In this document: in pieces, positions 1 to 64,000 of the stretch
Layout of the letters: every line of letters starts with the position of its first letter
How positions within the stretch are numbered: position 1 is the first letter of the stretch
Source: an uncultured Chloroflexia bacterium
GTDB taxonomy: Bacteria > Chloroflexota > Chloroflexia > QHBQ01 > JADMIH01
Length of the DNA: 64,000 bases
NCBI GenBank assembly: GCA_963797095.1
Contig: CAWCNY010000005.1
Location: 640,001-704,000, forward strand
Reading direction: 5' to 3'
The notes under the pieces: model-generated
What the model was told of the DNA's origin: nothing
Databases searched by the model: none
Seen by the model: only the letters and a program-made list of their open reading frames with translations
Position numbers and translations under genes: made by a program

Positions 1-624
1 GGGACCGGCGAGGTTGGCGGCGATGAAGCCACCCTCGTTCTGGGCGGTGGCCTGGGGAAGCTGCTTTTTGGGCACGACGCGGGGGAGGGCTGCTACTTCG
101 GCTATGTTGAAGAAGACGAAGAAGATGCCCTCGATGAAGGCGTTGATGAGAAGCTGCCAGGGGGTGATCTTGTCGAGGGCAAAGGCGAGGGGGATGCTGG
201 CGATGTTGAGGGCGCGGAAAGTATCGCAGATGATCATGACGTGCTTGCGGTTCCAGCGGTCGATGAGAGCGCCTACGGGGAGGCTAATGAGGAGGTAGGG
301 GAGGGAGCCAAGAGCGGCGGCAAAACCGGCCAGGGCGGTATCGCCGGTGGGATTGGAGGCGCTGACGGTGATCGCCAGGATCAGGAGGGGGAAGACAATG
401 CCCGACATACCGCTGCCTACGGCTGAGATCACCTGACCGCTCCAGAGGAGCATGTAATCGCGGTTGAAGACTAGAGGGCGGAATTTCTCCTGTTGAGGTT
501 GGGGCTGTTCGGGCCGGGCATTTTCGGGGGCGGCCATCGCGGTATCGACGGAGACCGAGGAATGGATCGCTATGTCTTCTTGAAGCTGCTGCAAGGCAAC
601 CTGTTCTTGTTCGGTGGTGTCCAT
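1..624 (-). CDS. MFS transporter (3' end runs off window)
   Basis: Manual translation from ATG at 624: ...NRDYMLLWSGQVISAVGS...PVGALIDRWNRKHVMIICD... (MFS motif A); not in the ORF track because it is truncated. Confidence 0.85.
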   Translation of the reverse strand, partial: MDTTEQEQVALQQLQEDIAIHSSVSVDTAMAAPENARPEQPQPQQEKFRPLVFNRDYMLLWSGQVISAVGSGMSGIVFPLLILAITVSASNPTGDTALAGFAAALGSLPYLLISLPVGALIDRWNRKHVMIICDTFRALNIASIPLAFALDKITPWQLLINAFIEGIFFVFFNIAEVAALPRVVPKKQLPQATAQNEGGFIAANLAGP

Positions 625-729
625 GTTGGGTATTTCACTTCCTCTTGTGGTGACCGAGCAGGCTAGGCAAACCACCCGGTAATTTCGACTCATGTGTGCG
701 CTTTTTGGATTGGTACGCTCCCGAAGTTT

Positions 730-810
730 GATCCTGGAGAGCGAGATCCTTCGCTTCGCTCAGGATGACAAGGTCATCATGGGTTTGTTTCCTGACACAT
801 TTTCGTTAGC
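730..810. repeat. ~80-bp dispersed repeat, copy 1 (GAGATCCTTCGCTTCGCTCAGGATGACA core)
   Basis: Closely similar copy at 15072-15151. Confidence 0.75.
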
Positions 811-842
811 ACGGTGATCAGGATGAGAGGGGTAAGCCGGGG

Positions 843-2306
843 TCATTTTACGGCTTCCTGGGGGAGCGCCTGGGGCATCTGGGCGTCGGCAAGGATCTTT
901 TCTATGGGTTCGCCACGCTGGATGGCGACTTCGTCAAGGTACTTCTTGTCTTCCACCTTCAGGAGGTACTGGTTGAAAAGCTGGATGGTGGAGAAAAGAA
1001 CTACGATGCCGCCCAGGATGGCGAGGATCAGGCCGGGGTTGAAGGTAGCACCCGCGAGTCCGGCCAGGAGAGTGCCCACGGGAGCGGAGAACTGGGCGAT
1101 GACGCGCCTGACGGAGAAGACACGGCCCTGAAGGGCGCGGGGAACCTGGGTTTGCCAGATGGTCTGGGAGTGGGAGTTCATGACAGGGATGAGAGAGACC
1201 AGGGCAAAGCTCATGGCGGCGGAGAGGAGGATGGACGGGGAGAGGCCATAGACGATCTGGATTATCCCCGCCACGAGGATCGGGATTACGACGCCGTAAA
1301 CGCGCTTGCGCTTGAGGCCACCCCAGGTGCTCATTAGCACGCCACCGACTACGCCGCCGATGCTGCCGAGAGTGGTGATGAGGGCGAGGGCGGTCTCGAA
1401 GGTGAAGCCGAGATGCTGCCAGTCAGAGGCGAGGTTGAATTTAAGGAGGAGGGGGACGAAAAGCTCGACGGGGGCACTGGCGAAGTTGATCACGGTGAAG
1501 GTGGCGAGGAGCCAAAGCAAGGGAGGGCGACGCCTGATGTACATAGCGCCCTCTTTGATGTCGGCCCAGACGCTCTTTCTGATTTTGGTGCCATCCTCGG
1601 CGTGGAGGTCGGTGCGTTTGGGGGAGGGGATGTAGAGGAAGAGGAGGGTGGCAGCCGCGATGAAGAAGGTGACAGCATCGACGCCGATGGCGAGGGCCGC
1701 GCCGTCGGTGAGGGGGGCAAGCCAATCGGCGAAAGCGCCGGGTAGGAGGCCCTGCCGGGCCAGGGAAGGGAGGGCGATGATGCTGGCGGCGATGGCGGGG
1801 GAGAGAATGCCGGAGAGGGACCACATTGTTTGCATCATGCCGTTGGCGCGTGCCAGTTGTTTTTCGGACACTAGCATGGCGTAGGAGGTATCGAAAGCCG
1901 AGTTGTGGAAGACGCTGAAGCCCTGGAAGGCAGCGACCAGAAGGACAAGCATCCAGACATCGAGGACGCCTGTGAGGAGGAGGGTCATGAGAGTGAAGCT
2001 GAGGAGGCCATTGGTGGCGTCCACAAGCATCATGGTACGCTTGCGGTCGTGGCGGTCGGCCCAGGCACCCGCGATGGGGGCGAGGACGAGGGTGACGATG
2101 TAGGTGAGGGAGATGGCGGTGAGCGCGAAGGCTAGCTCAGGCTTCTGGGACTCCAGGGGGTATTTGGTCTGGGTGAGCCAGATAGTGACGGCGAACCAGG
2201 TGAGGGCGCTGCCGAAGACGGAGAGCGATTGGGTGATCCACACAATGAGGAAGGTGCGGAAGCCATTCGCAGGGGGCTGGTATTCTGTTGCGATTGGTGT
2301 GGACAT
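843..2306 (-). CDS. MFS transporter (DHA3/MefA-like)
   Basis: 487 aa, hydrophobic helices, AGAWADRHDRK motif A, LQGRVFS motif. Confidence 0.9.
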   Translation of the reverse strand: MSTPIATEYQPPANGFRTFLIVWITQSLSVFGSALTWFAVTIWLTQTKYPLESQKPELAFALTAISLTYIVTLVLAPIAGAWADRHDRKRTMMLVDATNGLLSFTLMTLLLTGVLDVWMLVLLVAAFQGFSVFHNSAFDTSYAMLVSEKQLARANGMMQTMWSLSGILSPAIAASIIALPSLARQGLLPGAFADWLAPLTDGAALAIGVDAVTFFIAAATLLFLYIPSPKRTDLHAEDGTKIRKSVWADIKEGAMYIRRRPPLLWLLATFTVINFASAPVELFVPLLLKFNLASDWQHLGFTFETALALITTLGSIGGVVGGVLMSTWGGLKRKRVYGVVIPILVAGIIQIVYGLSPSILLSAAMSFALVSLIPVMNSHSQTIWQTQVPRALQGRVFSVRRVIAQFSAPVGTLLAGLAGATFNPGLILAILGGIVVLFSTIQLFNQYLLKVEDKKYLDEVAIQRGEPIEKILADAQMPQALPQEAVK

Positions 2307-2457
2307 GCTTTTCCCTGTGAATTAGATAAGTATCTCAGTGGATCTACTTTAGCAAATCGGTGACGGGATCGCCATCGGTCCTCAGGCGTATTTAGCGATG
2401 GGGGTGCCGGGTGCCGGGTGCCGGGGAAGCCGACGGCTTCCCCGGAGAAGGTGCGCG

Positions 2458-3723
2458 TCAGGCGGCGGCTACCTCCTTTTCCTCGCGCATCTGGGATAGT
2501 GGCACCTGGCCGGGGTCGCGCAGGAGGCGCAGGGCCAGGAGACCGGAGATTATCACCAGGAGGCACATGGCTGCCATGAGGAAGACCACGTAGAGGTGGC
2601 CGCCGAGCACGGTTGCCAGCACCCGACCAAAGAGGAGGAGGAGCGCCTGGGTGGTGTTGATGGTGCCGAAGACGCGCCCGCGATAGCGATCCTGGGTGAG
2701 GCTCTGGAACATGGTGAGGGCTCCTACATCGAGGCCGACCAGGGGTATGCCGACTAGGACCAACAGAGCCAGGTTAAGGGGAAGGATGGGAATGGAGAAG
2801 ATGAGGAGGTCGACCACGCCAAAGAGGAGCAATCCATAGGAGACAAGCTGCCAGGCCTGGACTTTTTTGGAGACGAGGCCTATAAGGGCACCGCCCAGGA
2901 GTCCGCCGATGGCCTGGGCGGTCATGAGCCAGCCAAGCTCGACGGAACCGCCTTTGAGGGCGTCGGTGACGTAGACGGCGAAGAGGACGGTGATAGCGCC
3001 GTCGGCGAGCCAGACCATGGTGGCCAGGCTGAGGATGGTGGCGAGGGTGCGGTTGCTGCGTATTACTGTGAGGCCCTCCAGCCACTCGCGGATGAGGTTT
3101 CTGTAGTGGAAGGAGGGGGGTGGCTCATCTTCGGGATGCCCGACGCGGGTTATGTTGCGAGGCGCGCTGATCAGGAGAATCAGGCTTGCGCCTATGACGA
3201 AGCTGGCTACATCGAGTACTACGGAGAGGTGGAAGCCGAAGAAGGCGAAGACTACGCCACCAACGGCGGGGCCGATGAGGCGGGCCAGGTTGTTGTTGAG
3301 GGAGTTGAGGGCGTTGGCGGTGACGAGATCGCTTTCGCCTACGAGCTTGGGGAGGAGGGCGCTTTCGGCCGGATTGGAAAGCTGCCTGATTATGTTGGCG
3401 GTGATGGCAACCACATAGATCACCCAAACGTCGGCAGGGGTGTTGAAGAGGAAGAGGAGGGAGTAGACGGGGGCAAGCAGGAGGTTGGTTACTACGAGGA
3501 TCTGCTTGCGGTCCAACCTGTCGACGAAGACGCCGCCGAGGGAGCCGAGGAAGATGCCGGGGAGGGCGGCCACCACGAAGTAGAGGCCCATGGCGGCGAC
3601 GGAGCCTGTGAGGTAGAGGGTGTAGAGGGGGAGGGCTGTGAACATGACCCAGTCGCCCATGAAGGAGATGAGGCCGCCCCACCAGAGGAGGGCAAAGTTG
3701 CGTTGTCTTAGTACTGCGATCAT
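2458..3723 (-). CDS. MFS transporter
   Basis: Start reset to MIAVLRQRNFALLW (GGAG RBS upstream); GVFVDRLDRK motif; the upstream ORF extension is repeat-derived. Confidence 0.9.
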   Translation of the reverse strand: MIAVLRQRNFALLWWGGLISFMGDWVMFTALPLYTLYLTGSVAAMGLYFVVAALPGIFLGSLGGVFVDRLDRKQILVVTNLLLAPVYSLLFLFNTPADVWVIYVVAITANIIRQLSNPAESALLPKLVGESDLVTANALNSLNNNLARLIGPAVGGVVFAFFGFHLSVVLDVASFVIGASLILLISAPRNITRVGHPEDEPPPSFHYRNLIREWLEGLTVIRSNRTLATILSLATMVWLADGAITVLFAVYVTDALKGGSVELGWLMTAQAIGGLLGGALIGLVSKKVQAWQLVSYGLLLFGVVDLLIFSIPILPLNLALLVLVGIPLVGLDVGALTMFQSLTQDRYRGRVFGTINTTQALLLLFGRVLATVLGGHLYVVFLMAAMCLLVIISGLLALRLLRDPGQVPLSQMREEKEVAAA

Positions 3724-3783
3724 GGTGTTTCTCCGTGGATGGGGCCGACCCCTCGAATGTTGTTTCACATTGGGTGAGCAAAG

Positions 3784-3992
3784 ACCCCTCACCCCCGGCC
3801 CCTCTCCCCTTGTAGGGGCGAGGGGAGTTAATAATTGGTGAGGAGAGTTGTGGGGACACCCCCCAATCCCCCTGTCAGGGGAGGACCCCTGCACCCCCTT
3901 TCGTTGACGTGTAAAGGAGGGGTTGGGGGCACCCCTAATCTCCTGTCAGGGGACGCCGGGGTCTTTCAGGGTAATACCTCTGCACCCCCTCG
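3784..3992. repeat. Composite GC-rich palindromic repeat module, copy A, plus extra half-module
   Basis: CCCTCACCCCCGGCCCCTCTCCCC..GGGGCGAGGGGAG-TTAATAATT-..GGGGACACCCCCAATCCCCCTGTCAGGGGAG..CCCTGCACCCC; similar copies at 7373, 8666 and 12971. Confidence 0.8.
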
Positions 3993-3993
3993 G

Positions 3994-5133
3994 TTAGCGA
4001 CCGAGGCGGGTGATGGCGTCGAGGGCTTCCTGGGCTGACATTTCGCCGCGCTCTACCTTCTGGAAGATCTCTAGCTCGGCTTGCTGGCGAGAGACGTAAC
4101 CTTCGGGCTGGGTGCGGTCGCCGTAGCTTTCGTCTGAGCGGCTGAGGTCGGTGGTGAGGGAACCGGAGGTGCCATCGCCATCGGCCCTAGGCTGCCTGCG
4201 CGGGTTGATGTTGATGTCACCGCTGACGGTTGATACCTGGATGGTGAGGCCGCCGCCGCCGTTGACTTCGAGGGAGGTCTCGCGCCTGCCATTGGCCTGG
4301 TACTTGACCTTGTCGCGGGGGAAGCCGCAGGTTACGGAGCCGCTGACGGTGCGGGTCTCAAGCTTGAAGCCGGCATCGGCAGGGGTGAAGACGGTGAGGT
4401 CGCCACTGACGGTGCGTACCTCGAAGTCCTTTTCAGGGAGCTTGACCATGTCGAGTTGCAGATCGCCGCTGGAGGTGTGCATGCTCAACTCATCGAGTGA
4501 GAGGTCGCGGGTGCGGATGTCGCCGGAGGCGGTGCGCACGCCCATCTTGCCTTCGAGGCCGGCAACGGTTATGTCGCCGCTGGCGCTGCTGACCAGGAGG
4601 TTGCCGCCCACGTTCTTGAGGCCGAGGTCGCCGGAGCTTGTCTGGCAAAGGAGGGTGCCTGTGACACCTTCGATCTTGATATCGCCGCTGCTTGTGCGAA
4701 GGTTGAGGTGGCAATTGTGCGGTACTTTGATGTAGTAGTCGCGGCCACCACGCCAGTTGCCGAGGTTGATATCGACGTGGACGCCAAACCTGCTCATCCT
4801 GCGCATAGTGCGGTCGATGGCGCGCTCGATGTTCTTGCGCTCAAGGCTGGTGGCGGCCTTCGCCAGGTCTACGCCGAGGTCTTTCAGTTCCACGTCGCCG
4901 GGGTCACGGAAGTTGACTACTTTCTGACGGCCGGGGTTGTTCTTGATGGTGACGTTGGACCCTTCCTCGATTACATCGAAGTAACCATCGGGGTCGCTGA
5001 TCGATACTTCGATCTCCTGCTTGTCCCATGCTTCAACGTAAACGTCGCCGGTGGGCTGTTCGAGGTTGACGCGGGGGGTTTCGTCGAATTCCGCTGTGGA
5101 AATCGTCTGTGTGTATCCTTGAGTTTCTGCCAT
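3994..5133 (-). CDS. DUF4097 (Toastrack) beta-repeat protein with C-terminal SHOCT-like motif
   Basis: Repeated TSSGD/TASGD/TVSGD units; C-terminal ELEIFQKVERGEMSAQEALDAI; GGAGG RBS. Confidence 0.85.
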   Translation of the reverse strand: MAETQGYTQTISTAEFDETPRVNLEQPTGDVYVEAWDKQEIEVSISDPDGYFDVIEEGSNVTIKNNPGRQKVVNFRDPGDVELKDLGVDLAKAATSLERKNIERAIDRTMRRMSRFGVHVDINLGNWRGGRDYYIKVPHNCHLNLRTSSGDIKIEGVTGTLLCQTSSGDLGLKNVGGNLLVSSASGDITVAGLEGKMGVRTASGDIRTRDLSLDELSMHTSSGDLQLDMVKLPEKDFEVRTVSGDLTVFTPADAGFKLETRTVSGSVTCGFPRDKVKYQANGRRETSLEVNGGGGLTIQVSTVSGDININPRRQPRADGDGTSGSLTTDLSRSDESYGDRTQPEGYVSRQQAELEIFQKVERGEMSAQEALDAITRLGR

Positions 5134-5207
5134 TTTGTTTGCCTCCTAAAGTGATTTTTGTTAGTCAGGTAGATTGGTAATAGGTCGCGGGCGTGTGTGA
5201 AGCGCCA

Positions 5208-6218
5208 TCAAAATATACGTAGGGAGTATGTTCCTGCCGAGGCAAAGAACCTCTCTACCAGCCAGTTTTTCATAAGGGCAAAATAGCCGGGAGCGAAATC
5301 GAGATCGCTTCTTTCACGACGCTCTGCCCGCTCCTTGCGGCTGCCGGTCTCTGAAGTAAATATGCCGTGATCGGCTTCGGCAAATACTTTGAGGGTAAAA
5401 TCGGGGTTGCCCGCCGCCTGAAGCTCCTGCCTGAAAGCCTCCACACTGTGCAGGGCGGGGACCAGCTGGTCGGTTTCGCCCCAGATGCCGAGGAAGGGGC
5501 AGGTGACCTGGCGGAGCACAGGCCTGGGATCGTAGTCCATGATCTTGAGCATGAATGCAGCACCTTCGGGCGCAAGGTCGGGCAGATAGGGCATCCAGGG
5601 CTGGTCTTTGAGATGCTCGAAGTCGAGGGCCTGCATAATATCGGCGACGGAGAATCCATCGCGCAGCATGTTGAGGCCGGTGGAATAGAAGTGAACGGCG
5701 CGTTCGACATCTTCCTGGGGGAAGCCGTCGGCCCGAAGCTCGTGCTCGGCTCGGAATATCTCTTGATCGGCGGGGCTTATGGCCGGACCTGAGACGGCGA
5801 TTACGAAGGCGATATCGGCTGAGCGTGAGGCGGCGAGGGGTGAGACCCAACCGCCCTGGCTGATGCCCCAGAGGCCGACGGCGTCTTTCTTTATGTCGGA
5901 GCGGCTGCGAAGGTAGTGGACGGCGGCGATAGCTTCGCCGGCGCGGTCGTTGAAGTCCTGGTCGAGCCAATTGCCAGTGGAGTCGCCACAGCCCGGCTTA
6001 TCCCAGGTGAGGGTGGCGAACCCCGCACTTTCAAACATCTCGGCGAGGGCCATGAAGTAGGGGTCGGAGCGGACACCTGTGCCCGACCCCTCTACGATGG
6101 CTACCGCCGGGTGGGATCCCTCGGCATCGGGCAAGCAGATCATGCCTGCCAATTGCGTTTCGCCGTTCTCAAACATCACTTCTTCGGTACGCATTGTAGT
6201 TGTTCTCCTGGGTTCCAT
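5208..6218 (-). CDS. Alpha/beta hydrolase (serine aminopeptidase/S9-like)
   Basis: GISQGG nucleophile elbow, WDKPGCGDS, D..VP, ADH catalytic His. Confidence 0.88.
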   Translation of the reverse strand: MEPRRTTTMRTEEVMFENGETQLAGMICLPDAEGSHPAVAIVEGSGTGVRSDPYFMALAEMFESAGFATLTWDKPGCGDSTGNWLDQDFNDRAGEAIAAVHYLRSRSDIKKDAVGLWGISQGGWVSPLAASRSADIAFVIAVSGPAISPADQEIFRAEHELRADGFPQEDVERAVHFYSTGLNMLRDGFSVADIMQALDFEHLKDQPWMPYLPDLAPEGAAFMLKIMDYDPRPVLRQVTCPFLGIWGETDQLVPALHSVEAFRQELQAAGNPDFTLKVFAEADHGIFTSETGSRKERAERRERSDLDFAPGYFALMKNWLVERFFASAGTYSLRIF

Positions 6219-6291
6219 GTAAGGTGTGATACGTTACTAACTTTGCGGGTTTCAGAGTTGGTGGCTGGTCCGGTTAAGTGGTGGCTTCCAA

Positions 6292-6319
6292 GTAGGGCGA
6301 GGCATGCCTCGCCCCTACA
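6292..6319. repeat. GTAG-type REP-like palindrome
   Basis: GTAGGGCGAGGCATGCCTCGCCCCTAC; related sequences at 24401-24477 and 29896-29918. Confidence 0.65.
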
Positions 6320-6338
6320 GGGGCTTTGAAAGGATTAC

Positions 6339-6602
6339 CTAGACCAGAAGGCGCTGGACGCGGTTGATGCCGTACTCTTCCATCCTGTCGGCCAGGCCGC
6401 GGGGAGCGGGAGCGAGGGCGACGTGTGTCGAAGGGCAGGTGTTGTCGTCTTCGACGGTGGGGATGGCGGGAGCGGTTACCAGTTGAACCAGGAGCCATCT
6501 GCGCTTCTTGCCGGTGTTGAAGTGGAATGAGAAGCGCGAGCGGCGTATACCTTTGAGAGCTTCGTTGTTCTGGGCGATGGGGCCAATCAAATTCGTAATC
6601 AT
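6339..6602 (-). CDS. Small hypothetical protein (87 aa)
   Basis: Strong RBS (GAGGAGAAAGACA-ATG); co-oriented between DUF2089 and the hydrolase. Confidence 0.6.
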   Translation of the reverse strand: MITNLIGPIAQNNEALKGIRRSRFSFHFNTGKKRRWLLVQLVTAPAIPTVEDDNTCPSTHVALAPAPRGLADRMEEYGINRVQRLLV

Positions 6603-6665
6603 TGTCTTTCTCCTCTTATTTCCTCAGGGGTGCGTTCTGCACGGGTTGTGTGTTGCCTGTGACGG

Positions 6666-7172
6666 TTATCCGTAGATTTTCTTCATTGCCTCTGCGGCGC
6701 TGATCTTGCCGGCAGCCAGGTCATCGAGTATTTTTTGCCTTTGCTCGGCGGACATCCTGGGGGGAGTGGGCGAAGTGGGTGGGATTGCCGGAATGGGCGG
6801 GGCGGGAACTGTGGGTGCGGGCGGAGCCGGCATGCGAGGCATCTGGGGCTTGAGGACCTGGGCCTCATAGTATTCGTACTGATCGACTTCGCTAAGCTCG
6901 GAGTCGTTGACGTCGTATCCCATGGCTTTGACTACTTCGTTGAGGCGAGCGACGACGGTCGGGTACGAGATCTCGAGTTCGTCTTCAACGTCTTTGATCT
7001 TGCCTTTGCATTTCATGAAGACTTCGACGAAGGCGACCTGCTCAGGTGTGAGGGCCTGTAGTCTGCCGAGGCCGAACGCGCCATCGATGCCTGTGCCGCA
7101 AGTGCCGCACTGCAACCGGGTGACTGTAAGGGTGCTGTTGCAGATCGGGCATTTTCCTGGCATTTGATTCAT
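6666..7172 (-). CDS. DUF2089 family Zn-ribbon/HTH protein with SHOCT-like tail
   Basis: CPIC..CGTC, LEISYPTVVARLNEVV, Pro-rich linker, ILDDLAAGKISAAEA. Confidence 0.88.
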   Translation of the reverse strand: MNQMPGKCPICNSTLTVTRLQCGTCGTGIDGAFGLGRLQALTPEQVAFVEVFMKCKGKIKDVEDELEISYPTVVARLNEVVKAMGYDVNDSELSEVDQYEYYEAQVLKPQMPRMPAPPAPTVPAPPIPAIPPTSPTPPRMSAEQRQKILDDLAAGKISAAEAMKKIYG

Positions 7173-7233
7173 TTTTCACAACCTCCGCATTCAGATTATC
7201 AATTTTGGTTTCAATATTCTCAACTCTGCGGCC

Positions 7234-7262
7234 ATCATATCACAGGAAATTGAGTTTGTCAA
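7234..7262 (-). promoter_or_regulatory. Sigma70-type promoter of the DUF2089 operon
   Basis: TTGACA (7262-7257), 17-nt spacer, TATGAT (7239-7234). Confidence 0.7.
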
Positions 7263-7372
7263 GTGGTAAATTGAGAAATTTAAGATGAATGTCAATAATC
7301 TTCATCTATTCTTTGAGTTTGTTCAAGATTGGTTGCTATTCTTACACTTCCTTGACTTTTGGGGTCCGGGGA

Positions 7373-7488
7373 ACCCCTCACGCCAGCCCCTCTCCCCCGG
7401 TGGGGGAGAGGGGGTTAATAATTAGTGAGGGGAGTTGGGAGGACACCCCCAATCCTCCTCTCAGGGGAGTACTCCCTGCACCCCTTTG
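7373..7488. repeat. Composite repeat module, copy B
   Basis: Aligns by eye with copy A over ~115 bp. Confidence 0.8.
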
Positions 7489-7797
7489 CAGGGGGTTTGG
7501 GTGGTGGAGAGAGTAGAGGGTGGTCTGGTAATTGCTTGGGTGGGGAGGAGAGGAAAGGAGGGGTTTTGTGTGTAAGGTGAGCGCTAGTACTAATTCTATT
7601 GGGAATGAATACTTTTGGGCCGTTGCATTTTATTAGGTTCTGATATAACATATAGACACCGGGGGAGGGCCGGGTGCCACGATGTATCAAGGGCGTGTAT
7701 ATACCTCCGGGAATCCTCGTATTCGCGCTGGTGGGCGCACCGGCAATATAAATGCGACATAAATTAGGAAATCGGATAGAGAAGAGGAACCGCCAAT

Positions 7798-8607
7798 ATG
7801 CCAATTACCAGCACGAGAATGCCGATTATCGGTATCTCTACAATTGATGACCATGACGCGGCAGGGATGCATGCCCCGCGCTTCAGCCTGAACCAGAGTT
7901 ATGTGAAGGCTGTGGAGGCGGCAGGCGGCATACCGATCCTTATTCCTCAGTTGGAAGATGAAGGGGCGTTGCGCCGCATTTACGATATGCTGGACGGTAT
8001 TTTGTTTCCGGGCGGGTTGGATATTCACCCGAAGTTTTACGGGCAGGAGCCGCACCCGGCGCTTGACCCTACGGATATAGGGCTTGATTTTGTGGAGACT
8101 ACGATATTGCCGTGGGCACTGGACGACGACCTGCCTGTGCTGGGGATTTGCCGGGGCGAGCAGGTGATCAATGTGGTGATGGGCGGGACGCTGATCCAGG
8201 ATATTTACAGCCAGTACACGACCACTATTGACCACAGGGAGTCGTTCAAGAGGCGGATCAGGGATTTCCTGGCGCATGATATTGCTATTGACCCGGATTC
8301 GAGGCTGCGGACGCTGGTCGGGGAGGACCGCATATGGGTGAATACGTCGCATCACCAGGCTATTGATAAGGTCGCGCCCGGGTTGAAGGCAACGGCGTGG
8401 TCGCCTGACGGGATTGTGGAGGCGGTGGAAGCGCCTGACCGCCGTTTCTTGCTGGCGGTGCAGTGTCACCCCGAGGAGATGTGGCGCAAGCACCCGTGGG
8501 CGCGCAGGTTATTTAAGACGTTTGTGGACACGGCGTCGGATAGTATGGTTTCGCAGGGGCCGCACAGGTCGGCACTGCATTCTATGCAGGCTTTGCATTC
8601 GGCCTAA
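7798..8607 (+). CDS. Gamma-glutamyl-gamma-aminobutyrate hydrolase family (peptidase C26, class I GATase)
   Basis: PGGLDI, LGICRG catalytic Cys, VNTSHHQAI, VQCHPE. Confidence 0.92.
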   Translation: MPITSTRMPIIGISTIDDHDAAGMHAPRFSLNQSYVKAVEAAGGIPILIPQLEDEGALRRIYDMLDGILFPGGLDIHPKFYGQEPHPALDPTDIGLDFVETTILPWALDDDLPVLGICRGEQVINVVMGGTLIQDIYSQYTTTIDHRESFKRRIRDFLAHDIAIDPDSRLRTLVGEDRIWVNTSHHQAIDKVAPGLKATAWSPDGIVEAVEAPDRRFLLAVQCHPEEMWRKHPWARRLFKTFVDTASDSMVSQGPHRSALHSMQALHSA

Positions 8608-8665
8608 TGGGTTAGGCTCACCTTTTTTTGTTTGGGTATGCCCTAAGTTTGGGGTGCTTGCAAAG

Positions 8666-8990
8666 AGCCCTCACTCCCAGCCCCTCTCCCCTGCTAGGGG
8701 AGAGGGGAGTTAGTAATTAGTGAGGAGAGTTGGGGGACACCCCCGCCGCCCAGAGGGCACCCGCCCGGCAGGCAGTTCCGCCTGCACCCCCTTTAGCAAT
8801 CGCGCCTGAGAGCTGGGATACGCCCAAACCGCTCGGCAGACTTTTCTGCCTGCACCCATGTTGGTGGAGTGTAAAGGAAAGGTTGGGGACATTCCAGAAA
8901 CCCCCTGTCAGGAGGCGAAGTTCCCTGCATCTCTTTTTTGCCAATTGGGACCGCGAGTTGGGGGAAGTGTCCCAGATTCCCTTTCTGACC
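8666..8990. repeat. Composite repeat module, copy C, with tandem half-modules
   Basis: Same hairpin + TTAGTAATTAGTGAGGAGAGTT + GGGGACACCCCC..CCTGCACCCC; further CCCCCTGTCAGG unit at ~8900. Confidence 0.7.
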
Positions 8991-9028
8991 AGGGTGAAAG
9001 ATGGGGCGGATTGGGGTATATTAGGGGC

Positions 9029-10438
9029 ATGAAAGAGCCTACTGCTAGCCTGATTATTCATTCGGCCTCCGAGCTTGTTACTTGCGCTTTGCCTTCTGCT
9101 AATTTGGAGGAACCTGCGCCTGCTCGTCCGGTGCCGGAGGTTGGGGGCCGGAAGGCGGAGGATGGAGGGCCGAGGCGAGGGTCTGAGCAGGGGGAGGCCG
9201 GGATCATCCATAACGGGGCGGTGGCGATCAGGCAGGGGCATATCCTGGCGGCCGGGGCGACCGAGGCGATTATGCCGAGGTATCGAGGGGAGGATACGCG
9301 CCTGATCGATGCTTCGGGGAAGACAGTGACGCCGGGGCTGGTGGACGCGCACACGCATTTGGTGTGGGCGGGGTGGCGTGACGAAGAGTATGAACTGCGA
9401 TTGAAGGGAGCCACCTACCTTGAGATTATGGAGGCTGGGGGCGGGATCATGTCGACGGTGAGGGCGACGCGGCTGGCGGATGAAGACGAGCTAAAGGAGC
9501 TTGTGCGAGAGCGGCTGATGAGGATGCTCGCGCATGGGACGACTACGGTTGAGATCAAGAGCGGGTATGGGCTGTCGGTTGAGGCAGAGTTGAAATCGCT
9601 GTGGGCTATACGGGACCTGAATATCGAGTTGCAGGAAGCGGGGACGGGACCGCGCATCGCTGCTACATTTTTGGGAGGGCACGCTGTGCCGGAGGAGTAC
9701 GCCGACAGTCCGGATGATTATGTCAACTTGATCGTTGAGAAGATGCTGCCTACTGTGGCACAGGAAGGATTGGCGGAGTGGTGCGATGTGTTCTGCGACG
9801 TAGGGGCGTTCAGCGCGGAGCAGACGCGGCGGATATTGCAGAGGGCCACGGAGTTGGGCTTGGGGGTGCGGCTGCATGCTAACGAGTTCGAGAGGATCGG
9901 GGCGGTGCAGGTGGCGGCGGAGTTCGGGGCGGTGTCGGCTGACCATTTGCTGGTTATGGAGGAGGAGGATATCAAGGCGCTAAGGGACGCGGGAACGGTA
10001 GCGGTGCTGCTGCCGGGCACGCCGCTTGGGTTGGGGTTGAAGAATTATGCCCCGGCAAGGGCGCTCATTGATGCGGGGGTGCCGGTGGCACTGGCAACGG
10101 ATTGCAATCCAGGGACGTGCCCATCGGAGAACCTGGCGCTGATGATCTCGCTGGCTTGCTCGCAGATGAGGATGACGCCCACCGAGGCGACTGTGGCAGC
10201 CACGATCAATAGTGCATATGCGTTGAACAGGGGGCATATTGTGGGGAGCCTCGAGCCGGGGAAGATGGCCGACCTGGTGATCTGGAACGCGCCCAATCAC
10301 CGGCATTTGGCGTATCATTTCGGGGTGAATTTGGCGGAAGCTGTATTTGTGGGTGGGGCGCAGGTCGGGGGTGGTTATTCGGAGACGGAGATCGAGGTCT
10401 ACGTGGAAGAAGAGGCGATAGAGCGATTCTTGTCTTGA
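9029..10438 (+). CDS. hutI: Imidazolonepropionase
   Basis: PGLVDAHTHLV, GGGIMSTV, GTTTVEIKSGYGL, ATDCNPGT; start reset to the ATG 6 nt after TATATT. Confidence 0.93.
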   Translation: MKEPTASLIIHSASELVTCALPSANLEEPAPARPVPEVGGRKAEDGGPRRGSEQGEAGIIHNGAVAIRQGHILAAGATEAIMPRYRGEDTRLIDASGKTVTPGLVDAHTHLVWAGWRDEEYELRLKGATYLEIMEAGGGIMSTVRATRLADEDELKELVRERLMRMLAHGTTTVEIKSGYGLSVEAELKSLWAIRDLNIELQEAGTGPRIAATFLGGHAVPEEYADSPDDYVNLIVEKMLPTVAQEGLAEWCDVFCDVGAFSAEQTRRILQRATELGLGVRLHANEFERIGAVQVAAEFGAVSADHLLVMEEEDIKALRDAGTVAVLLPGTPLGLGLKNYAPARALIDAGVPVALATDCNPGTCPSENLALMISLACSQMRMTPTEATVAATINSAYALNRGHIVGSLEPGKMADLVIWNAPNHRHLAYHFGVNLAEAVFVGGAQVGGGYSETEIEVYVEEEAIERFLS

Positions 10439-10539
10439 TATATGATTGGTCCACGGCACGCTAATTGCAATGTTATGCAATGAAGATTATGCCGATATAT
10501 CCCTGACGGGGCTGATATTTCGGGGCAATGGAGCCTACA

Positions 10540-11079
10540 ATGAGCAAGCGGAAGAAGACAATAGTTGTGGATGGGGCCAATCTCGCTTATGAAGAGATGA
10601 CGCAAGACCGCAAGCCGAAGGTCTCGAACATCAAGGCAGTGATGCAAAAGATCCGGGGGATGGGATTGCGTCCGATTGTGATCGTGGATGCGAGCCTGAT
10701 ACACGATGTTGATAAGCCGGACCAACTGGATGCAATGATCAACTCAGGGCAGATCAAGCAGGTGCCCGCAGGGACGAACGCCGATTACTTTATTCTGAAG
10801 ATCGCCAAAGAGCATAACGCGCAGATCGTGACCAATGACCAGTACAAGGATTTTGCAAAGCAGTTCCCGAAGATCGATGAGCGCAGAGTGCCCGCTATGA
10901 TCGTGGATGGTACGGTGGAGATATATGAGCCTGCGCTGAATGTAGCAGACAACGGCAATGGGCAGAACAACCACGACAGGCATGGCAGGGCGAACGCGCA
11001 CCATAGCAATAAAGATGGTGGTAAGCGTCAAGGTAAAAGACAGGTGAATAAAAAGGAGAGGGCAAAAAGCTCGCCATAG
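10540..11079 (+). CDS. NYN/PIN-fold ribonuclease (Zc3h12a/Regnase-like)
   Basis: IVVDGANLA, IVDASL, ADYFIL, IVTNDQYKDF acidic motifs. Confidence 0.8.
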   Translation: MSKRKKTIVVDGANLAYEEMTQDRKPKVSNIKAVMQKIRGMGLRPIVIVDASLIHDVDKPDQLDAMINSGQIKQVPAGTNADYFILKIAKEHNAQIVTNDQYKDFAKQFPKIDERRVPAMIVDGTVEIYEPALNVADNGNGQNNHDRHGRANAHHSNKDGGKRQGKRQVNKKERAKSSP

Positions 11080-11087
11080 GGAACGTA

Positions 11088-12152
11088 TTACGGCGCGCTG
11101 ACGCTGAGGGTAAAGGCGGGGCGAACCACGCCCACCACATCGCCGGGGCGATTGCGAACCTCTTCCAGCCAGTATCGTTCCAGCTTATTCAGGCTGTCTT
11201 CGTCCAGGAAGCCTCCCTGGCGCAATCCTTCTATTATGGCGGGATTGCGCGCGCGCTGGGAGGGGTCGCCATCGAGCAGTTTGAGGGCAAAACCGGCGGC
11301 GGCCTCGACCGGATCGCCCAATTGCGCCACGCAGTAGACGCCCTCGGCCCCGGCTTTGGCTACGATGCCATCGGCGGCACGCATGAGGTCGGTGTCGATG
11401 CGACCCCTGGTGGCGGCCACCATCTCAGGATAGGCGCGCATGGCGGCGGTGATCCTGCGGACGGCGGTACGGCGCGGTTCGGGCCAGTATTCGGGCTGGC
11501 CGAGGCGGGCGAAAGAGGATGCCATGCGATGCACGGAAATGCCGAAGGTGCAGACGCCGCAGCCGTCTACGCCAACGTGAACGTCGTTGGGGTGGAGGCC
11601 AGCGAAATCGGCGACGGTCTGGAGGATGGTTTGTTGAACGGGGTGGCGGGGGGATTCGTAGCCGCCGACGGGCCAGCCGTGGAAGCGGGCCAGGGCGAGC
11701 ATGCCAGCGTGTTTGCCTGAGCAGTTGTTGTGGAGGACGGTGGGGGGCTCGCCGCGCTCTTGCAATTCGCGCGAAGCCTCTTTGTCGAGGGGAAAGTGGA
11801 CGCCACAGGCGAGGGCGTCGGGGGTGAGGCCTATTTTGGAGAGAATTCTGGATACGACTTCGACATGGATGTCTTCGCCGCCATGGGAGCCGCAGATGAT
11901 GGCGATCTCCTGTTCGGTGAGGCCGAAGTGGTCGGCAGCGCCACTTTCGACGAGGGGCACGGCCTGGATGGGCTTGGAGGAGGAGCGGTAGTAGGCAAGG
12001 GTGCCGGGGTTGCCCGCCCAGGCGAGTAGCTCGTTTTCGACGTTACAAATGGCGATGGCTCCAAAGTGGACCGATTCGATCATTGGGCCACGGGTTACTT
12101 CTACGAGGATGGCGGGGCTGCGTTCGGGGTTGTGTTTGGGGTCTGTTGTCAT
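11088..12152 (-). CDS. L-asparaginase II (Rhizobium etli AnsA type)
   Basis: RSSSKPIQA, SHGGE, NNCSGKHAGML, DGCG, KAGAEGV. Confidence 0.92.
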   Translation of the reverse strand: MTTDPKHNPERSPAILVEVTRGPMIESVHFGAIAICNVENELLAWAGNPGTLAYYRSSSKPIQAVPLVESGAADHFGLTEQEIAIICGSHGGEDIHVEVVSRILSKIGLTPDALACGVHFPLDKEASRELQERGEPPTVLHNNCSGKHAGMLALARFHGWPVGGYESPRHPVQQTILQTVADFAGLHPNDVHVGVDGCGVCTFGISVHRMASSFARLGQPEYWPEPRRTAVRRITAAMRAYPEMVAATRGRIDTDLMRAADGIVAKAGAEGVYCVAQLGDPVEAAAGFALKLLDGDPSQRARNPAIIEGLRQGGFLDEDSLNKLERYWLEEVRNRPGDVVGVVRPAFTLSVSAP

Positions 12153-12191
12153 GGGGGTCTCGTGATACGTGATACGTGGGGTCGTTAGTTG

Positions 12192-12926
12192 CTAGTTCCT
12201 GGTTCCTGGTTCCTGGTTGTTGGTAGTCGGAGGTCGGTAGTTGGAGGGATGGGTTGGTTGTTGGGGATTGGGTAGTTTTAGGGTTATTGAGAGGCCGTCG
12301 CGCAGGGGGATTATTGTGGTTGTCAGGCGGGGGTGGTTGGAGACTGCTTTGTTGAAGGCGGCTATGCCCTGGGTGGAGGGGGAGGGGTTCTGGGGGTCCA
12401 GGACGCCGCCTGAGCGGATGGCGTTGTCGGATAGGAGGAGGCCACCAGGGCGGAGACGGCGGAGGCAGCGGTCGAGCATATGGAGGGCGGTGTCGGGTTT
12501 GTCGAACTGGGTGAGGATGTCGAGGAAGATTAGGTCAAAGCTCTCTTCCATGCCGTTCATGAGGACCAGGGCGTCGCCACGGCGGACGGCGCAGGTGCTG
12601 GAGAGATCGGCCTGGCGGAAGTAGGCTTCGGCCCAGGAGGCGCGGGCGTCGTCTTTTTCCAGGGTGACTACGCGGCCTTCGTTTTGGCGGGCGGCGAGGG
12701 CTAACCAGAAGGCGGAATAGCCGATGGCGGTGCCGACATCGAGGATGTCTTTGGCGCGAGTGGAGAGGGCGAGGGTGTAGAGGAAGTGGCCCTCAATAGG
12801 GCCTATGATGGGGACGTTTTCACGCTCGGCGTGGGCTTCCATGTCGGCCAGGACGCCCTGGCGGGCAGGGATCAATGATAGTAGGTATTCTTCTACTCTG
12901 GGGTCTGTTATTCCGAAGTGTTTCAT
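12192..12926 (-). CDS. Class I SAM-dependent O-methyltransferase
   Basis: LDVGTAIGYSA, FDLIFLD, GGLLLSDN, PLRDG; heptamer-repeat-derived C-terminal tail. Confidence 0.9.
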   Translation of the reverse strand: MKHFGITDPRVEEYLLSLIPARQGVLADMEAHAERENVPIIGPIEGHFLYTLALSTRAKDILDVGTAIGYSAFWLALAARQNEGRVVTLEKDDARASWAEAYFRQADLSSTCAVRRGDALVLMNGMEESFDLIFLDILTQFDKPDTALHMLDRCLRRLRPGGLLLSDNAIRSGGVLDPQNPSPSTQGIAAFNKAVSNHPRLTTTIIPLRDGLSITLKLPNPQQPTHPSNYRPPTTNNQEPGTRN

Positions 12927-12970
12927 TTTTTGTGTTCTCTTTTTGTTTCTTACAGGTTGGGGTAGGAGAG

Positions 12971-13310
12971 ACCCCTCACCCCCGGCACCTCTCCCCTATC
13001 AGGGGAGAGGGGAGTTAATAAAGAGAAGAAGTAGAGTTGAGGGGACGCCCCCCAAACCCCCTGTCAGGGGAGTACCCCTGCACCCCCTTCTGCTGTGTGT
13101 TAGGGAAGAGGCGACACCCCCAATCCCCCTGTCAGGGGAGAACCTCTTCGCTCCCACTTTTGCCGGATAAGCGAGGAAAGAATTGGGGGAACACCTCCCG
13201 AACAGCCTGACAGGCTGTTTCGCCTGCACCCCCTTTGTGGTTGGGTGGTAGAGGAAGGGTTGGGGATACCCTAAGCCCCGCAGGCGACTTCATCGCCGCA
13301 CCCCTTTTGT
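12971..13310. repeat. Composite repeat module, copy D, plus 3 tandem half-modules
   Basis: Full module at 12971-13090; GGGGA(C)ACCCCCAA..CCTG(T)CAGG..GCACCCC variants at ~13110, ~13185 and ~13260. Confidence 0.75.
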
Positions 13311-13374
13311 GCCTGGATAGTGTAGGGAGATGAAGGCACGCATAACCCTCGGTAAGCGGTTTCGGTTGCGCTCT

Positions 13375-13839
13375 TTATTCTTCATGCTCGTGGCCGAAGA
13401 CGGCTTTGTAGTCTTGTTGGATTTCCCAGGCTTCGTTGAAGCGGGGTGTGGGTTTGCCTTCTTGTTGGGTCCATTGATGAAGGCAGCGGGTGCACCGGTA
13501 GGTGAAGATGCGGACTGCATGGGTTTCCCTGGAAACGCGATGGGCAGTCCAGGCAGCGATGATCGTCAGGGATAGTATACCAGCCGTGATAAGTATTAAC
13601 CATGTTGAATCTGGACCGAAAAGCCAGGTAACCCCCAGGTAAGACACGAGTACAGATGCGACGAAGATCGTGCCTGTGACCTGTGCATCTAGAGCGCCCA
13701 TCTGACGATAGGTTTTGCCGGTGCGGAGGTCACGCCAAAGCATCCCCACGTAGTTTCCGAATGCGCCGCAATTGGGGCATTGGGTGGGCGATAGCTGGCT
13801 AGGGTGGGCAGAGGCAGGGGGTTGAGGCCAGAGTTTCAT
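13375..13839 (-). CDS. Hypothetical membrane protein with split Zn-ribbon
   Basis: CPNC..two TM segments..CTRC; ATGA 4-bp overlap with the upstream DUF1786 gene. Confidence 0.6.
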   Translation of the reverse strand: MKLWPQPPASAHPSQLSPTQCPNCGAFGNYVGMLWRDLRTGKTYRQMGALDAQVTGTIFVASVLVSYLGVTWLFGPDSTWLILITAGILSLTIIAAWTAHRVSRETHAVRIFTYRCTRCLHQWTQQEGKPTPRFNEAWEIQQDYKAVFGHEHEE

Positions 13840-15005
13840 TTGGGAGCGTCCAACCGGGATTGGATGTCGGGGGCGTGCTGGGGGAAGTGGACGGCGAAGG
13901 CGCGGAGGAGGCCATAGCAGCCGGAGAGCATCATGTCGCCGTGGGGGACGGCCATGTAGACGGGCCAGGGAGTGGGTATGCCTGAGAGCATGGAGCGGCG
14001 GGGGCCTGTTACCATGCAGAGGGTGGGTTCGGATGTTGGGGCGATGGTGTCATCGTGGGGGAGGGTGAGAGCGCCGTGACCGCTGGTGTCGAAGATTTCG
14101 GCGTTGGTGAGGCTGCCGGCGGCGAGGGAGCGGAGGAAGCTGACCAGGCGAGGGGCGTCGATTTCGCCTGTGTGATGCTCGAAGAGGGCGCGAATGCGGT
14201 TGCCTACTATGTGGAAGGCGAGGACATGGAAGTTGCCTACATTGACGAAGAGGGCGTCGCCCTGCGCGGCTTCGCGGACGATGGGGTCGCCGAGAGCGCC
14301 GAGGAGGGCGGCGGGGCCAGTGTCCATTAGGAGTAGGAGGGGGTGGGCGCGGTCGGATTGGGCGATGGTGGAGGCTACGGCCTGGAGACGGGTGAGGTCG
14401 GGGTGGACTTGAGCGGAGGGGGAGGCGAAGGCGGCGAGAGCCTGGGAGATGGGCTTGTCGCCCCAGGTTTGTAGCTGATGGGATATGTAGTCGAAGCGGA
14501 AACGGCGGTCGCTGTAGCCGGGTGGGGCGTTGCCGTGGTCGAAGACGGCTACGGCGAGGGCATCGTATTGGGTGGGTTCGTGGAAGCCTGATAGGGCAGA
14601 GTGGATGGAGTGGAGGGTTACATCCTCCATTGTTATGAGGGTAGAGCGGCTGGGGCCGAGGTCGTGGTGGAGGGATTGGAGGGCGTCGGGGGGGATTATC
14701 TGGATGCCCATTGCTTCCACGCGGGAGAGGTCGTCGTCGAAGGTGCGGGCGGCGTCGGGGACGGCGTAGACGGGGAGGTTGGCGCGCAGGTGGTCTTCGA
14801 CGGCCCATGCTCCGGGGCCACCGCCCATTGTGACGCCGGTGAGAAGGAGGGTGTGGGATCTGGCGGTGGCTTCGCGGACGCGGCGGGCGACGATCTGGGT
14901 GGGGGAAGGCATGATCATCTGCACGCAGTTTTCGATCTCGGTGGAGGAGTCGAAGAGGAGGATGTCCTGGGTGCCGGTGCCTACGTCAATGGTGAGGATT
15001 CGCAT
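13836..15005 (-). CDS. DUF1786 family protein (actin-like ATPase fold)
   Basis: MRILTIDVGTGTQDIL, GVTMGGGP, DHG, MDTGPAA, NVGNFH, FEHHT, PHGDMMLSGCYGL. Confidence 0.85.
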   Translation of the reverse strand: MRILTIDVGTGTQDILLFDSSTEIENCVQMIMPSPTQIVARRVREATARSHTLLLTGVTMGGGPGAWAVEDHLRANLPVYAVPDAARTFDDDLSRVEAMGIQIIPPDALQSLHHDLGPSRSTLITMEDVTLHSIHSALSGFHEPTQYDALAVAVFDHGNAPPGYSDRRFRFDYISHQLQTWGDKPISQALAAFASPSAQVHPDLTRLQAVASTIAQSDRAHPLLLLMDTGPAALLGALGDPIVREAAQGDALFVNVGNFHVLAFHIVGNRIRALFEHHTGEIDAPRLVSFLRSLAAGSLTNAEIFDTSGHGALTLPHDDTIAPTSEPTLCMVTGPRRSMLSGIPTPWPVYMAVPHGDMMLSGCYGLLRAFAVHFPQHAPDIQSRLDAPK

Positions 15006-15071
15006 GGGTAGTGGGTAATAGGATCTTTGTTAAGGGTCTGTGCTTTTTGGCGTGGTGTGCTTCCAAAGGGT

Positions 15072-15151
15072 GATCTTAGCGAGCGAGATCCTTCACTTCG
15101 TTCAGGATGACAACCTCTTTGTTGGTTCGTTTCTTGCCACAATTTCGTTAG
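15072..15151. repeat. ~80-bp dispersed repeat, copy 2
   Basis: Matches 730-810; an extra CAGGATGACA follows at 15181. Confidence 0.75.
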
Positions 15152-15234
15152 CGAAGTACTCAGGAAGACAAGTTCTGAGTCAGGATGACAGGCCCTGAGG
15201 TGGGATGGTTGTAGATTATTCTTGCCGGATACCG

Positions 15235-16128
15235 TTAGCTGCCGGCGAGGACTTCTACTTGCTCGCCTACCAGACGCCAGACTATGGGGCGCATCTGGTC
15301 GGGGTCGGCGCTGGTGTAGACCGTGAGGGTGCCTTTGCGGTCTTGTGGGTAGAGGAGGCCGCGCGAGGCTAGGACGCGGGCGGTCTGGCGGGAGACGCCT
15401 TCTCCGGAGTCGATGAGGAGGATGGTGTCGCCCACTACTTTGCGAACAAGAGGGGCGAGGAAGGGGTAGTGGGTACAGCCGAAAACGATGGCATCGACGT
15501 TGTGTTCGAGCATGGGGGCTAGGAAGCGGCGAACTGAGGCTTCGGTCTGGGGAGTATCGAGGTCGCCGCGCTCTACGGCCTCTACCCAGCCTTCGGGGGC
15601 TACTTTGATCACCTGGACGCCTGCGGGGTTGGCGAAGCGGTCGATTACGTCGGTGAGGAGGCGGCCACGGATGGCGGCTTTGGTGGCTAGGACGCCTACG
15701 ACGCCTGTGCGGGTTAGCTCGACGGCGGGCTTGACGGCGGGGACGAGGCCCACTATGGGGAGGGGGTAGGTGGCGCGTAGGTGTTCGAGGCCGGCTGCGG
15801 AGGCAGCGTTGCAGGCGACTACAACGGTCTTGGCGGCGCGCTCCATGAGGAAGGCGGTGATCCAGGCGGAACGGTCGCGGAGCCATTCGTCGGGACGACC
15901 GCCGTAGGGGCAGTTGCCGCTGTCGGCATAGTAGACGATGTCTTCGTGGGGGAGGAGCTGGCGCAGCTCATTGATGATGGAGAGGCCGCCCACGCCGGAG
16001 TCGAATGCGGCGAGCGGACAGAGCGCAGCCAGAGAGGCGAATGGGTAGGGGTTATGCTGGGCGGAACCTTCGAGTTCGCCAGGGCCTACGGCGTTTTCGA
16101 TTGAGTTGGGCATGTATGCCACGGCCAT
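15235..16128 (-). CDS. murI: Glutamate racemase
   Basis: FDSGVGGLS, PYG, VACNAAS, FGCTHYP; start uncertain (16128 chosen as it lies downstream of a TTGACA-17-GATACT promoter). Confidence 0.93.
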   Translation of the reverse strand: MAVAYMPNSIENAVGPGELEGSAQHNPYPFASLAALCPLAAFDSGVGGLSIINELRQLLPHEDIVYYADSGNCPYGGRPDEWLRDRSAWITAFLMERAAKTVVVACNAASAAGLEHLRATYPLPIVGLVPAVKPAVELTRTGVVGVLATKAAIRGRLLTDVIDRFANPAGVQVIKVAPEGWVEAVERGDLDTPQTEASVRRFLAPMLEHNVDAIVFGCTHYPFLAPLVRKVVGDTILLIDSGEGVSRQTARVLASRGLLYPQDRKGTLTVYTSADPDQMRPIVWRLVGEQVEVLAGS

Positions 16129-16393
16129 GGGGGATTGTCCTGTGTATGGGGTTAGTATCTTATGGTGGGAGGCGCTTGTCAAGCGCGAGGCTGTCTTTGG
16201 GTTGAAGCAAAGATGGCTTCTGATACTTTAGGACTGGTACGCCCACCACGACCCCACCCTAAGTCCCTCCCCAGAGTGGGGAGGGACTTTCAAAATAAAG
16301 CAAAAATCGGTCGATCTTTTCTTTATTATGATCCAGATTGGGGTTCGCCAGGTGTAGGAGCGGAATGCAGGGCATTGCCGACATCCCCAGTGG

Positions 16394-17689
16394 TTAGGGT
16401 AGGAGACGGACACCCTCGAACAGGCGGCTTACGTCGAAGAAGGTGATTATCGCCATGAGTGCCAGGAGGACCACCATGCCTGCGAAGTGGACCATGCCTT
16501 CTTTTTCGGGGGCTATCTTGCGGCCACCTCTTAGAAGCTCGATGATGATGAAGAGGAGGCGGCCACCGTCGAGGGCGGGGAGGGGAAGCAGGTTGATCAT
16601 AAAGAGGGAGATGCCGAGGAGGGCGGTGAGGTTGAGGAGGCCGTTGATGCCTGCTTCCTGGGCTACTTCACCGGTCAATTGGCTGATACCTACTATGGAA
16701 GTAACGCCAGGGCCATCGGACTGGCCTGAGAGGGCCTGGGCTATGCCAGCGGGTATGCTGGCGATGACATCCCAGGTGTTCTGGAGAGCGCGGCCCAGGG
16801 CTTCGCCGGGGCTGTAGTATACGGTGCGGATAGGCTCGTAGGTGCCGAAGTCGTAGCGCCCGCCACTGCTATTCACGGTAATCGTGTGCTGTGCTCCGGC
16901 ACGCTGGATTATGAGTTGGACAGGCCCATCGCTGGAAGTGATCAGATATTGGGCTTTGATGTTGTTGTCCACGGGCTGGCCGTTGACAGACAGGATCTCG
17001 TCACCGTTCTGCAGACCCGCTTCGGCGGCTGCGCTGCCATCGCGCACGCTGTCAACTATGGCGGGGGAATACCAGGCGTAAAGGCCAACACCCAGGTAGG
17101 GGGAGGTGGTGTTGGGGGTAATGGTGAGGTTTACTTCCTGGCCGTCGCGCAGGACAGTGTAGACAGTGGGCTTGCCACCATTCTGGTTGCTGAGAGTGCG
17201 AATATCGTCGTCGGAGGCGACGGGCTGACCGGCGATCTTGATGATTTTGTCGCCTACCTGCATACCGGCAACGCCAGCGGGTGCAGTTTCCGTGACAGAT
17301 ACTATACCTGTCAGGGGGGCAAGGTTGGTGTTTATCTCCTGGGTGCCTGAGATAGCCATGCCCGCGAAGATGACGAGGGCCAGGAGGAGGTTCATGGTGG
17401 AACCTGCTGCAAGCACGATGATGCGCTTCCAGGCGGGGGCCATACCGAACGAGCGGGGATCATCGGAGTCGCCGTTTTCGCCGGTGATCTTGACGAAGCC
17501 GCCGATGGGCAGCAGATTCAGGGAATAGTCAATGCCCTTACGACGGATGGCGAAGATGCGCGGCGGGAAGCCTATGCCGAATTCCTCGACTTTGATGCCG
17601 AGCCATATCGCGGTGAAAAAGTGCCCCATCTCGTGAACTATGATCAATATACCGAGTACAGGGACTACCCATAGCCAACTGAAATCCAT
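16394..17689 (-). CDS. rseP: RIP metalloprotease RseP (M50, two PDZ domains)
   Basis: HEMGH, GGFVKI, NLLPLPALDGG; follows dxr. Confidence 0.95.
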   Translation of the reverse strand: MDFSWLWVVPVLGILIIVHEMGHFFTAIWLGIKVEEFGIGFPPRIFAIRRKGIDYSLNLLPIGGFVKITGENGDSDDPRSFGMAPAWKRIIVLAAGSTMNLLLALVIFAGMAISGTQEINTNLAPLTGIVSVTETAPAGVAGMQVGDKIIKIAGQPVASDDDIRTLSNQNGGKPTVYTVLRDGQEVNLTITPNTTSPYLGVGLYAWYSPAIVDSVRDGSAAAEAGLQNGDEILSVNGQPVDNNIKAQYLITSSDGPVQLIIQRAGAQHTITVNSSGGRYDFGTYEPIRTVYYSPGEALGRALQNTWDVIASIPAGIAQALSGQSDGPGVTSIVGISQLTGEVAQEAGINGLLNLTALLGISLFMINLLPLPALDGGRLLFIIIELLRGGRKIAPEKEGMVHFAGMVVLLALMAIITFFDVSRLFEGVRLLP

Positions 17690-17784
17690 TCTTCTAACTC
17701 CGAGGGTGAGGGAAACGTGACTATTTCGTACTGCCTACTGCCTACTGCGTATTGCTTACTTCGTACTACTTAACTCGTCACCTG

Positions 17785-18999
17785 TCACGTTTCATTTATC
17801 ATTTCTTGGGCCTTCTGCCTTGCCCAGTCGTCGGCCCACTTGATGTCTTGTATGTCGGGATGGGGAATGGCGGTTCCAACATGATTTTCGAGCACTTTCT
17901 CTATTATACCAGGAATTTGCCCGAAGCGGATTTCTTCGCGTAGGAAGGAGGCGACGGCTATTTCGTCGGCGGCAGCCATTACGGTGGGGTAGGTGCCACC
18001 TTTGCGCCCGGCCTCGAAGGCGAGGTCGAGGCAAGGGAAGCGGGGGCGGTCGACCGCTTCGAAGTGGAGCGCGCCGAGCGCGGGCCAATCGGCGCGGGGG
18101 TGGGCGGGATTGGGGTAGCGCTGGGGGTGGGTGAGGGCATACTGGATGGGGACGCGCATATCAGGGATGCCTAGCTGGGCTTTGGCTGAGCCGTCTACGA
18201 AGCGCACCATCGAGTGGATAATGCTTTCGGGGTGGACTATCACCTCTATGTCGTCGAAGGGGACGCCGAAGAGCCAGTGGGCTTCGATCACTTCCAGGCC
18301 CTTGTTCATGAGGGTGGCGGAGTCGATGGTGACTTTAGCGCCCATGTTCCAGGTGGGGTGATTGAGGGCCTGGCGGGGTGTGGCGTTGTAGGTGCTCTGG
18401 AGATCCCACTTGCGGAAGGGGCCGCCCGATGCGGTGAGGACGACTTTCTCGATGCAGTCCCAGGCACCGGAGACGCCACGAGTGTCTTCGCGGCGGGGGG
18501 CTTCGGGCTCGCCAACGAGGCACTGCCAGATGGCGCTGTGCTCGCTGTCGATCGGGCGGATGCGGATGCCTTTCTCGCGGGCGAGGGAGGTGACGATGGT
18601 GCCAGCCATCACGAGGGCTTCTTTGTTGGCGAGGGCGATCTGCTTGCCAGCGCCGAGGGCGGCGAGAGTGGGGGCGAAGCCCGCGTGGCCGGTGGTGGCG
18701 ACCACCACCATGTCTACTTCGGGGTGGGTAGCGAGTTCGACCATGCCGGATTCGCCTGAGAGGATGCGAGAGTCGTTGCGGGCGGCTTGTTCTTCGGCGA
18801 GGGCGAGGAGGAGGGGAGGTTGTGGGAGGGAGGCGGCTTGCTTCAGGAGGGCGCCGCGGTCGCGGCCCGCGCCGAGGGCGACCACCTGGAAATGGTCCGG
18901 GAGGCGGCTGACTACGTCGAGGGTCTGGGTGCCGATGGAGCCGGTTGAGCCGAGGATGGCAATACGGATTTTGGATTTTGGATTTTGGATTTTGGACAT
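17785..18999 (-). CDS. dxr: 1-deoxy-D-xylulose-5-phosphate reductoisomerase
   Basis: LGSTGSIG, LANKE, DSEHSA, TASGGPFR, MGAKVTIDSATLMNKGLE. Confidence 0.97.
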   Translation of the reverse strand: MSKIQNPKSKIRIAILGSTGSIGTQTLDVVSRLPDHFQVVALGAGRDRGALLKQAASLPQPPLLLALAEEQAARNDSRILSGESGMVELATHPEVDMVVVATTGHAGFAPTLAALGAGKQIALANKEALVMAGTIVTSLAREKGIRIRPIDSEHSAIWQCLVGEPEAPRREDTRGVSGAWDCIEKVVLTASGGPFRKWDLQSTYNATPRQALNHPTWNMGAKVTIDSATLMNKGLEVIEAHWLFGVPFDDIEVIVHPESIIHSMVRFVDGSAKAQLGIPDMRVPIQYALTHPQRYPNPAHPRADWPALGALHFEAVDRPRFPCLDLAFEAGRKGGTYPTVMAAADEIAVASFLREEIRFGQIPGIIEKVLENHVGTAIPHPDIQDIKWADDWARQKAQEMINET

Positions 19000-19056
19000 T
19001 CGAAGTGTAATTCAGGGAACCACAGAGGCACTGAGGCACTGAGGTTCTTTTGGGTT

Positions 19057-19947
19057 TTAGAGGTTGGGTAGGAGTTTGAGGGGGATGTAGAGGGCTAAGG
19101 CGATGAGGATGGGGTCGTGGCTTAGTTCTACGAGGGTGCGGGCCAGGTTTAGGCCGGGGGCGGTGGAGGCGCGGGAACCTGAGGCGGCAGAGACTAGAGG
19201 GCGGGTGAGGAGGCCGATCAGGAGGGCTGTGCCTATCAGAAGGGCGACCAGGAGGCCGAAGATTACGCGCCACAAAGGTTCGGTGTCGGCGTTGAACATG
19301 GTGAAGGAGAAGAGCACCACGGCTAGGGCTGTTGCGAGGATGAGAGCGATCAGATTGGCGGCGGTGATGTTGGTGCGGCGGCCCAATCGCCTGGTGGCGA
19401 GGGAGAGGGCTTCGAAGACGAGGGGCGGGAGGAGGACCAGGAGGATGAGGGGAGCGAGCCTGTTGGCGAAACTGTTGGCTACGAGCCACATGGCCTGCAC
19501 ACCAACGGAGGAGTAGAGGGCCACGCCCATGACGAGCGCCCAGTCGCGGAGGGCGCGGGGAAGGTCGTGGCGGGGGAGTTGGGCGGCGAGGGTGAGGGCG
19601 GTGACAGGGCCGAGGGCTTCGACGGTGCGTTCAGGACCGATCAGGAGGCCGGGGAGGGTGAGCGCTCCATAGGTGGCGACGGTGAGAAGGGACCAGACCA
19701 GGCGATTACGCCGGGAGCCTTCGAAGAGGTTGTGGGAGGCGAACCCGGAGAGGAGGAAGCCCCAAAGAAGAAGGGTGGCGGGGACGGGGTTGAGGAAACC
19801 CCAGGCTACAAACCAGGAAAGAGGGTTGCCAACGGACATGAGGAGCACGATGGCAACCACAAGGAGGATTTTCCAGGTGAGGGTGATCCAGGTTGCGCGG
19901 GGCGCGGGCGCGCCGCCCATTCTGGCTCTACCGGCGGAGGCATCCAT
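19057..19947 (-). CDS. Polytopic membrane protein in the cdsA position (possible degenerate CdsA)
   Basis: Lies between uppS and dxr; several TM segments; lacks SPxKTxEG and KD..PGHGG.LDR.D. Confidence 0.6.
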   Translation of the reverse strand: MDASAGRARMGGAPAPRATWITLTWKILLVVAIVLLMSVGNPLSWFVAWGFLNPVPATLLLWGFLLSGFASHNLFEGSRRNRLVWSLLTVATYGALTLPGLLIGPERTVEALGPVTALTLAAQLPRHDLPRALRDWALVMGVALYSSVGVQAMWLVANSFANRLAPLILLVLLPPLVFEALSLATRRLGRRTNITAANLIALILATALAVVLFSFTMFNADTEPLWRVIFGLLVALLIGTALLIGLLTRPLVSAASGSRASTAPGLNLARTLVELSHDPILIALALYIPLKLLPNL

Positions 19948-19956
19948 TCGGGACGC

Positions 19957-20784
19957 CTACTTCACGGTAGCGGGATCGAAGGAGACAGAGGCGGCCTGGG
20001 CAGAGATGGCGTCGTTCCCGTTGTACTCATGTATCTCTTCGGGAAGGATGCCGCCAAACTTGCGGTTGCGCCTGCCGTACTCGGCTATGGCCTCTCGGAA
20101 GGAGTCTTTGTCGAAATCGGGCCAGCAGGTGGGGGTTGAGTAGAACTCGGAATAGGAGGCCTGCCAGACGAGGAAATTGCTGAGACGCATCTCGCCGGCT
20201 GTGCGGATGATGAGGTCGGGGTCGGGGATCTCGCGGGTGTAGAGGTGGCTGGAAATGGCCTCTTCGGTGATGTCTTCAGGCTTGACGCCCTCGGCCACGA
20301 GATCGCGGACGGCGCGCACGATGTCATCGCGACCGCCATAGTTGAAGCAGACGCTGAGGATCAGGCGGTTGTTGTGCCTGGTGGTTTCGAGCGCGTAGGC
20401 TATGGCCTTCTGCAAGGAGGGGGGCACGTTTTCCATGTGGCCCAGGTGGCGGATCTGGACGCCCTCGCGGGACAATTCGGGAGTCTCTTTGTGGATCACC
20501 TCGGCCAGGATGCGCATGAGGCCCTGCACCTCACCGCTCGGCCTGTTCCAGTTTTCGGTGGAGAAGGCGTAGACGGTCAGGTATTTGACATCGTTCTCGA
20601 CGCAGGCATGGACTATGCGGCGAATGTTCTCGGTGCCTGCGCGGTGCCCGGCCAGGCGTGGGAGACCGCGCCTGCGCGCCCATCTGCCGTTGCCGTCCAT
20701 AATGATGGCGACGTGCTGCGGCCGAGGATCCAGATGATTTTGGATTTTGGATTTTGGATTTTGGATTTTGGAGATATCGGACAT
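19957..20784 (-). CDS. uppS: Undecaprenyl diphosphate synthase
   Basis: HVAIIMDGNGRWA, FSTENWNRP, NYGGR, PDLIIRTAGEMRLSNFLVWQ. Confidence 0.97.
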   Translation of the reverse strand: MSDISKIQNPKSKIQNHLDPRPQHVAIIMDGNGRWARRRGLPRLAGHRAGTENIRRIVHACVENDVKYLTVYAFSTENWNRPSGEVQGLMRILAEVIHKETPELSREGVQIRHLGHMENVPPSLQKAIAYALETTRHNNRLILSVCFNYGGRDDIVRAVRDLVAEGVKPEDITEEAISSHLYTREIPDPDLIIRTAGEMRLSNFLVWQASYSEFYSTPTCWPDFDKDSFREAIAEYGRRNRKFGGILPEEIHEYNGNDAISAQAASVSFDPATVK

Positions 20785-20949
20785 GGGTCGTTCTACTTTT
20801 GCTCCAAGTTTAGCCTGCCAGAGGATTATATGCGCGTGTCTCTACTGAGATCAACGACTTGAGTGCTTAAAGATTACTCTCTCTACAATTTACGCGGGAG
20901 TTGCCAAAATGGGCGCGTCCGGGAAGACCCAAACCGAAATCCGAAATCG

Positions 20950-21507
20950 CTAGACTTCCATTACCTCGTCTTCTTTGGTCTGACCGACCACCTCGGCTTC
21001 GCGGGTGTAGGTATGCACGAGGGTTTCGAGGCGGTCGTTGGCGCGCTTGTGCTCGTCCTCGGAGATCATCTTTTCGTTCTCCATCTCCTTAAGGTCCTGC
21101 ATGACATCGCGCCTGATGTTGCGGATGGAGACGCGGCCTTCCTCGACCTTGTGCCGGACGGATTTGACCATATCGCGCCTGCGCTCTTCGGTGAGGGCGG
21201 GGATGGGGATGCGGATCAGCCTGCCGTCGTTGGCCGGGTTGAAGCCCTGCTCGGACTTCTGGAGGGCCTTTTCGATTGCGGCCATTGAGCTTTTGTCGTA
21301 TGGCTGCACGACGAGAAGGCGAGGCTCAGGCGCGTTGATCTGGGCTAGCTGGTTTAGGGGAGTGGGAGTGCCGTAGTACTCGACCATGAGACGCTCAACG
21401 AGAGCGGGGGTGGCGCGCCCTGTGCGCACCGATTGCATATCGCGCTTGAGGGCCTCGATGGCCTTTTTCATACGGTCTTCAGCGTCTTTCAATAAGTCAT
21501 CAATCAT
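20950..21507 (-). CDS. frr: Ribosome recycling factor
   Basis: VRTGRA, YYGTPTPLNQLA, PALTEERR. Confidence 0.98.
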   Translation of the reverse strand: MIDDLLKDAEDRMKKAIEALKRDMQSVRTGRATPALVERLMVEYYGTPTPLNQLAQINAPEPRLLVVQPYDKSSMAAIEKALQKSEQGFNPANDGRLIRIPIPALTEERRRDMVKSVRHKVEEGRVSIRNIRRDVMQDLKEMENEKMISEDEHKRANDRLETLVHTYTREAEVVGQTKEDEVMEV

Positions 21508-21534
21508 TCTTTACCCCGTTGTAATTCTAATTGC

Positions 21535-23048
<1,514 letters not shown>

Positions 23049-23159
23049 GTTTGTTGTTCCTCCTGGGATAATAAAATGCCGGTAGTCAAGTGTCGGTAGT
23101 CAGTTGCGGAAGATCCGCTACCGACTACTGGCAACTGACTACCGACAACTTGTGTTTTT

Positions 23160-24161
23160 CTATGCTTCTTCGTCGTCGGGCGAGAAGCTGTACTCACCCG
23201 GCTCGACTGTGTAATCGAAATCTTGCTCGGCGCGCATGGTCTCGCGGCGCTGTTGGCCTTCGATGGCGGCGTCCGCAATCTTGGCGGTGATTACACGGAC
23301 GGCCCTGATGGCGTCGTCGTTGGAGGGGATCACATAATCCACCTCGTCGGGATCGCAGTTGGTGTCGACCATAGCGACGACTATTATGCCAAGCTTGATG
23401 GCCTCTGTGATGGCAATGCGCTCGCGATGAGGGTCGACTATGAAGACGGCGCTCGGCAGGTCGCGCATGTTTTTGATGCCGCCCAGCAGGTTGTTGAGGC
23501 GCACGATCTGCTCTTCGAGCTTGCTGGCCTCGGCCTTCGGTAGGTCGTTGAACTCGCCACGCTCGCGGCGGAACTCGAGGTCCTGTAGGTAGCGAAGGCG
23601 CTCGCGGATGGTGCGGAAGTTGGTGAGCATACCGCCCATCCAGCGTTTGTTGACAAAGAGTTGCCCTGCGCGCTCGGATTCTTCCTGGATGGCTTCCTGG
23701 GCCTGCTTCTTGGTGCCGATGAAGAGAATTCTGTCGCCGCGCGCCACAAGGTCGCTCACGAAGTTCATGGCTGCCTGCAAGCCGGTGACGGTCTGCTGTA
23801 GGTCGATGATGTGGATGCCGTTGCGCTCGGTGAAGATGTAGGGCTTCATCTTGGGGTTCCAGCGCTTGGTCTGGTGCCCGAAGTGTACGCCCGCTTCGAG
23901 GAGGGCCTTCATGCTGATGCCGGTGGAAGCTGAGCCGGCGCTCACGTTGCCGTCGGCTGAGCCGTTCGCCGAGCGCTGTGGCCTGGCGGGTGCTTCGACC
24001 GGTGCTGTTTCGACCGGTGCTGTTTCGACCGGTGCTGTTTCGACCGGTGCTGTTTCGACCGGTGCGGCTTCCGCCACTGGAGCCTGGGCGACAGGAGCCT
24101 CGACGGCGGTGGGCTGTTCTGTATCTACCTGCTGTTCGATGTCACTATCCATAGTTACCAA
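23160..24161 (-). CDS. rpsB: 30S ribosomal protein S2 with N-terminal extension
   Basis: [43 protein letters not shown]; TTG start 5 nt after GGAGG. Confidence 0.97.
23994..24065. repeat. 15-bp tandem repeat inside rpsB (APVET units)
   Basis: TTCGACCGGTGCTGT x4 plus a partial fifth unit. Confidence 0.9.
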
Positions 24162-24164
24162 AGT

Positions 24165-24350
24165 TTCCTCCGTTTGTTATGCGTCCGCTGCTTTCATCCC
24201 TCAGGCCACGTACCACGGTGGTACGCACAGGCCATCAAGTCCGGCAGCGTGCTTGATTTGGATTTGCAGCGCTCTCTAAGTAGCTTCATAAAAGTGGCTT
24301 CGTAGAGAATGCCAACAGCCATTATACCACAGGTGGGCGTTGGTCGGCAA
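24165..24350 (-). promoter_or_regulatory. rpsB promoter and structured leader (putative S2 autoregulatory element)
   Basis: TTGCCG-18-TATAAT (extended TG) at 24350-24321; leader hairpin GGCC..CGTACCAC-C-GTGGTACG..GGCC. Confidence 0.55.
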
Positions 24351-24400
24351 ATTCGGTGGGGCGCGCAACAGTTCAGAGTTAGAGTAGAGAAGATACCGGA

Positions 24401-24477
24401 GTAGGGCACCCCTTGTGAGTGCCTGTTTGCGTGCCTAGATCGCTCCCCACTAGGGCATCCATAAAGGGTGCCCCTAC
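24401..24477. repeat. Inverted GTAG-type REP doublet (REPIN-like)
   Basis: GTAGGGCACCCCTTGTGAGTGCC ... GGCATCCATAAAGGGTGCCCCTAC. Confidence 0.65.
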
Positions 24478-24645
24478 TCTTCTTACCCCAAATCTGAACG
24501 CTTACTGGGGCGTGTTATATTATGGGAGTTCTGCCAGCGTTAGCCTTTGTGACGAGTGGACGGGGGATGAGGTAGAGAATAGATACGGACTGTGGTTATT
24601 CGGTGGTTAGTTTGAAGTGGAAGTTAAAGAACAGAGGAGTTGAAG

Positions 24646-25224
24646 GTGAAGAGTGTCAATCCGATTGTCATTGTGGAGTATCGACCGGAATGGGGGGAGG
24701 AGTTCGCGAGGATAGACGCACCTGTGCGGGAGGCGCTTGGGGAGATGGGGCTGAGGGTGGACCACATAGGCTCGACGGCGGTGCCGGGCCTGGCGGCCAA
24801 GGATATTATTGATGTGCAGGTGACAGTGGGTGATTTCACGCCTGAAATGGATGAGGCCTTTCAGCGTGCGGGCTATGGTCGCCTGGAGTATACACAGGAC
24901 CACCGGCCACCCAATGCGACGGGATCGAACCGCGATTGGGAGAAGCGGATGTACCGGCCTACCGGCGCCGGGAGACCGATCAATTTGCACGTGCGCCGAG
25001 CGGGGAGCGCGAATGGGCGCTACGCCCTGCTGTTTCGCGATTATTTGCGGGCGCACCCTATGGCGGCAGCGGCTTACGGACAGGTAAAGATGGCGCTGGC
25101 AGAGCACGGGCCTACCGATTGGGACCTCTATTACGATGTAAAGGACCCGGTGTGCGACATTATTATGGCGGGGGCGGAAGACTGGGCGGCGGCGACACTG
25201 TGGGGTATCGAGTATTACTCTTGA
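24646..25224 (+). CDS. GrpB family protein (nucleotidyltransferase fold)
   Basis: VDHIGSTAVPGLAAKDIID, LLFRDYLRAHP, YGQVK. Confidence 0.9.
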   Translation: MKSVNPIVIVEYRPEWGEEFARIDAPVREALGEMGLRVDHIGSTAVPGLAAKDIIDVQVTVGDFTPEMDEAFQRAGYGRLEYTQDHRPPNATGSNRDWEKRMYRPTGAGRPINLHVRRAGSANGRYALLFRDYLRAHPMAAAAYGQVKMALAEHGPTDWDLYYDVKDPVCDIIMAGAEDWAAATLWGIEYYS

Positions 25225-26468
25225 AAGGCGGGCCGCCAGGCTTCCGGTATTGTTTCTCCGTAGTCTATTTCTATTGCGCCGAGGAAGGTGGCTAGGTCTT
25301 GGATAGCGTTAGCGATGGCTTTGCCCGTGGGGAGGTCTAGTGGTGCGTTCGGCTCGGCGTAGATGTTGTTGATGTTGAGGCGTTTGGTTTTGCGGTCCAT
25401 TAAAGGGTCGATGCGACCTATGAGGCGGTCGTTGTGGAGGATGGGAAGGACATAATAGCCGTATTTGCGCTTGTCTTTGGGGACATAGATCTCGATACGG
25501 TACTCGAAGTTCCAGAGTAGCTCGGTGCGGGCGCGGTCGCAAATGAGGTTGTCGAAGGGGGAGAGGAGGGTGGTGCGGCCCTCCCATTCGCCGCGCTTGA
25601 TTTGTTCGAGGAGGGGGAGGTCTTCGCTGTGGACGTACCAGGGGCCTGCCCACTTCTTGCCTTGCGCGCCCTCTCCGGTGATGTCAACCCGGTGAATGAG
25701 GCCATCTTTCTCCAATTCGGTAAGGACATGGGGGAGGTCCCAGTAGCGGTTGCGGGTGAAGTGCTGGAGGATATCGCGTTTGCGGGCGACTCCGAGGGCG
25801 CGGATGGCACGCTGAGCGGAGCGGGATACCGCTTCGTGGCGGGATAGCTCTTCGCGGGGGGTCCAGTCGGGGAGGACACGCTCGGTGAGGTCCCAGTAGC
25901 GAAGCTGGCTGCGGCGCTCGGCTACCATGATGATGCCCTGCACCCAGAGGAAATCGAGCATACGGTTGATGTTGCGGTCGTTGGTCCAACCACTGGACCA
26001 CCAACTGACGGTGGCTTTTTCCTCGAAGTCTTTGGAGGAGAGGGGACCACGCTCTTGAAGGGAAGACATGACGGCATCGAGAAGGGGCTGGTTGTCTTTC
26101 ATCCATTTACGGATGGAGACGGACCATCCCTGTTCGGCGGTTTGGTGATGGCGCATCTGGAAGCTATGAATGGGGTAGTCTTCGGTGGTGACGATGGCGG
26201 CGGCGTGGGCGAAGTATTCGAAGGTGGAGCGGTCTTGCCAGAGGAGTTGGTCCCAGATGGCGGGGTCGTAGGTGCCGAGTTGGCTCCAGGGCACCAGGAG
26301 GTTGGTGCGGGCTACAGCACTGATGGGATCTAGCTGGACGCATCCGAGGTCGCGGACGAGGTCGAGGAGACCTTCGGCGGTGGGTGCAGGGCGGGAACCT
26401 GCGAGGCGCTGGCGGGTGACGGCGAGGCGGCGAGCGGTGGTGGGGGTGATGGGAAGGGGCTTGTTCAT
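25215..26468 (-). CDS. YcaQ/AlkZ-family winged-helix crosslink-repair DNA glycosylase
   Basis: VQLDPISAVAR, LLSPFDNLI, YRIEIYVP..KRKYGYYVLPIL; probable leaderless start. Confidence 0.9.
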   Translation of the reverse strand: MNKPLPITPTTARRLAVTRQRLAGSRPAPTAEGLLDLVRDLGCVQLDPISAVARTNLLVPWSQLGTYDPAIWDQLLWQDRSTFEYFAHAAAIVTTEDYPIHSFQMRHHQTAEQGWSVSIRKWMKDNQPLLDAVMSSLQERGPLSSKDFEEKATVSWWSSGWTNDRNINRMLDFLWVQGIIMVAERRSQLRYWDLTERVLPDWTPREELSRHEAVSRSAQRAIRALGVARKRDILQHFTRNRYWDLPHVLTELEKDGLIHRVDITGEGAQGKKWAGPWYVHSEDLPLLEQIKRGEWEGRTTLLSPFDNLICDRARTELLWNFEYRIEIYVPKDKRKYGYYVLPILHNDRLIGRIDPLMDRKTKRLNINNIYAEPNAPLDLPTGKAIANAIQDLATFLGAIEIDYGETIPEAWRPAFQE

Positions 26469-26556
26469 GGGGAGATTATAGCATGTATGTTCTATCTTTT
26501 CTACGGCCAAATGGGCGTTGGTTCCAAAGTAAGCTGATCTAGCGGGGTAGGGTGGC

Positions 26557-28737
26557 TTAGCGGGCGCTTTGGCCTGAGGTGGTGCCTCTGTAGATTGTGT
26601 AGCGGGGTTGTTGTTCGGCTATTTTGTAGAGGGATTGGAGGGTTTGGGTGGTGGCGGGGGAGAGGCGGGCGAAGCCACGCTCGTGGACTACTATGAGGGA
26701 GACAAGGGTGGAGCGTTCGAGGAAGTCGGCCTGGGGGATGGGGCTTCGCATTACGGCATAGGGGTCGTCGCCGTGGTCGCCGCGCAGAGAGGAGTCGATG
26801 AGGTCGCCCCAATCGCGGGTGTCGAGGCTGAGGCCGAGGTAGATCATGTGGCCGTAGCTGTCGATCAGGTAGCCGGTGGAGGGGGAATAGCTGGGTGGAC
26901 GGGCTGAGAGTATGTTGAACTGCTCGTCGGAGGAGAGGACGGACGAGCCGGGAGGGACGGCGTCGTTGACGTAGCGGGCAACAATCTCGAAGATGTGGTC
27001 TTCGCAGTGGGGGCAGTCGCGGGTGGTCATGCCGGTCCATTGGAGAACGATGAGGGGTGAACCTACCAGGAGGAGAACCACGAGAGGGGTGAAGGTTGTT
27101 AGTAGGGAGGTGCGTCGGGCAGAAGCGGGAGGCCGAGGGTGAGCAGAGGTGCGGGACGTGAGGCGGCGGAGGAGTCCGGGGGTGAGGCTCAGGCCGGCAG
27201 CGAGGATGCAGAAGGGGGCGGCTAGCTGGATGTAGTAGTGCTGGTAGAAGGAGCGGCTGTAGGTGAAGAGGATGAGGCTGAAGAAGGCCCAGAAGATGGC
27301 GACGCGCCAGGGGCCGAGGGAGCCGCGCAGGTTGGCCCACACCCAACAAGAGAGGACTATGAAGCCGAGAGCGGCCAGGAGCGGGGTGAGGGCGTTGGCG
27401 AGGCTGGAGGTTAGGTCGCCTATGCGGGCGGGGGTATCGACCTCGCCGTCGCTGGGGCGGAGCATCTGGAAGAAGAAGACCATGCGGATGAACTGGGAGG
27501 GGGCGATGATGAGGAAGGGGCCGACGACGACCAGGAAGGAGGCTAGAGCGCCAAGGATGAGGGAGATGAACGAATTCTGGATTTTGGATTCTGGATCTTG
27601 GATCTTGGATTTGTTGGTGCCGAGTTCTGAGTTTGAAGTGGGGAGTGGGGGATCTGGGTCGTCTTGGGTAGGGGTTAGGGTGGAGGGTTGGATGGGGGTG
27701 GTGCGGCGGGTTTCTAGCCAGAGCCAGATCATGTCGGCTAGGATGGCGAGGAGGCAGGCCAGGCCAGCTATTTTGGTGAGGGCACTCAGGGCGGCCAGGA
27801 CGCCGACGAGGAAGAATCCGAGGCGCGGGGTGCGGAGTTTGGAGTGCGGAGTGCGGAGTGCGGAGTGCGGAGTGTTTATTCTGTTGTTTGTTAGGGTGGG
27901 GCGGACCAAGATGTAGAGGAGAACGGCGGCGCATGATAAGAGGACCAGGGGGCCTTCCAGCATTATCTTGCGGTTGATCTCTACTACTCTGCCGTCGATG
28001 GCCCAGAGGCCGCCTGCCAAGGCGCCGCCCCAGAGGCCTGCAAGGAGATAGCCTATGCCGAATAGTAGGGCCAGGGTTATCAGGCTGTAGGCGACGGAGA
28101 GGTAGCGCGCGATCATGAAGGAGGTGGGACTTCCCCATTCGGTGAAGTGGTAGGCCATGGCGGGAGCGTAGGCAATGGCGGCGATGGGAGGGTGGGCGAA
28201 GAAGTAGTCGCGATAGGGGAGGATGCCTTGCAGGAAAAGCTGGGAAGTGCCTGCATAGACGCCTTCATCGTCGTAGGGATAGCGGCTGATGCCGTAGTTC
28301 TGGGGCCATAGCTCGACCATGCGGCCAATGCCACCAATGAGGATCAGCACCAGGAGCAGGGCAAGCGGAATCCAGCGTGATAGGCGTGGGCGTGTGGCTG
28401 GTTGGAGTGGGTGTGGAGGTTGGTCGTCAGGGGTGGGGAGTTTGTTGGAGATGAAGCGGGTCGAGAGGAGGGCAGCGCCGAGGAGCCATGCGGCCCAGGC
28501 CAGCCAGGGGCGGGCGTCGTAGTGAGCTTCGAGGGGGGAGAGGATGCCGAGTTGGAGGGGGGCGTCCCAGGCGACGCTGCCACCGAGCCAGCCGGAGATG
28601 CCTTCAATAAGGAGGGACAGGAGGCGCAAGTTGATGGCGACGCCTAGAGCGCCATAGGCAATCAGGATCGCTGAGATGTAGGGGACGAAGCGGGCAAAGT
28701 AGCCTGTTAGGGGCAGGCTGTACTTCTGCGATTGCAT
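26557..28737 (-). CDS. GT-C (ArnT/PMT-like) membrane glycosyltransferase
   Basis: YDDEGVY, LPYRDYFFAHPP, LTK, HYYIQL; many TM segments; repeat-derived loops. Confidence 0.8.
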   Translation of the reverse strand: MQSQKYSLPLTGYFARFVPYISAILIAYGALGVAINLRLLSLLIEGISGWLGGSVAWDAPLQLGILSPLEAHYDARPWLAWAAWLLGAALLSTRFISNKLPTPDDQPPHPLQPATRPRLSRWIPLALLLVLILIGGIGRMVELWPQNYGISRYPYDDEGVYAGTSQLFLQGILPYRDYFFAHPPIAAIAYAPAMAYHFTEWGSPTSFMIARYLSVAYSLITLALLFGIGYLLAGLWGGALAGGLWAIDGRVVEINRKIMLEGPLVLLSCAAVLLYILVRPTLTNNRINTPHSALRTPHSKLRTPRLGFFLVGVLAALSALTKIAGLACLLAILADMIWLWLETRRTTPIQPSTLTPTQDDPDPPLPTSNSELGTNKSKIQDPESKIQNSFISLILGALASFLVVVGPFLIIAPSQFIRMVFFFQMLRPSDGEVDTPARIGDLTSSLANALTPLLAALGFIVLSCWVWANLRGSLGPWRVAIFWAFFSLILFTYSRSFYQHYYIQLAAPFCILAAGLSLTPGLLRRLTSRTSAHPRPPASARRTSLLTTFTPLVVLLLVGSPLIVLQWTGMTTRDCPHCEDHIFEIVARYVNDAVPPGSSVLSSDEQFNILSARPPSYSPSTGYLIDSYGHMIYLGLSLDTRDWGDLIDSSLRGDHGDDPYAVMRSPIPQADFLERSTLVSLIVVHERGFARLSPATTQTLQSLYKIAEQQPRYTIYRGTTSGQSAR

Positions 28738-28778
28738 GGAGGGATTGTCGCAGAAGCACAGCAAGCTGTCAAATGCGG

Positions 28779-29870
28779 TTATTTGGAGATGGTTACGCTG
28801 CCTAAGCCTGCGTGAACTGTGAGATCGAGTTTGTCAGTGGCATCGGAGTAGCCTCTTGTCACCCACTCGCCGTCACCCTGTTTGATGAAGCGATCATCTA
28901 CGGAGGAGTTGCCTATGCCGGTATTGAGGGAGAGGTGGGCTTGCACGCCATCGGGGATGTGAATTTCCAGATTGCCTATGCCGCCGTCAATAGTTGCAGA
29001 GAGGTTGCCTTGTGGGTGAGGAAATGTGACCGAGGTGTTGCCCGTACCGCTTTGGATAGCGAGATCGGTGAGGTTGAGATTGCCGAGATCGAGGGTGCCG
29101 TTGCCAACGCCAAGATCTGCGTGGAGGGAGGTCGGGAGGTCTGGGCTGAGGTGGATGTTCCAGTGAGGAGACTGGGCAGGGCGGAACCAGCCGAAATTGA
29201 ACCCGTGCTGGTCAAACTCGCTGAGCATAAGTGCAATCTGGTCGCCTTTTGTGTTGACATCGGCCTGAGGGGCATCGCTGTTGGCATAGTAATCGAGGGA
29301 ACCGGAAGCGAGGCTTTCATTGTTGGCGGAGCCATCAACGTTTAGGTCACCAAGACCGAAGTCGATCTCGACGCTGGCCGAGCGGGCGCTGTTGAGGGGG
29401 ATATTCAAATTGTAGGCTGTCAGGTCGCCACGAGTGGCGAAGCCTGCGTAGAGGATGATCGCGCCGCCCACGCCTAGCACGAGCAAGATGAGAAGGAGAG
29501 AGAGGAGGGGCCTGCGCCTGCCGATGATCAGGTCGAGGCCAACGGCGATGAGCGCGAGGGGCCACAAGCGCCAGAGGTCGGCCCAGATGCCCCAGGGAAG
29601 GATGTCGAGATTGTTGAGGAGCAAGACGACGCCCGCAGCGATCAGGATTACGGGTCCGGCCATTGGGGTGCCCATATGGCGTCGCGGAGGCACGGGCTGC
29701 ACATAAGAGGGTTGGGGCGGTGGCAGGGGTTGCGCTCCCTGCGGTTGGTAGGGAGGGATGGGAGGTGGATAATTACCTGTAGGCTGGGTCGGTGCGCCCG
29801 TGGGGTTGTAATCGTTTCGGCGGGCGGACTCCGGCGCGTCGGAAGGTTGGTTTGATGGGGCCTCGTTCAT
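28779..29870 (-). CDS. LiaF/DUF5668 TM domain + Toastrack-like domain protein
   Basis: GVVLLLNNL..WRLWPLALIAVGL; C-terminal G(V/I)GN..L.L beta repeats. Confidence 0.8.
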   Translation of the reverse strand: MNEAPSNQPSDAPESARRNDYNPTGAPTQPTGNYPPPIPPYQPQGAQPLPPPQPSYVQPVPPRRHMGTPMAGPVILIAAGVVLLLNNLDILPWGIWADLWRLWPLALIAVGLDLIIGRRRPLLSLLLILLVLGVGGAIILYAGFATRGDLTAYNLNIPLNSARSASVEIDFGLGDLNVDGSANNESLASGSLDYYANSDAPQADVNTKGDQIALMLSEFDQHGFNFGWFRPAQSPHWNIHLSPDLPTSLHADLGVGNGTLDLGNLNLTDLAIQSGTGNTSVTFPHPQGNLSATIDGGIGNLEIHIPDGVQAHLSLNTGIGNSSVDDRFIKQGDGEWVTRGYSDATDKLDLTVHAGLGSVTISK

Positions 29871-29933
29871 AGGTTTGCCTCTACCTAATGAATAAGGGCG
29901 AGACACGCTCGCCCCTACCACTACAATATCATA

Positions 29934-30491
29934 TTACGCTCTGCGGCGGGTGAGCAAGAGCACGCCCAGGCCGATCAAGAGGAGAGGCCACCAGGCCCAG
30001 ACGAGCCAATGGAATACGCCGATCTTCGATAGCAAGAAGAAGCCGCCAACACAGATCAAGATGAGGGGAAGTATCCCGTACCTGGCACTGGACCCTGAGT
30101 AGGGATGTGCGCTGGGGCCACCGTTGGTGACAGGTCCACCGTTAGGGCCACCGTTGGGAGCGCCGTTCGTGGTGGGAGTGGGATTGCCGTTGGTGGGGGT
30201 CGCTCCACCGTTGCCGCCGTAGCCGCCGAAAGTGCCGCGCACTCGCGCACCCATATCATCGAGGTTCTCGCGGACTACATCGCCGGCGCTGGAAGCCGTG
30301 CTGCCGGCGGTGGGGATCAAGAGCCACATGGCGAGATAGGCAAGAATGAAGCCGCCACCTGTGAAGAGGGTCAGGAGCACGAATACGATCCTGATGATGG
30401 TGGGGTCGATCTTGAAATAGTTGCCAAGCCCGGAAGCCACTCCGCCAAATATGGCCTCACTGGTGCTTCGATAGAGCTTATTGCCGTTCAT
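29934..30491 (-). CDS. PspC domain protein with LiaF-like C-terminal TM region
   Basis: KLYRS....FGGVASGLGNYFKIDPTIIR; WWPLLLIGLG. Confidence 0.9.
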   Translation of the reverse strand: MNGNKLYRSTSEAIFGGVASGLGNYFKIDPTIIRIVFVLLTLFTGGGFILAYLAMWLLIPTAGSTASSAGDVVRENLDDMGARVRGTFGGYGGNGGATPTNGNPTPTTNGAPNGGPNGGPVTNGGPSAHPYSGSSARYGILPLILICVGGFFLLSKIGVFHWLVWAWWPLLLIGLGVLLLTRRRA

Positions 30492-30607
30492 CTAATAACT
30501 CCTCCTGAATGTCGCTCACGTGATACGTGATTTCTTGTTGCCCTGGTAAGCGGGAGCCAGGTCTTGTGTTTCGTTCCTCAGTCCTCAAGCCTCAAATGCC
30601 TGTTGGT

Positions 30608-30808
30608 TTATACGGTAGGGTTGCGAGGTATTACTACGCTTAGGATGATGTAGATTATGAATACCGGGAACAGGCCGGTCACAAACGCCAGCAAGATGGT
30701 GATCAGGCGCACGATGGTGGGATCGAGGTTGAAGTACTCGCCCAGACCACCACACACGCCGGAGATCATAGCGTCCCGGTTGCTGCGGTAGAGCCGCTTG
30801 TAGTCCAT
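30608..30808 (-). CDS. pspC: Small PspC domain protein
   Basis: RLYRSNRDAMISGVCGGLGEYFNLDPTIVR; GGAGG RBS. Confidence 0.9.
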   Translation of the reverse strand: MDYKRLYRSNRDAMISGVCGGLGEYFNLDPTIVRLITILLAFVTGLFPVFIIYIILSVVIPRNPTV

Positions 30809-30985
30809 ATCTCATGCCCTCCTTTCGAACGATGTTTGCCATTCTGTCTGGTCTTCATTGTTAGTTACGTGGCGGGGTGGGGGAAGGTTTCAGGGTGTTG
30901 GTAGTTGGGTATAGTTCCTGGTTCCTGGTTCCTGGTTCTGACTACCGGCTACCGGCTACCGGCTACCTGCTTCTACTCCTGTAGT

Positions 30986-32908
30986 TTGAGATCCACTGAT
31001 CATTCGCGCAAATGAGAGAGGAAATTCGAAGAGGCTGATGGCAATGATGGCAATGTGGTAGCATCCAATCTATGCTACCAGATAGTAACTCTACCACCCT
31101 GACCAATGAACAGGTCAACAGCGTCCCCTTCTTGCTTGGGTTGATCGAGGACCTGGGCATTGGCTCTCTGATTGACGCCCATGTGCGTCCTCACGGCCAT
31201 TGGCAAGGGGCCAGCGTGGGCACGCTCGTCACTATCTGGCTGGCCCACATCCTCAGCGAACGCTCCCATCGTCTCGTTGCCGTTCGTGACTGGGCTGCTG
31301 CCCGTGCCCATACCATCGAAACCTTGCTGGGCATAGAATTGCGCCCTACTGATTGCACCGACGACCGCCTGGCCAATGTCCTCTCCATGCTTGGCTCTCC
31401 CTCCACCCAATCTATCCTTGATTCTGCCCTCACCCATCGCTGGATACATGGATCCGCCTCTACCGCTTGCCCTCTGACACCATCCGCCTGGACAGCACCT
31501 CGGTCTCCGTCTACCACGACTTTGACCCCGCTGAACAGGGTATCTTGCTGCAACGAGGCCACGGCAAAGCCACGGCAAAGCCAAAGCAAGGATAATCGCC
31601 CCGACCTCGCTCAGTTCAGAGTGATGCTTGCCTCGCCGCCTCCCTCGACCCGCTTGGGCTGCCCCTGTGCTGCCAGACAGTGAGTGGCAACCGCGCCGAT
31701 GACCCCTTGTACATTCCCGCCTAGGAAGCGGCAGTTGGGGCTGTAGGCACTCGCGATGTGCTGGTGGTAGGTGATTGTAAGATGGCTGCACTCGAAACGC
31801 GAGGATACATGGCCGCGCACAACAGCCGTTACTTGTGTAGGCTCTACGCTCCATGGGCTGCCCGTGAAATTGCAGGGTGGGTGGAGAGCGCCCTCGAACC
31901 TGAGCGTCGAGCCAATTGGGAGTGGGAGTGGGAGTGGGAATCGCTGGAAGTGGTAGATACGCGCACCGGGGAAATCCGTCTGGTGAGCGAGGTAGATACC
32001 CACCAACGAGCGCAGAGTTGGGTCGATCCATCGAGCGGGCGAAGAGTAGAGTGGAGCGAACGAGTGCTGTTGGTGCGCAATCAAGGGTACTGGCTCAAGG
32101 AACGAGCCAATCGGGAGCGTGCCCTGGACAAACTGGTGGCAGAGTTGGGCAAGTTATGCCTTGTACCAGGTGCGGGGCGAGGCCGACGCCGGTACGGCAG
32201 CAAAATGGAGTTGGAAGCAGAAGTTGTCAAACGGATAGCGGCCGCGGGATTCGAGGGAGCGGGAGTGGTAAGGGCACCTGTGATAGAGGTAGAGACAGAG
32301 ACAGAGACAGAGACGGTAGCCGGGCGGCCCTACTGGGTGGTTGAGCAGGTTATGGTGGAGGGAACAGCATGGGAGAGGTATGTGGATCGACTAGGGTGGC
32401 AAGTCTGTTTGACAAGCACAACAGCCGAGCAGTTGAGTACAAGGCAGGTGTTAGAGACATATTATGGGCAGGTAGTGCACGAGCGGGATTTTGCCCGGCT
32501 CAAGAGCCGAGCGGTGCATATCCGACCGGTGTATGTGCGAGATGAGCAACGGATCGCAGGGTTGGTGTGGCTGCTGATGGTGGCATTGCGGGTGCTGGTG
32601 ATGACCGAGCAGCGCCTACGAGCAGAGTTGGCCAGGCGGGGAGAAAGCTTGGGAGGCTTGAATCCGGCAAGCCGCACACAGCGAACGGTGCGACCGACCA
32701 CAGAACGTGTCCTGGATGCATTTGCGGAGATAACGCTGACGCGCTGGCAGGGAAAAGGTGGGCGATGTGGAGGACATGTCACATCTCTGAACGGGACGCA
32801 GCAGCACATCCTCGCCCTGTTGGGGTTGCCACCGGACCTGTATGATCGACTGGCTCATTCTCCTCCTTATTTTGCTGTGGGTTTGTGCGAATGATAAGTG
32901 GATCTCAG
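30986..32908 (+). mobile_element. IS1634-like insertion sequence
   Basis: Terminal IRs TGAGATCCACT(G/T)ATCATTCGC(G/A)CAAA; flanking direct repeat CTGTAGT at 30979-30985 and 32909-32915. Confidence 0.85.
31072..32894 (+). pseudogene. Disrupted IS1634-like transposase
   Basis: Split ORFs 31072-31683 and 31758-32894 with TDDRL, SKDNRPDL.Q, VGDCKM, ERDFARLK motifs; frameshifts and a stop between them. Confidence 0.8.
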
Positions 32909-32975
32909 CTGTAGTCCCTTGACAATAGGGGCTGATTGGGGTACTAAATATGGGAGTACAATGAAATAGGAAGTA

Positions 32976-33278
32976 AAGGCAACGACGGAGAGAGTAGGTT
33001 GGGCGGTCGCGCCCAGGGAGGGTATGGCCGGAGACTGTGAGCCAGCCCCGTTGAACCCGACTGAAGTTCACTCCTGAGCCGGCAGGTGAAAGGCTTCTCT
33101 GCTGCGTAGCGCGTACTGCTTACTGCGTAAGGCGGTTGGGAAGTTTGGTAGTTTGCCCCGGTTGCTCGCCGTTATTGAGTTTTGAGCGATCCACCTTCGC
33201 TAGGTGAGGGGTTGGATCGAAATCAGGGTGGTACCACGTGGCCGCGCTTCGTCCCTGGCGAGAGCGCGGTTTTTGTTT
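32976..33278 (+). promoter_or_regulatory. T-box riboswitch (Phe) with intrinsic terminator
   Basis: Stem I AGGGAG/CTGTGA motifs, specifier GAAG-TTC-A (33067-33069), T-box GGGTGGTACCACG (33226-33238), terminator CCGCGCT..AGCGCGG-TTTTTG; upstream of pheS. Confidence 0.92.
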
Positions 33279-33285
33279 GGACGGA

Positions 33286-33395
33286 AGGTGGCGAGTGGCG
33301 AGTGGCGAGTGGCGAGCGGCGAGCGGCGAGCGACGAGTGACGAGTGACCAGGAACTAGGGACTAGGGACTAGGAACTTTCGTCCTTCGTCCATCG
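33286..33395. repeat. Heptamer tandem repeats (GAGTGGC/GAGTGAC, GGACTAG, TTCGTCC)
   Basis: Visible between the T-box terminator and the pheS RBS. Confidence 0.85.
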
Positions 33396-33412
33396 TCGTC
33401 AGGGGAGGTGTT

Positions 33413-34489
33413 ATGAGTAGTTTGCAGGAACAGATTGAGGAAGCCCGGCGGGAGGCGCTTGCTTCGCTTGGTGGCGTGTCGGATAGCGCGGGGCTGGAGG
33501 AATGGAACCGCGAATGGCTTGGGAAGAAGGGGCGGCTGACGGCGCTGTTCAGGGGCGTTGGCGGGCTGCCCGCAGAGGAGCGCGCAGGTGCAGGGCAAGC
33601 TATCAATGCCGCCAAGGCCGACCTTGAGGCGGCTTATCAGGGTGCGCTGGAGACGATCAGCGCGGGGGAGCGCGAGAAGCGGTTGGAGGCCGAGGCGGTA
33701 GATATCACGTTGCCGGGACGGCCTGTGCATGCGGGGCATTTGCATGTGATCACGCAGACTGCGCGCGACATATTGAAGGCTTTTCGAGATATGGGGTTCC
33801 AGGTGTACGAGGGGCCGGATATCGAGCTTGAGGAGTATAACTTCCAGTTGTTGAATATACCGCCGGAGCACCCGGCGCGCTCGATGCAGGATACTTTCTA
33901 TGTTGACGACCGGTTGCTGGGCATGAGGCCACCGGGGGCAAGTATGGACGAATTGCCGCCGGCGGTGTTGAGGACGCATACTTCGCCCAATCAAATACGG
34001 ATGATGCGCAAGATCGCGCCACCGCTCAGGTTGATCGTGCCGGGGAAGTGCTATCGCTCGGAGGCGACGGATGCCACGCACGAGGCGTACTTCACGCAGG
34101 TGGAGGGGCTAGCGGTCGATAGGAACATCACGCTGGCCGATTTGAAGGGAACGTTGGCGGCGTTCGCCCGCGCCATGTTCGGGTCGGACAGGAAGGTGCG
34201 GTTCAGGTGCGACTATTTCCCTTATGTGGAGCCCGGGGTGGATTTGGCGATCAATTGCATCAATTGCGATGGGTCGGGGTGCAGGTCGTGCAAGTACACG
34301 GGCTGGCTGGAGATCATGGGGGCGGGGATGGTGCACCCGCAAGTGCTTCTGAACGGGGGGATCGACCCGGACGAGTACAGTGGGTTCGCGTTCGGCATGG
34401 GGCCGGAGAGGATCTCTATGCTGAGGCATGGGATTGATGACATCCGGTTGTTCTATTCGAATGATTTGAGGTTTCTGCAGCAATTCTGA
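33413..34489 (+). CDS. pheS: Phenylalanine-tRNA ligase alpha subunit
   Basis: HPARSMQDTFY, LRTHTSP.Q, FPYVEP, GFAFGMGPER. Confidence 0.98.
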   Translation: MSSLQEQIEEARREALASLGGVSDSAGLEEWNREWLGKKGRLTALFRGVGGLPAEERAGAGQAINAAKADLEAAYQGALETISAGEREKRLEAEAVDITLPGRPVHAGHLHVITQTARDILKAFRDMGFQVYEGPDIELEEYNFQLLNIPPEHPARSMQDTFYVDDRLLGMRPPGASMDELPPAVLRTHTSPNQIRMMRKIAPPLRLIVPGKCYRSEATDATHEAYFTQVEGLAVDRNITLADLKGTLAAFARAMFGSDRKVRFRCDYFPYVEPGVDLAINCINCDGSGCRSCKYTGWLEIMGAGMVHPQVLLNGGIDPDEYSGFAFGMGPERISMLRHGIDDIRLFYSNDLRFLQQF

Positions 34490-34591
34490 TTGGAATGGCG
34501 AGTGACGAGTGACGAGTGACGAATGCTGGCACTTGATGCGTGATGTGGGAGTAGGGTTGTTGCTTGCTGATTACTTGTTGGGAGGAAAGAT

Positions 34592-37231
34592 ATGCCATTA
34601 AGAGCGCCACTTTCGTGGCTTCGAGAGTATCTTGAGCTAACGGCTTCGCTTGAGGAGCTTGCGCGGCGGCTTACGCTGGCGGGGCAGGAGGTGGAGCATA
34701 TCGTGACGGTCGGTGATGAGTGGGAGAACATCTACACGGGGCAGGTAGTGAAACTGGAGAGGCATCCCAACGCCGACCGGCTGAACCTGGCTACCGTGGA
34801 ATACGGGGCGGATAGCGCGATCACGGTAGTGACGGGAGCGCCGAATATCGAGGAGGGGCAGAAGGTGGTGCTGGGGTTGCTGGGGTCGAGGTATATCGAC
34901 CAACATCAAGATCCATCAAAGGATGCGTTACCACGCAATGGCCTTAAGTGGTCGCGCCTGAAGCCCGCCAAGATACGGGGCGTGCAGACCGAGGGGATGG
35001 TGATGTCGGAGGCGGAGCTGGGGTTGTCGGAGGAGCACGAAGGGATTATCGTGTTGGACCCCGGCACGCCACTTGGCTTACCGGCGCGTGAAGTGCTTGG
35101 GGATACAGTGTTGCAGATAGATGTGACGCCTAATAATGGGCGGGTGCTGAGTATGATCGGGCTGGATAGGGAGATCTCCGCGATATTCGGGGGAAAGGTG
35201 CAGTGGCCTTCGAGCGAATGGCAGGCCGGCGGGCCATCTGTGCATGACGTACTGAAGATAGAGATAGCGGACCCCGATCTGTGCTCTCGGTACTCGGCGG
35301 CGGTGATCAAGGGGGTGCGGCTTGGGCCTTCGCCCCAGTGGATGCAGAAGCGGCTCACGCTGGCGGGGATGAGGCCGATCAGCAACATCGTAGACATTAC
35401 CAACTATGTGATGCTGGAGATGGGGCAACCACTGCATGCGTTCGATTACAACACGGTGGAGGGGCACAAGGTGATCGTGAGGCGGGCGCGGCCGGGCGAG
35501 AGGCTGGTGACGCTGGACCACGTGGACCGGGCGCTTGATCCTAATATGCTGGCGATCTGCGACGTTGAAAGACCGGTGGGGTTGGCGGGGGTGATGGGCG
35601 GATTGAACAGCGAGATCGAGGGGGAGGAAGGCGATCGTGTTGATGTGCTGCTGGAATCGGCGCATTTCGACCCCGGCAACACAAGGCGAACGGCGAGGCT
35701 GTTGCGTTTACCTTCGGAGGCGTCACATAGGTTCGAGCGGTTCGTTGACCCCAATTTGACGGTGCCCGCATTGAAGCGAGCCGCAGAGTTGATGCGGCAG
35801 TTGGGCGATGGGACTATAGCGGAGGGATATATAGATGAATATCCGGTGCCGAGCAAGCCAAAGCGGATGATGTTCTACACGTCGGAGGTGGAGCGGTTGC
35901 TGGGGATCAGGGTGGCACCAAGCCAGGTGGCCGATGTGCTGCGTAGGCTTGAGTTCGGGGTGGATATTCCGGACAACGCCGACGTGGTTGGGCAGGATAC
36001 CACGCTGATGGTGGACGTTCCTACGTACAGGAACGATGTGGTCATACAGGCCGACCTGGTGGAGGAAGTGGCGCGCATCACGGGCTACGACCTGATCCCT
36101 GAGACGTTGATCGTGGGGGGCTTGCCTCCACAGGAAGTGAATGCATCACTGGAGACGGAGGCGGAGATCCGCGATCTGATGGTGGCGTGCGGCATGGACG
36201 AGGTGATCAACTACTCGGTGACCTGGAGCGGTGCGCTTGAGAAGATGGCGGAGATGGGCGAAGGACGAAGGGTGAAGGGCGAAGGACGAGCGGAGTATGA
36301 CGCCTGGGATACGGCCCGCCTGCTGGTTACTATCGTGAACCCGGTCAGCAGCCGCCAGGATGTCATGAGGCCGACCCTGCTGCCTAATATGCTGGATACG
36401 TTGAGGAACAACTTGAAGATGCAGGCCGAAACACCGGTGCGTATCTTTGAGTTGGGCAAGGTGTACCTTTCGCCGACCGAGGCAGAGATCGAGGCGCGGC
36501 GGGAGGTTATGCGGAAGGAGCGCGAGAGGTACCCGCGCATGAACCAGTGGCCGCCCGTGGAGAACGAGGACAAGATGCCTATCGAGCCGCGCAGGATGAT
36601 GGGGATGATGGCGGGGCCGCACACGCCCCGTTCTCTGTACGCGCCCGACAGCGAGAAGGCAGAGGAGATGCTCGATTACTTCGATGCCAAGGGCGTGGTG
36701 GAGGAGTTGATAGGGCAGATGCACATCGCGGGAGTGGAGTGGGTGCCTGTGGATGCGCCACTGTTCCACCCCGGCAGGGTCGCCATGCTGCGGAAGGATG
36801 GCGTGGAATTGGGCGTGGTCGGAGAGTTGCACCCCAATCTGCTGGCGGAATGGGAGGTGCCCGCGTCGCGGGTGGCTGCCTTCGACCTGGACGTGGAGGC
36901 GCTTATAAGCGCGCTGCCTAACAGGGTGCGGTATAAGACGATCAGCGCGTACCCGCCTGTGAGACAGGATATGGCATTCGTGGTTGATGAAGGGGTGGAG
37001 GCGGCGCGAGTGGCGGAAGGGATCAGGCGAGCAGGAGGCGATGCCGTGACGGGCGTGAGCCTGTTCGATATCTACCGGGGCAAGCCTGTGCCGGAGGGCC
37101 GCAAGAGCCTGGCGTTCGCCGTGACGCTCAACTCGCCGGAGAAGCCGCTGAGCGAGGAGGAAGTGGCGCGGATACGAAAGAAGATCGAGGGAATGCTGGC
37201 GAGGGAGCTGGGAGCGCAGTTGCGCAGCTAA
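34592..37231 (+). CDS. pheT: Phenylalanine-tRNA ligase beta subunit
   Basis: HPNADRL, VDITNYVMLEMGQPLHAFD, SEASHRFER, DLVEEVARI.GY, RKSLAF. Confidence 0.98.
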   Translation: MPLRAPLSWLREYLELTASLEELARRLTLAGQEVEHIVTVGDEWENIYTGQVVKLERHPNADRLNLATVEYGADSAITVVTGAPNIEEGQKVVLGLLGSRYIDQHQDPSKDALPRNGLKWSRLKPAKIRGVQTEGMVMSEAELGLSEEHEGIIVLDPGTPLGLPAREVLGDTVLQIDVTPNNGRVLSMIGLDREISAIFGGKVQWPSSEWQAGGPSVHDVLKIEIADPDLCSRYSAAVIKGVRLGPSPQWMQKRLTLAGMRPISNIVDITNYVMLEMGQPLHAFDYNTVEGHKVIVRRARPGERLVTLDHVDRALDPNMLAICDVERPVGLAGVMGGLNSEIEGEEGDRVDVLLESAHFDPGNTRRTARLLRLPSEASHRFERFVDPNLTVPALKRAAELMRQLGDGTIAEGYIDEYPVPSKPKRMMFYTSEVERLLGIRVAPSQVADVLRRLEFGVDIPDNADVVGQDTTLMVDVPTYRNDVVIQADLVEEVARITGYDLIPETLIVGGLPPQEVNASLETEAEIRDLMVACGMDEVINYSVTWSGALEKMAEMGEGRRVKGEGRAEYDAWDTARLLVTIVNPVSSRQDVMRPTLLPNMLDTLRNNLKMQAETPVRIFELGKVYLSPTEAEIEARREVMRKERERYPRMNQWPPVENEDKMPIEPRRMMGMMAGPHTPRSLYAPDSEKAEEMLDYFDAKGVVEELIGQMHIAGVEWVPVDAPLFHPGRVAMLRKDGVELGVVGELHPNLLAEWEVPASRVAAFDLDVEALISALPNRVRYKTISAYPPVRQDMAFVVDEGVEAARVAEGIRRAGGDAVTGVSLFDIYRGKPVPEGRKSLAFAVTLNSPEKPLSEEEVARIRKKIEGMLARELGAQLRS

Positions 37232-37258
37232 ACTCGACAAAGGAAAGGGAAAGCTGTT

Positions 37259-39029
37259 ATGCGAGTGGCCGCAATCTACGATGTGCATGGGAACCTGCCC
37301 GCGCTTGAGGCGGTGCTCGATGAGGTTCGTCAAGCGAAGGTGGACTTAGTAGTGGTGGGCGGTGATGTGCTTCCAGGCCCAATGTCACGCGAAACAATTG
37401 CCTGTTTGCTGGACCTCGAAATACCTGTAGAGTTTATACAGGGCAACGGCGAACGCGAGATGCTTGCGCTGATGGCAGGCTCGGATGCGGTCGGCATCCC
37501 TGAGAGGTTTCGAGAGGGAGTGCGTTGGGTAGGCAGGCAGGTTCAGCCTGAATATGAGGGGCTGATAGCAAGCTGGCTCAAGACAGTCTCAGTAGAGATC
37601 GATGGGTTGGGGGAGGTGCTGTTTTGCCATGCGACACCGCGCAACGATACCGAGATATTTACCCGGCTCACGCCCGAAGACCGCCTCTTGCCTGTCTTTG
37701 AGGGGGTTAGTGCGCGCCTGGTCGTGTGCGGGCACACGCATATGCAATTTGACCGAACGATAGGAGGGGTGCGGGTCGTGAATGCCGGGAGCGTGGGAAT
37801 GCCGTATGGGGAAGCAGGGGCGTACTGGCTCTTGTTGGGGCCTGACGTTGAGTTTCGACATACGCGCTATGACCTGGCGGAAGCAGCTGAACGCGTTGGG
37901 AGCACTGATTATCCGCAGGCACAAGATTTCGCGGCAAATAATGTATGCTGCTGCCCGGCAGGGCACCTTACCTTCTGTGCCTCCCAATCCACCGCAAAAC
38001 AGCCCGCCGCATACCCTTTACCGGCTTGCGCTTGCCAACTACTGTCATCAGGTAGCGGTCCCACTAATCGCACCTCGTACTGCTCCTTACTGGCTACTAA
38101 TCGGGCAGAGTTGACGTAGCCAGCATCAACCAGGTGTTCAGTTGGTAACAGATCGCGTTCTTTCAGCGCCTGGTGGATCGGTTCTAATGATGCCTCATCC
38201 GTGGCGGTGGCCGAGGTGGTTTCTACGTGGGTGATCAGATGGGGTGTATCATCATCACAAGTCTCGGTGATATGAACCTTATAGCCAACCCAACGCTTTT
38301 CCCGTTTGTTGCCGGTGCGGGCCTCAACATCATAAGGCGAGACAATCAACAAACCGGCAGGGGGTAGGTCATCCACTTCCCGCCAACGCACGATTCCATC
38401 CTTGTCTGGAGCATGGAATTGCTGCAACCAAACCGCTCGCAAAACCTCTACCTGGGGCAGCCATCGTAAGCCCCTCGGCGCCCCTTCAGCATAGATCGCA
38501 CTCAGCAAGCGTACCCCATCAGCACCGATTATGGTGGCCATCGCTCTTCTGGCTTCTTTGCCTTTTGGTAGGTGATAGTCACTGGCGCGATGGCTGTAGC
38601 GCTCGACCCACTCGGGCTCGATAAGGGGGCCAAGCCAGTGGGGGTCTGCCTCTGCCAACTCATTGAGAGCTGAGCGCATGGTTTCAACACAATTGACCAG
38701 ACGGCCCACCGATCGTACCGCCGCTAGTACGTGAGTGGAGTCAGTGCGAGCACGCCCCCTTGCTTTGAGTAATCCTCGATCTTGTAGCGCTTCGAGCAGG
38801 GTATCAAGCAAGCGCATTTCGAGGCCACCAGCGATTAGGCGGGTGCGAAACTCGGACAAAACAGAGCTATCAAAGCCAGGATGGTGCAGCGGAAGGGCAA
38901 GAGCATATTTCCAAGCGAGGTGTCCGCGCACGGCGTCGGCGGCTTGTTCATCGCTCAGCAAATAATGTGCTGAATCCTCCTTCGGAGGAAGAAGCGCTCA
39001 AGGTGTTTACCCCGGCTGAATTGAAGTAG
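37259..39029 (+). pseudogene. Metallophosphoesterase (YfcE-like) interrupted near its 3' end
   Basis: DVHGN, GD, GHTH, NAGSVG motifs; the frame ...AANNV resumes as LNPPSEEEALKVFTPAELK* after 38968. Confidence 0.85.
37945..38957 (-). mobile_element. Internal fragment of an IS1182-family transposase flanked by an 11-bp direct repeat
   Basis: LSDEQAADAVR..WKYAL..FDSSVLSEFR..RTDSTHV..GYKVH..DAGY..RCPAG; GCAAATAATGT at 37934-37944 and 38958-38968; no terminal IRs seen. Confidence 0.85.
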
Positions 39030-40254
39030 ACGTTTCGCGCATTGCGATAAGGGGTGAGAAGAGCAGCCAGAGAGCCGCTACGAAGAAGCCGCCCACGGCT
39101 ACCAGCAAGGTGAAGCGGGCGCTGGTGGAGGTGGCAAGCACACCGGCTACGATAGCGCCGAGGGGGCCCGCGCCGCCTGTGAGGAACTGGGTGGTGGCGA
39201 TCACGCGGCCCAGGAGGCGGGATGAGGTGGTCATCTGGCGCAGGCTGTTCTCGCCTATTTGATAGACCTCCCAGGCTATGTCGCCCAGGAACTGGGCCAG
39301 GAACATCATGACAATCACCAGCACGACAGGGCCTGCGGCGAGAGGCACAAGTAGCTCGAAGGTGGAAGTTGTAAAGGCGGCCAGCACGAGCAGGCGGCCC
39401 AACCCGAAACGCCGCGCGAGCCGCCCGGCGCTGGCCGCGCCGATCAGCGCACCCACACCTCCCGCCGAGATCATGAGGCCGATTATGCCGCTCGAAAGGT
39501 GAAGCTCGTTGATGGCGAAGAAGGTATAGAGGGTAGCGAAGAACCAGCCGAAGAAACTCTGTAGAAGCCCGGCCACCGCCAGCGTACGAAGGATGGGGGT
39601 GCGCCAGAGGGTGGAGAGACCTTCGCGGGTCTCACGCCAGACATTGTGGGTTTCGTGGCCTTCCTCGCGCATGGGCGGGACCTCAGGGGTGCGGATCAGA
39701 GCGAGCCAGAAGGCCGACCAGAGGAAGGAGACCACGTCGAAGAGCATGGTGAAGGGAGCGCTAATCACCTGCACCAACAGGCCGACGAAGGCAGGGCCGC
39801 CTACTTCGGAGAGCGACCCGGTGAGGCTGAGGCGGCTGTTAGCCTCCATGATCTGTTCGCGCGGGACGATGCTGGGGAGATAGGAGCGGTCGGCCACGTT
39901 GAACACCAGGGTGAGGATTGCATGGAGACCAGCGGCCAGGTAGAGTTGCCAGAGATGGAGGCCGTTGAAGAAGGCCGCAATGGGGATGGTGAGGAGGGTG
40001 GCAGCGCGAAGCAGGTCGGTGGCGATCAGGAGGGGGCGGCGCGGCAGGCGGTCGACCCACACGCCCACAAAGAGGCCAAGGAGGAGCACCGGCACAGCCT
40101 GAGACACCGAAAGGATGCTCATTTGGGCGGCGGTGGCCGACATGGTGAGCACGGTAGCGTAGGCAAAGGCCTCGCGCGTAATATTCGAGCCGAACGCCGA
40201 TACAGCCTGGGCGGTCCAGAGCTTCTTAAAGTCGCTGTTGAGGCCGGTGCGCAT
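39007..40254 (-). CDS. MFS transporter
   Basis: DFKKLWTAQAVSAFGS, GVWVDRLPRR, LLGRV. Confidence 0.9.
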   Translation of the reverse strand: MRTGLNSDFKKLWTAQAVSAFGSNITREAFAYATVLTMSATAAQMSILSVSQAVPVLLLGLFVGVWVDRLPRRPLLIATDLLRAATLLTIPIAAFFNGLHLWQLYLAAGLHAILTLVFNVADRSYLPSIVPREQIMEANSRLSLTGSLSEVGGPAFVGLLVQVISAPFTMLFDVVSFLWSAFWLALIRTPEVPPMREEGHETHNVWRETREGLSTLWRTPILRTLAVAGLLQSFFGWFFATLYTFFAINELHLSSGIIGLMISAGGVGALIGAASAGRLARRFGLGRLLVLAAFTTSTFELLVPLAAGPVVLVIVMMFLAQFLGDIAWEVYQIGENSLRQMTTSSRLLGRVIATTQFLTGGAGPLGAIVAGVLATSTSARFTLLVAVGGFFVAALWLLFSPLIAMRETSTSIQPG

Positions 40255-40258
40255 CAGC

Positions 40259-40912
40259 CTATGGCTGGGCAGGTCGCGGCTCGGTGGTGTAGACCGCCTG
40301 CACCATTCCCTTGTTTATGAAGGCAAGGTCGCGCCGCCAGGTCAAGGCAGAATTGGTGTGGAGGTAGATGACAGCCTGGGTGAGCGGGAAGAAGGGGTCC
40401 TGGGCGTCGAGAAGGTTCTCGATGGTGCTGCCTTCGAGCAGATGGCAAAGGCCCGACACTACGAAGGTGGCGGTGAAGACGTAGCAGGGCCTGGGCGTTC
40501 GACTGACCTGGAACTGGCGCTGGCTGCCCAGGGGCGTGCCAGCGTTCGTAAGTCCACGCGTAGCTAGGGGCCCTGAGGGCAAGGAGCCTGGGGGGAGTGG
40601 GCCGGAAGGGAGGGGACCTGAGAGGTGGGGATCGGTTATGTTTTCGGGGGTTGCCATAGCCGCTACCACATGGATGTGGGGGCGTGCCACGAAGACGGGG
40701 TCGGTGATGGTCTTAGGGTTGGCAGTCTGGCTGAGAGGAGACAGCGATGCCTCCTCCACGATGAGGTTTTCGCGATCCCTGCGGTTCACGAGGTCCGATG
40801 TACGCTGGAAAGGGCCAAGCATAGTACCTCGGATGACGAGGGTGTTGGTATAGATTTCCACCTGATGCGCGTTCAGGCTAGCGGTGGAAAGAGTGTAGCG
40901 ATCCGTGTCCAT
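40259..40912 (-). CDS. Hypothetical protein
   Basis: 217-aa ORF, 4 nt upstream of the MFS gene; SGPL(P/A) linker repeats. Confidence 0.65.
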   Translation of the reverse strand: MDTDRYTLSTASLNAHQVEIYTNTLVIRGTMLGPFQRTSDLVNRRDRENLIVEEASLSPLSQTANPKTITDPVFVARPHIHVVAAMATPENITDPHLSGPLPSGPLPPGSLPSGPLATRGLTNAGTPLGSQRQFQVSRTPRPCYVFTATFVVSGLCHLLEGSTIENLLDAQDPFFPLTQAVIYLHTNSALTWRRDLAFINKGMVQAVYTTEPRPAQP

Positions 40913-41026
40913 AGGCTTGTCAGTGATTGGAGACTGAAGATGCTAACAACCGACAATTGATAAGCGATAGGGTATAATAGGCAGTCGGATCATACCATAA
41001 GAAATCAAGCGAGGCTAGATAGAATA

Positions 41027-42115
41027 GTGGCACCTGAGAACAAGAATAGCATAGGCGAAGGGCGAACGCAACGGTCGGGATCGAGAAGGACCGGAGAGGC
41101 AATTGAACCGGGGCGGATCGCAATCAGATTACACAGTGATGAGAACCCGTATGGGTGTTCTTTGAACGTGCAGGATGTGCTGGCGAGCACCGACCAATAC
41201 CATCTCCCGGCGGACCCGGTATGCACAGACCTGCGGGAGGCATTGAGCGAATATACGGGCTTCGCGCCCGACCGGATCGTGGCGGGGGCGGGAACGGGCG
41301 AGCTAACGGAGAGGCTGTTACACGGGTTCCTTGAGCCGGGCGACGCGCTGATTACTTGCCCACCGTCGCTACCGCAGCCGTCGCTGGGGGCGTCACGGGC
41401 GAGGGTGGCGGTAGTGCAGGTGCCGCGCACCGAGCGGTTCGATATTGACCCGGATGCCATTATCACGACCATGCGGCGGCAGACTAACATCAAGATGGTG
41501 GCACTATCGTCGCCAAACAACCCGACGGGGAGCGTGACCAACCACAGCGCGATCATCAGGCTGTTGCAGACAGGGGTATGGGTGCTGGTGGACGAGAGCT
41601 ACTTCGAGTTCTGCGACCGCACTGTCGCGCCTTTTGTGACGGAGTTCGACAACCTGGTGGTGTTGAGGTCGTTCGGGCCGTGGGCGGGGCTGCACGGGCT
41701 GCCGGTGGGGTATGCGCTGGCGTCGAACCGGGTGGTGGCGCGATTGCAGAGGCTGGCGACACCGGGGGGATTGAACAGCGCGGCTCAATTGGCTGGGATC
41801 GCTTCGTTGCAGGATAGGGAGAATTTGCTGGGGAGAGTGCGTAGATTGAGGCTGGAGAGGGGAAGGTTGTTCAGGCAGTTGAGGAAGCTGAACCTGGTGC
41901 AGCCTTATTCGTCGGGTGCGAATTTTATGCTGTGCAGCGTGTTACGGGGGCAGGCTCTGATGATACAAAGGCATTTGCAGGAGGACGGCATCCTGGTGAA
42001 GTCGATTGCCGATAGGTGGCTGCCAAACCACCTGCGGATAGGGGTGGGCAGGCCGGACGACACAAGCGCGCTGATCGCGGCGCTGAAGAAGCTGGCGGGG
42101 CAGGAGAGGATATAG
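41027..42115 (+). CDS. HisC-like aminotransferase homolog lacking the PLP lysine
   Basis: ENPYG, SPNNPTG, DESYFEF, ANF, LRIGVG present; the RTFSK motif reads RSFGP. Confidence 0.85.
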   Translation: MAPENKNSIGEGRTQRSGSRRTGEAIEPGRIAIRLHSDENPYGCSLNVQDVLASTDQYHLPADPVCTDLREALSEYTGFAPDRIVAGAGTGELTERLLHGFLEPGDALITCPPSLPQPSLGASRARVAVVQVPRTERFDIDPDAIITTMRRQTNIKMVALSSPNNPTGSVTNHSAIIRLLQTGVWVLVDESYFEFCDRTVAPFVTEFDNLVVLRSFGPWAGLHGLPVGYALASNRVVARLQRLATPGGLNSAAQLAGIASLQDRENLLGRVRRLRLERGRLFRQLRKLNLVQPYSSGANFMLCSVLRGQALMIQRHLQEDGILVKSIADRWLPNHLRIGVGRPDDTSALIAALKKLAGQERI

Positions 42116-42116
42116 G

Positions 42117-42220
42117 GTGACGAGTAACGAGTAACGAGTGATTACTTCGTACTGCGTACTGCGTATTGCTTACTCCGTCACTCGTCACTCGTCACTCGTC
42201 ACTCGTCACTCGTCACTCGT
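42117..42220. repeat. Nested inverted heptamer repeats
   Basis: GAGTAAC/GAGTGAC arm, TACTGCG core, (GTCACTC)6 arm. Confidence 0.85.
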
Positions 42221-42231
42221 TATGAACTAAC

Positions 42232-43143
42232 ATGAGTATTGTGCTCGCTTATCTGGTGGCCGGGGTGATCGGGTATTTGGGTTACCGGGCGAGGGCGCTT
42301 ACTTGGGATGGGGCGGTGGCGGCTTGCCTGGTTGGTGGGACGATCTTCGGGTTCGGGGGCTTGGGGTGGGCGCTGCTGCTGGTGGTGTTCTTTGTGTCTT
42401 CTAGCGCGCTGTCGTTTGTGGGTGGGAAGGATTCGCGGAAGAGGCAGGCGGCGGCCATGTTCGAGAAAGGCGGGCGGCGGGATGCGTGGCAGGTGGCTGC
42501 GAACGGCGGGGTGGCGGCTTTAGCGGCTTTGGGGGCGGGGATTGCTCGTGAGGCGCTTGCGAGTAGCGACCAGCAGATAGACATAGTCATTTCATGTTAT
42601 TACTTGTTCGTAGGGGCATTGGCGGCGGCCACTGCCGATACCTGGGCCACTGAGGTAGGTGTGTTGAGCCAAACGGACCCCAGGCTGGTGACAACCGGGA
42701 AGAAAGTGCCGACAGGCACGTCAGGTGGGGTGACGGTTCTTGGGAGCGGGGCTGCGCTGGTGGGAGCCGGGCTGATCGGGCTGGCGGCAATAGTCATAGT
42801 GACCGTGGGACCTGATCCTTTCTCAATACCGGGCCATTTGATCGGCATCCGGTATTGGATATTGTTGCCGGTGGCGCTCGTGGGTGGATTGGGTGGGATG
42901 CTAGTCGATAGCTTGCTTGGTGCTACAGTGCAGGCTCAGTATATATGCCCGGCATGCAATAAGCCGACGGAGAGCAGAGTGCACAGGTGTGGAACGAAGA
43001 CTACGCCGGTACGCGGCTTGCGTTGGGTCAATAATGATGTGGTGAATCTGGCAGGTACTGCGATAGGGGCAGTAGCGGGTGTATTGGTAGTGGGCATCAT
43101 GCCGATGGTAGAGGGTCCGATTATGGACTTCATAAGCAGGTAA
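42232..43143 (+). CDS. DUF92 (TMEM19-like) membrane protein
   Basis: RDAWQVAANGG, ADTWATEVG, VPTGTSGGVT, DSLLGATVQ, NDVVN. Confidence 0.92.
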   Translation: MSIVLAYLVAGVIGYLGYRARALTWDGAVAACLVGGTIFGFGGLGWALLLVVFFVSSSALSFVGGKDSRKRQAAAMFEKGGRRDAWQVAANGGVAALAALGAGIAREALASSDQQIDIVISCYYLFVGALAAATADTWATEVGVLSQTDPRLVTTGKKVPTGTSGGVTVLGSGAALVGAGLIGLAAIVIVTVGPDPFSIPGHLIGIRYWILLPVALVGGLGGMLVDSLLGATVQAQYICPACNKPTESRVHRCGTKTTPVRGLRWVNNDVVNLAGTAIGAVAGVLVVGIMPMVEGPIMDFISR

Positions 43144-43192
43144 TTGTGTATAATTGAGTGCAATCTGTAGTCAGTTTGAGCAGGAGAAGCAT

Positions 43193-43711
43193 ATGGACGA
43201 TATGACGAGCAACAATATGGAGGGCGCTTCGGGGCGCTCAGAAGCAGAGATGGCCTGGGACGCGGAGTTCGCGAATATGGAGGAACCTTCGGGGGGAGGG
43301 CTTACGGGCACACTGGATGGCGTGGCTAAATTGCTGATTAAGCTGCCTGCCGCGCTGGTGCAGCTCCCCATGGCGATCCTGCCGGAGGATACTCAGAAGC
43401 ACGCACGGGCGGCACTTTTGGAAAGCTTCCTGGCGGTAAGGTCGCTTTTGAGCGCGGTGGGAGATGGGATCGAAGGGGCATTGAGCGATTCCGGGCAGAA
43501 GAAGGCGACATACAAAGGCCCGCAGGGGACCTGGGGTGCGGGGCGATACAGCGGCTCAAGCAGGCCGCCGGGCAAGGTGCAGAGGATCGAGGTACAGGAC
43601 GAGGTGAGCGAGGCCGGGGGCGGAGATGGATCGGGCACGCGCATCACGATCGATGACCTGGCCGACTCCAATGAGGAAGGGCGGGGGTTGCGGGCGGATA
43701 TTGATTATTGA
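43193..43711 (+). CDS. Hypothetical acidic protein
   Basis: AGGAG RBS before ATG 43193; co-oriented with DUF92. Confidence 0.65.
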   Translation: MDDMTSNNMEGASGRSEAEMAWDAEFANMEEPSGGGLTGTLDGVAKLLIKLPAALVQLPMAILPEDTQKHARAALLESFLAVRSLLSAVGDGIEGALSDSGQKKATYKGPQGTWGAGRYSGSSRPPGKVQRIEVQDEVSEAGGGDGSGTRITIDDLADSNEEGRGLRADIDY

Positions 43712-43783
43712 GGACGAGTGACGAGTGACGAGTGGTGAGTGGCGAGTTATTTTGGTTTTGAAGCAATCTTGCTGATTATATGA

Positions 43784-43812
43784 ATGGGGGCCGTTGGTGG
43801 CCCTCATTTTTG
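43784..43812 (+). terminator. Putative intrinsic terminator
   Basis: ATGGGGGCC-GTTGGT-GGCCCTCAT followed by TTTTG, between convergent genes. Confidence 0.55.
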
Positions 43813-43828
43813 TTGGGCGGGGACCCGG

Positions 43829-45241
43829 TTAGCGGGCGTTGGGGGGTGGGATCGGGAAGATCTTACCGGGGTTGAGGAGGTTGTGGGGGTCGAGCGCCCA
43901 TTTTATGCGCTGCTGCATTTCTATGGTGGTGGCGTCGAGGCTTTCGGGCAGGAAATCGCGTTTGAGGGTGCCTATGCCGTGCTCGCCTGAGAGGGTGCCG
44001 CCCAGTTCGACGGCGGCTTCGAGGATCTCGCGGGCGGCGGATTGGACGCGGGCCATCTCTTCGGGGTCGCGCAGGTCGCAGAGGATGTTGGGGTGGAGAT
44101 TGCCGTCGCCGATGTGGCCGAAAAGTGGGATGGCCAGGCGGTGGCGCAGGGCGATATCTTCGACGTGGCGCACCATAGCGGGGATCTGGGCGCGTGGGAC
44201 GGAGATGTCTTCGCCGAATTTGTTGGGCTTGAGGCGGGAGACGGCGGGAGAGACGGCGCGTCGGGCTGCCCAGAGGGCGTCACTCTCGGATTGGGTGGCG
44301 GCCTGCCGCACGTCTAGCGCCCCGCTTTGCTTGCAGAGAATGGCTATACGGGCGAGTTCGTCATCTACCACACGGCGGTCGGAGCCATCCTGGTCTATGA
44401 GGAGGATGGTTTCGGCATCGAGTGGGAGGCCGAAGTCTTTGTAGGCCATGACGGAGCGGATGGAGGCGTTATCCATCATTTCGAGGGCGAGTGGGAGGAT
44501 ACCCGCGAGGAGGATGCGATTGACGGTGTCGGCGGCATCATCGAGACGTGAGAAGATTGCCATGACGGTGCCCCGGTGGGGCGGTTTGGGGATTAGGCGG
44601 AGAGTGATTTCGGTGATGATGCCGAGGGTGCCCTCGGAGCCTGTGAATAGCTGGGTGAGGTTGTAGCCGGTCTGGACTTTGATCATTTTGCCGCCGGTGC
44701 GGATGATACGGCCACCGGCGAGCACCACTTGAAGGGCGAGGACGTAGTCGCGAGTGGTGCCGTATTTGAGGCAGCGTGGGCCTCCGGCAGAGGTGGCTAC
44801 GTTGCCGCCGATGGTGCACTGGCGCAGGGATTGGGGGTCGGGCGGGTAGAAGAGGCCGTGCTTCTCGACTTCGGCCTGGAGATTGGCGGTGACTACACCG
44901 GGCTGGACGGTGATGGTCATGTTGGCGGTATCGATTTCGAGAACGCGATTCATGCGGGTCAAGTTGATGACTAGACCGCCCTGGGTGGCAAGAGCGCCCC
45001 CGGCCATGCCCGTGCCACCACCACGCGGGACGATGGGGACGCCGAGGTTGGCGGCGATTTTGACGGCGGTGGAGATCTCTTCGGCGGTGAGAGGGGAAAG
45101 GACGGCGTCTGGCTTACCCAGGGACCAGGTGGCATCGTAGGAGTAAACGGCGAGGTCCTCTGGGGTGGTCTGGACCTGGTCGGGAGGGAACGCGGCGCGT
45201 AGCTGGGCCGCCAGGGTGGTAATGGTCTGCTGTGAGATCAT
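43829..45241 (-). CDS. glcD: FAD-linked oxidase, glycolate/D-lactate dehydrogenase subunit GlcD-like
   Basis: PRGGGTG, FYPPDP, GSEGTLGII, GHIGDGNLHP, GEHGIG, LNPGK; start reset to the ATG 6 nt after TACAAT. Confidence 0.88.
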   Translation of the reverse strand: MISQQTITTLAAQLRAAFPPDQVQTTPEDLAVYSYDATWSLGKPDAVLSPLTAEEISTAVKIAANLGVPIVPRGGGTGMAGGALATQGGLVINLTRMNRVLEIDTANMTITVQPGVVTANLQAEVEKHGLFYPPDPQSLRQCTIGGNVATSAGGPRCLKYGTTRDYVLALQVVLAGGRIIRTGGKMIKVQTGYNLTQLFTGSEGTLGIITEITLRLIPKPPHRGTVMAIFSRLDDAADTVNRILLAGILPLALEMMDNASIRSVMAYKDFGLPLDAETILLIDQDGSDRRVVDDELARIAILCKQSGALDVRQAATQSESDALWAARRAVSPAVSRLKPNKFGEDISVPRAQIPAMVRHVEDIALRHRLAIPLFGHIGDGNLHPNILCDLRDPEEMARVQSAAREILEAAVELGGTLSGEHGIGTLKRDFLPESLDATTIEMQQRIKWALDPHNLLNPGKIFPIPPPNAR

Positions 45242-45502
45242 GAGGATATTGTACTTTAATTGGAACCATAAAGGCACGAAGAGCGCTAGGAGATCACAAA
45301 GCTCTTTAGCCTTGTGCCCGTCCCTATTGATATTCGGTTGGGGAGAGCGGGCACACAGGCGGCCTGGGAGCAAATGGCATTTGGCAAAGCTTGCTAGATT
45401 GGGTCTTGAAGATATTTCCGACGCAAACGATTAGCTCGTAATCGAATCGTGCTCGAATTGAAGAAGCATCCTTACCAGGACAGGGCAGCTTCTTCATCGA
45501 GG

Positions 45503-48500
45503 CTATCGAAACTGGAGCCCTCGGGTTTGGCAGTCGGGATAGAAGGTGTTGGCTACAATCTTGGAGGTCTGCCCCCTCGTCGCGTTGTTGCCTGGGCGGA
45601 AGTAGGGCAAGCTGTCCGGGCCGCAAGGCTCTCCCACTCCTCCACATAGGTAACCCGACATCACCCCTCGAGATCCTAGCCGCTGGATGAAGTCGTAGAA
45701 TGGGGAGGCCGGCTCCACATCCTCGAACAACCGGTCTCCAGGCGGATCGGAGAGGCCCGCGGCATTGGACACTATCTTTGATATCTGACCTCGTGAGGCG
45801 TTGCCGTTAGGCCGGAAGTAAGGCAGACTGGCGGGGCCGCAAGGCTCTCCCACGCCGCCACAGGTATAACCGCTCACATAATCCCGGTCTGATAGTCTCC
45901 AGATGTAGTCGTAGAACGTCGAGCCGGGGGCTACGTCCTGGTACTGCTGCTCGCCCGTAGTTTCGGTGAAGTGCGCCGCATTGGCCACTATCTTAGCAAG
46001 CTGCCCTCTTGTGACATTATTGTTGGGTTTGAAGCACAGGCCGCCCGTCTCGCAGCCAGAGGTATACCCGTTGATGATGCCCCGACAAGCCATGCACCTG
46101 ACGAAGCTGTAGAAGGTGCTATCCGAAGGCACGTCCGTGAACTGGATCGCACAGGCTGAAGGGGTTGCGGTAGCTGTGGGAGCGGGAGTGGGAATGGTTG
46201 GGCATGGGTCGTACCGTTCTATCAACGTGCGGCCAATCTCATAGTATCCGCCCGCCCACACACTATTGCCTGATGATACAGCCACTCCATAGAGGGTGGT
46301 GTCAAGTGCGCCCAGATCTGGACTCGGCACTATGCTCCAGGCGCTCCCATCCCAGTGCTCTATCAGCGTGCGTGGGTGAAAGGTGTAGAAGTTGGTGTCG
46401 CTGTCATAGTAGCCTACAGCCCACACATCGTTGGCTGATACCGCGGCAACGCCGGTCAAGGAGGGCTCTAGCTCGTACAGATCCTCATGGGGAGTGTATA
46501 CAACGTTCCATGTGCTCCCATTCCAGCGCTCGACAAAAGTCATCCATTGCTGGTTTTCGGCGGGCATAGGGCTCACCTCAACTAAACGACGCCCCACCGC
46601 CCACGCATCGGTGCTCGACAACGCATCTACTGCATTGAAGGAACTGGCGAGGGTGACATCGTCTGGAGGATCAGGGCTTGGAACCACACTCCATACGCCC
46701 CCACTCCAGTGTACCGTGAGTGTGTGTGATCCATTGCCGGTGTAGCCTACAGCCCATACATCATTGCTTGATATCGCCGTTACGCCGGTAAGGTAGTTGC
46801 TGTGATCGCCCACATTTGGGCTGGATGCAACACTCCACGCACTCCCATCCCAGTGCTCGATCAACGTCAGGTCGCGACCAACAGTGCTGTTATGATATCG
46901 CCCCACCGCCCATGCATCGTTTGCCGAGACCGCCGCTACCCCAGTAAGCGCGGTGTAGCCGGTGCCCGTATCGGGGCCTGGCACCACGCTCCACATGCTC
47001 CCATCCCAATGCATCGTCAGCGTCTTGTATTCGCTCTCTGAAGTGGAATAACGGTAACGCCCTACGGCCCATAGATCATCATTGGAGACCCCCGATACCG
47101 CCTGGAGATAGTTGTCGTATGTGCTCGCGTTGGGACTGGGCACCACACTCCAAGCGCTCCCGTCCCAGTGCTCTATCAATGTTCGGTACGCGCCGACATC
47201 GGAATCGTCATGATATCCGACAGCCCACACATCGTTGGCCGAAACCGCAGTTATTCCCTCGAATGTACCACAATTGCAACCGAAATTGTCGCTTGGCACC
47301 ACACTCCATGCACTCCCGTCCCAATGCTCTATCAGCGTCTGATCTCGGTTGGCGCTGCTGTTATGGTACATTCCTGCGGCCCATATATCGCTGCCCGATA
47401 CGACAGCCACTCCGCCCAGGTAGCTGCCTGGACCCATATCCGGGCTGGGCATCACGCTCCATGAGAGCCCGTCCCAATGCTCTATCAGCGTCTGGGTCTG
47501 AGAATTGTTGTTGGAGTATGCGCCTACAGCCCACACATCGCTTGCGGATACCGCTCCTACTCCCCTGAGGTAGCCGTATGCGCCCACAGTAGGGCTTGAT
47601 ACTACACTCCACGCGCTCCCGTCCCAGTGTATGGCCAGCGGCTGGTGCGTTGCAAGAGTCATTTCACCTACAGCCCACACGTCGTTGCTGGATACCGCAG
47701 ATACCGAACTCAACGAGTTCCAGCCTTCTATGATAGGAGTCGGCACTATGCTCCATGCACTCCCATCCCAGTGCATCACCAGCATATTCTCACCGGTGCC
47801 AACATAACCCACTGCCCAGATGTCGTTGCTTGATATTGCAGCCACATCACCCAGGCCGCTGAACGTGCCTACGCTGGGGCTTGGCACCACGCTCCACTCG
47901 CTCCCGTCCCAGTGCATGGTTAGCGGGCGCGTCGAGCTATCCCTGTACTGGCCTACAGCCCACACATCATTAGCCGATACTACTGCTATTCCACCCAGGT
48001 AGCTCTCACTCCCCATAGTTGGATTTGGCACCGCACTCCACTCGCTCCCGTCCCAGTGCATGGTTAGGGCACGATAAATCGACGGCTCGGTGACGGATAA
48101 GCCAACAGCCCACACGTCGTTAGCCGATACTCCAGCAACATCAGAAAGGTGATCGATGTCGCCGATAGGTTCGTATGAAACAGCGCTCCAGGTGCTCCCA
48201 TCCCAATACTCCAGTAAGCCCCAATCTCGACCCCAGGCCCACAGATCCTCAGCAGACACTGCTGCTATCCCACTCAGTTGTCCTTCCGGCGGGCCCACGG
48301 TCGGGGTTGGCACGAGGGTCCAGTCGGGTCCGCACTCCGGCGTATACGGCAGATCAAGTACAGGTTGCGCTTTCTCCGCCTGAGCCGAAGCCGAAGTCAG
48401 GTTCGCAGCGGACGTTGCAGCTGAGCTATTGGCGTTTATGAGCACCAAGCCGATTGCGGTAACAAGGATCGCGATAATCGCGGCGGTGATTTGCAGGGCT

Positions 48501-48511
48501 TTCGTCTTCAC
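45503..48511 (-). CDS. Secreted beta-propeller repeat protein with C-terminal SLH-like domains
   Basis: Signal peptide; more than 12 repeats AVS.NDVWAVG..TL.EHWDGSAWS.VPSP; PT linker; FTDVP..STFY, FKPNNNVTRGQ, FRPGNNATRGQ. Confidence 0.88.
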   Translation of the reverse strand: MKTKALQITAAIIAILVTAIGLVLINANSSAATSAANLTSASAQAEKAQPVLDLPYTPECGPDWTLVPTPTVGPPEGQLSGIAAVSAEDLWAWGRDWGLLEYWDGSTWSAVSYEPIGDIDHLSDVAGVSANDVWAVGLSVTEPSIYRALTMHWDGSEWSAVPNPTMGSESYLGGIAVVSANDVWAVGQYRDSSTRPLTMHWDGSEWSVVPSPSVGTFSGLGDVAAISSNDIWAVGYVGTGENMLVMHWDGSAWSIVPTPIIEGWNSLSSVSAVSSNDVWAVGEMTLATHQPLAIHWDGSAWSVVSSPTVGAYGYLRGVGAVSASDVWAVGAYSNNNSQTQTLIEHWDGLSWSVMPSPDMGPGSYLGGVAVVSGSDIWAAGMYHNSSANRDQTLIEHWDGSAWSVVPSDNFGCNCGTFEGITAVSANDVWAVGYHDDSDVGAYRTLIEHWDGSAWSVVPSPNASTYDNYLQAVSGVSNDDLWAVGRYRYSTSESEYKTLTMHWDGSMWSVVPGPDTGTGYTALTGVAAVSANDAWAVGRYHNSTVGRDLTLIEHWDGSAWSVASSPNVGDHSNYLTGVTAISSNDVWAVGYTGNGSHTLTVHWSGGVWSVVPSPDPPDDVTLASSFNAVDALSSTDAWAVGRRLVEVSPMPAENQQWMTFVERWNGSTWNVVYTPHEDLYELEPSLTGVAAVSANDVWAVGYYDSDTNFYTFHPRTLIEHWDGSAWSIVPSPDLGALDTTLYGVAVSSGNSVWAGGYYEIGRTLIERYDPCPTIPTPAPTATATPSACAIQFTDVPSDSTFYSFVRCMACRGIINGYTSGCETGGLCFKPNNNVTRGQLAKIVANAAHFTETTGEQQYQDVAPGSTFYDYIWRLSDRDYVSGYTCGGVGEPCGPASLPYFRPNGNASRGQISKIVSNAAGLSDPPGDRLFEDVEPASPFYDFIQRLGSRGVMSGYLCGGVGEPCGPDSLPYFRPGNNATRGQTSKIVANTFYPDCQTRGLQFR

Positions 48512-48529
48512 GGTTTGATCCTTCCCTCA

Positions 48530-48660
48530 GTTCGCTCTCGTCGTCTGACCAAAGACTTTGAGAGACTGCCACAGACGAGCGAAGCCTTCATTTATGTGGC
48601 GATGATACGCCTTATGGTTAGGAGATTGGCTCATCATGGATGGTTTTCAGACCCTTTCTC
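48530..48660 (+). mobile_element. IS5-family transposase 3' remnant with probable right end
   Basis: RRLTKDFERLPQTSEAFIYVAMIRLMVRRLA followed by TTTTCAGACCCTTTCT. Confidence 0.75.
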
Positions 48661-48840
48661 ATACATTCATACGTCGCACGTCCTCGACGCAGTACAACGT
48701 CACATGGCCCTATTGCTTTTGCGAGAGCCATGTGTGGTGAGAGGTGTTATGTTATGAGCACTTCTACTGTAGCGCACCAGGGTGTAAAGCTGGGTAAATA
48801 CAGGTGAATGCCGGGCAAGAAATGCCAGCTAAATTGCAGG

Positions 48841-48940
48841 CACGCCCGGGTTGGCGGCGATCGTGACGGCTGTGGGGATTTCTATTTGGGCCGCCAGGGT
48901 GCTATTGGCCTGCTGTGATATCATGCGGATATTGTGCTGC
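48841..48940 (-). pseudogene. Decayed, internally deleted duplicate of the glcD 5' end
   Basis: Matches ~45039-45080 joined to ~45203-45252. Confidence 0.7.
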
Positions 48941-49077
48941 GCCCAGACGATTCTATTGGTTACCACAGAGACACAGAGACACAGAGGTTATTTTTGGGTT
49001 TTGGAACACGAAGAAGTGGAGGAGGCGAAGACAGCTTATTTGAATGATATGTTTGAGAGGCGGGTGTAAGTACTTGA

Positions 49078-50526
49078 TCATGCTTCGACTTCGGTGGCGG
49101 GCGGCAGGTTCAAGAGGCCTTCCATCGCATGGAACTCGTACATCTGCATGAGAGCGCGCATCTTGGGGTCCATGTGCTGGTAGAGCGCTTCGGTGAGGCC
49201 CTTGCGGATCTCGGGAGGAAAGAGCTTGGCGAACTTGTTGCTCTCGATGGCGATGAAGAGCTTGTAGTAGTCGAGCAGGGCGGTGGGGTCGATGTTGAGG
49301 TCCTGGTCGGTGAGGCGGATCTTGCCGATGTGCATACGGACCTTGAGGCGATTTTCGCGGGCGAAGCGATTTAGCTCGTACTCGAACTCCATTGCCTTGC
49401 GAGAATAACCGTACATGACAAGCTTGATGTAGATAGCTTCGACTGTGTATTTGAATAGCTCCATGACGGTCTGCTTGTCGGGCGGGACGGGCTGAACCAG
49501 GCTGAGCTTGGTGAGGCCGTGGAGGAGCTTGGCGGTGTCGAACTGGGTGCGCTGGCGCTTGCGGGCGATGCTCGATACGTCGCTGACACCGTCGACCATC
49601 GCCAGGACTTCGCGGGCTTCGTCGGAGAGAGGGCCGGTGACGGGGCGTGGGAGGCGGCGGAAAGCCATGAGGACGGAAGGGATGATAGGCGAGATGCGTA
49701 TCCACTCGTCAACGCGGCGTGTGCCTTCGATAATGAGCTTTTCGGCGCTGACCGAGACGGGGATTCCATCGGCTTTGACCAGGAGGTCGCCCTGAAAGGT
49801 GAAGCGGCAGTTTCGCCAGAGGAAGAGGGTGTAGATGGTAGTTTCGAGAGTTTGCTCTTCGCACCACTGAAGCTCTTCCTGGGTGGCGAGTTTGTATTTG
49901 AGAAGGATGGCGGCCTGATCGGGGGTCTGATTGCCGCCGGAGGCGACAGTATAGTCGGGCAGAGTGAAGGAGTCGACGTTGTCTAAATTGCCCATATAGG
50001 GGTCGGTGCGGGTGGAAACGGACATATCGGCGAGGACGCCGCTGTTGAGGACGCGCCTGGACTTGGCAGCGCTCTCGCGAGAGGCACTGGAGCTATTACC
50101 GTTGGAATGGCTGGAGCCGTTGCTGCTCTCGTGCCCATTGCCGTTGGAGGAGGAGGCAACGACAGCGTGAGGGGCTGTGCTATGGCCGTTGAGAGAGGGG
50201 GCACCTGGCTCGGAGTTGGGTTCCAGGTGTTCGGGGTCCTGCACGCCGAGGGTCTTTTTCCAGTTGGGACCGAGGGTTTGGACCAGTTTCTTGGGCGTGA
50301 TCTGGCCGGACTGGAGAAGCATTTCGACAGGCGTGGGGAGGCGAGTGGCCGCCGCTATGTAAGTTATGCGGCCCTGTTCGTAGCAGATGGTGCGGGTGTT
50401 CCAACCCTGGATGAGGGTGAGGGTCCCGGTTTTCTGCGTGAACGATAGAGTTTGAAGAAGGTCGGAAAGGCTGAAGCAGCCAATACGTCCTTGTAGGTCA
50501 AAATCGTCTTTTTCTGTGTTATCCAT
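49078..50526 (-). CDS. DUF4388 (PATAN-like) domain protein
   Basis: LQGRIGCFSLSDLLQTL...KTGTLTL, LFLWRNCRFTF, LIIEGTRRVDEW. Confidence 0.82.
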   Translation of the reverse strand: MDNTEKDDFDLQGRIGCFSLSDLLQTLSFTQKTGTLTLIQGWNTRTICYEQGRITYIAAATRLPTPVEMLLQSGQITPKKLVQTLGPNWKKTLGVQDPEHLEPNSEPGAPSLNGHSTAPHAVVASSSNGNGHESSNGSSHSNGNSSSASRESAAKSRRVLNSGVLADMSVSTRTDPYMGNLDNVDSFTLPDYTVASGGNQTPDQAAILLKYKLATQEELQWCEEQTLETTIYTLFLWRNCRFTFQGDLLVKADGIPVSVSAEKLIIEGTRRVDEWIRISPIIPSVLMAFRRLPRPVTGPLSDEAREVLAMVDGVSDVSSIARKRQRTQFDTAKLLHGLTKLSLVQPVPPDKQTVMELFKYTVEAIYIKLVMYGYSRKAMEFEYELNRFARENRLKVRMHIGKIRLTDQDLNIDPTALLDYYKLFIAIESNKFAKLFPPEIRKGLTEALYQHMDPKMRALMQMYEFHAMEGLLNLPPATEVEA

Positions 50527-50721
50527 CGTGCTGCCTAACGCTATGAGCAGAGGCGTGGTATATCCACCCCACAGGCACAGCTGGAGCATGGAGTTTTCCG
50601 AATAGCCTGCGGGTATGGTCTCCCTGCGTATATCTTAGCAAGGTAAGGACGGATGGGGAACGGGAAAATGGTACTACACGTATGCAGACATAGGGGGCAG
50701 GACCGGGGAGTGGCGAGTTGT

Positions 50722-50812
50722 TGGTAGTCGGTAGTCGGTTGCCGGCAGTCGGAGGACCATAGTGGTTCCTGGTTCTGGCAACTGACTGCCGACTACCGAC
50801 TACCGACTACCG
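50722..50812. repeat. Inverted heptamer repeat pair (GGTAGTC / GACTACC)
   Basis: Visible directly; encloses a CCTGGTT unit. Confidence 0.85.
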
Positions 50813-50855
50813 CCTCCGTTGCGTTTGGGGTGCGAATTTCGGTATAGTAAAAATT

Positions 50856-51197
50856 ATGGGAAAGCACGAATTATTAGCACATCGTATCAAGGAATTGCGG
50901 CAGGGACTTAGTTGGACTCAGCAAGACCTTTCAATCGAGAGTGGGCTGAGCAGGTCTTATATATCCAGGTTGGAGATGGGAGACATCGCTCTGCCATCGA
51001 ATGAGCGGTTGAGGGCGCTGTCAAATGCTCTACATACTTCGCTGGACGACCTGCTGCAAGCCGCAGGATTCCTGGATGCGCCATCTCCCGAGAACGGGCT
51101 GCCCGACCTGAGAACTTATCTTCGGCAACGCTACAGTATTGTTGAGCCGGGTGTGCTCCAGGCGTTTGAGACGCTTGTGAGAGAATTGCAGAAGTAG
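50856..51197 (+). CDS. XRE-family HTH regulator
   Basis: IKELR..WTQQDLS..SGLSRSYISRLEMG..PS; TATAGT 7 nt before ATG. Confidence 0.9.
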   Translation: MGKHELLAHRIKELRQGLSWTQQDLSIESGLSRSYISRLEMGDIALPSNERLRALSNALHTSLDDLLQAAGFLDAPSPENGLPDLRTYLRQRYSIVEPGVLQAFETLVRELQK

Positions 51198-51413
51198 AGC
51201 CGAACTGCGTACTGCATATTCTGTATTTCATAATGCATGCTGCATACTGCGTGTTGCGTATGGCATACTGCGTGCTCCGTAGAGGTGGTAGTACCATGGT
51301 ACCCAGGCACGGTTTGGGGCGTTGGTACTATTGAGCTATTCACGCGTGAACGAGGGGAATGTACAATTAGGTGGAAAGATATAGAGAAGTCGCTGTCATG
51401 CTCCTCCTGGTTC

Positions 51414-51443
51414 AGAGGTCTCGAAAGAGACCTCTTTTCTTTT
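51414..51443 (+). terminator. Intrinsic terminator-like hairpin
   Basis: AGAGGTCTC-GAAA-GAGACCTCT followed by TTTCTTTT. Confidence 0.65.
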
Positions 51444-51673
51444 AATGGCATTCTCCATGCGGGATCTATTGTTTGTAACTGTCAGTATTGCACACAAAGA
51501 CCCCTCTCCAAATTGGTAGGGGCTTTCCAAAACAGCCAAACCGCCATTTTGGCTGTTTTGGAACCAGATTGCACGCCTGCGAACCTGAATCTAAAGTTCG
51601 GGATGCCTCATGTTTTAGGGCAAAAGCTTTCTTGTGTGAACATAGAGTACAGGTTCCGGTGCTTCCTATTTGA

Positions 51674-53441
51674 CTATACTACTTCCGGCTCGGCGTAGGG
51701 TTCGTAGTGGCGGGCCTTCTTGGGCAGGAGGAAGGCCAGGAAGAAGGTCAGCACGAAGAGGCCCGCCTCGTACCAGAGGGTCTGCTGCATGGAGGCCGAG
51801 AAGGTTAGTTGGGTTGCTTCGGTGGCGGCGGGTGTTAGCACGACCTGAATCTGCTGGGCTACCTGGGGAGGTATTGCCTGAGATGACTGATCGGACTCGA
51901 AAGCCTGGCAGCTTGCGGGCACCACGAAGGGGTCCTTCTGGACCATGCGGTCGTGGAAGCAGAGGTTGAAGCCGTGCACTATCTGGTCCTGAACGGTGGA
52001 GGGCACACCCGCCGACTGGAGGCCGCTCCTGATCTGAGGGGCTACCGCGTCGGCGCTGGGAGTGGCCTGGGTGCCCAGGATGCCCGAAGAAGATCACGCC
52101 TATGACGGCCACGCCGATGGCTCCACCTAGCTGATTGATAGTGCTGACCACTCCGGACGCCGAGCCTGCGTTTTCGAGGGGCACGCCTGCGAGAACGATA
52201 TCGGCGATGGGGGCGATAACCAGGCCCATGCCTGTGCCACCTATGAGCATGGAGGGAATTAGATGCCAGGAGGTTATGTCGGTGCCTGCAAGCTGGATGG
52301 TGAAGATCATGAGGACCATACCGGCGGCCATCAGGAGCACCCCCGCAATGATCACCTTGCGGCCGATTTTGGGAGCAAGAGCGATGGAAGCGCCTGAAAA
52401 GACGATCGCGCCGATAGAGGCGGGGAGTCCGGTGAGGGCGGCGTGGATGGCGGACCAGCCGAGGCCGATCTGCACATAGAGTGTGTAGACCATGAAGAAG
52501 GAGGACATCCCCGCGAAGAAGATGATGGCAGTGAGGAGGCCCACCACGAAGGAACGCTCACGGAAGAGGCTGAGGGCGACCAGGGGAGAGCCGTCGAGGC
52601 GGGTCTTGTGGCGCTCATAGAATACGAAGAGGGCGAGCACGGGGATGGAGGCAGCCATCGAGATGAAGATCCAGGCGGGCCAGTCGAGGTCTCGGCCTTG
52701 AACGAGCGGGTCGACCAGCAGAAGGAGGCCGCCGGTGACCAGAAGCATTCCAACGAGGTCGAGCTTGATAGCCTGGGGCGAGCGAGATTCGCGCACCACC
52801 GCGCCGGAGATGATGAGAGCAAGAATACCTACGGGGATGTTGATCAAGAAGATGGGACGCCAGTCGAGGCCGAAGAGATTGCCTTCGATCAGGAAGCCGC
52901 CCAGAAGGGGACCTGCCACGGCAGCGAGACCCGCCACCGCGCCGTACATCCCGAAGGCTTTTGCACGCTCACGCCGGGGGAACGTTACCTGTATAATTGA
53001 CAGCACCTGGGGCGTCATGATGGCGGCCATCGCGCCCTGGACCACGCGGGCGGCAACCAGGACTTCGGGGTTGGCGGAAAGGCCGCACATCAGGGAAGCG
53101 AGGGTGAAGCCCGTTACGCCGATCATAAAGACCCGCTTCCTGCCGAAGATATCTCCGAGGCGACCGCCCGTGATGAGGGTTAGGGCGAAAGCGAGCGAGT
53201 AGCCCGCGATGATCCACTGGATGGTGGAGTAGGGGGCGGCAAGGTCGCGCTGGATGGAGGGGATGGCTATGTTGACGATGCTCACATCGAGGAGGTCCAT
53301 AAAGCCCGCGAAGAGAAGGACGATCAAGGCGAGCCAGCGGCGGGTGTCGGCTTGCTCAACAATGGGAGTTGCCAGGGGTTGTGCCGCCTGGGTTGCGGCG
53401 TTTTGCCAGGAGGTCGGGTTAGACTGAATCTCAGTACTCAT
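51674..53441 (-). CDS. DHA2 (EmrB/QacA) MFS efflux pump, frameshifted at ~52084
   Basis: DLLDVSIVNIAIPSI, GRLGDIFGRK, WRPIFLINIP; removing one G in TTCGGGCATC restores ..FFGILGTQ.. and the last TM helix (ORF 51674-52006). Confidence 0.85.
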
Positions 53442-53518
53442 TGCTTTTGTCCTTTTTCGGTGGTATGATTGGCCTGAAAGGGTTATCTTAGTTTCAGTGT
53501 ATATCAGCAAGTAAAATG

Positions 53519-53531
53519 CTTAGTAACTAAG
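53519..53531. promoter_or_regulatory. Putative MarR operator palindrome
   Basis: CTTAGT-A-ACTAAG between the divergent pump and MarR genes; a second half-site ATCTTAGT at ~53485. Confidence 0.6.
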
Positions 53532-53561
53532 ATAATCGCATTATAAGAGGTGTATTGCGAA

Positions 53562-54671
53562 ATGTCAAGAGGGAATTCCAAACGCGCGGAGATAATTGAG
53601 GGGCTCACAACAGAGTTCAGGAAGAGCAGCGCGGGGTCTGTGCTGCTCAGCCAGTCGGTGGCGGATGCTGTGGGCGTTAATTCGACCGACCTGGAATGCC
53701 TGGACATCCTGCAAATGTCGGGGCCGATGACGGCGGGGAGCCTGGCCGAAATAACGGGGCTGACCACAGGGGCGATCACGGGGGTGATCGACCGGCTGGA
53801 GAAGAAGGGGCTGGCTGAACGGGCCAAAGACCTTGAGGATCGAAGGCGAGTGATCGTGCAGACGGTAGCGGAAGGTGTAAAGAAACTTGAGCCGTATTAC
53901 GAATGGGTGCAGGAGGCAGTTGACGCCATATACGAGAAGTACAATGACGAAGAACTGGCGCTGGTGCTCGAGTTCATGAAGCGGATGAACGACGCTGCAC
54001 AAGCGGGGATAGCCAGGTTACGGGAAGGACCCGGCCAGGTACCGGGGGTAGCGGCGGGCAGGCAGGAGGGCAAGCACTTTTCAGCATCTCTGGGGAACGT
54101 GAGGAGGGGGAGCCTGGTGTTTGAGAACGGCACGACCAGGCTGACGATCAGGGCAGGGGATGATAGGGAGGAGCTCTATCACGCGCACTTTGAGCACCCC
54201 ATACCGGAGGTGAAGGTGCAGGGTGGGAATGTGAGCATGAAATATACGGGCATCCCGTTTTTGACATTCAGGGAAAAGCCCGCCGAAGTGATACTCAACC
54301 GGCGGATCCCGTGGAAGGTTGAGATCAAGGTGGGGGCGTCGAGGCTGAACGCGGATTTGAGGGGATTGGATTTGACGAGCTTCGAGATACACTGGGGGGT
54401 GAGCGGGGCGACAATAGCACTGCCGAGGCCTGAGGGGACCGTGCCCGTGAAGATTTCGGGTGGGGCGAGCAATGTTACGATTTCAAGGCCGCGAGGTGTG
54501 CCCGTGAGGGTGTACGTGCACCCAGGAGGGAAGAACCTGCGGCTGGATGGGGAACGATTCAGCGAGACGGAGTCGAAGCGCTGGGAGAGCGCTGGATACG
54601 GGAGAGCAAAAGACCGGTATGAGATAGAGGTGGCGTTCGGGGCCAAAGATCTGGTGGTGGAGGAGCAGTAG
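53562..54671 (+). CDS. MarR-family regulator fused to a Toastrack/LiaF-C-like domain
   Basis: DLECLDIL..GPMTAGSLA..TGLTTGAITGVIDRLEKKG..DRRRV; C-terminal GASRLNADL/GVSGATI/GGASNVTI repeats. Confidence 0.82.
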   Translation: MSRGNSKRAEIIEGLTTEFRKSSAGSVLLSQSVADAVGVNSTDLECLDILQMSGPMTAGSLAEITGLTTGAITGVIDRLEKKGLAERAKDLEDRRRVIVQTVAEGVKKLEPYYEWVQEAVDAIYEKYNDEELALVLEFMKRMNDAAQAGIARLREGPGQVPGVAAGRQEGKHFSASLGNVRRGSLVFENGTTRLTIRAGDDREELYHAHFEHPIPEVKVQGGNVSMKYTGIPFLTFREKPAEVILNRRIPWKVEIKVGASRLNADLRGLDLTSFEIHWGVSGATIALPRPEGTVPVKISGGASNVTISRPRGVPVRVYVHPGGKNLRLDGERFSETESKRWESAGYGRAKDRYEIEVAFGAKDLVVEEQ

Positions 54672-54676
54672 AGCCG

Positions 54677-55264
54677 ATGGGCCGGTTGAATATCGTCAAT
54701 TTCGGGTACCGCTCGACCAACTACTACGTGCTGGCGGACACCGCGCCGAGGTTGCTGGTGGATGCAGGATGGCCCGGCACGCTTGGCATGATGCGGCAGT
54801 CGTGCAGCAGGAAGGGGATCAGGCTAGAGGATATAGAGTGCCAGATGGTGACACACTTTCACCCCGATCACGCGGGGCTTGCGGAGGATTTGAAGCGGTT
54901 GGGGGTGAGGCTGATCGTGGTCAATACACAGCTTGGGGGTATTCCGTTGCTTAGCACATATGTGAAGCCAGGAGATAAGTACACACCGATCGAGGTTGTG
55001 GGCAGCACGATATTAAAGGTGGAGGAGACCCGTACATTTCTGGCGGGGATCGGGATCGAGGGGGAGATCATCAGCACGCCGGGACATTCGGACGATAGCG
55101 TTACGCTGGTGCTGGACGAGGGGCTGGCTTTTACGGGGGATTTGACTACGCCGACGGCTGTGCCTGATGACCCCTCGGATCTTACGTACCAGAGTTGGGC
55201 GAAGATCCGGGCTAAGGGGGTGCATACTGTGTTTCCTGGGCACGGCCCTGCCTGGCATATCTGA
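54677..55264 (+). CDS. MBL-fold metallo-hydrolase
   Basis: THFHPDHAG, TPGHS, FTGD, PGHG. Confidence 0.92.
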   Translation: MGRLNIVNFGYRSTNYYVLADTAPRLLVDAGWPGTLGMMRQSCSRKGIRLEDIECQMVTHFHPDHAGLAEDLKRLGVRLIVVNTQLGGIPLLSTYVKPGDKYTPIEVVGSTILKVEETRTFLAGIGIEGEIISTPGHSDDSVTLVLDEGLAFTGDLTTPTAVPDDPSDLTYQSWAKIRAKGVHTVFPGHGPAWHI

Positions 55265-55294
55265 GCCTGGCGGCTGACGAACGCGGAGGTGTAG

Positions 55295-56659
55295 CTAGGC
55301 GGTAACCCTGCTTCTACTGCGCGAGCGTCTGCGCCGCCGGGACGAGAAGCTAGCAGGGGCAGCAGTTTGCGATGGCTGGGCTGACCTACTCTGTGCGGGC
55401 TTGGGCGTGGCGAGGCGGGTGGGAAGCAGGAGTTGGGGTGCGGGCGCGGGAGCAGGTTGAGCACCGGCGGGTTGTGGGCGGCTGGTGCGCGGACGGCGGG
55501 GTTCGCGGGCGAACTCGGTGTTGCGCTGGGGCGCGGGTTGGCTGTAGTCGAAGCCCTTGAGGATGCGGCGCTCGATCTTGTCACCGAGGACGCGTTCGAT
55601 TGAGCGGACGATATCGTTATCTTGTTCGGTGACGAGGGTGAAGGCATCGCCCGTTTTGGCGGCACGGCCTGTGCGACCTATACGGTGCGTGTAGGCATCG
55701 GTGGTGCTGGGGATGTCGTAGTTGATGACGTGGGAAATGCGGGTCACGTCGATGCCTCGGGCGGCGATGTCGGTAGCGACTAGGATCTGGTATTTACCGT
55801 CGCGGAAACCATCGAGGGCAGCCTGGCGGCGGGTCTGCGAGAGATTGCCCTGGAGGGATGTGACAATAAAGCCCACTTTGCTCAGCTGCTCCGCCAGGCG
55901 CTTGGCGCGGTGCTTGGTGCGGGTGAAGACGAGGACAGACTCGGTGTCGGTGTGGTCGAGCAATTGCATGAGGAGAGCGGTCTTGAGATGGGAGGAGATG
56001 GGGTAGAGAGCATGAGAGACCGTACCGACCGGCTCGATGTGGCCCACCTGCACAGTTACGGGATCGCGAAGGACCTCGCGAGCCAGGGTGCGAATGTCAG
56101 GCGGCATGGTGGCCGAGAAAAGTAACGTCTGGCGGTTGGCGGGGAGGTGGCTCAGGAGCCGGCGGATGTCGGGGAGGAAGCCCATGTCGAACATGTTGTC
56201 GGCTTCATCGAGCACCAGCACCTCAAGGTCGGACAGATTGATAGCGCTCTGTGAGATGTGGTCGAGCAGGCGACCGGGGCAGGCCACCACGATCTCGACG
56301 CCCCGGCGAAAGGCTGCCAGTTGCGGGCGCGGGCTGACGCCACCGTAGATAGTAACGGTTCGCAGGCCGGTGTGCCTGCCGAGGTCATTGATGGCGTCGC
56401 CTATCTGCTCGGCCAACTCGCGGGTGGGAGCGAGGATGAGGGCACGCACGCGACCGCGAGGGCCGGTGAGTAGACGCTGGAGGATGGGGAGGACGAAGGC
56501 AGCGGTCTTGCCGGTGCCTGTGTTGGCTAGGCCCATAACGTCGCGGCCCTGCATGACGGGCGGGATGGCCTGCTGCTGAATGGGGGTTGGCACCTCGTAG
56601 CCGAGCGCCTGCACGCCTGACATGATGTGTAGATCTAGATTGAATGATTTGAAAGACAC
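55295..56659 (-). CDS. rhlE: DEAD-box RNA helicase (RhlE-like)
   Basis: PTPIQ, TGTGKT, PTRELA, DEAD, SAT, ARGID, HRIGRTGRA; GTG start at 56659. Confidence 0.92.
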   Translation of the reverse strand: MSFKSFNLDLHIMSGVQALGYEVPTPIQQQAIPPVMQGRDVMGLANTGTGKTAAFVLPILQRLLTGPRGRVRALILAPTRELAEQIGDAINDLGRHTGLRTVTIYGGVSPRPQLAAFRRGVEIVVACPGRLLDHISQSAINLSDLEVLVLDEADNMFDMGFLPDIRRLLSHLPANRQTLLFSATMPPDIRTLAREVLRDPVTVQVGHIEPVGTVSHALYPISSHLKTALLMQLLDHTDTESVLVFTRTKHRAKRLAEQLSKVGFIVTSLQGNLSQTRRQAALDGFRDGKYQILVATDIAARGIDVTRISHVINYDIPSTTDAYTHRIGRTGRAAKTGDAFTLVTEQDNDIVRSIERVLGDKIERRILKGFDYSQPAPQRNTEFAREPRRPRTSRPQPAGAQPAPAPAPQLLLPTRLATPKPAQSRSAQPSQTAAPASFSSRRRRRSRSRSRVTA

Positions 56660-56719
56660 TGTTATGTAAAGTCCTTTGGGTAAAGTGCTGCCCAACCTGT
56701 ATTGTGGGTGGAAAGCAAC

Positions 56720-56746
56720 AAAAAAGAGCCTCGGCTTGCCGGGCTC
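56720..56746 (-). terminator. Intrinsic terminator between tRNA-Arg and the helicase
   Basis: GAGCCCGGC-AA-GCCGAGGCTC followed by a T run on the minus strand. Confidence 0.6.
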
Positions 56747-56846
56747 AAACATAGGCTATATTGCACTGGGCTTGGTATTTGTACCTTTGCAGTAAAGGTA
56801 TTCTAGTTATTTATACCATTAAACTGCTGTCGAAGCAACTACCGAG

Positions 56847-56922
56847 TGGTACGCCCGGAGGGACTCGAACCCCCGCACCTGGCTCCGGAGGCCAGCGCTC
56901 TATCCGACTGAGCTACGGGCGC
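56847..56922 (-). tRNA. tRNA-Arg (CCG)
   Basis: GCGCCCGTAGCTCAG..CTGGC-CTCCGGA-GCCAG..GGTTCGAGTCC..CCA; promoter TTGCGC-17-TATAAT at 56969-56941. Confidence 0.96.
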
Positions 56923-56991
56923 GTACTTGATGTACCTTCTATTATAGCGCGGGCGGGGGTGAGGCGCAAGGGAGGACGAAGGGCGAGCTAG

Positions 56992-58674
56992 AGCATCGGT
57001 CAAGTAATCAGGCAGCCGCAGCCAAGAACTGCGGGGAACGAGCCAATACATGCAGATTGTTCACCACAGCACAGCGCCGCAGATCAAACAGGTTCTTGCG
57101 TACGCCAATGTAGCGGGCGTCCTCGCCCTGCCAGTGCCCGACGTGCGCCAAGCTGTGCTCTACCCCCACCCGTTCCCGCAGCTTGGCTCGTCCGCTGGCT
57201 GTCTGCTGCCGCTCCCGCAACTCCGCCAGCAACGCCTCATCCGGGTGGATACTCACGCTGCGCCCTGCTTTACTACTCGTGCAGCGCTCCCGCAATCCAC
57301 AGGCGTCGCACTGCTCGACCGGAAAATGCACCAGAGCTCCCAGCTCGAAGTTCAACTCGATGCCGTTGGGGCAACGGATCGTCTGCTTCTCCCAATCGAG
57401 GGTGAACGCCGTCTTGTCGAAGTAAACCCCGTTGCGCACCGGCCAAGTCTTACAATAGACTTGCTGGCCACCCTGGCGCTGGCGCACCCAACTGCTACTC
57501 AGGTAGGCACGATCGATGTGCAACTCGCGCCAACTGATGCCCAGGTGCAACAGGTCCGCGGCCATGCTCTCAGTCACGCTAGCCTCCGGCGCATTGGCTG
57601 GCGTGATGCCGACTGCCACCAGCAACTCACTATCCAAGTCACGCAGCACATGGCGCTTGTAACCATCGATCAAGCGGCTCTTGCTCTTGCGACCATGACG
57701 CATCTGGGCGTCCTCGATGCTGATGCGTCGCTCTGGCGCGACCCCTTGCCGCAAGATCGCCCCACCCGCAGCATCCGTGGTCACGTCTTGCTCTTGTACT
57801 TGCGCGGCAGCAGCCAGGCTAGCCTTGACCTGGGGCTGCTCAACCGCATCTTGTTCGCGCAGATAAGCTTCACCGGCAGCAAGTGCCGCCAGCACCAACT
57901 GCAAGGCTTGTTGTTGCTGCGCCGGGTCGTCCCAATCCAGATCGAGTGCCGCCTTGAGGCTGGAGCCCGAGACCAACTCCGCCCCAGCCGCACTTGCCAC
58001 CTCCGCCAGCTCCCGCCCCTGCTGCGCGGCCAACACGCCCAAAGCCTTACGCAGGGCGTGACCCAACAGATTGAAGGTATCTTCCACCCGTGCGGCACCC
58101 CACAGGGGACTGCTGTCAAGGGCCACCCGCAACTGGCGCGAACCGAAGTCGCCACTTTGTTCAGCCAACTCAACGGTACGCTCAATCAAGCGACGGTCGA
58201 GGTTGTGTTTGATGAGAGCGGCACGAAAGGCGACCAGGGTACCCTTGCTGAAGGGGGCGGTGTCGCTGTCGAGACAATCGAGAACCAGTTGCCAGCGGCG
58301 GTCCATCAGGCTAGCCTCGATGACCTCGTCGTCGGAAACCCCGCTGTAGGCTTGCAGCAGCGTAGCCAAGGCGAGTTGAGCGGGCGGAATAGGAGGTTGA
58401 CCACGAGAGCTATCCTCATAGAGGGTAGCCAGCTCAGCTTGGAAATCGATGGAAAAGAGGCGGTGGCGGTGCAGGCGCAAGAAGACAAAGAGCTTGGCGC
58501 GACGAATACGCTTGACGACCTGTTGTTCAAGGGTAGAGAGTTCAATAGGAGGCTCCCAGACAGCGGGGCGCATGGCATTATTCCTTTCTGTTGGCCTATA
58601 GTTGGTTTGCCAACTCTAGCAAACCATGCCCTGTCCGCCTTGTCAAGCCTTCGCCCGATTACTTGACCGATGTT
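56992..58674 (-). mobile_element. IS1182-family insertion sequence, apparently intact
   Basis: IRs AGCATCGGTCAAGTAATC / GATTACTTGACCGATGTT; CTAG on both flanks (56988-56991, 58675-58678). Confidence 0.9.
57008..58573 (-). CDS. IS1182-family transposase
   Basis: 521 aa: GQPPIPP, LQAY.GVSD, LDSSPL, GYKRH, DRAY, RCPNG..C..C...C, RVGVEH. Confidence 0.9.
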   Translation of the reverse strand: MRPAVWEPPIELSTLEQQVVKRIRRAKLFVFLRLHRHRLFSIDFQAELATLYEDSSRGQPPIPPAQLALATLLQAYSGVSDDEVIEASLMDRRWQLVLDCLDSDTAPFSKGTLVAFRAALIKHNLDRRLIERTVELAEQSGDFGSRQLRVALDSSPLWGAARVEDTFNLLGHALRKALGVLAAQQGRELAEVASAAGAELVSGSSLKAALDLDWDDPAQQQQALQLVLAALAAGEAYLREQDAVEQPQVKASLAAAAQVQEQDVTTDAAGGAILRQGVAPERRISIEDAQMRHGRKSKSRLIDGYKRHVLRDLDSELLVAVGITPANAPEASVTESMAADLLHLGISWRELHIDRAYLSSSWVRQRQGGQQVYCKTWPVRNGVYFDKTAFTLDWEKQTIRCPNGIELNFELGALVHFPVEQCDACGLRERCTSSKAGRSVSIHPDEALLAELRERQQTASGRAKLRERVGVEHSLAHVGHWQGEDARYIGVRKNLFDLRRCAVVNNLHVLARSPQFLAAAA

Positions 58675-58678
58675 CTAG

Positions 58679-59297
58679 GGCACGATGCATGCTAAAAGAA
58701 GTGGGTGAAAGGAAAAGAACAACGAGCGTTCCTCTGCTAAGATAGGCTTCGACCAAGAAACCCAAAGCAGAAAGGAACGCCCAATGCAGTATACAGCTTC
58801 CAATGTAGGTAAGACGGGTGAGTGCACCTGCACCTGCACGTTTTGCAATTGCACACACAAGCAGTTCGAGATCGGGTTTAGCGACTTGTTCCAGGCCTGC
58901 TCCACCATTGCTGACCCACGCCGTGCTCAAGGTCGGGTCTACTGGCTGCCCAGTTTGCTCTGCATGGCTGTGGCGGCTATCCTTTGCAACTGCCTATCGG
59001 TGTTGGCTATCGCTGAATGGGCGCCAAACCTCTCACCCGATCTGCGTGAGGCGCTCAGCTTACCCAAAGATCGCAGTCCTGACCATTCCACCTTGGATCG
59101 CCTCTTTCGACGCCTCGATCCAAACCAATTGAGCAGTGCACTCACCGATTACTTCGAGCATGAGCAACAAGAGCAACAACAGAATGCGCACAGAGGGGTC
59201 TACATCGCATAGCCTCAGCTTTACGAGCCAACAGTCAGCGCCCACATCAAGCTCTCGTGCTCATGGGCCTCCTCAATTCCTCTGACGCATAAGCCCT
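58679..59297 (+). mobile_element. ISAs1-family remnant (transposase N-terminus only, 58784-59212)
   Basis: DPRRAQGRVYWL..AIAEW..PDHSTLDRLFRRLDP; ends TAGGGC..ATGC and GCAT..GCCCTA. Confidence 0.75.
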
Positions 59298-59375
59298 AAG
59301 GGGCGATGGTAGTCGGTAGTCGGTAGTCGGTAGTCGGTCTTATCACTCTTCGCCTTTCGTCCTTCGCCATTCGCC

Positions 59376-59861
59376 CTATCGTGGCACGTGGCCTGCGGCC
59401 ATTGTGGGGGCGGTGGAAGTTGAGGGAGTTTTCTCGCGGGCGGCTTCCTGAAGCCAGACATAGACTACCTGGGGAAGATAGGTGGCGGCGAGGAAGATGT
59501 AGAGCCAGAGAATCAGGGGGATGCCGGGGGGTGTAAAGGCGGCGATGAGGGTGAGCACCACAGATGCGCCTACGAAGAGGCCGGCCATAAGGAGGTAGGT
59601 GCGAGCGGCGTGCCAGCTATCCTGTCGGTAAGCATAGGCTGCGCCGATGCAGCTGGCAAGGAAAAGCGCCCCGAAATATTGGAGAAGTAGAAGAGGTGAC
59701 GAAGGGGGAAGTGGGGCCGGCATGAAGAAGCTGTTCCAGAGCGATTCGGAGAAGAGGGCCGCCGCGCCAAAGGCGAATTGTGTGACAAAAGATATGATCA
59801 GGACCACTTTGGTCCAGGTCAGAAGTGTACCGTTCTTTGAGCCTGCGCTGAGATTGTTCAT
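59376..59861 (-). CDS. Hypothetical 4-TM membrane protein
   Basis: 161 aa, hydrophobic, GGAGG RBS. Confidence 0.7.
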   Translation of the reverse strand: MNNLSAGSKNGTLLTWTKVVLIISFVTQFAFGAAALFSESLWNSFFMPAPLPPSSPLLLLQYFGALFLASCIGAAYAYRQDSWHAARTYLLMAGLFVGASVVLTLIAAFTPPGIPLILWLYIFLAATYLPQVVYVWLQEAAREKTPSTSTAPTMAAGHVPR

Positions 59862-60113
59862 TTTATCCTCCCTGGTGTTTATCTTTTAGAAAGGGCAGAC
59901 AATGGCATTGTAGGTAGCCATTACCCTCGACGGTGATAGTTTAGGTCCGGTAATTACTCATTTGCCAGACCGAAAGATGCTCATTGAGTGCTCAGTTGGG
60001 CGTTCAGTCGATGTTGTTGCGAGTGAGGGCAGATGCTATACTGGGCCACAAGATTCGAAGCGCTGGATAGGTCCGGGTAGCGGAACGCAAAACAGCTGGT
60101 AAGGAGAAATGAA

Positions 60114-60647
60114 ATGGATGCTGTTACTTTATTGCGAGAGCAGTTTCAGACTGCCCACCAATTTCTGGAAGGGACAATGGCGGATGTCACTCAGGAGCAA
60201 GCGGATTGGACGCCGCCGGGGGTGGCAACGCCGCTAGGGGCCACCTACGCGCACGCAATCATATCTGAGGACCTGCTTATGAACGGGATGTTCCAGGGGG
60301 CGGCTCCCCTGTGCATGAGCACGTGGACGGGGAAAGTAGGCGTGAGCGAGATGATGCCTATGCCCGGCCCTGAGTGGGCGAACTATGAGGCCTGGACGCG
60401 AAGCGTGCGCATCGATCTGCCGGCCATACGCGAGTATGCGCAGGCGGTGTACAACGCGACCGACGAATATATGGCATCGCTGACGCCGGAGGACCTGGAC
60501 AGGCAACTCGACCTAAGTGGAGTGGGGATGGGACAGCTTAGCCTGGCGTGGGCGATAAGTAACCTGGCGATGGGACACATCCACGACCTGATGGGCGAGA
60601 TTTCGTGCTTGAAGGGCTTGCAGGGGGCGAAGGGGTATCCGTTCTGA
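60114..60647 (+). CDS. DinB family protein
   Basis: DVTQEQADWTP, YAHAI..ED, GHIHDLMGEIS; AAGGAG RBS. Confidence 0.85.
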   Translation: MDAVTLLREQFQTAHQFLEGTMADVTQEQADWTPPGVATPLGATYAHAIISEDLLMNGMFQGAAPLCMSTWTGKVGVSEMMPMPGPEWANYEAWTRSVRIDLPAIREYAQAVYNATDEYMASLTPEDLDRQLDLSGVGMGQLSLAWAISNLAMGHIHDLMGEISCLKGLQGAKGYPF

Positions 60648-60802
60648 TAGACGAAGGGCGAAGGGCGAAGGACGATGGTAGTCGGTAGTCGGTAGTCGGT
60701 AGTCAGAAGTTCCTAGTTCCTAATTCCTGCTTTCGTCCTTCGTCTTTCGTCCTCTGACTACCGACTACCCGCTACCGGCGTTTTGCGTGCCCTTATTTTG
60801 GC

Positions 60803-60831
60803 TTGACAGGCGTCATTGCGTGCTGTATAAT
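60803..60831 (+). promoter_or_regulatory. Consensus sigma70 promoter of the tRNA-tuf operon
   Basis: TTGACA-17-TATAAT. Confidence 0.85.
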
Positions 60832-60926
60832 TGTTTGCGTCCTTGAAAACGACACCCTTGAAAAAGGCGCAGAAGGACGATGCACTTGAAAAAGCTAATG
60901 AAATAAAGAGAAAAGCGCTAGGATGC

Positions 60927-61001
60927 GCCGACGTAGCTCAGTGGCAGAGCAGCTGTTTTGTAAACAGCTGGTCGAGGGTTCGAATCCCCCCGTCGGCTCC
61001 A
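60927..61001 (+). tRNA. tRNA-Thr (TGT)
   Basis: GCCGACG acceptor stem, anticodon loop TTTGTAA, GGTTCGAATCC, CCA. Confidence 0.96.
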
Positions 61002-61030
61002 TCAAGGAAACACGTCATTCTCGCTAGTTT

Positions 61031-61117
61031 GGGCAGTTGCCGGAGTGGACAATCGGAACTGGCTGTAAACCAGTCGGGCTACGCCCTGCGGAGGTTCGAA
61101 TCCTTCACTGCCCACCA
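61031..61117 (+). tRNA. tRNA-Tyr (GTA)
   Basis: GGGCAGT acceptor stem, loop CTGTAAA, long variable arm, CCA. Confidence 0.95.
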
Positions 61118-61219
61118 GTCGTGATACGTAAGATGTAGTACGTGTTTAGTAGAGCACAGGGAATACAATCGGCCTTGGGAACGATTGAATGTTGCCAGGA
61201 AGGGCTCTATCATGTAGGG

Positions 61220-61678
61220 ATGAAGAGGTGCTCGCGTTGTAAGGAGGAGAAGGACGAGGGGGAGTTCCAGCGTAACCGCTCTTCCAGGGATGGTTTGCAG
61301 GACCAATGTAAGGCCTGCCGGAGGGAGACCGACCGGCGGACCTATGCGAAGCAGTCGGAGGAGCAGAAGGCACGGTATAGGGAAGCAAACTTGCGCACTA
61401 TCGAGCGCAATCGGCGTTTGCTGTATGAGTACCTTCTTGGGCATCCCTGTGTTGATTGTGACGAAAGCGATCCTGTAGTTCTCGAGCTTGATCACATAGC
61501 AGAGAAGAAGGGTAATATAGCCAACTTGATTCGTTCTGGGCGAGGTTGGCAATCGATCTATCGCGAGATCCAGAAGTGCGAAGTCAGATGCGCCAATTGC
61601 CACAGGAAAATCACAGCGAGGCGAAGCGGTACCTGCAAGAAATTGATCTGGAGCCTGGAAGAGAACAGGCCCACGTAG
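61220..61678 (+). CDS. HNH endonuclease-like protein with N-terminal Zn finger
   Basis: CSRC..CKAC, CVDC..DPVVLELDH..KCEVRCANCHR; promoter TTGAAT-17-TATCAT then 6 nt to ATG. Confidence 0.82.
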   Translation: MKRCSRCKEEKDEGEFQRNRSSRDGLQDQCKACRRETDRRTYAKQSEEQKARYREANLRTIERNRRLLYEYLLGHPCVDCDESDPVVLELDHIAEKKGNIANLIRSGRGWQSIYREIQKCEVRCANCHRKITARRSGTCKKLIWSLEENRPT

Positions 61679-61744
61679 CTCAGTTGGCAGAGCACGCCCT
61701 TGGTAAGGGCGAGGTCATCAGTTCGAATCTGATCGTGGGCTCCA
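61669..61744 (+). tRNA. tRNA-Thr (GGT)
   Basis: GCCCACG acceptor stem, CGCCC-TTGGTAA-GGGCG, GTTCGAAT, CCA. Confidence 0.96.
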
Positions 61745-61840
61745 GAATCAAAGCCTGGACTCCAAGTTTATTGGCAATCACCATATCAAAAGCCTGGCGG
61801 AAGATAGCGTCGGGCTAATTCAGCAGGAGGAAACAATACA

Positions 61841-63043
<1,203 letters not shown>

Positions 63044-63052
63044 GATAATTAG

Positions 63053-63125
63053 TATCGAGTACTGAGTACCGAGTACCGAGTGCTTTTGACGCTTGGTCCT
63101 CGGTACTCAGCACCTGGTACTCGGA
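63053..63125. repeat. Inverted heptamer repeat pair (GAGTACC / GGTACTC)
   Basis: Between tuf and rpmG. Confidence 0.8.
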
Positions 63126-63133
63126 GTAATTCA

Positions 63134-63298
63134 ATGGCAAAGAAAGCAGACCGCATCATCATCTACCTGGCCTGCACCGAGTGCAAGGAGCGAAATTATA
63201 CAAGCTCCAAGAACAAGCGCAACGACCCTAACAGGTTGGAGTTGCAGAAGTTCTGTCCTCGCTGCCGCCAGCATAGATTGCATCGCGAGACGAAGTAA
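63134..63298 (+). CDS. rpmG: 50S ribosomal protein L33 (Zn-binding form)
   Basis: [11 protein letters not shown]...[17 protein letters not shown]...HRETK. Confidence 0.97.
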
Positions 63299-63517
63299 TC
63301 GCGAGTGACGAGTAGGGCCGGCCCCGCGTGGGTGGCTTGAAATAGGCATTATTGAAGCACAGGGATATAGACTTCCTGTGCTTCTTCATTTAACTGTGGG
63401 CGTGTGTCAGTGCTATAATGTATGCCGCAGGTATTGGGATTGCGGTTGCGCCGCAGATGGTCGTAGTTGCAGGCTGTCTGGTCAACAGACAGCATTGCGT
63501 GGAAGGACTTCTTTGTC

Positions 63518-64000
63518 ATGAGTGGTACCCCTGCTGCTATTGAATCCAGCAGGCTCGGGGGTGAGCTTATTGCGCGTCCCTACGAAGTTAGTTGGATCGA
63601 CCGTTTTACTGACTCGATAGAGCGGTTGCCAGGCTCACGCTGGCTCTATTACCTCATCATCTGGCTGGTTCCGGTTGCTGCTATGGTACTGACCAAGTGG
63701 GCCGATGGCACGTACTCTCCCCCTTATGTGAGCCCATTTCATGTCGCACTTGCTTCGGGCGCAGCATATATCGCGGCCAATATCGCTTTTTTGGACCATG
63801 TGGCCGGCAAAGCCCTGGCTACTTTCCGGCCAACGTCCACTCTGACCGAGGACCAGTACGAAGCCTTTGAATACCGCCTTACCACGCTCCCGGCCCGGCC
63901 TACTCTCCTTTGGACACTCGTCCCCCTGGTTCTGATCGTGGTGGGTATGGGCAGCGCAATTCTGTTCGATGGTTCCTTATTCTCTGCTGAAGTAGAAGTA
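63518..64000 (+). CDS. Hypothetical membrane protein (runs off window)
   Basis: Open frame MSGTPAAIE..RPYEVSWIDRFTDSIERLPG..WLYYLIIW.. to the window end. Confidence 0.6.
   Translation, partial: MSGTPAAIESSRLGGELIARPYEVSWIDRFTDSIERLPGSRWLYYLIIWLVPVAAMVLTKWADGTYSPPYVSPFHVALASGAAYIAANIAFLDHVAGKALATFRPTSTLTEDQYEAFEYRLTTLPARPTLLWTLVPLVLIVVGMGSAILFDGSLFSAEVEV

Follow-up and report, generated by a model that had tools for sequence, protein, structure and literature searches.

How did the middle of a transposase gene, without either end of its element, come to lie between two exact 11-bp repeats inside a phosphoesterase gene? We addressed this question in a 64-kb window, the whole stretch of DNA analysed (C5:640001-704000), which belongs to a 6.02-Mb genome in 8 contigs that is 93% complete. 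The interrupted gene starts at 37259 on the plus strand, between pheT (34592-37231) and a minus-strand MFS transporter gene (39007-40254), and encodes a calcineurin-like metallophosphoesterase; its 5' part, up to the end of the left repeat copy (37259-37944), matches the Pfam profile Metallophos_2 (E = 1.2e-19) and has orthologues at 73-78% amino acid identity. As the initial annotation had reported, the 11-mer GCAAATAATGT is perfectly repeated: it occurs only twice in the window, at 37934-37944 and at 38958-38968, with an expected count of 0.01 and no shuffle that yielded two matches (0/100).

The two copies enclose an insert of 1013 bp (37945-38957). The initial annotation had assigned all of it to a transposase fragment, an assignment that held for 1009 bp (37949-38957, minus strand) and failed for the first four bases, a filler ATGC (37945-37948) that base-by-base comparison with contig C6 placed in neither the parent element described below nor the empty site. 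An open frame antisense to the host gene (minus strand, 37909-38961) matched DUF772 and the IS1182-family model NF033551 (profile positions 72-376 of 488), and the fragment, from LSDEQAADAVR at one end to RCPAGQQ at the other, corresponds to residues 74-410 in the parent protein of 562 aa, so its description as the middle of an IS1182-family transposase in antisense orientation was borne out. At the right junction a single base, G38958, begins the second repeat copy and also continues the identity to the parent, so that it can be assigned to either (1-nt overlap). In an alternative reading of the left junction, the inserted bases are AT, and the next four, GCTG, recur from the target, where they follow the duplication; GCTG then overlaps the donor by 2 bases, for which a rough estimate gives a chance of ~2%. 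Junction microhomology thus amounts to 1 nt at one junction and, at the other, to 0 nt with a 4-nt filler or to 2 nt under the alternative reading.

Whether the 11-mer was duplicated by the insertion could be judged from relatives. In a protein search of 41 genomes from the same genus, order and class (a tally that includes 4 flagged as unpublished, on which none of the conclusions depends), the host protein was matched in 37/41. The gene is uninterrupted in all three close orthologues (G005, 78%; G012, 74%; G003, 73% amino acid identity), and in each of them the alignment of the N-terminal part stops exactly where that of the displaced 20-residue C-terminal piece starts (290/290, 234/234 and 232/232). 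That piece, the last 20 codons of the host gene with its stop, now lies at 38967-39029 on the plus strand and aligns to the C-termini of 3/3 orthologues. At the DNA level, the left and right flanks in the window both align to the same 11 bases of G003 (C6:5402-5412 of that genome), and in a four-way alignment both 11-bp copies fall on a single site in G003 and G012. These protein and DNA alignments indicate that the host gene was once continuous, and by the same comparison the 11-mer is a true target duplication. Removing the insert together with one repeat copy therefore restores the phosphoesterase frame, as had been claimed, and the empty allele is found in all three close orthologues.

The donor of the fragment is present in the same genome. 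Positions 37949-38958 are identical to C6:205162-206171 at 1009 of 1010 bases (99.9%), the one mismatch being at 38112, and these bases belong to a complete IS1182-family element of 1830 bp (C6:204680-206509), the full-length parent that the initial annotation had anticipated. It has terminal inverted repeats of 28 nt at 89% and a flanking 7-bp repeat, TATACAG, and its 562-aa transposase (NF033551, 328.9 bits) carries DUF772 and DDE_Tnp_1_6 domains. The fragment lies wholly inside the parent, with 339 nt of the element on one side of it and 482 nt on the other, and occupies positions 340-1348 of the transposase-sense strand (339-1348 with the common base). Since a genuine IS of the source family exists in this genome, a full-length copy might have inserted here and later lost both ends by deletion. 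Such a history would need independent deletions of 339 and 482 bp, each flush with an intact copy of the duplication, and it would have to turn a 7-bp parental duplication into one of 11 bp; the 99.9% identity leaves little time for decay, and no full-length copy occupies the site among the 26 genus genomes searched. We find this history barely credible. Relatives of the transposase on C2 and C3 are split between W89 and K90 by a ~4.9-kb block with introns and reverse transcriptases (RTs); this intron site was considered as the fragment boundary and rejected, as the split lies 16 codons from the fragment start at L74.

The insert is not itself a mobile element, being neither an IS1182-family mobile unit, nor a MITE, nor an intron. 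It resembles IS1182-family insertion sequences and MITEs (NCBIfam NF033551) in content, which comes from an IS1182-family transposase gene, and differs from them in having no inverted repeats and no intact transposase, a duplication of 11 instead of 7 bp, and one copy. The fragment scored 195.8 bits against NF033551, under the curated cut-off of 270. The sequence shared by parent and insert is limited to a pair of loci, one being the insert itself and the other lying within the parent, whereas a MITE would be expected in several copies, and no second copy with these ends exists, so the 1013-bp unit is not a multicopy element with defined ends. Group II intron domain V/VI (Rfam RF00029) was not detected in insert or parent at E values up to 0.1, with introns elsewhere in the genome scoring at least 43.7 bits. 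With the 7-bp duplication of the parent, the 99.9% identity and the empty site, these observations sustain the earlier view that the insert is neither a decayed IS nor a non-autonomous element.

A host DDE transposase, or another integrase, could nevertheless have taken cryptic internal sequences as element ends and left its usual staggered duplication, here of 11 bp. Several active resident IS families make 8-12-bp duplications, and the copied stretch has the form TG...CA, with terminal dinucleotides that many DDE enzymes use. We therefore compared both insert ends, at shifts of up to 6 nt, with 22 termini of resident IS and MITEs, those of the parent included, against a null of 3000 random position pairs. 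No terminus matched either end better than random positions (0/22 at P < 0.05; smallest P = 0.077), and the inverted repeat of the parent agreed with the two ends at 9/16 and 7/16 positions (P = 0.26). Nor are the ends inverted repeats of each other (9/25 positions match), and with all 22 resident termini at chance level the earlier remark that no inverted repeats are visible was corroborated. Four unmatched bases also separate the duplication from the TG end, the parent duplicates 7 bp and not 11, Cas1 was not found (see below), and there is no second copy with these ends. Cryptic-end transposition is, in our estimation, quite improbable.

The initial annotation had suggested looking for other inserts that combine direct repeats with a lack of inverted repeats. 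A self-comparison of the genome returned 1098 repeat pairs in 86 families, and among repeat intervals of at least 150 bp a flanking repeat of at least 8 bp was present in 42/248. These flanked intervals are IS or MITE copies with inverted repeats, save the insert and C4:713106-713883. A finer scan for segments of 40-1500 bp at ≥95% identity and in two copies only (2228 pairs) left 10 candidates: 8 with inverted repeats, the C4 element, and the insert. The C4 element (778 bp; beginning GTGCG, with a 12-bp flank repeat and a 4-nt gap) was rejected as a second case: it is an ORF-less group II intron (RF00029, 43.7 bits) in a tandem heptamer array, and its flanking repeat is therefore not a target duplication made by insertion. 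The insert is thus unique in the 6-Mb genome as the sole segment without inverted repeats but with a flanking target duplication.

A one-off structure might also be an artefact, in which a chimeric molecule or a graph error put the IS piece into the phosphoesterase gene during library preparation or assembly. Four public soil-metagenome runs yielded parent context only and nothing over the junctions: all but one of 12 contig pieces (the exception being a 35-nt stray match) lie inside 37949-38958, and 5/7 loose ends continue into the flanks of the parent on C6. The host-gene flanks of the insert had no cover in these four runs, which thereby neither confirm nor refute the junctions. An artefact would not, however, be expected to produce an exact 11-base duplication, four added bases and one mismatch to the parent; the flanks are single-copy in the assembly, and the assembly of 6 Mb into 8 contigs in the presence of 313 kb of repeats implies that the reads were long and would presumably span 1 kb. 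On these internal grounds an artefact appears unlikely, and we rate it as very improbable. We take the event to be real and single, and it was apparently a copying or repair accident and not transposition.

Both breakpoints of the fragment adjoin hairpins in the donor. Defining a hairpin as a perfect stem of at least 5 bp with a loop of 3-8 nt, we found 9 in the 1830-nt parent. On the transposase-sense strand, the hairpin at 320-336 ends 3 nt before the fragment's first base, and another with a 5-bp stem, at 1332-1345 (37952-37965 in the window, minus strand), ends 3 nt before its 3' (sense) end. The probability that both breakpoints lie at most 3 nt downstream of a perfect hairpin on the same strand was 0.0004, or 0.0017 for any of four geometries; the association was spotted first and tested afterwards, and these values are post hoc. 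In a threshold-free test, each possible breakpoint was scored by the energy of the best closed hairpin whose end lies 2-4 nt upstream of it, and the two observed breakpoints ranked at 0.082 and 0.048 (joint 0.004-0.007). The donor hairpins are not unusually stable for a GC-rich composition (z-scores -1.0 and +0.1), and at least 5 stronger imperfect hairpins inside the fragment would have been read through if the template was copied. The target has a hairpin of its own (38975-38989; 6-bp stem, -7.6 kcal/mol, z-score -2.2), which starts at a distance of 6 nt downstream of the duplication (P = 0.045); with GCTG counted as target-derived, the distance shrinks to 2 nt (P = 0.023).

Our tentative reading, held with somewhat less than even confidence, is that the insert arose once and recently, without transposition, as a templated insertion in which synthesis switched to a single-stranded copy, either RNA or DNA. 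A growing plus-strand DNA 3' end would have copied the target up to and including ...GCAAATAATGT, perhaps with 4 more bases, and left its template just before the target hairpin. Having acquired a few unmatched bases, the 3' end would have been extended by 1009 nt on a single-stranded copy of the transposase sense strand, either an RNA decay fragment or exposed single-stranded DNA (ssDNA), with copying from 3 nt past one hairpin (1332-1345) to 3 nt short of the next perfect one (320-336). It would then have returned to the target through a 1-base overlap, 11 nt behind its exit point, so that the 11-mer was duplicated. The direction of copying, the stalling at hairpins and the enzyme are what we infer, around the insertion, duplication, parent, junction bases and uniqueness that were observed.

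In favour of template switching we count the empty site, the intact parent, the filler with its 1-nt overlap, the lack of IS-like ends and the uniqueness of the insert; the position of both donor breakpoints 3 nt past hairpins, with a target hairpin nearby; and a genome that encodes RT-maturase-HNH proteins and in which Ku and the LigD primase-polymerase were not found. Against it we count the post hoc nature of the hairpin test, the ordinary stability of the donor hairpins and the stronger ones that would have been read through. The start of copying just before a hairpin is explained only by a free template 3' end at that place, and an overlap of 0-2 nt is too short for priming by a replicative polymerase. 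The uncovered junctions in the read data weigh on the same side, as does GC skew, which was uninformative about replication polarity, its sign changing about every 100 kb on both contigs. A single event cannot by itself establish a mechanism.

The initial annotation had instead proposed that an arbitrary piece of DNA or cDNA was captured at a staggered break. The part of this proposal that stood is a one-off internal piece with a true target duplication; the break itself is not needed under template switching. In the end-joining form of the proposal, a linear double-stranded piece, broken from a copy of the IS, would have been joined to the ends of a double-strand break with an 11-nt stagger, the overhangs being filled in. 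End-joining products typically show what is seen here, namely an exact duplication, a short filler (4 nt) and a nearly blunt join, and the genome has ATP-dependent ligase genes (3 domain matches at 2 loci). Profile searches, which in a 93%-complete genome do not prove absence, gave 0 matches each for Ku (PF02735), the LigD primase-polymerase (PF21686) and Cas1 (PF01867). Ku-independent end joining in E. coli reportedly involves resection and microhomology, whereas no base was lost from either target end here, and random breakage does not predict that both donor breakpoints fall 3 nt past hairpins on one strand. A two-step variant would have an IS with an 8-12-bp duplication insert first and be excised later by cut-and-paste, the gap being sealed with filler DNA. 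A resident IS/MITE group with CAGGGC...GATGCAAAGTCAG ends does make 8-12-bp duplications, including one of 11 bp at C2:840631, but the filler is unlike the first bases of any resident IS terminus. The insert shares with filler DNA captured by end joining, whether by Ku/LigD or in the Ku-independent manner of E. coli, that it is a functionless internal scrap of a gene, with an exact short duplication, small junction additions and a single occurrence; it departs from such products in its unresected ends, in donor breakpoints that are non-random with respect to hairpins, and in a genome where Ku and LigD primase-polymerase were not found. Because of these three points, capture at a double-strand break fits less well, and we consider end joining, its two-step variant included, possible but on the unlikely side. 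Template switching accounts for the structure with no break required, and breakpoints beside hairpins agree with it somewhat better than with a staggered double-strand break.

Of the machineries named in the initial annotation, then, Ku, the LigD primase-polymerase and Cas1 were not found, and RTs proved plentiful, in the form of the RT-maturase-HNH proteins of group II introns. The genome has 24 RVT_1 matches and 22 matches to group II intron domain V/VI, 19 of them over the gathering score, and RVT_1, maturase and HNH domains occur together in 4/5 RT proteins scanned. Among 14 RT frames, the motif reads YADD in 10 and FADD in 2, with no such motif in 2; an RT of the G2L4 type was rejected as a candidate, the YIDD motif occurring in 0/14. 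Identical RT copies (a 628-aa protein present twice and a 555-aa protein present twice) point to recent intron mobility.

The template that was switched to may have been RNA, or could equally have been ssDNA at another replication fork. Trimming by 3' exonucleases leaves RNA with a free 3' end a few bases beyond a hairpin, and the fragment ends 3 nt past hairpins are as expected for such trimmed RNA while also being compatible with ssDNA. If RNA was the template, the transposase mRNA would have decayed to a fragment whose 3' end had been trimmed back to 3 nt beyond the hairpin, and a group II intron RT would have reverse transcribed this fragment from a chromosomal 3' end, provided by an HNH-made nick or a stalled nascent strand; a few untemplated bases would have been added at entry, and a switch back to the chromosome through one base pair would have created the 11-bp duplication. 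The event would then be a bacterial counterpart of a processed pseudogene, with transposase mRNA written into the chromosome, which we think unlikely. The parent gene has no intron and the insert no poly(A). According to Park et al. (bioRxiv 10.1101/2022.03.14.484287), RTs of group II introns add bases without a template, tolerate pairing of 0-1 bp and switch templates best with a single base pair. The same source describes repair of chromosomal breaks by these RTs, the repairs seen being deletions, and cites cDNA insertion at breaks for LINE-1 only.

Comparisons with the resident introns gave no link to the event. The target was compared with the 3'-exon flanks of the 22 resident introns, and its best agreement, 8/12 over 176 comparisons (22 introns, 2 strands, 4 shifts), is at chance level; the target is thus unlike the 3'-exon side of any resident intron site. 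Group II intron endonucleases cut at +9/+10, and the stagger implied here has the opposite polarity. In target-primed reverse transcription by LINEs, the duplicated stretch is retained behind the 3' end of each target strand, which is the geometry proposed here. The duplication (11 bp) falls within the 7-20 bp of that process, a 4-nt filler and a 1-nt overlap are present, and the genome encodes an RT and a nicking endonuclease (the HNH domain in 4/5 RT proteins). By analogy, the event resembles the scar of a processed pseudogene or of a templated insertion. With LINE-1-type processed pseudogenes and cDNA capture (cited by Park et al., bioRxiv 10.1101/2022.03.14.484287) it shares a partial copy of a transcribed gene without element ends, a target duplication of a length that varies in those systems and is 11 bp here, a few extra bases at one junction with an overlap of 0-1 nt at the other, a source copy that is kept, and an RT with an endonuclease encoded in the genome. 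It differs in that the host is a bacterium, the piece is cut at both ends and has no poly(A) tail, there is no LINE, the RTs found are all of the group II intron type, and the RNA intermediate is only hypothetical.

DNA-templated switching offers parallels as well. Hairpins promote copy-choice slippage in E. coli, and in template-switch insertions and copy-choice slippage, as here, the switch points adjoin hairpins. In FoSTeS/MMBIR (Gu et al., PMC5120786), an ectopic stretch is likewise copied and not moved, with a short target duplication where synthesis resumes; in our case C6 retains an intact parent, and the 11-bp duplication lies at the return point. The junction overlap of 0-2 nt differs from the usual 2-5 or more, and the 4 unmatched bases are a further difference. 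A literature search at abstract level, which leaves absence unproven, returned no bacterial chromosome for which a kilobase-sized templated insertion flanked by a target duplication, or an inserted copy of a cellular mRNA, had been described.

Insertions in bacteria are usually ascribed to mobile elements, homologous recombination or site-specific recombination. The locus provides a clean natural case of a 1-kb stretch from inside a gene that was copied to another site and is flanked there by a target duplication; the genome is rich in group II intron RTs, and Ku and LigD were not found in it. This indicates that ectopic insertion by break repair or template switching occurs in nature. The case also defines a signature for searches, which combines a lack of inverted repeats, a short exact duplication and a few bases of filler with donor breakpoints that lie immediately beyond hairpins on one strand. 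Were the RNA route true, the insert would be evidence from nature for the ability of group II intron RTs to write cellular RNA into the chromosome of a bacterium. If scars of this kind are enriched in RT-rich genomes and their donors always follow transcript polarity, the long-debated notion of RNA-to-chromosome flow in bacteria becomes directly testable; if there is no such enrichment, the insert would be an ordinary, rarely documented scar of illegitimate recombination.

For the host gene, the outcome is truncation. Its open frame now continues into the insert as far as 38119 (286 aa), with a foreign tail of 57 residues in place of the gene's last 20 codons, and the inserted DNA is a dead scrap of transposase gene with no function of its own.

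We identified several relatives of the transposase encoded by the parent element (the complete IS1182-family copy on C6 of the source genome). The closest diverged relative (C8:74502-75622; 80% DNA identity, 81% amino acid identity) carried ~150 bp of additional sequence between the segments matching query positions 402 and 414, which may represent a small insertion. A distant relative (27-31% amino acid identity) was present in three copies, one within the window (57053-58456, corresponding to C5:697053-698456) and the others at C2:726504-727907 and C3:1129739-1131148. In two further diverged relatives (C2:820822-827597 and C3:572969-575707; 45-53% amino acid identity), the gene was interrupted at W89/K90 by a ~4.9 kb block of nested group II introns and several reverse transcriptase genes. 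Since this intron- and reverse transcriptase-bearing block splits both genes at W89/K90, its introns appear to home into this family of IS1182-type transposases.

A ~0.77-kb group II intron lacking an ORF was also present twice in the genome, as L007 (C4:713110-713881) and L008 (C6:300490-301260), which share 99.7% identity. One copy was found within a tandem array of AGTGAAG heptamers at a long gene's 3′ end, and the other interrupted an IS3-type transposase gene whose reading frame picked up directly after the intron. An additional match to intron domains V/VI (C6:301502-301595) lay 1 kb away in the same IS3-type element.

Elsewhere in the genome, an IS of 1473 bp and three families of MITE-like elements (145-217 bp) had common termini starting (C/T)AGGGC...ATGC, followed in three of them by GATGCAAAGTCAG, and generated duplications of 8-12 bp (examples at C2:840642-842114, C5:51683-51844, C2:920997-921212 and C2:504566-504710). 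It looks as if a single transposase serves several non-autonomous families bearing these termini.

Across the full lengths of C5 and C6, GC skew (amplitude ≤0.29) flipped sign approximately every 100 kb, and seems to track local gene orientation rather than a single replication axis.
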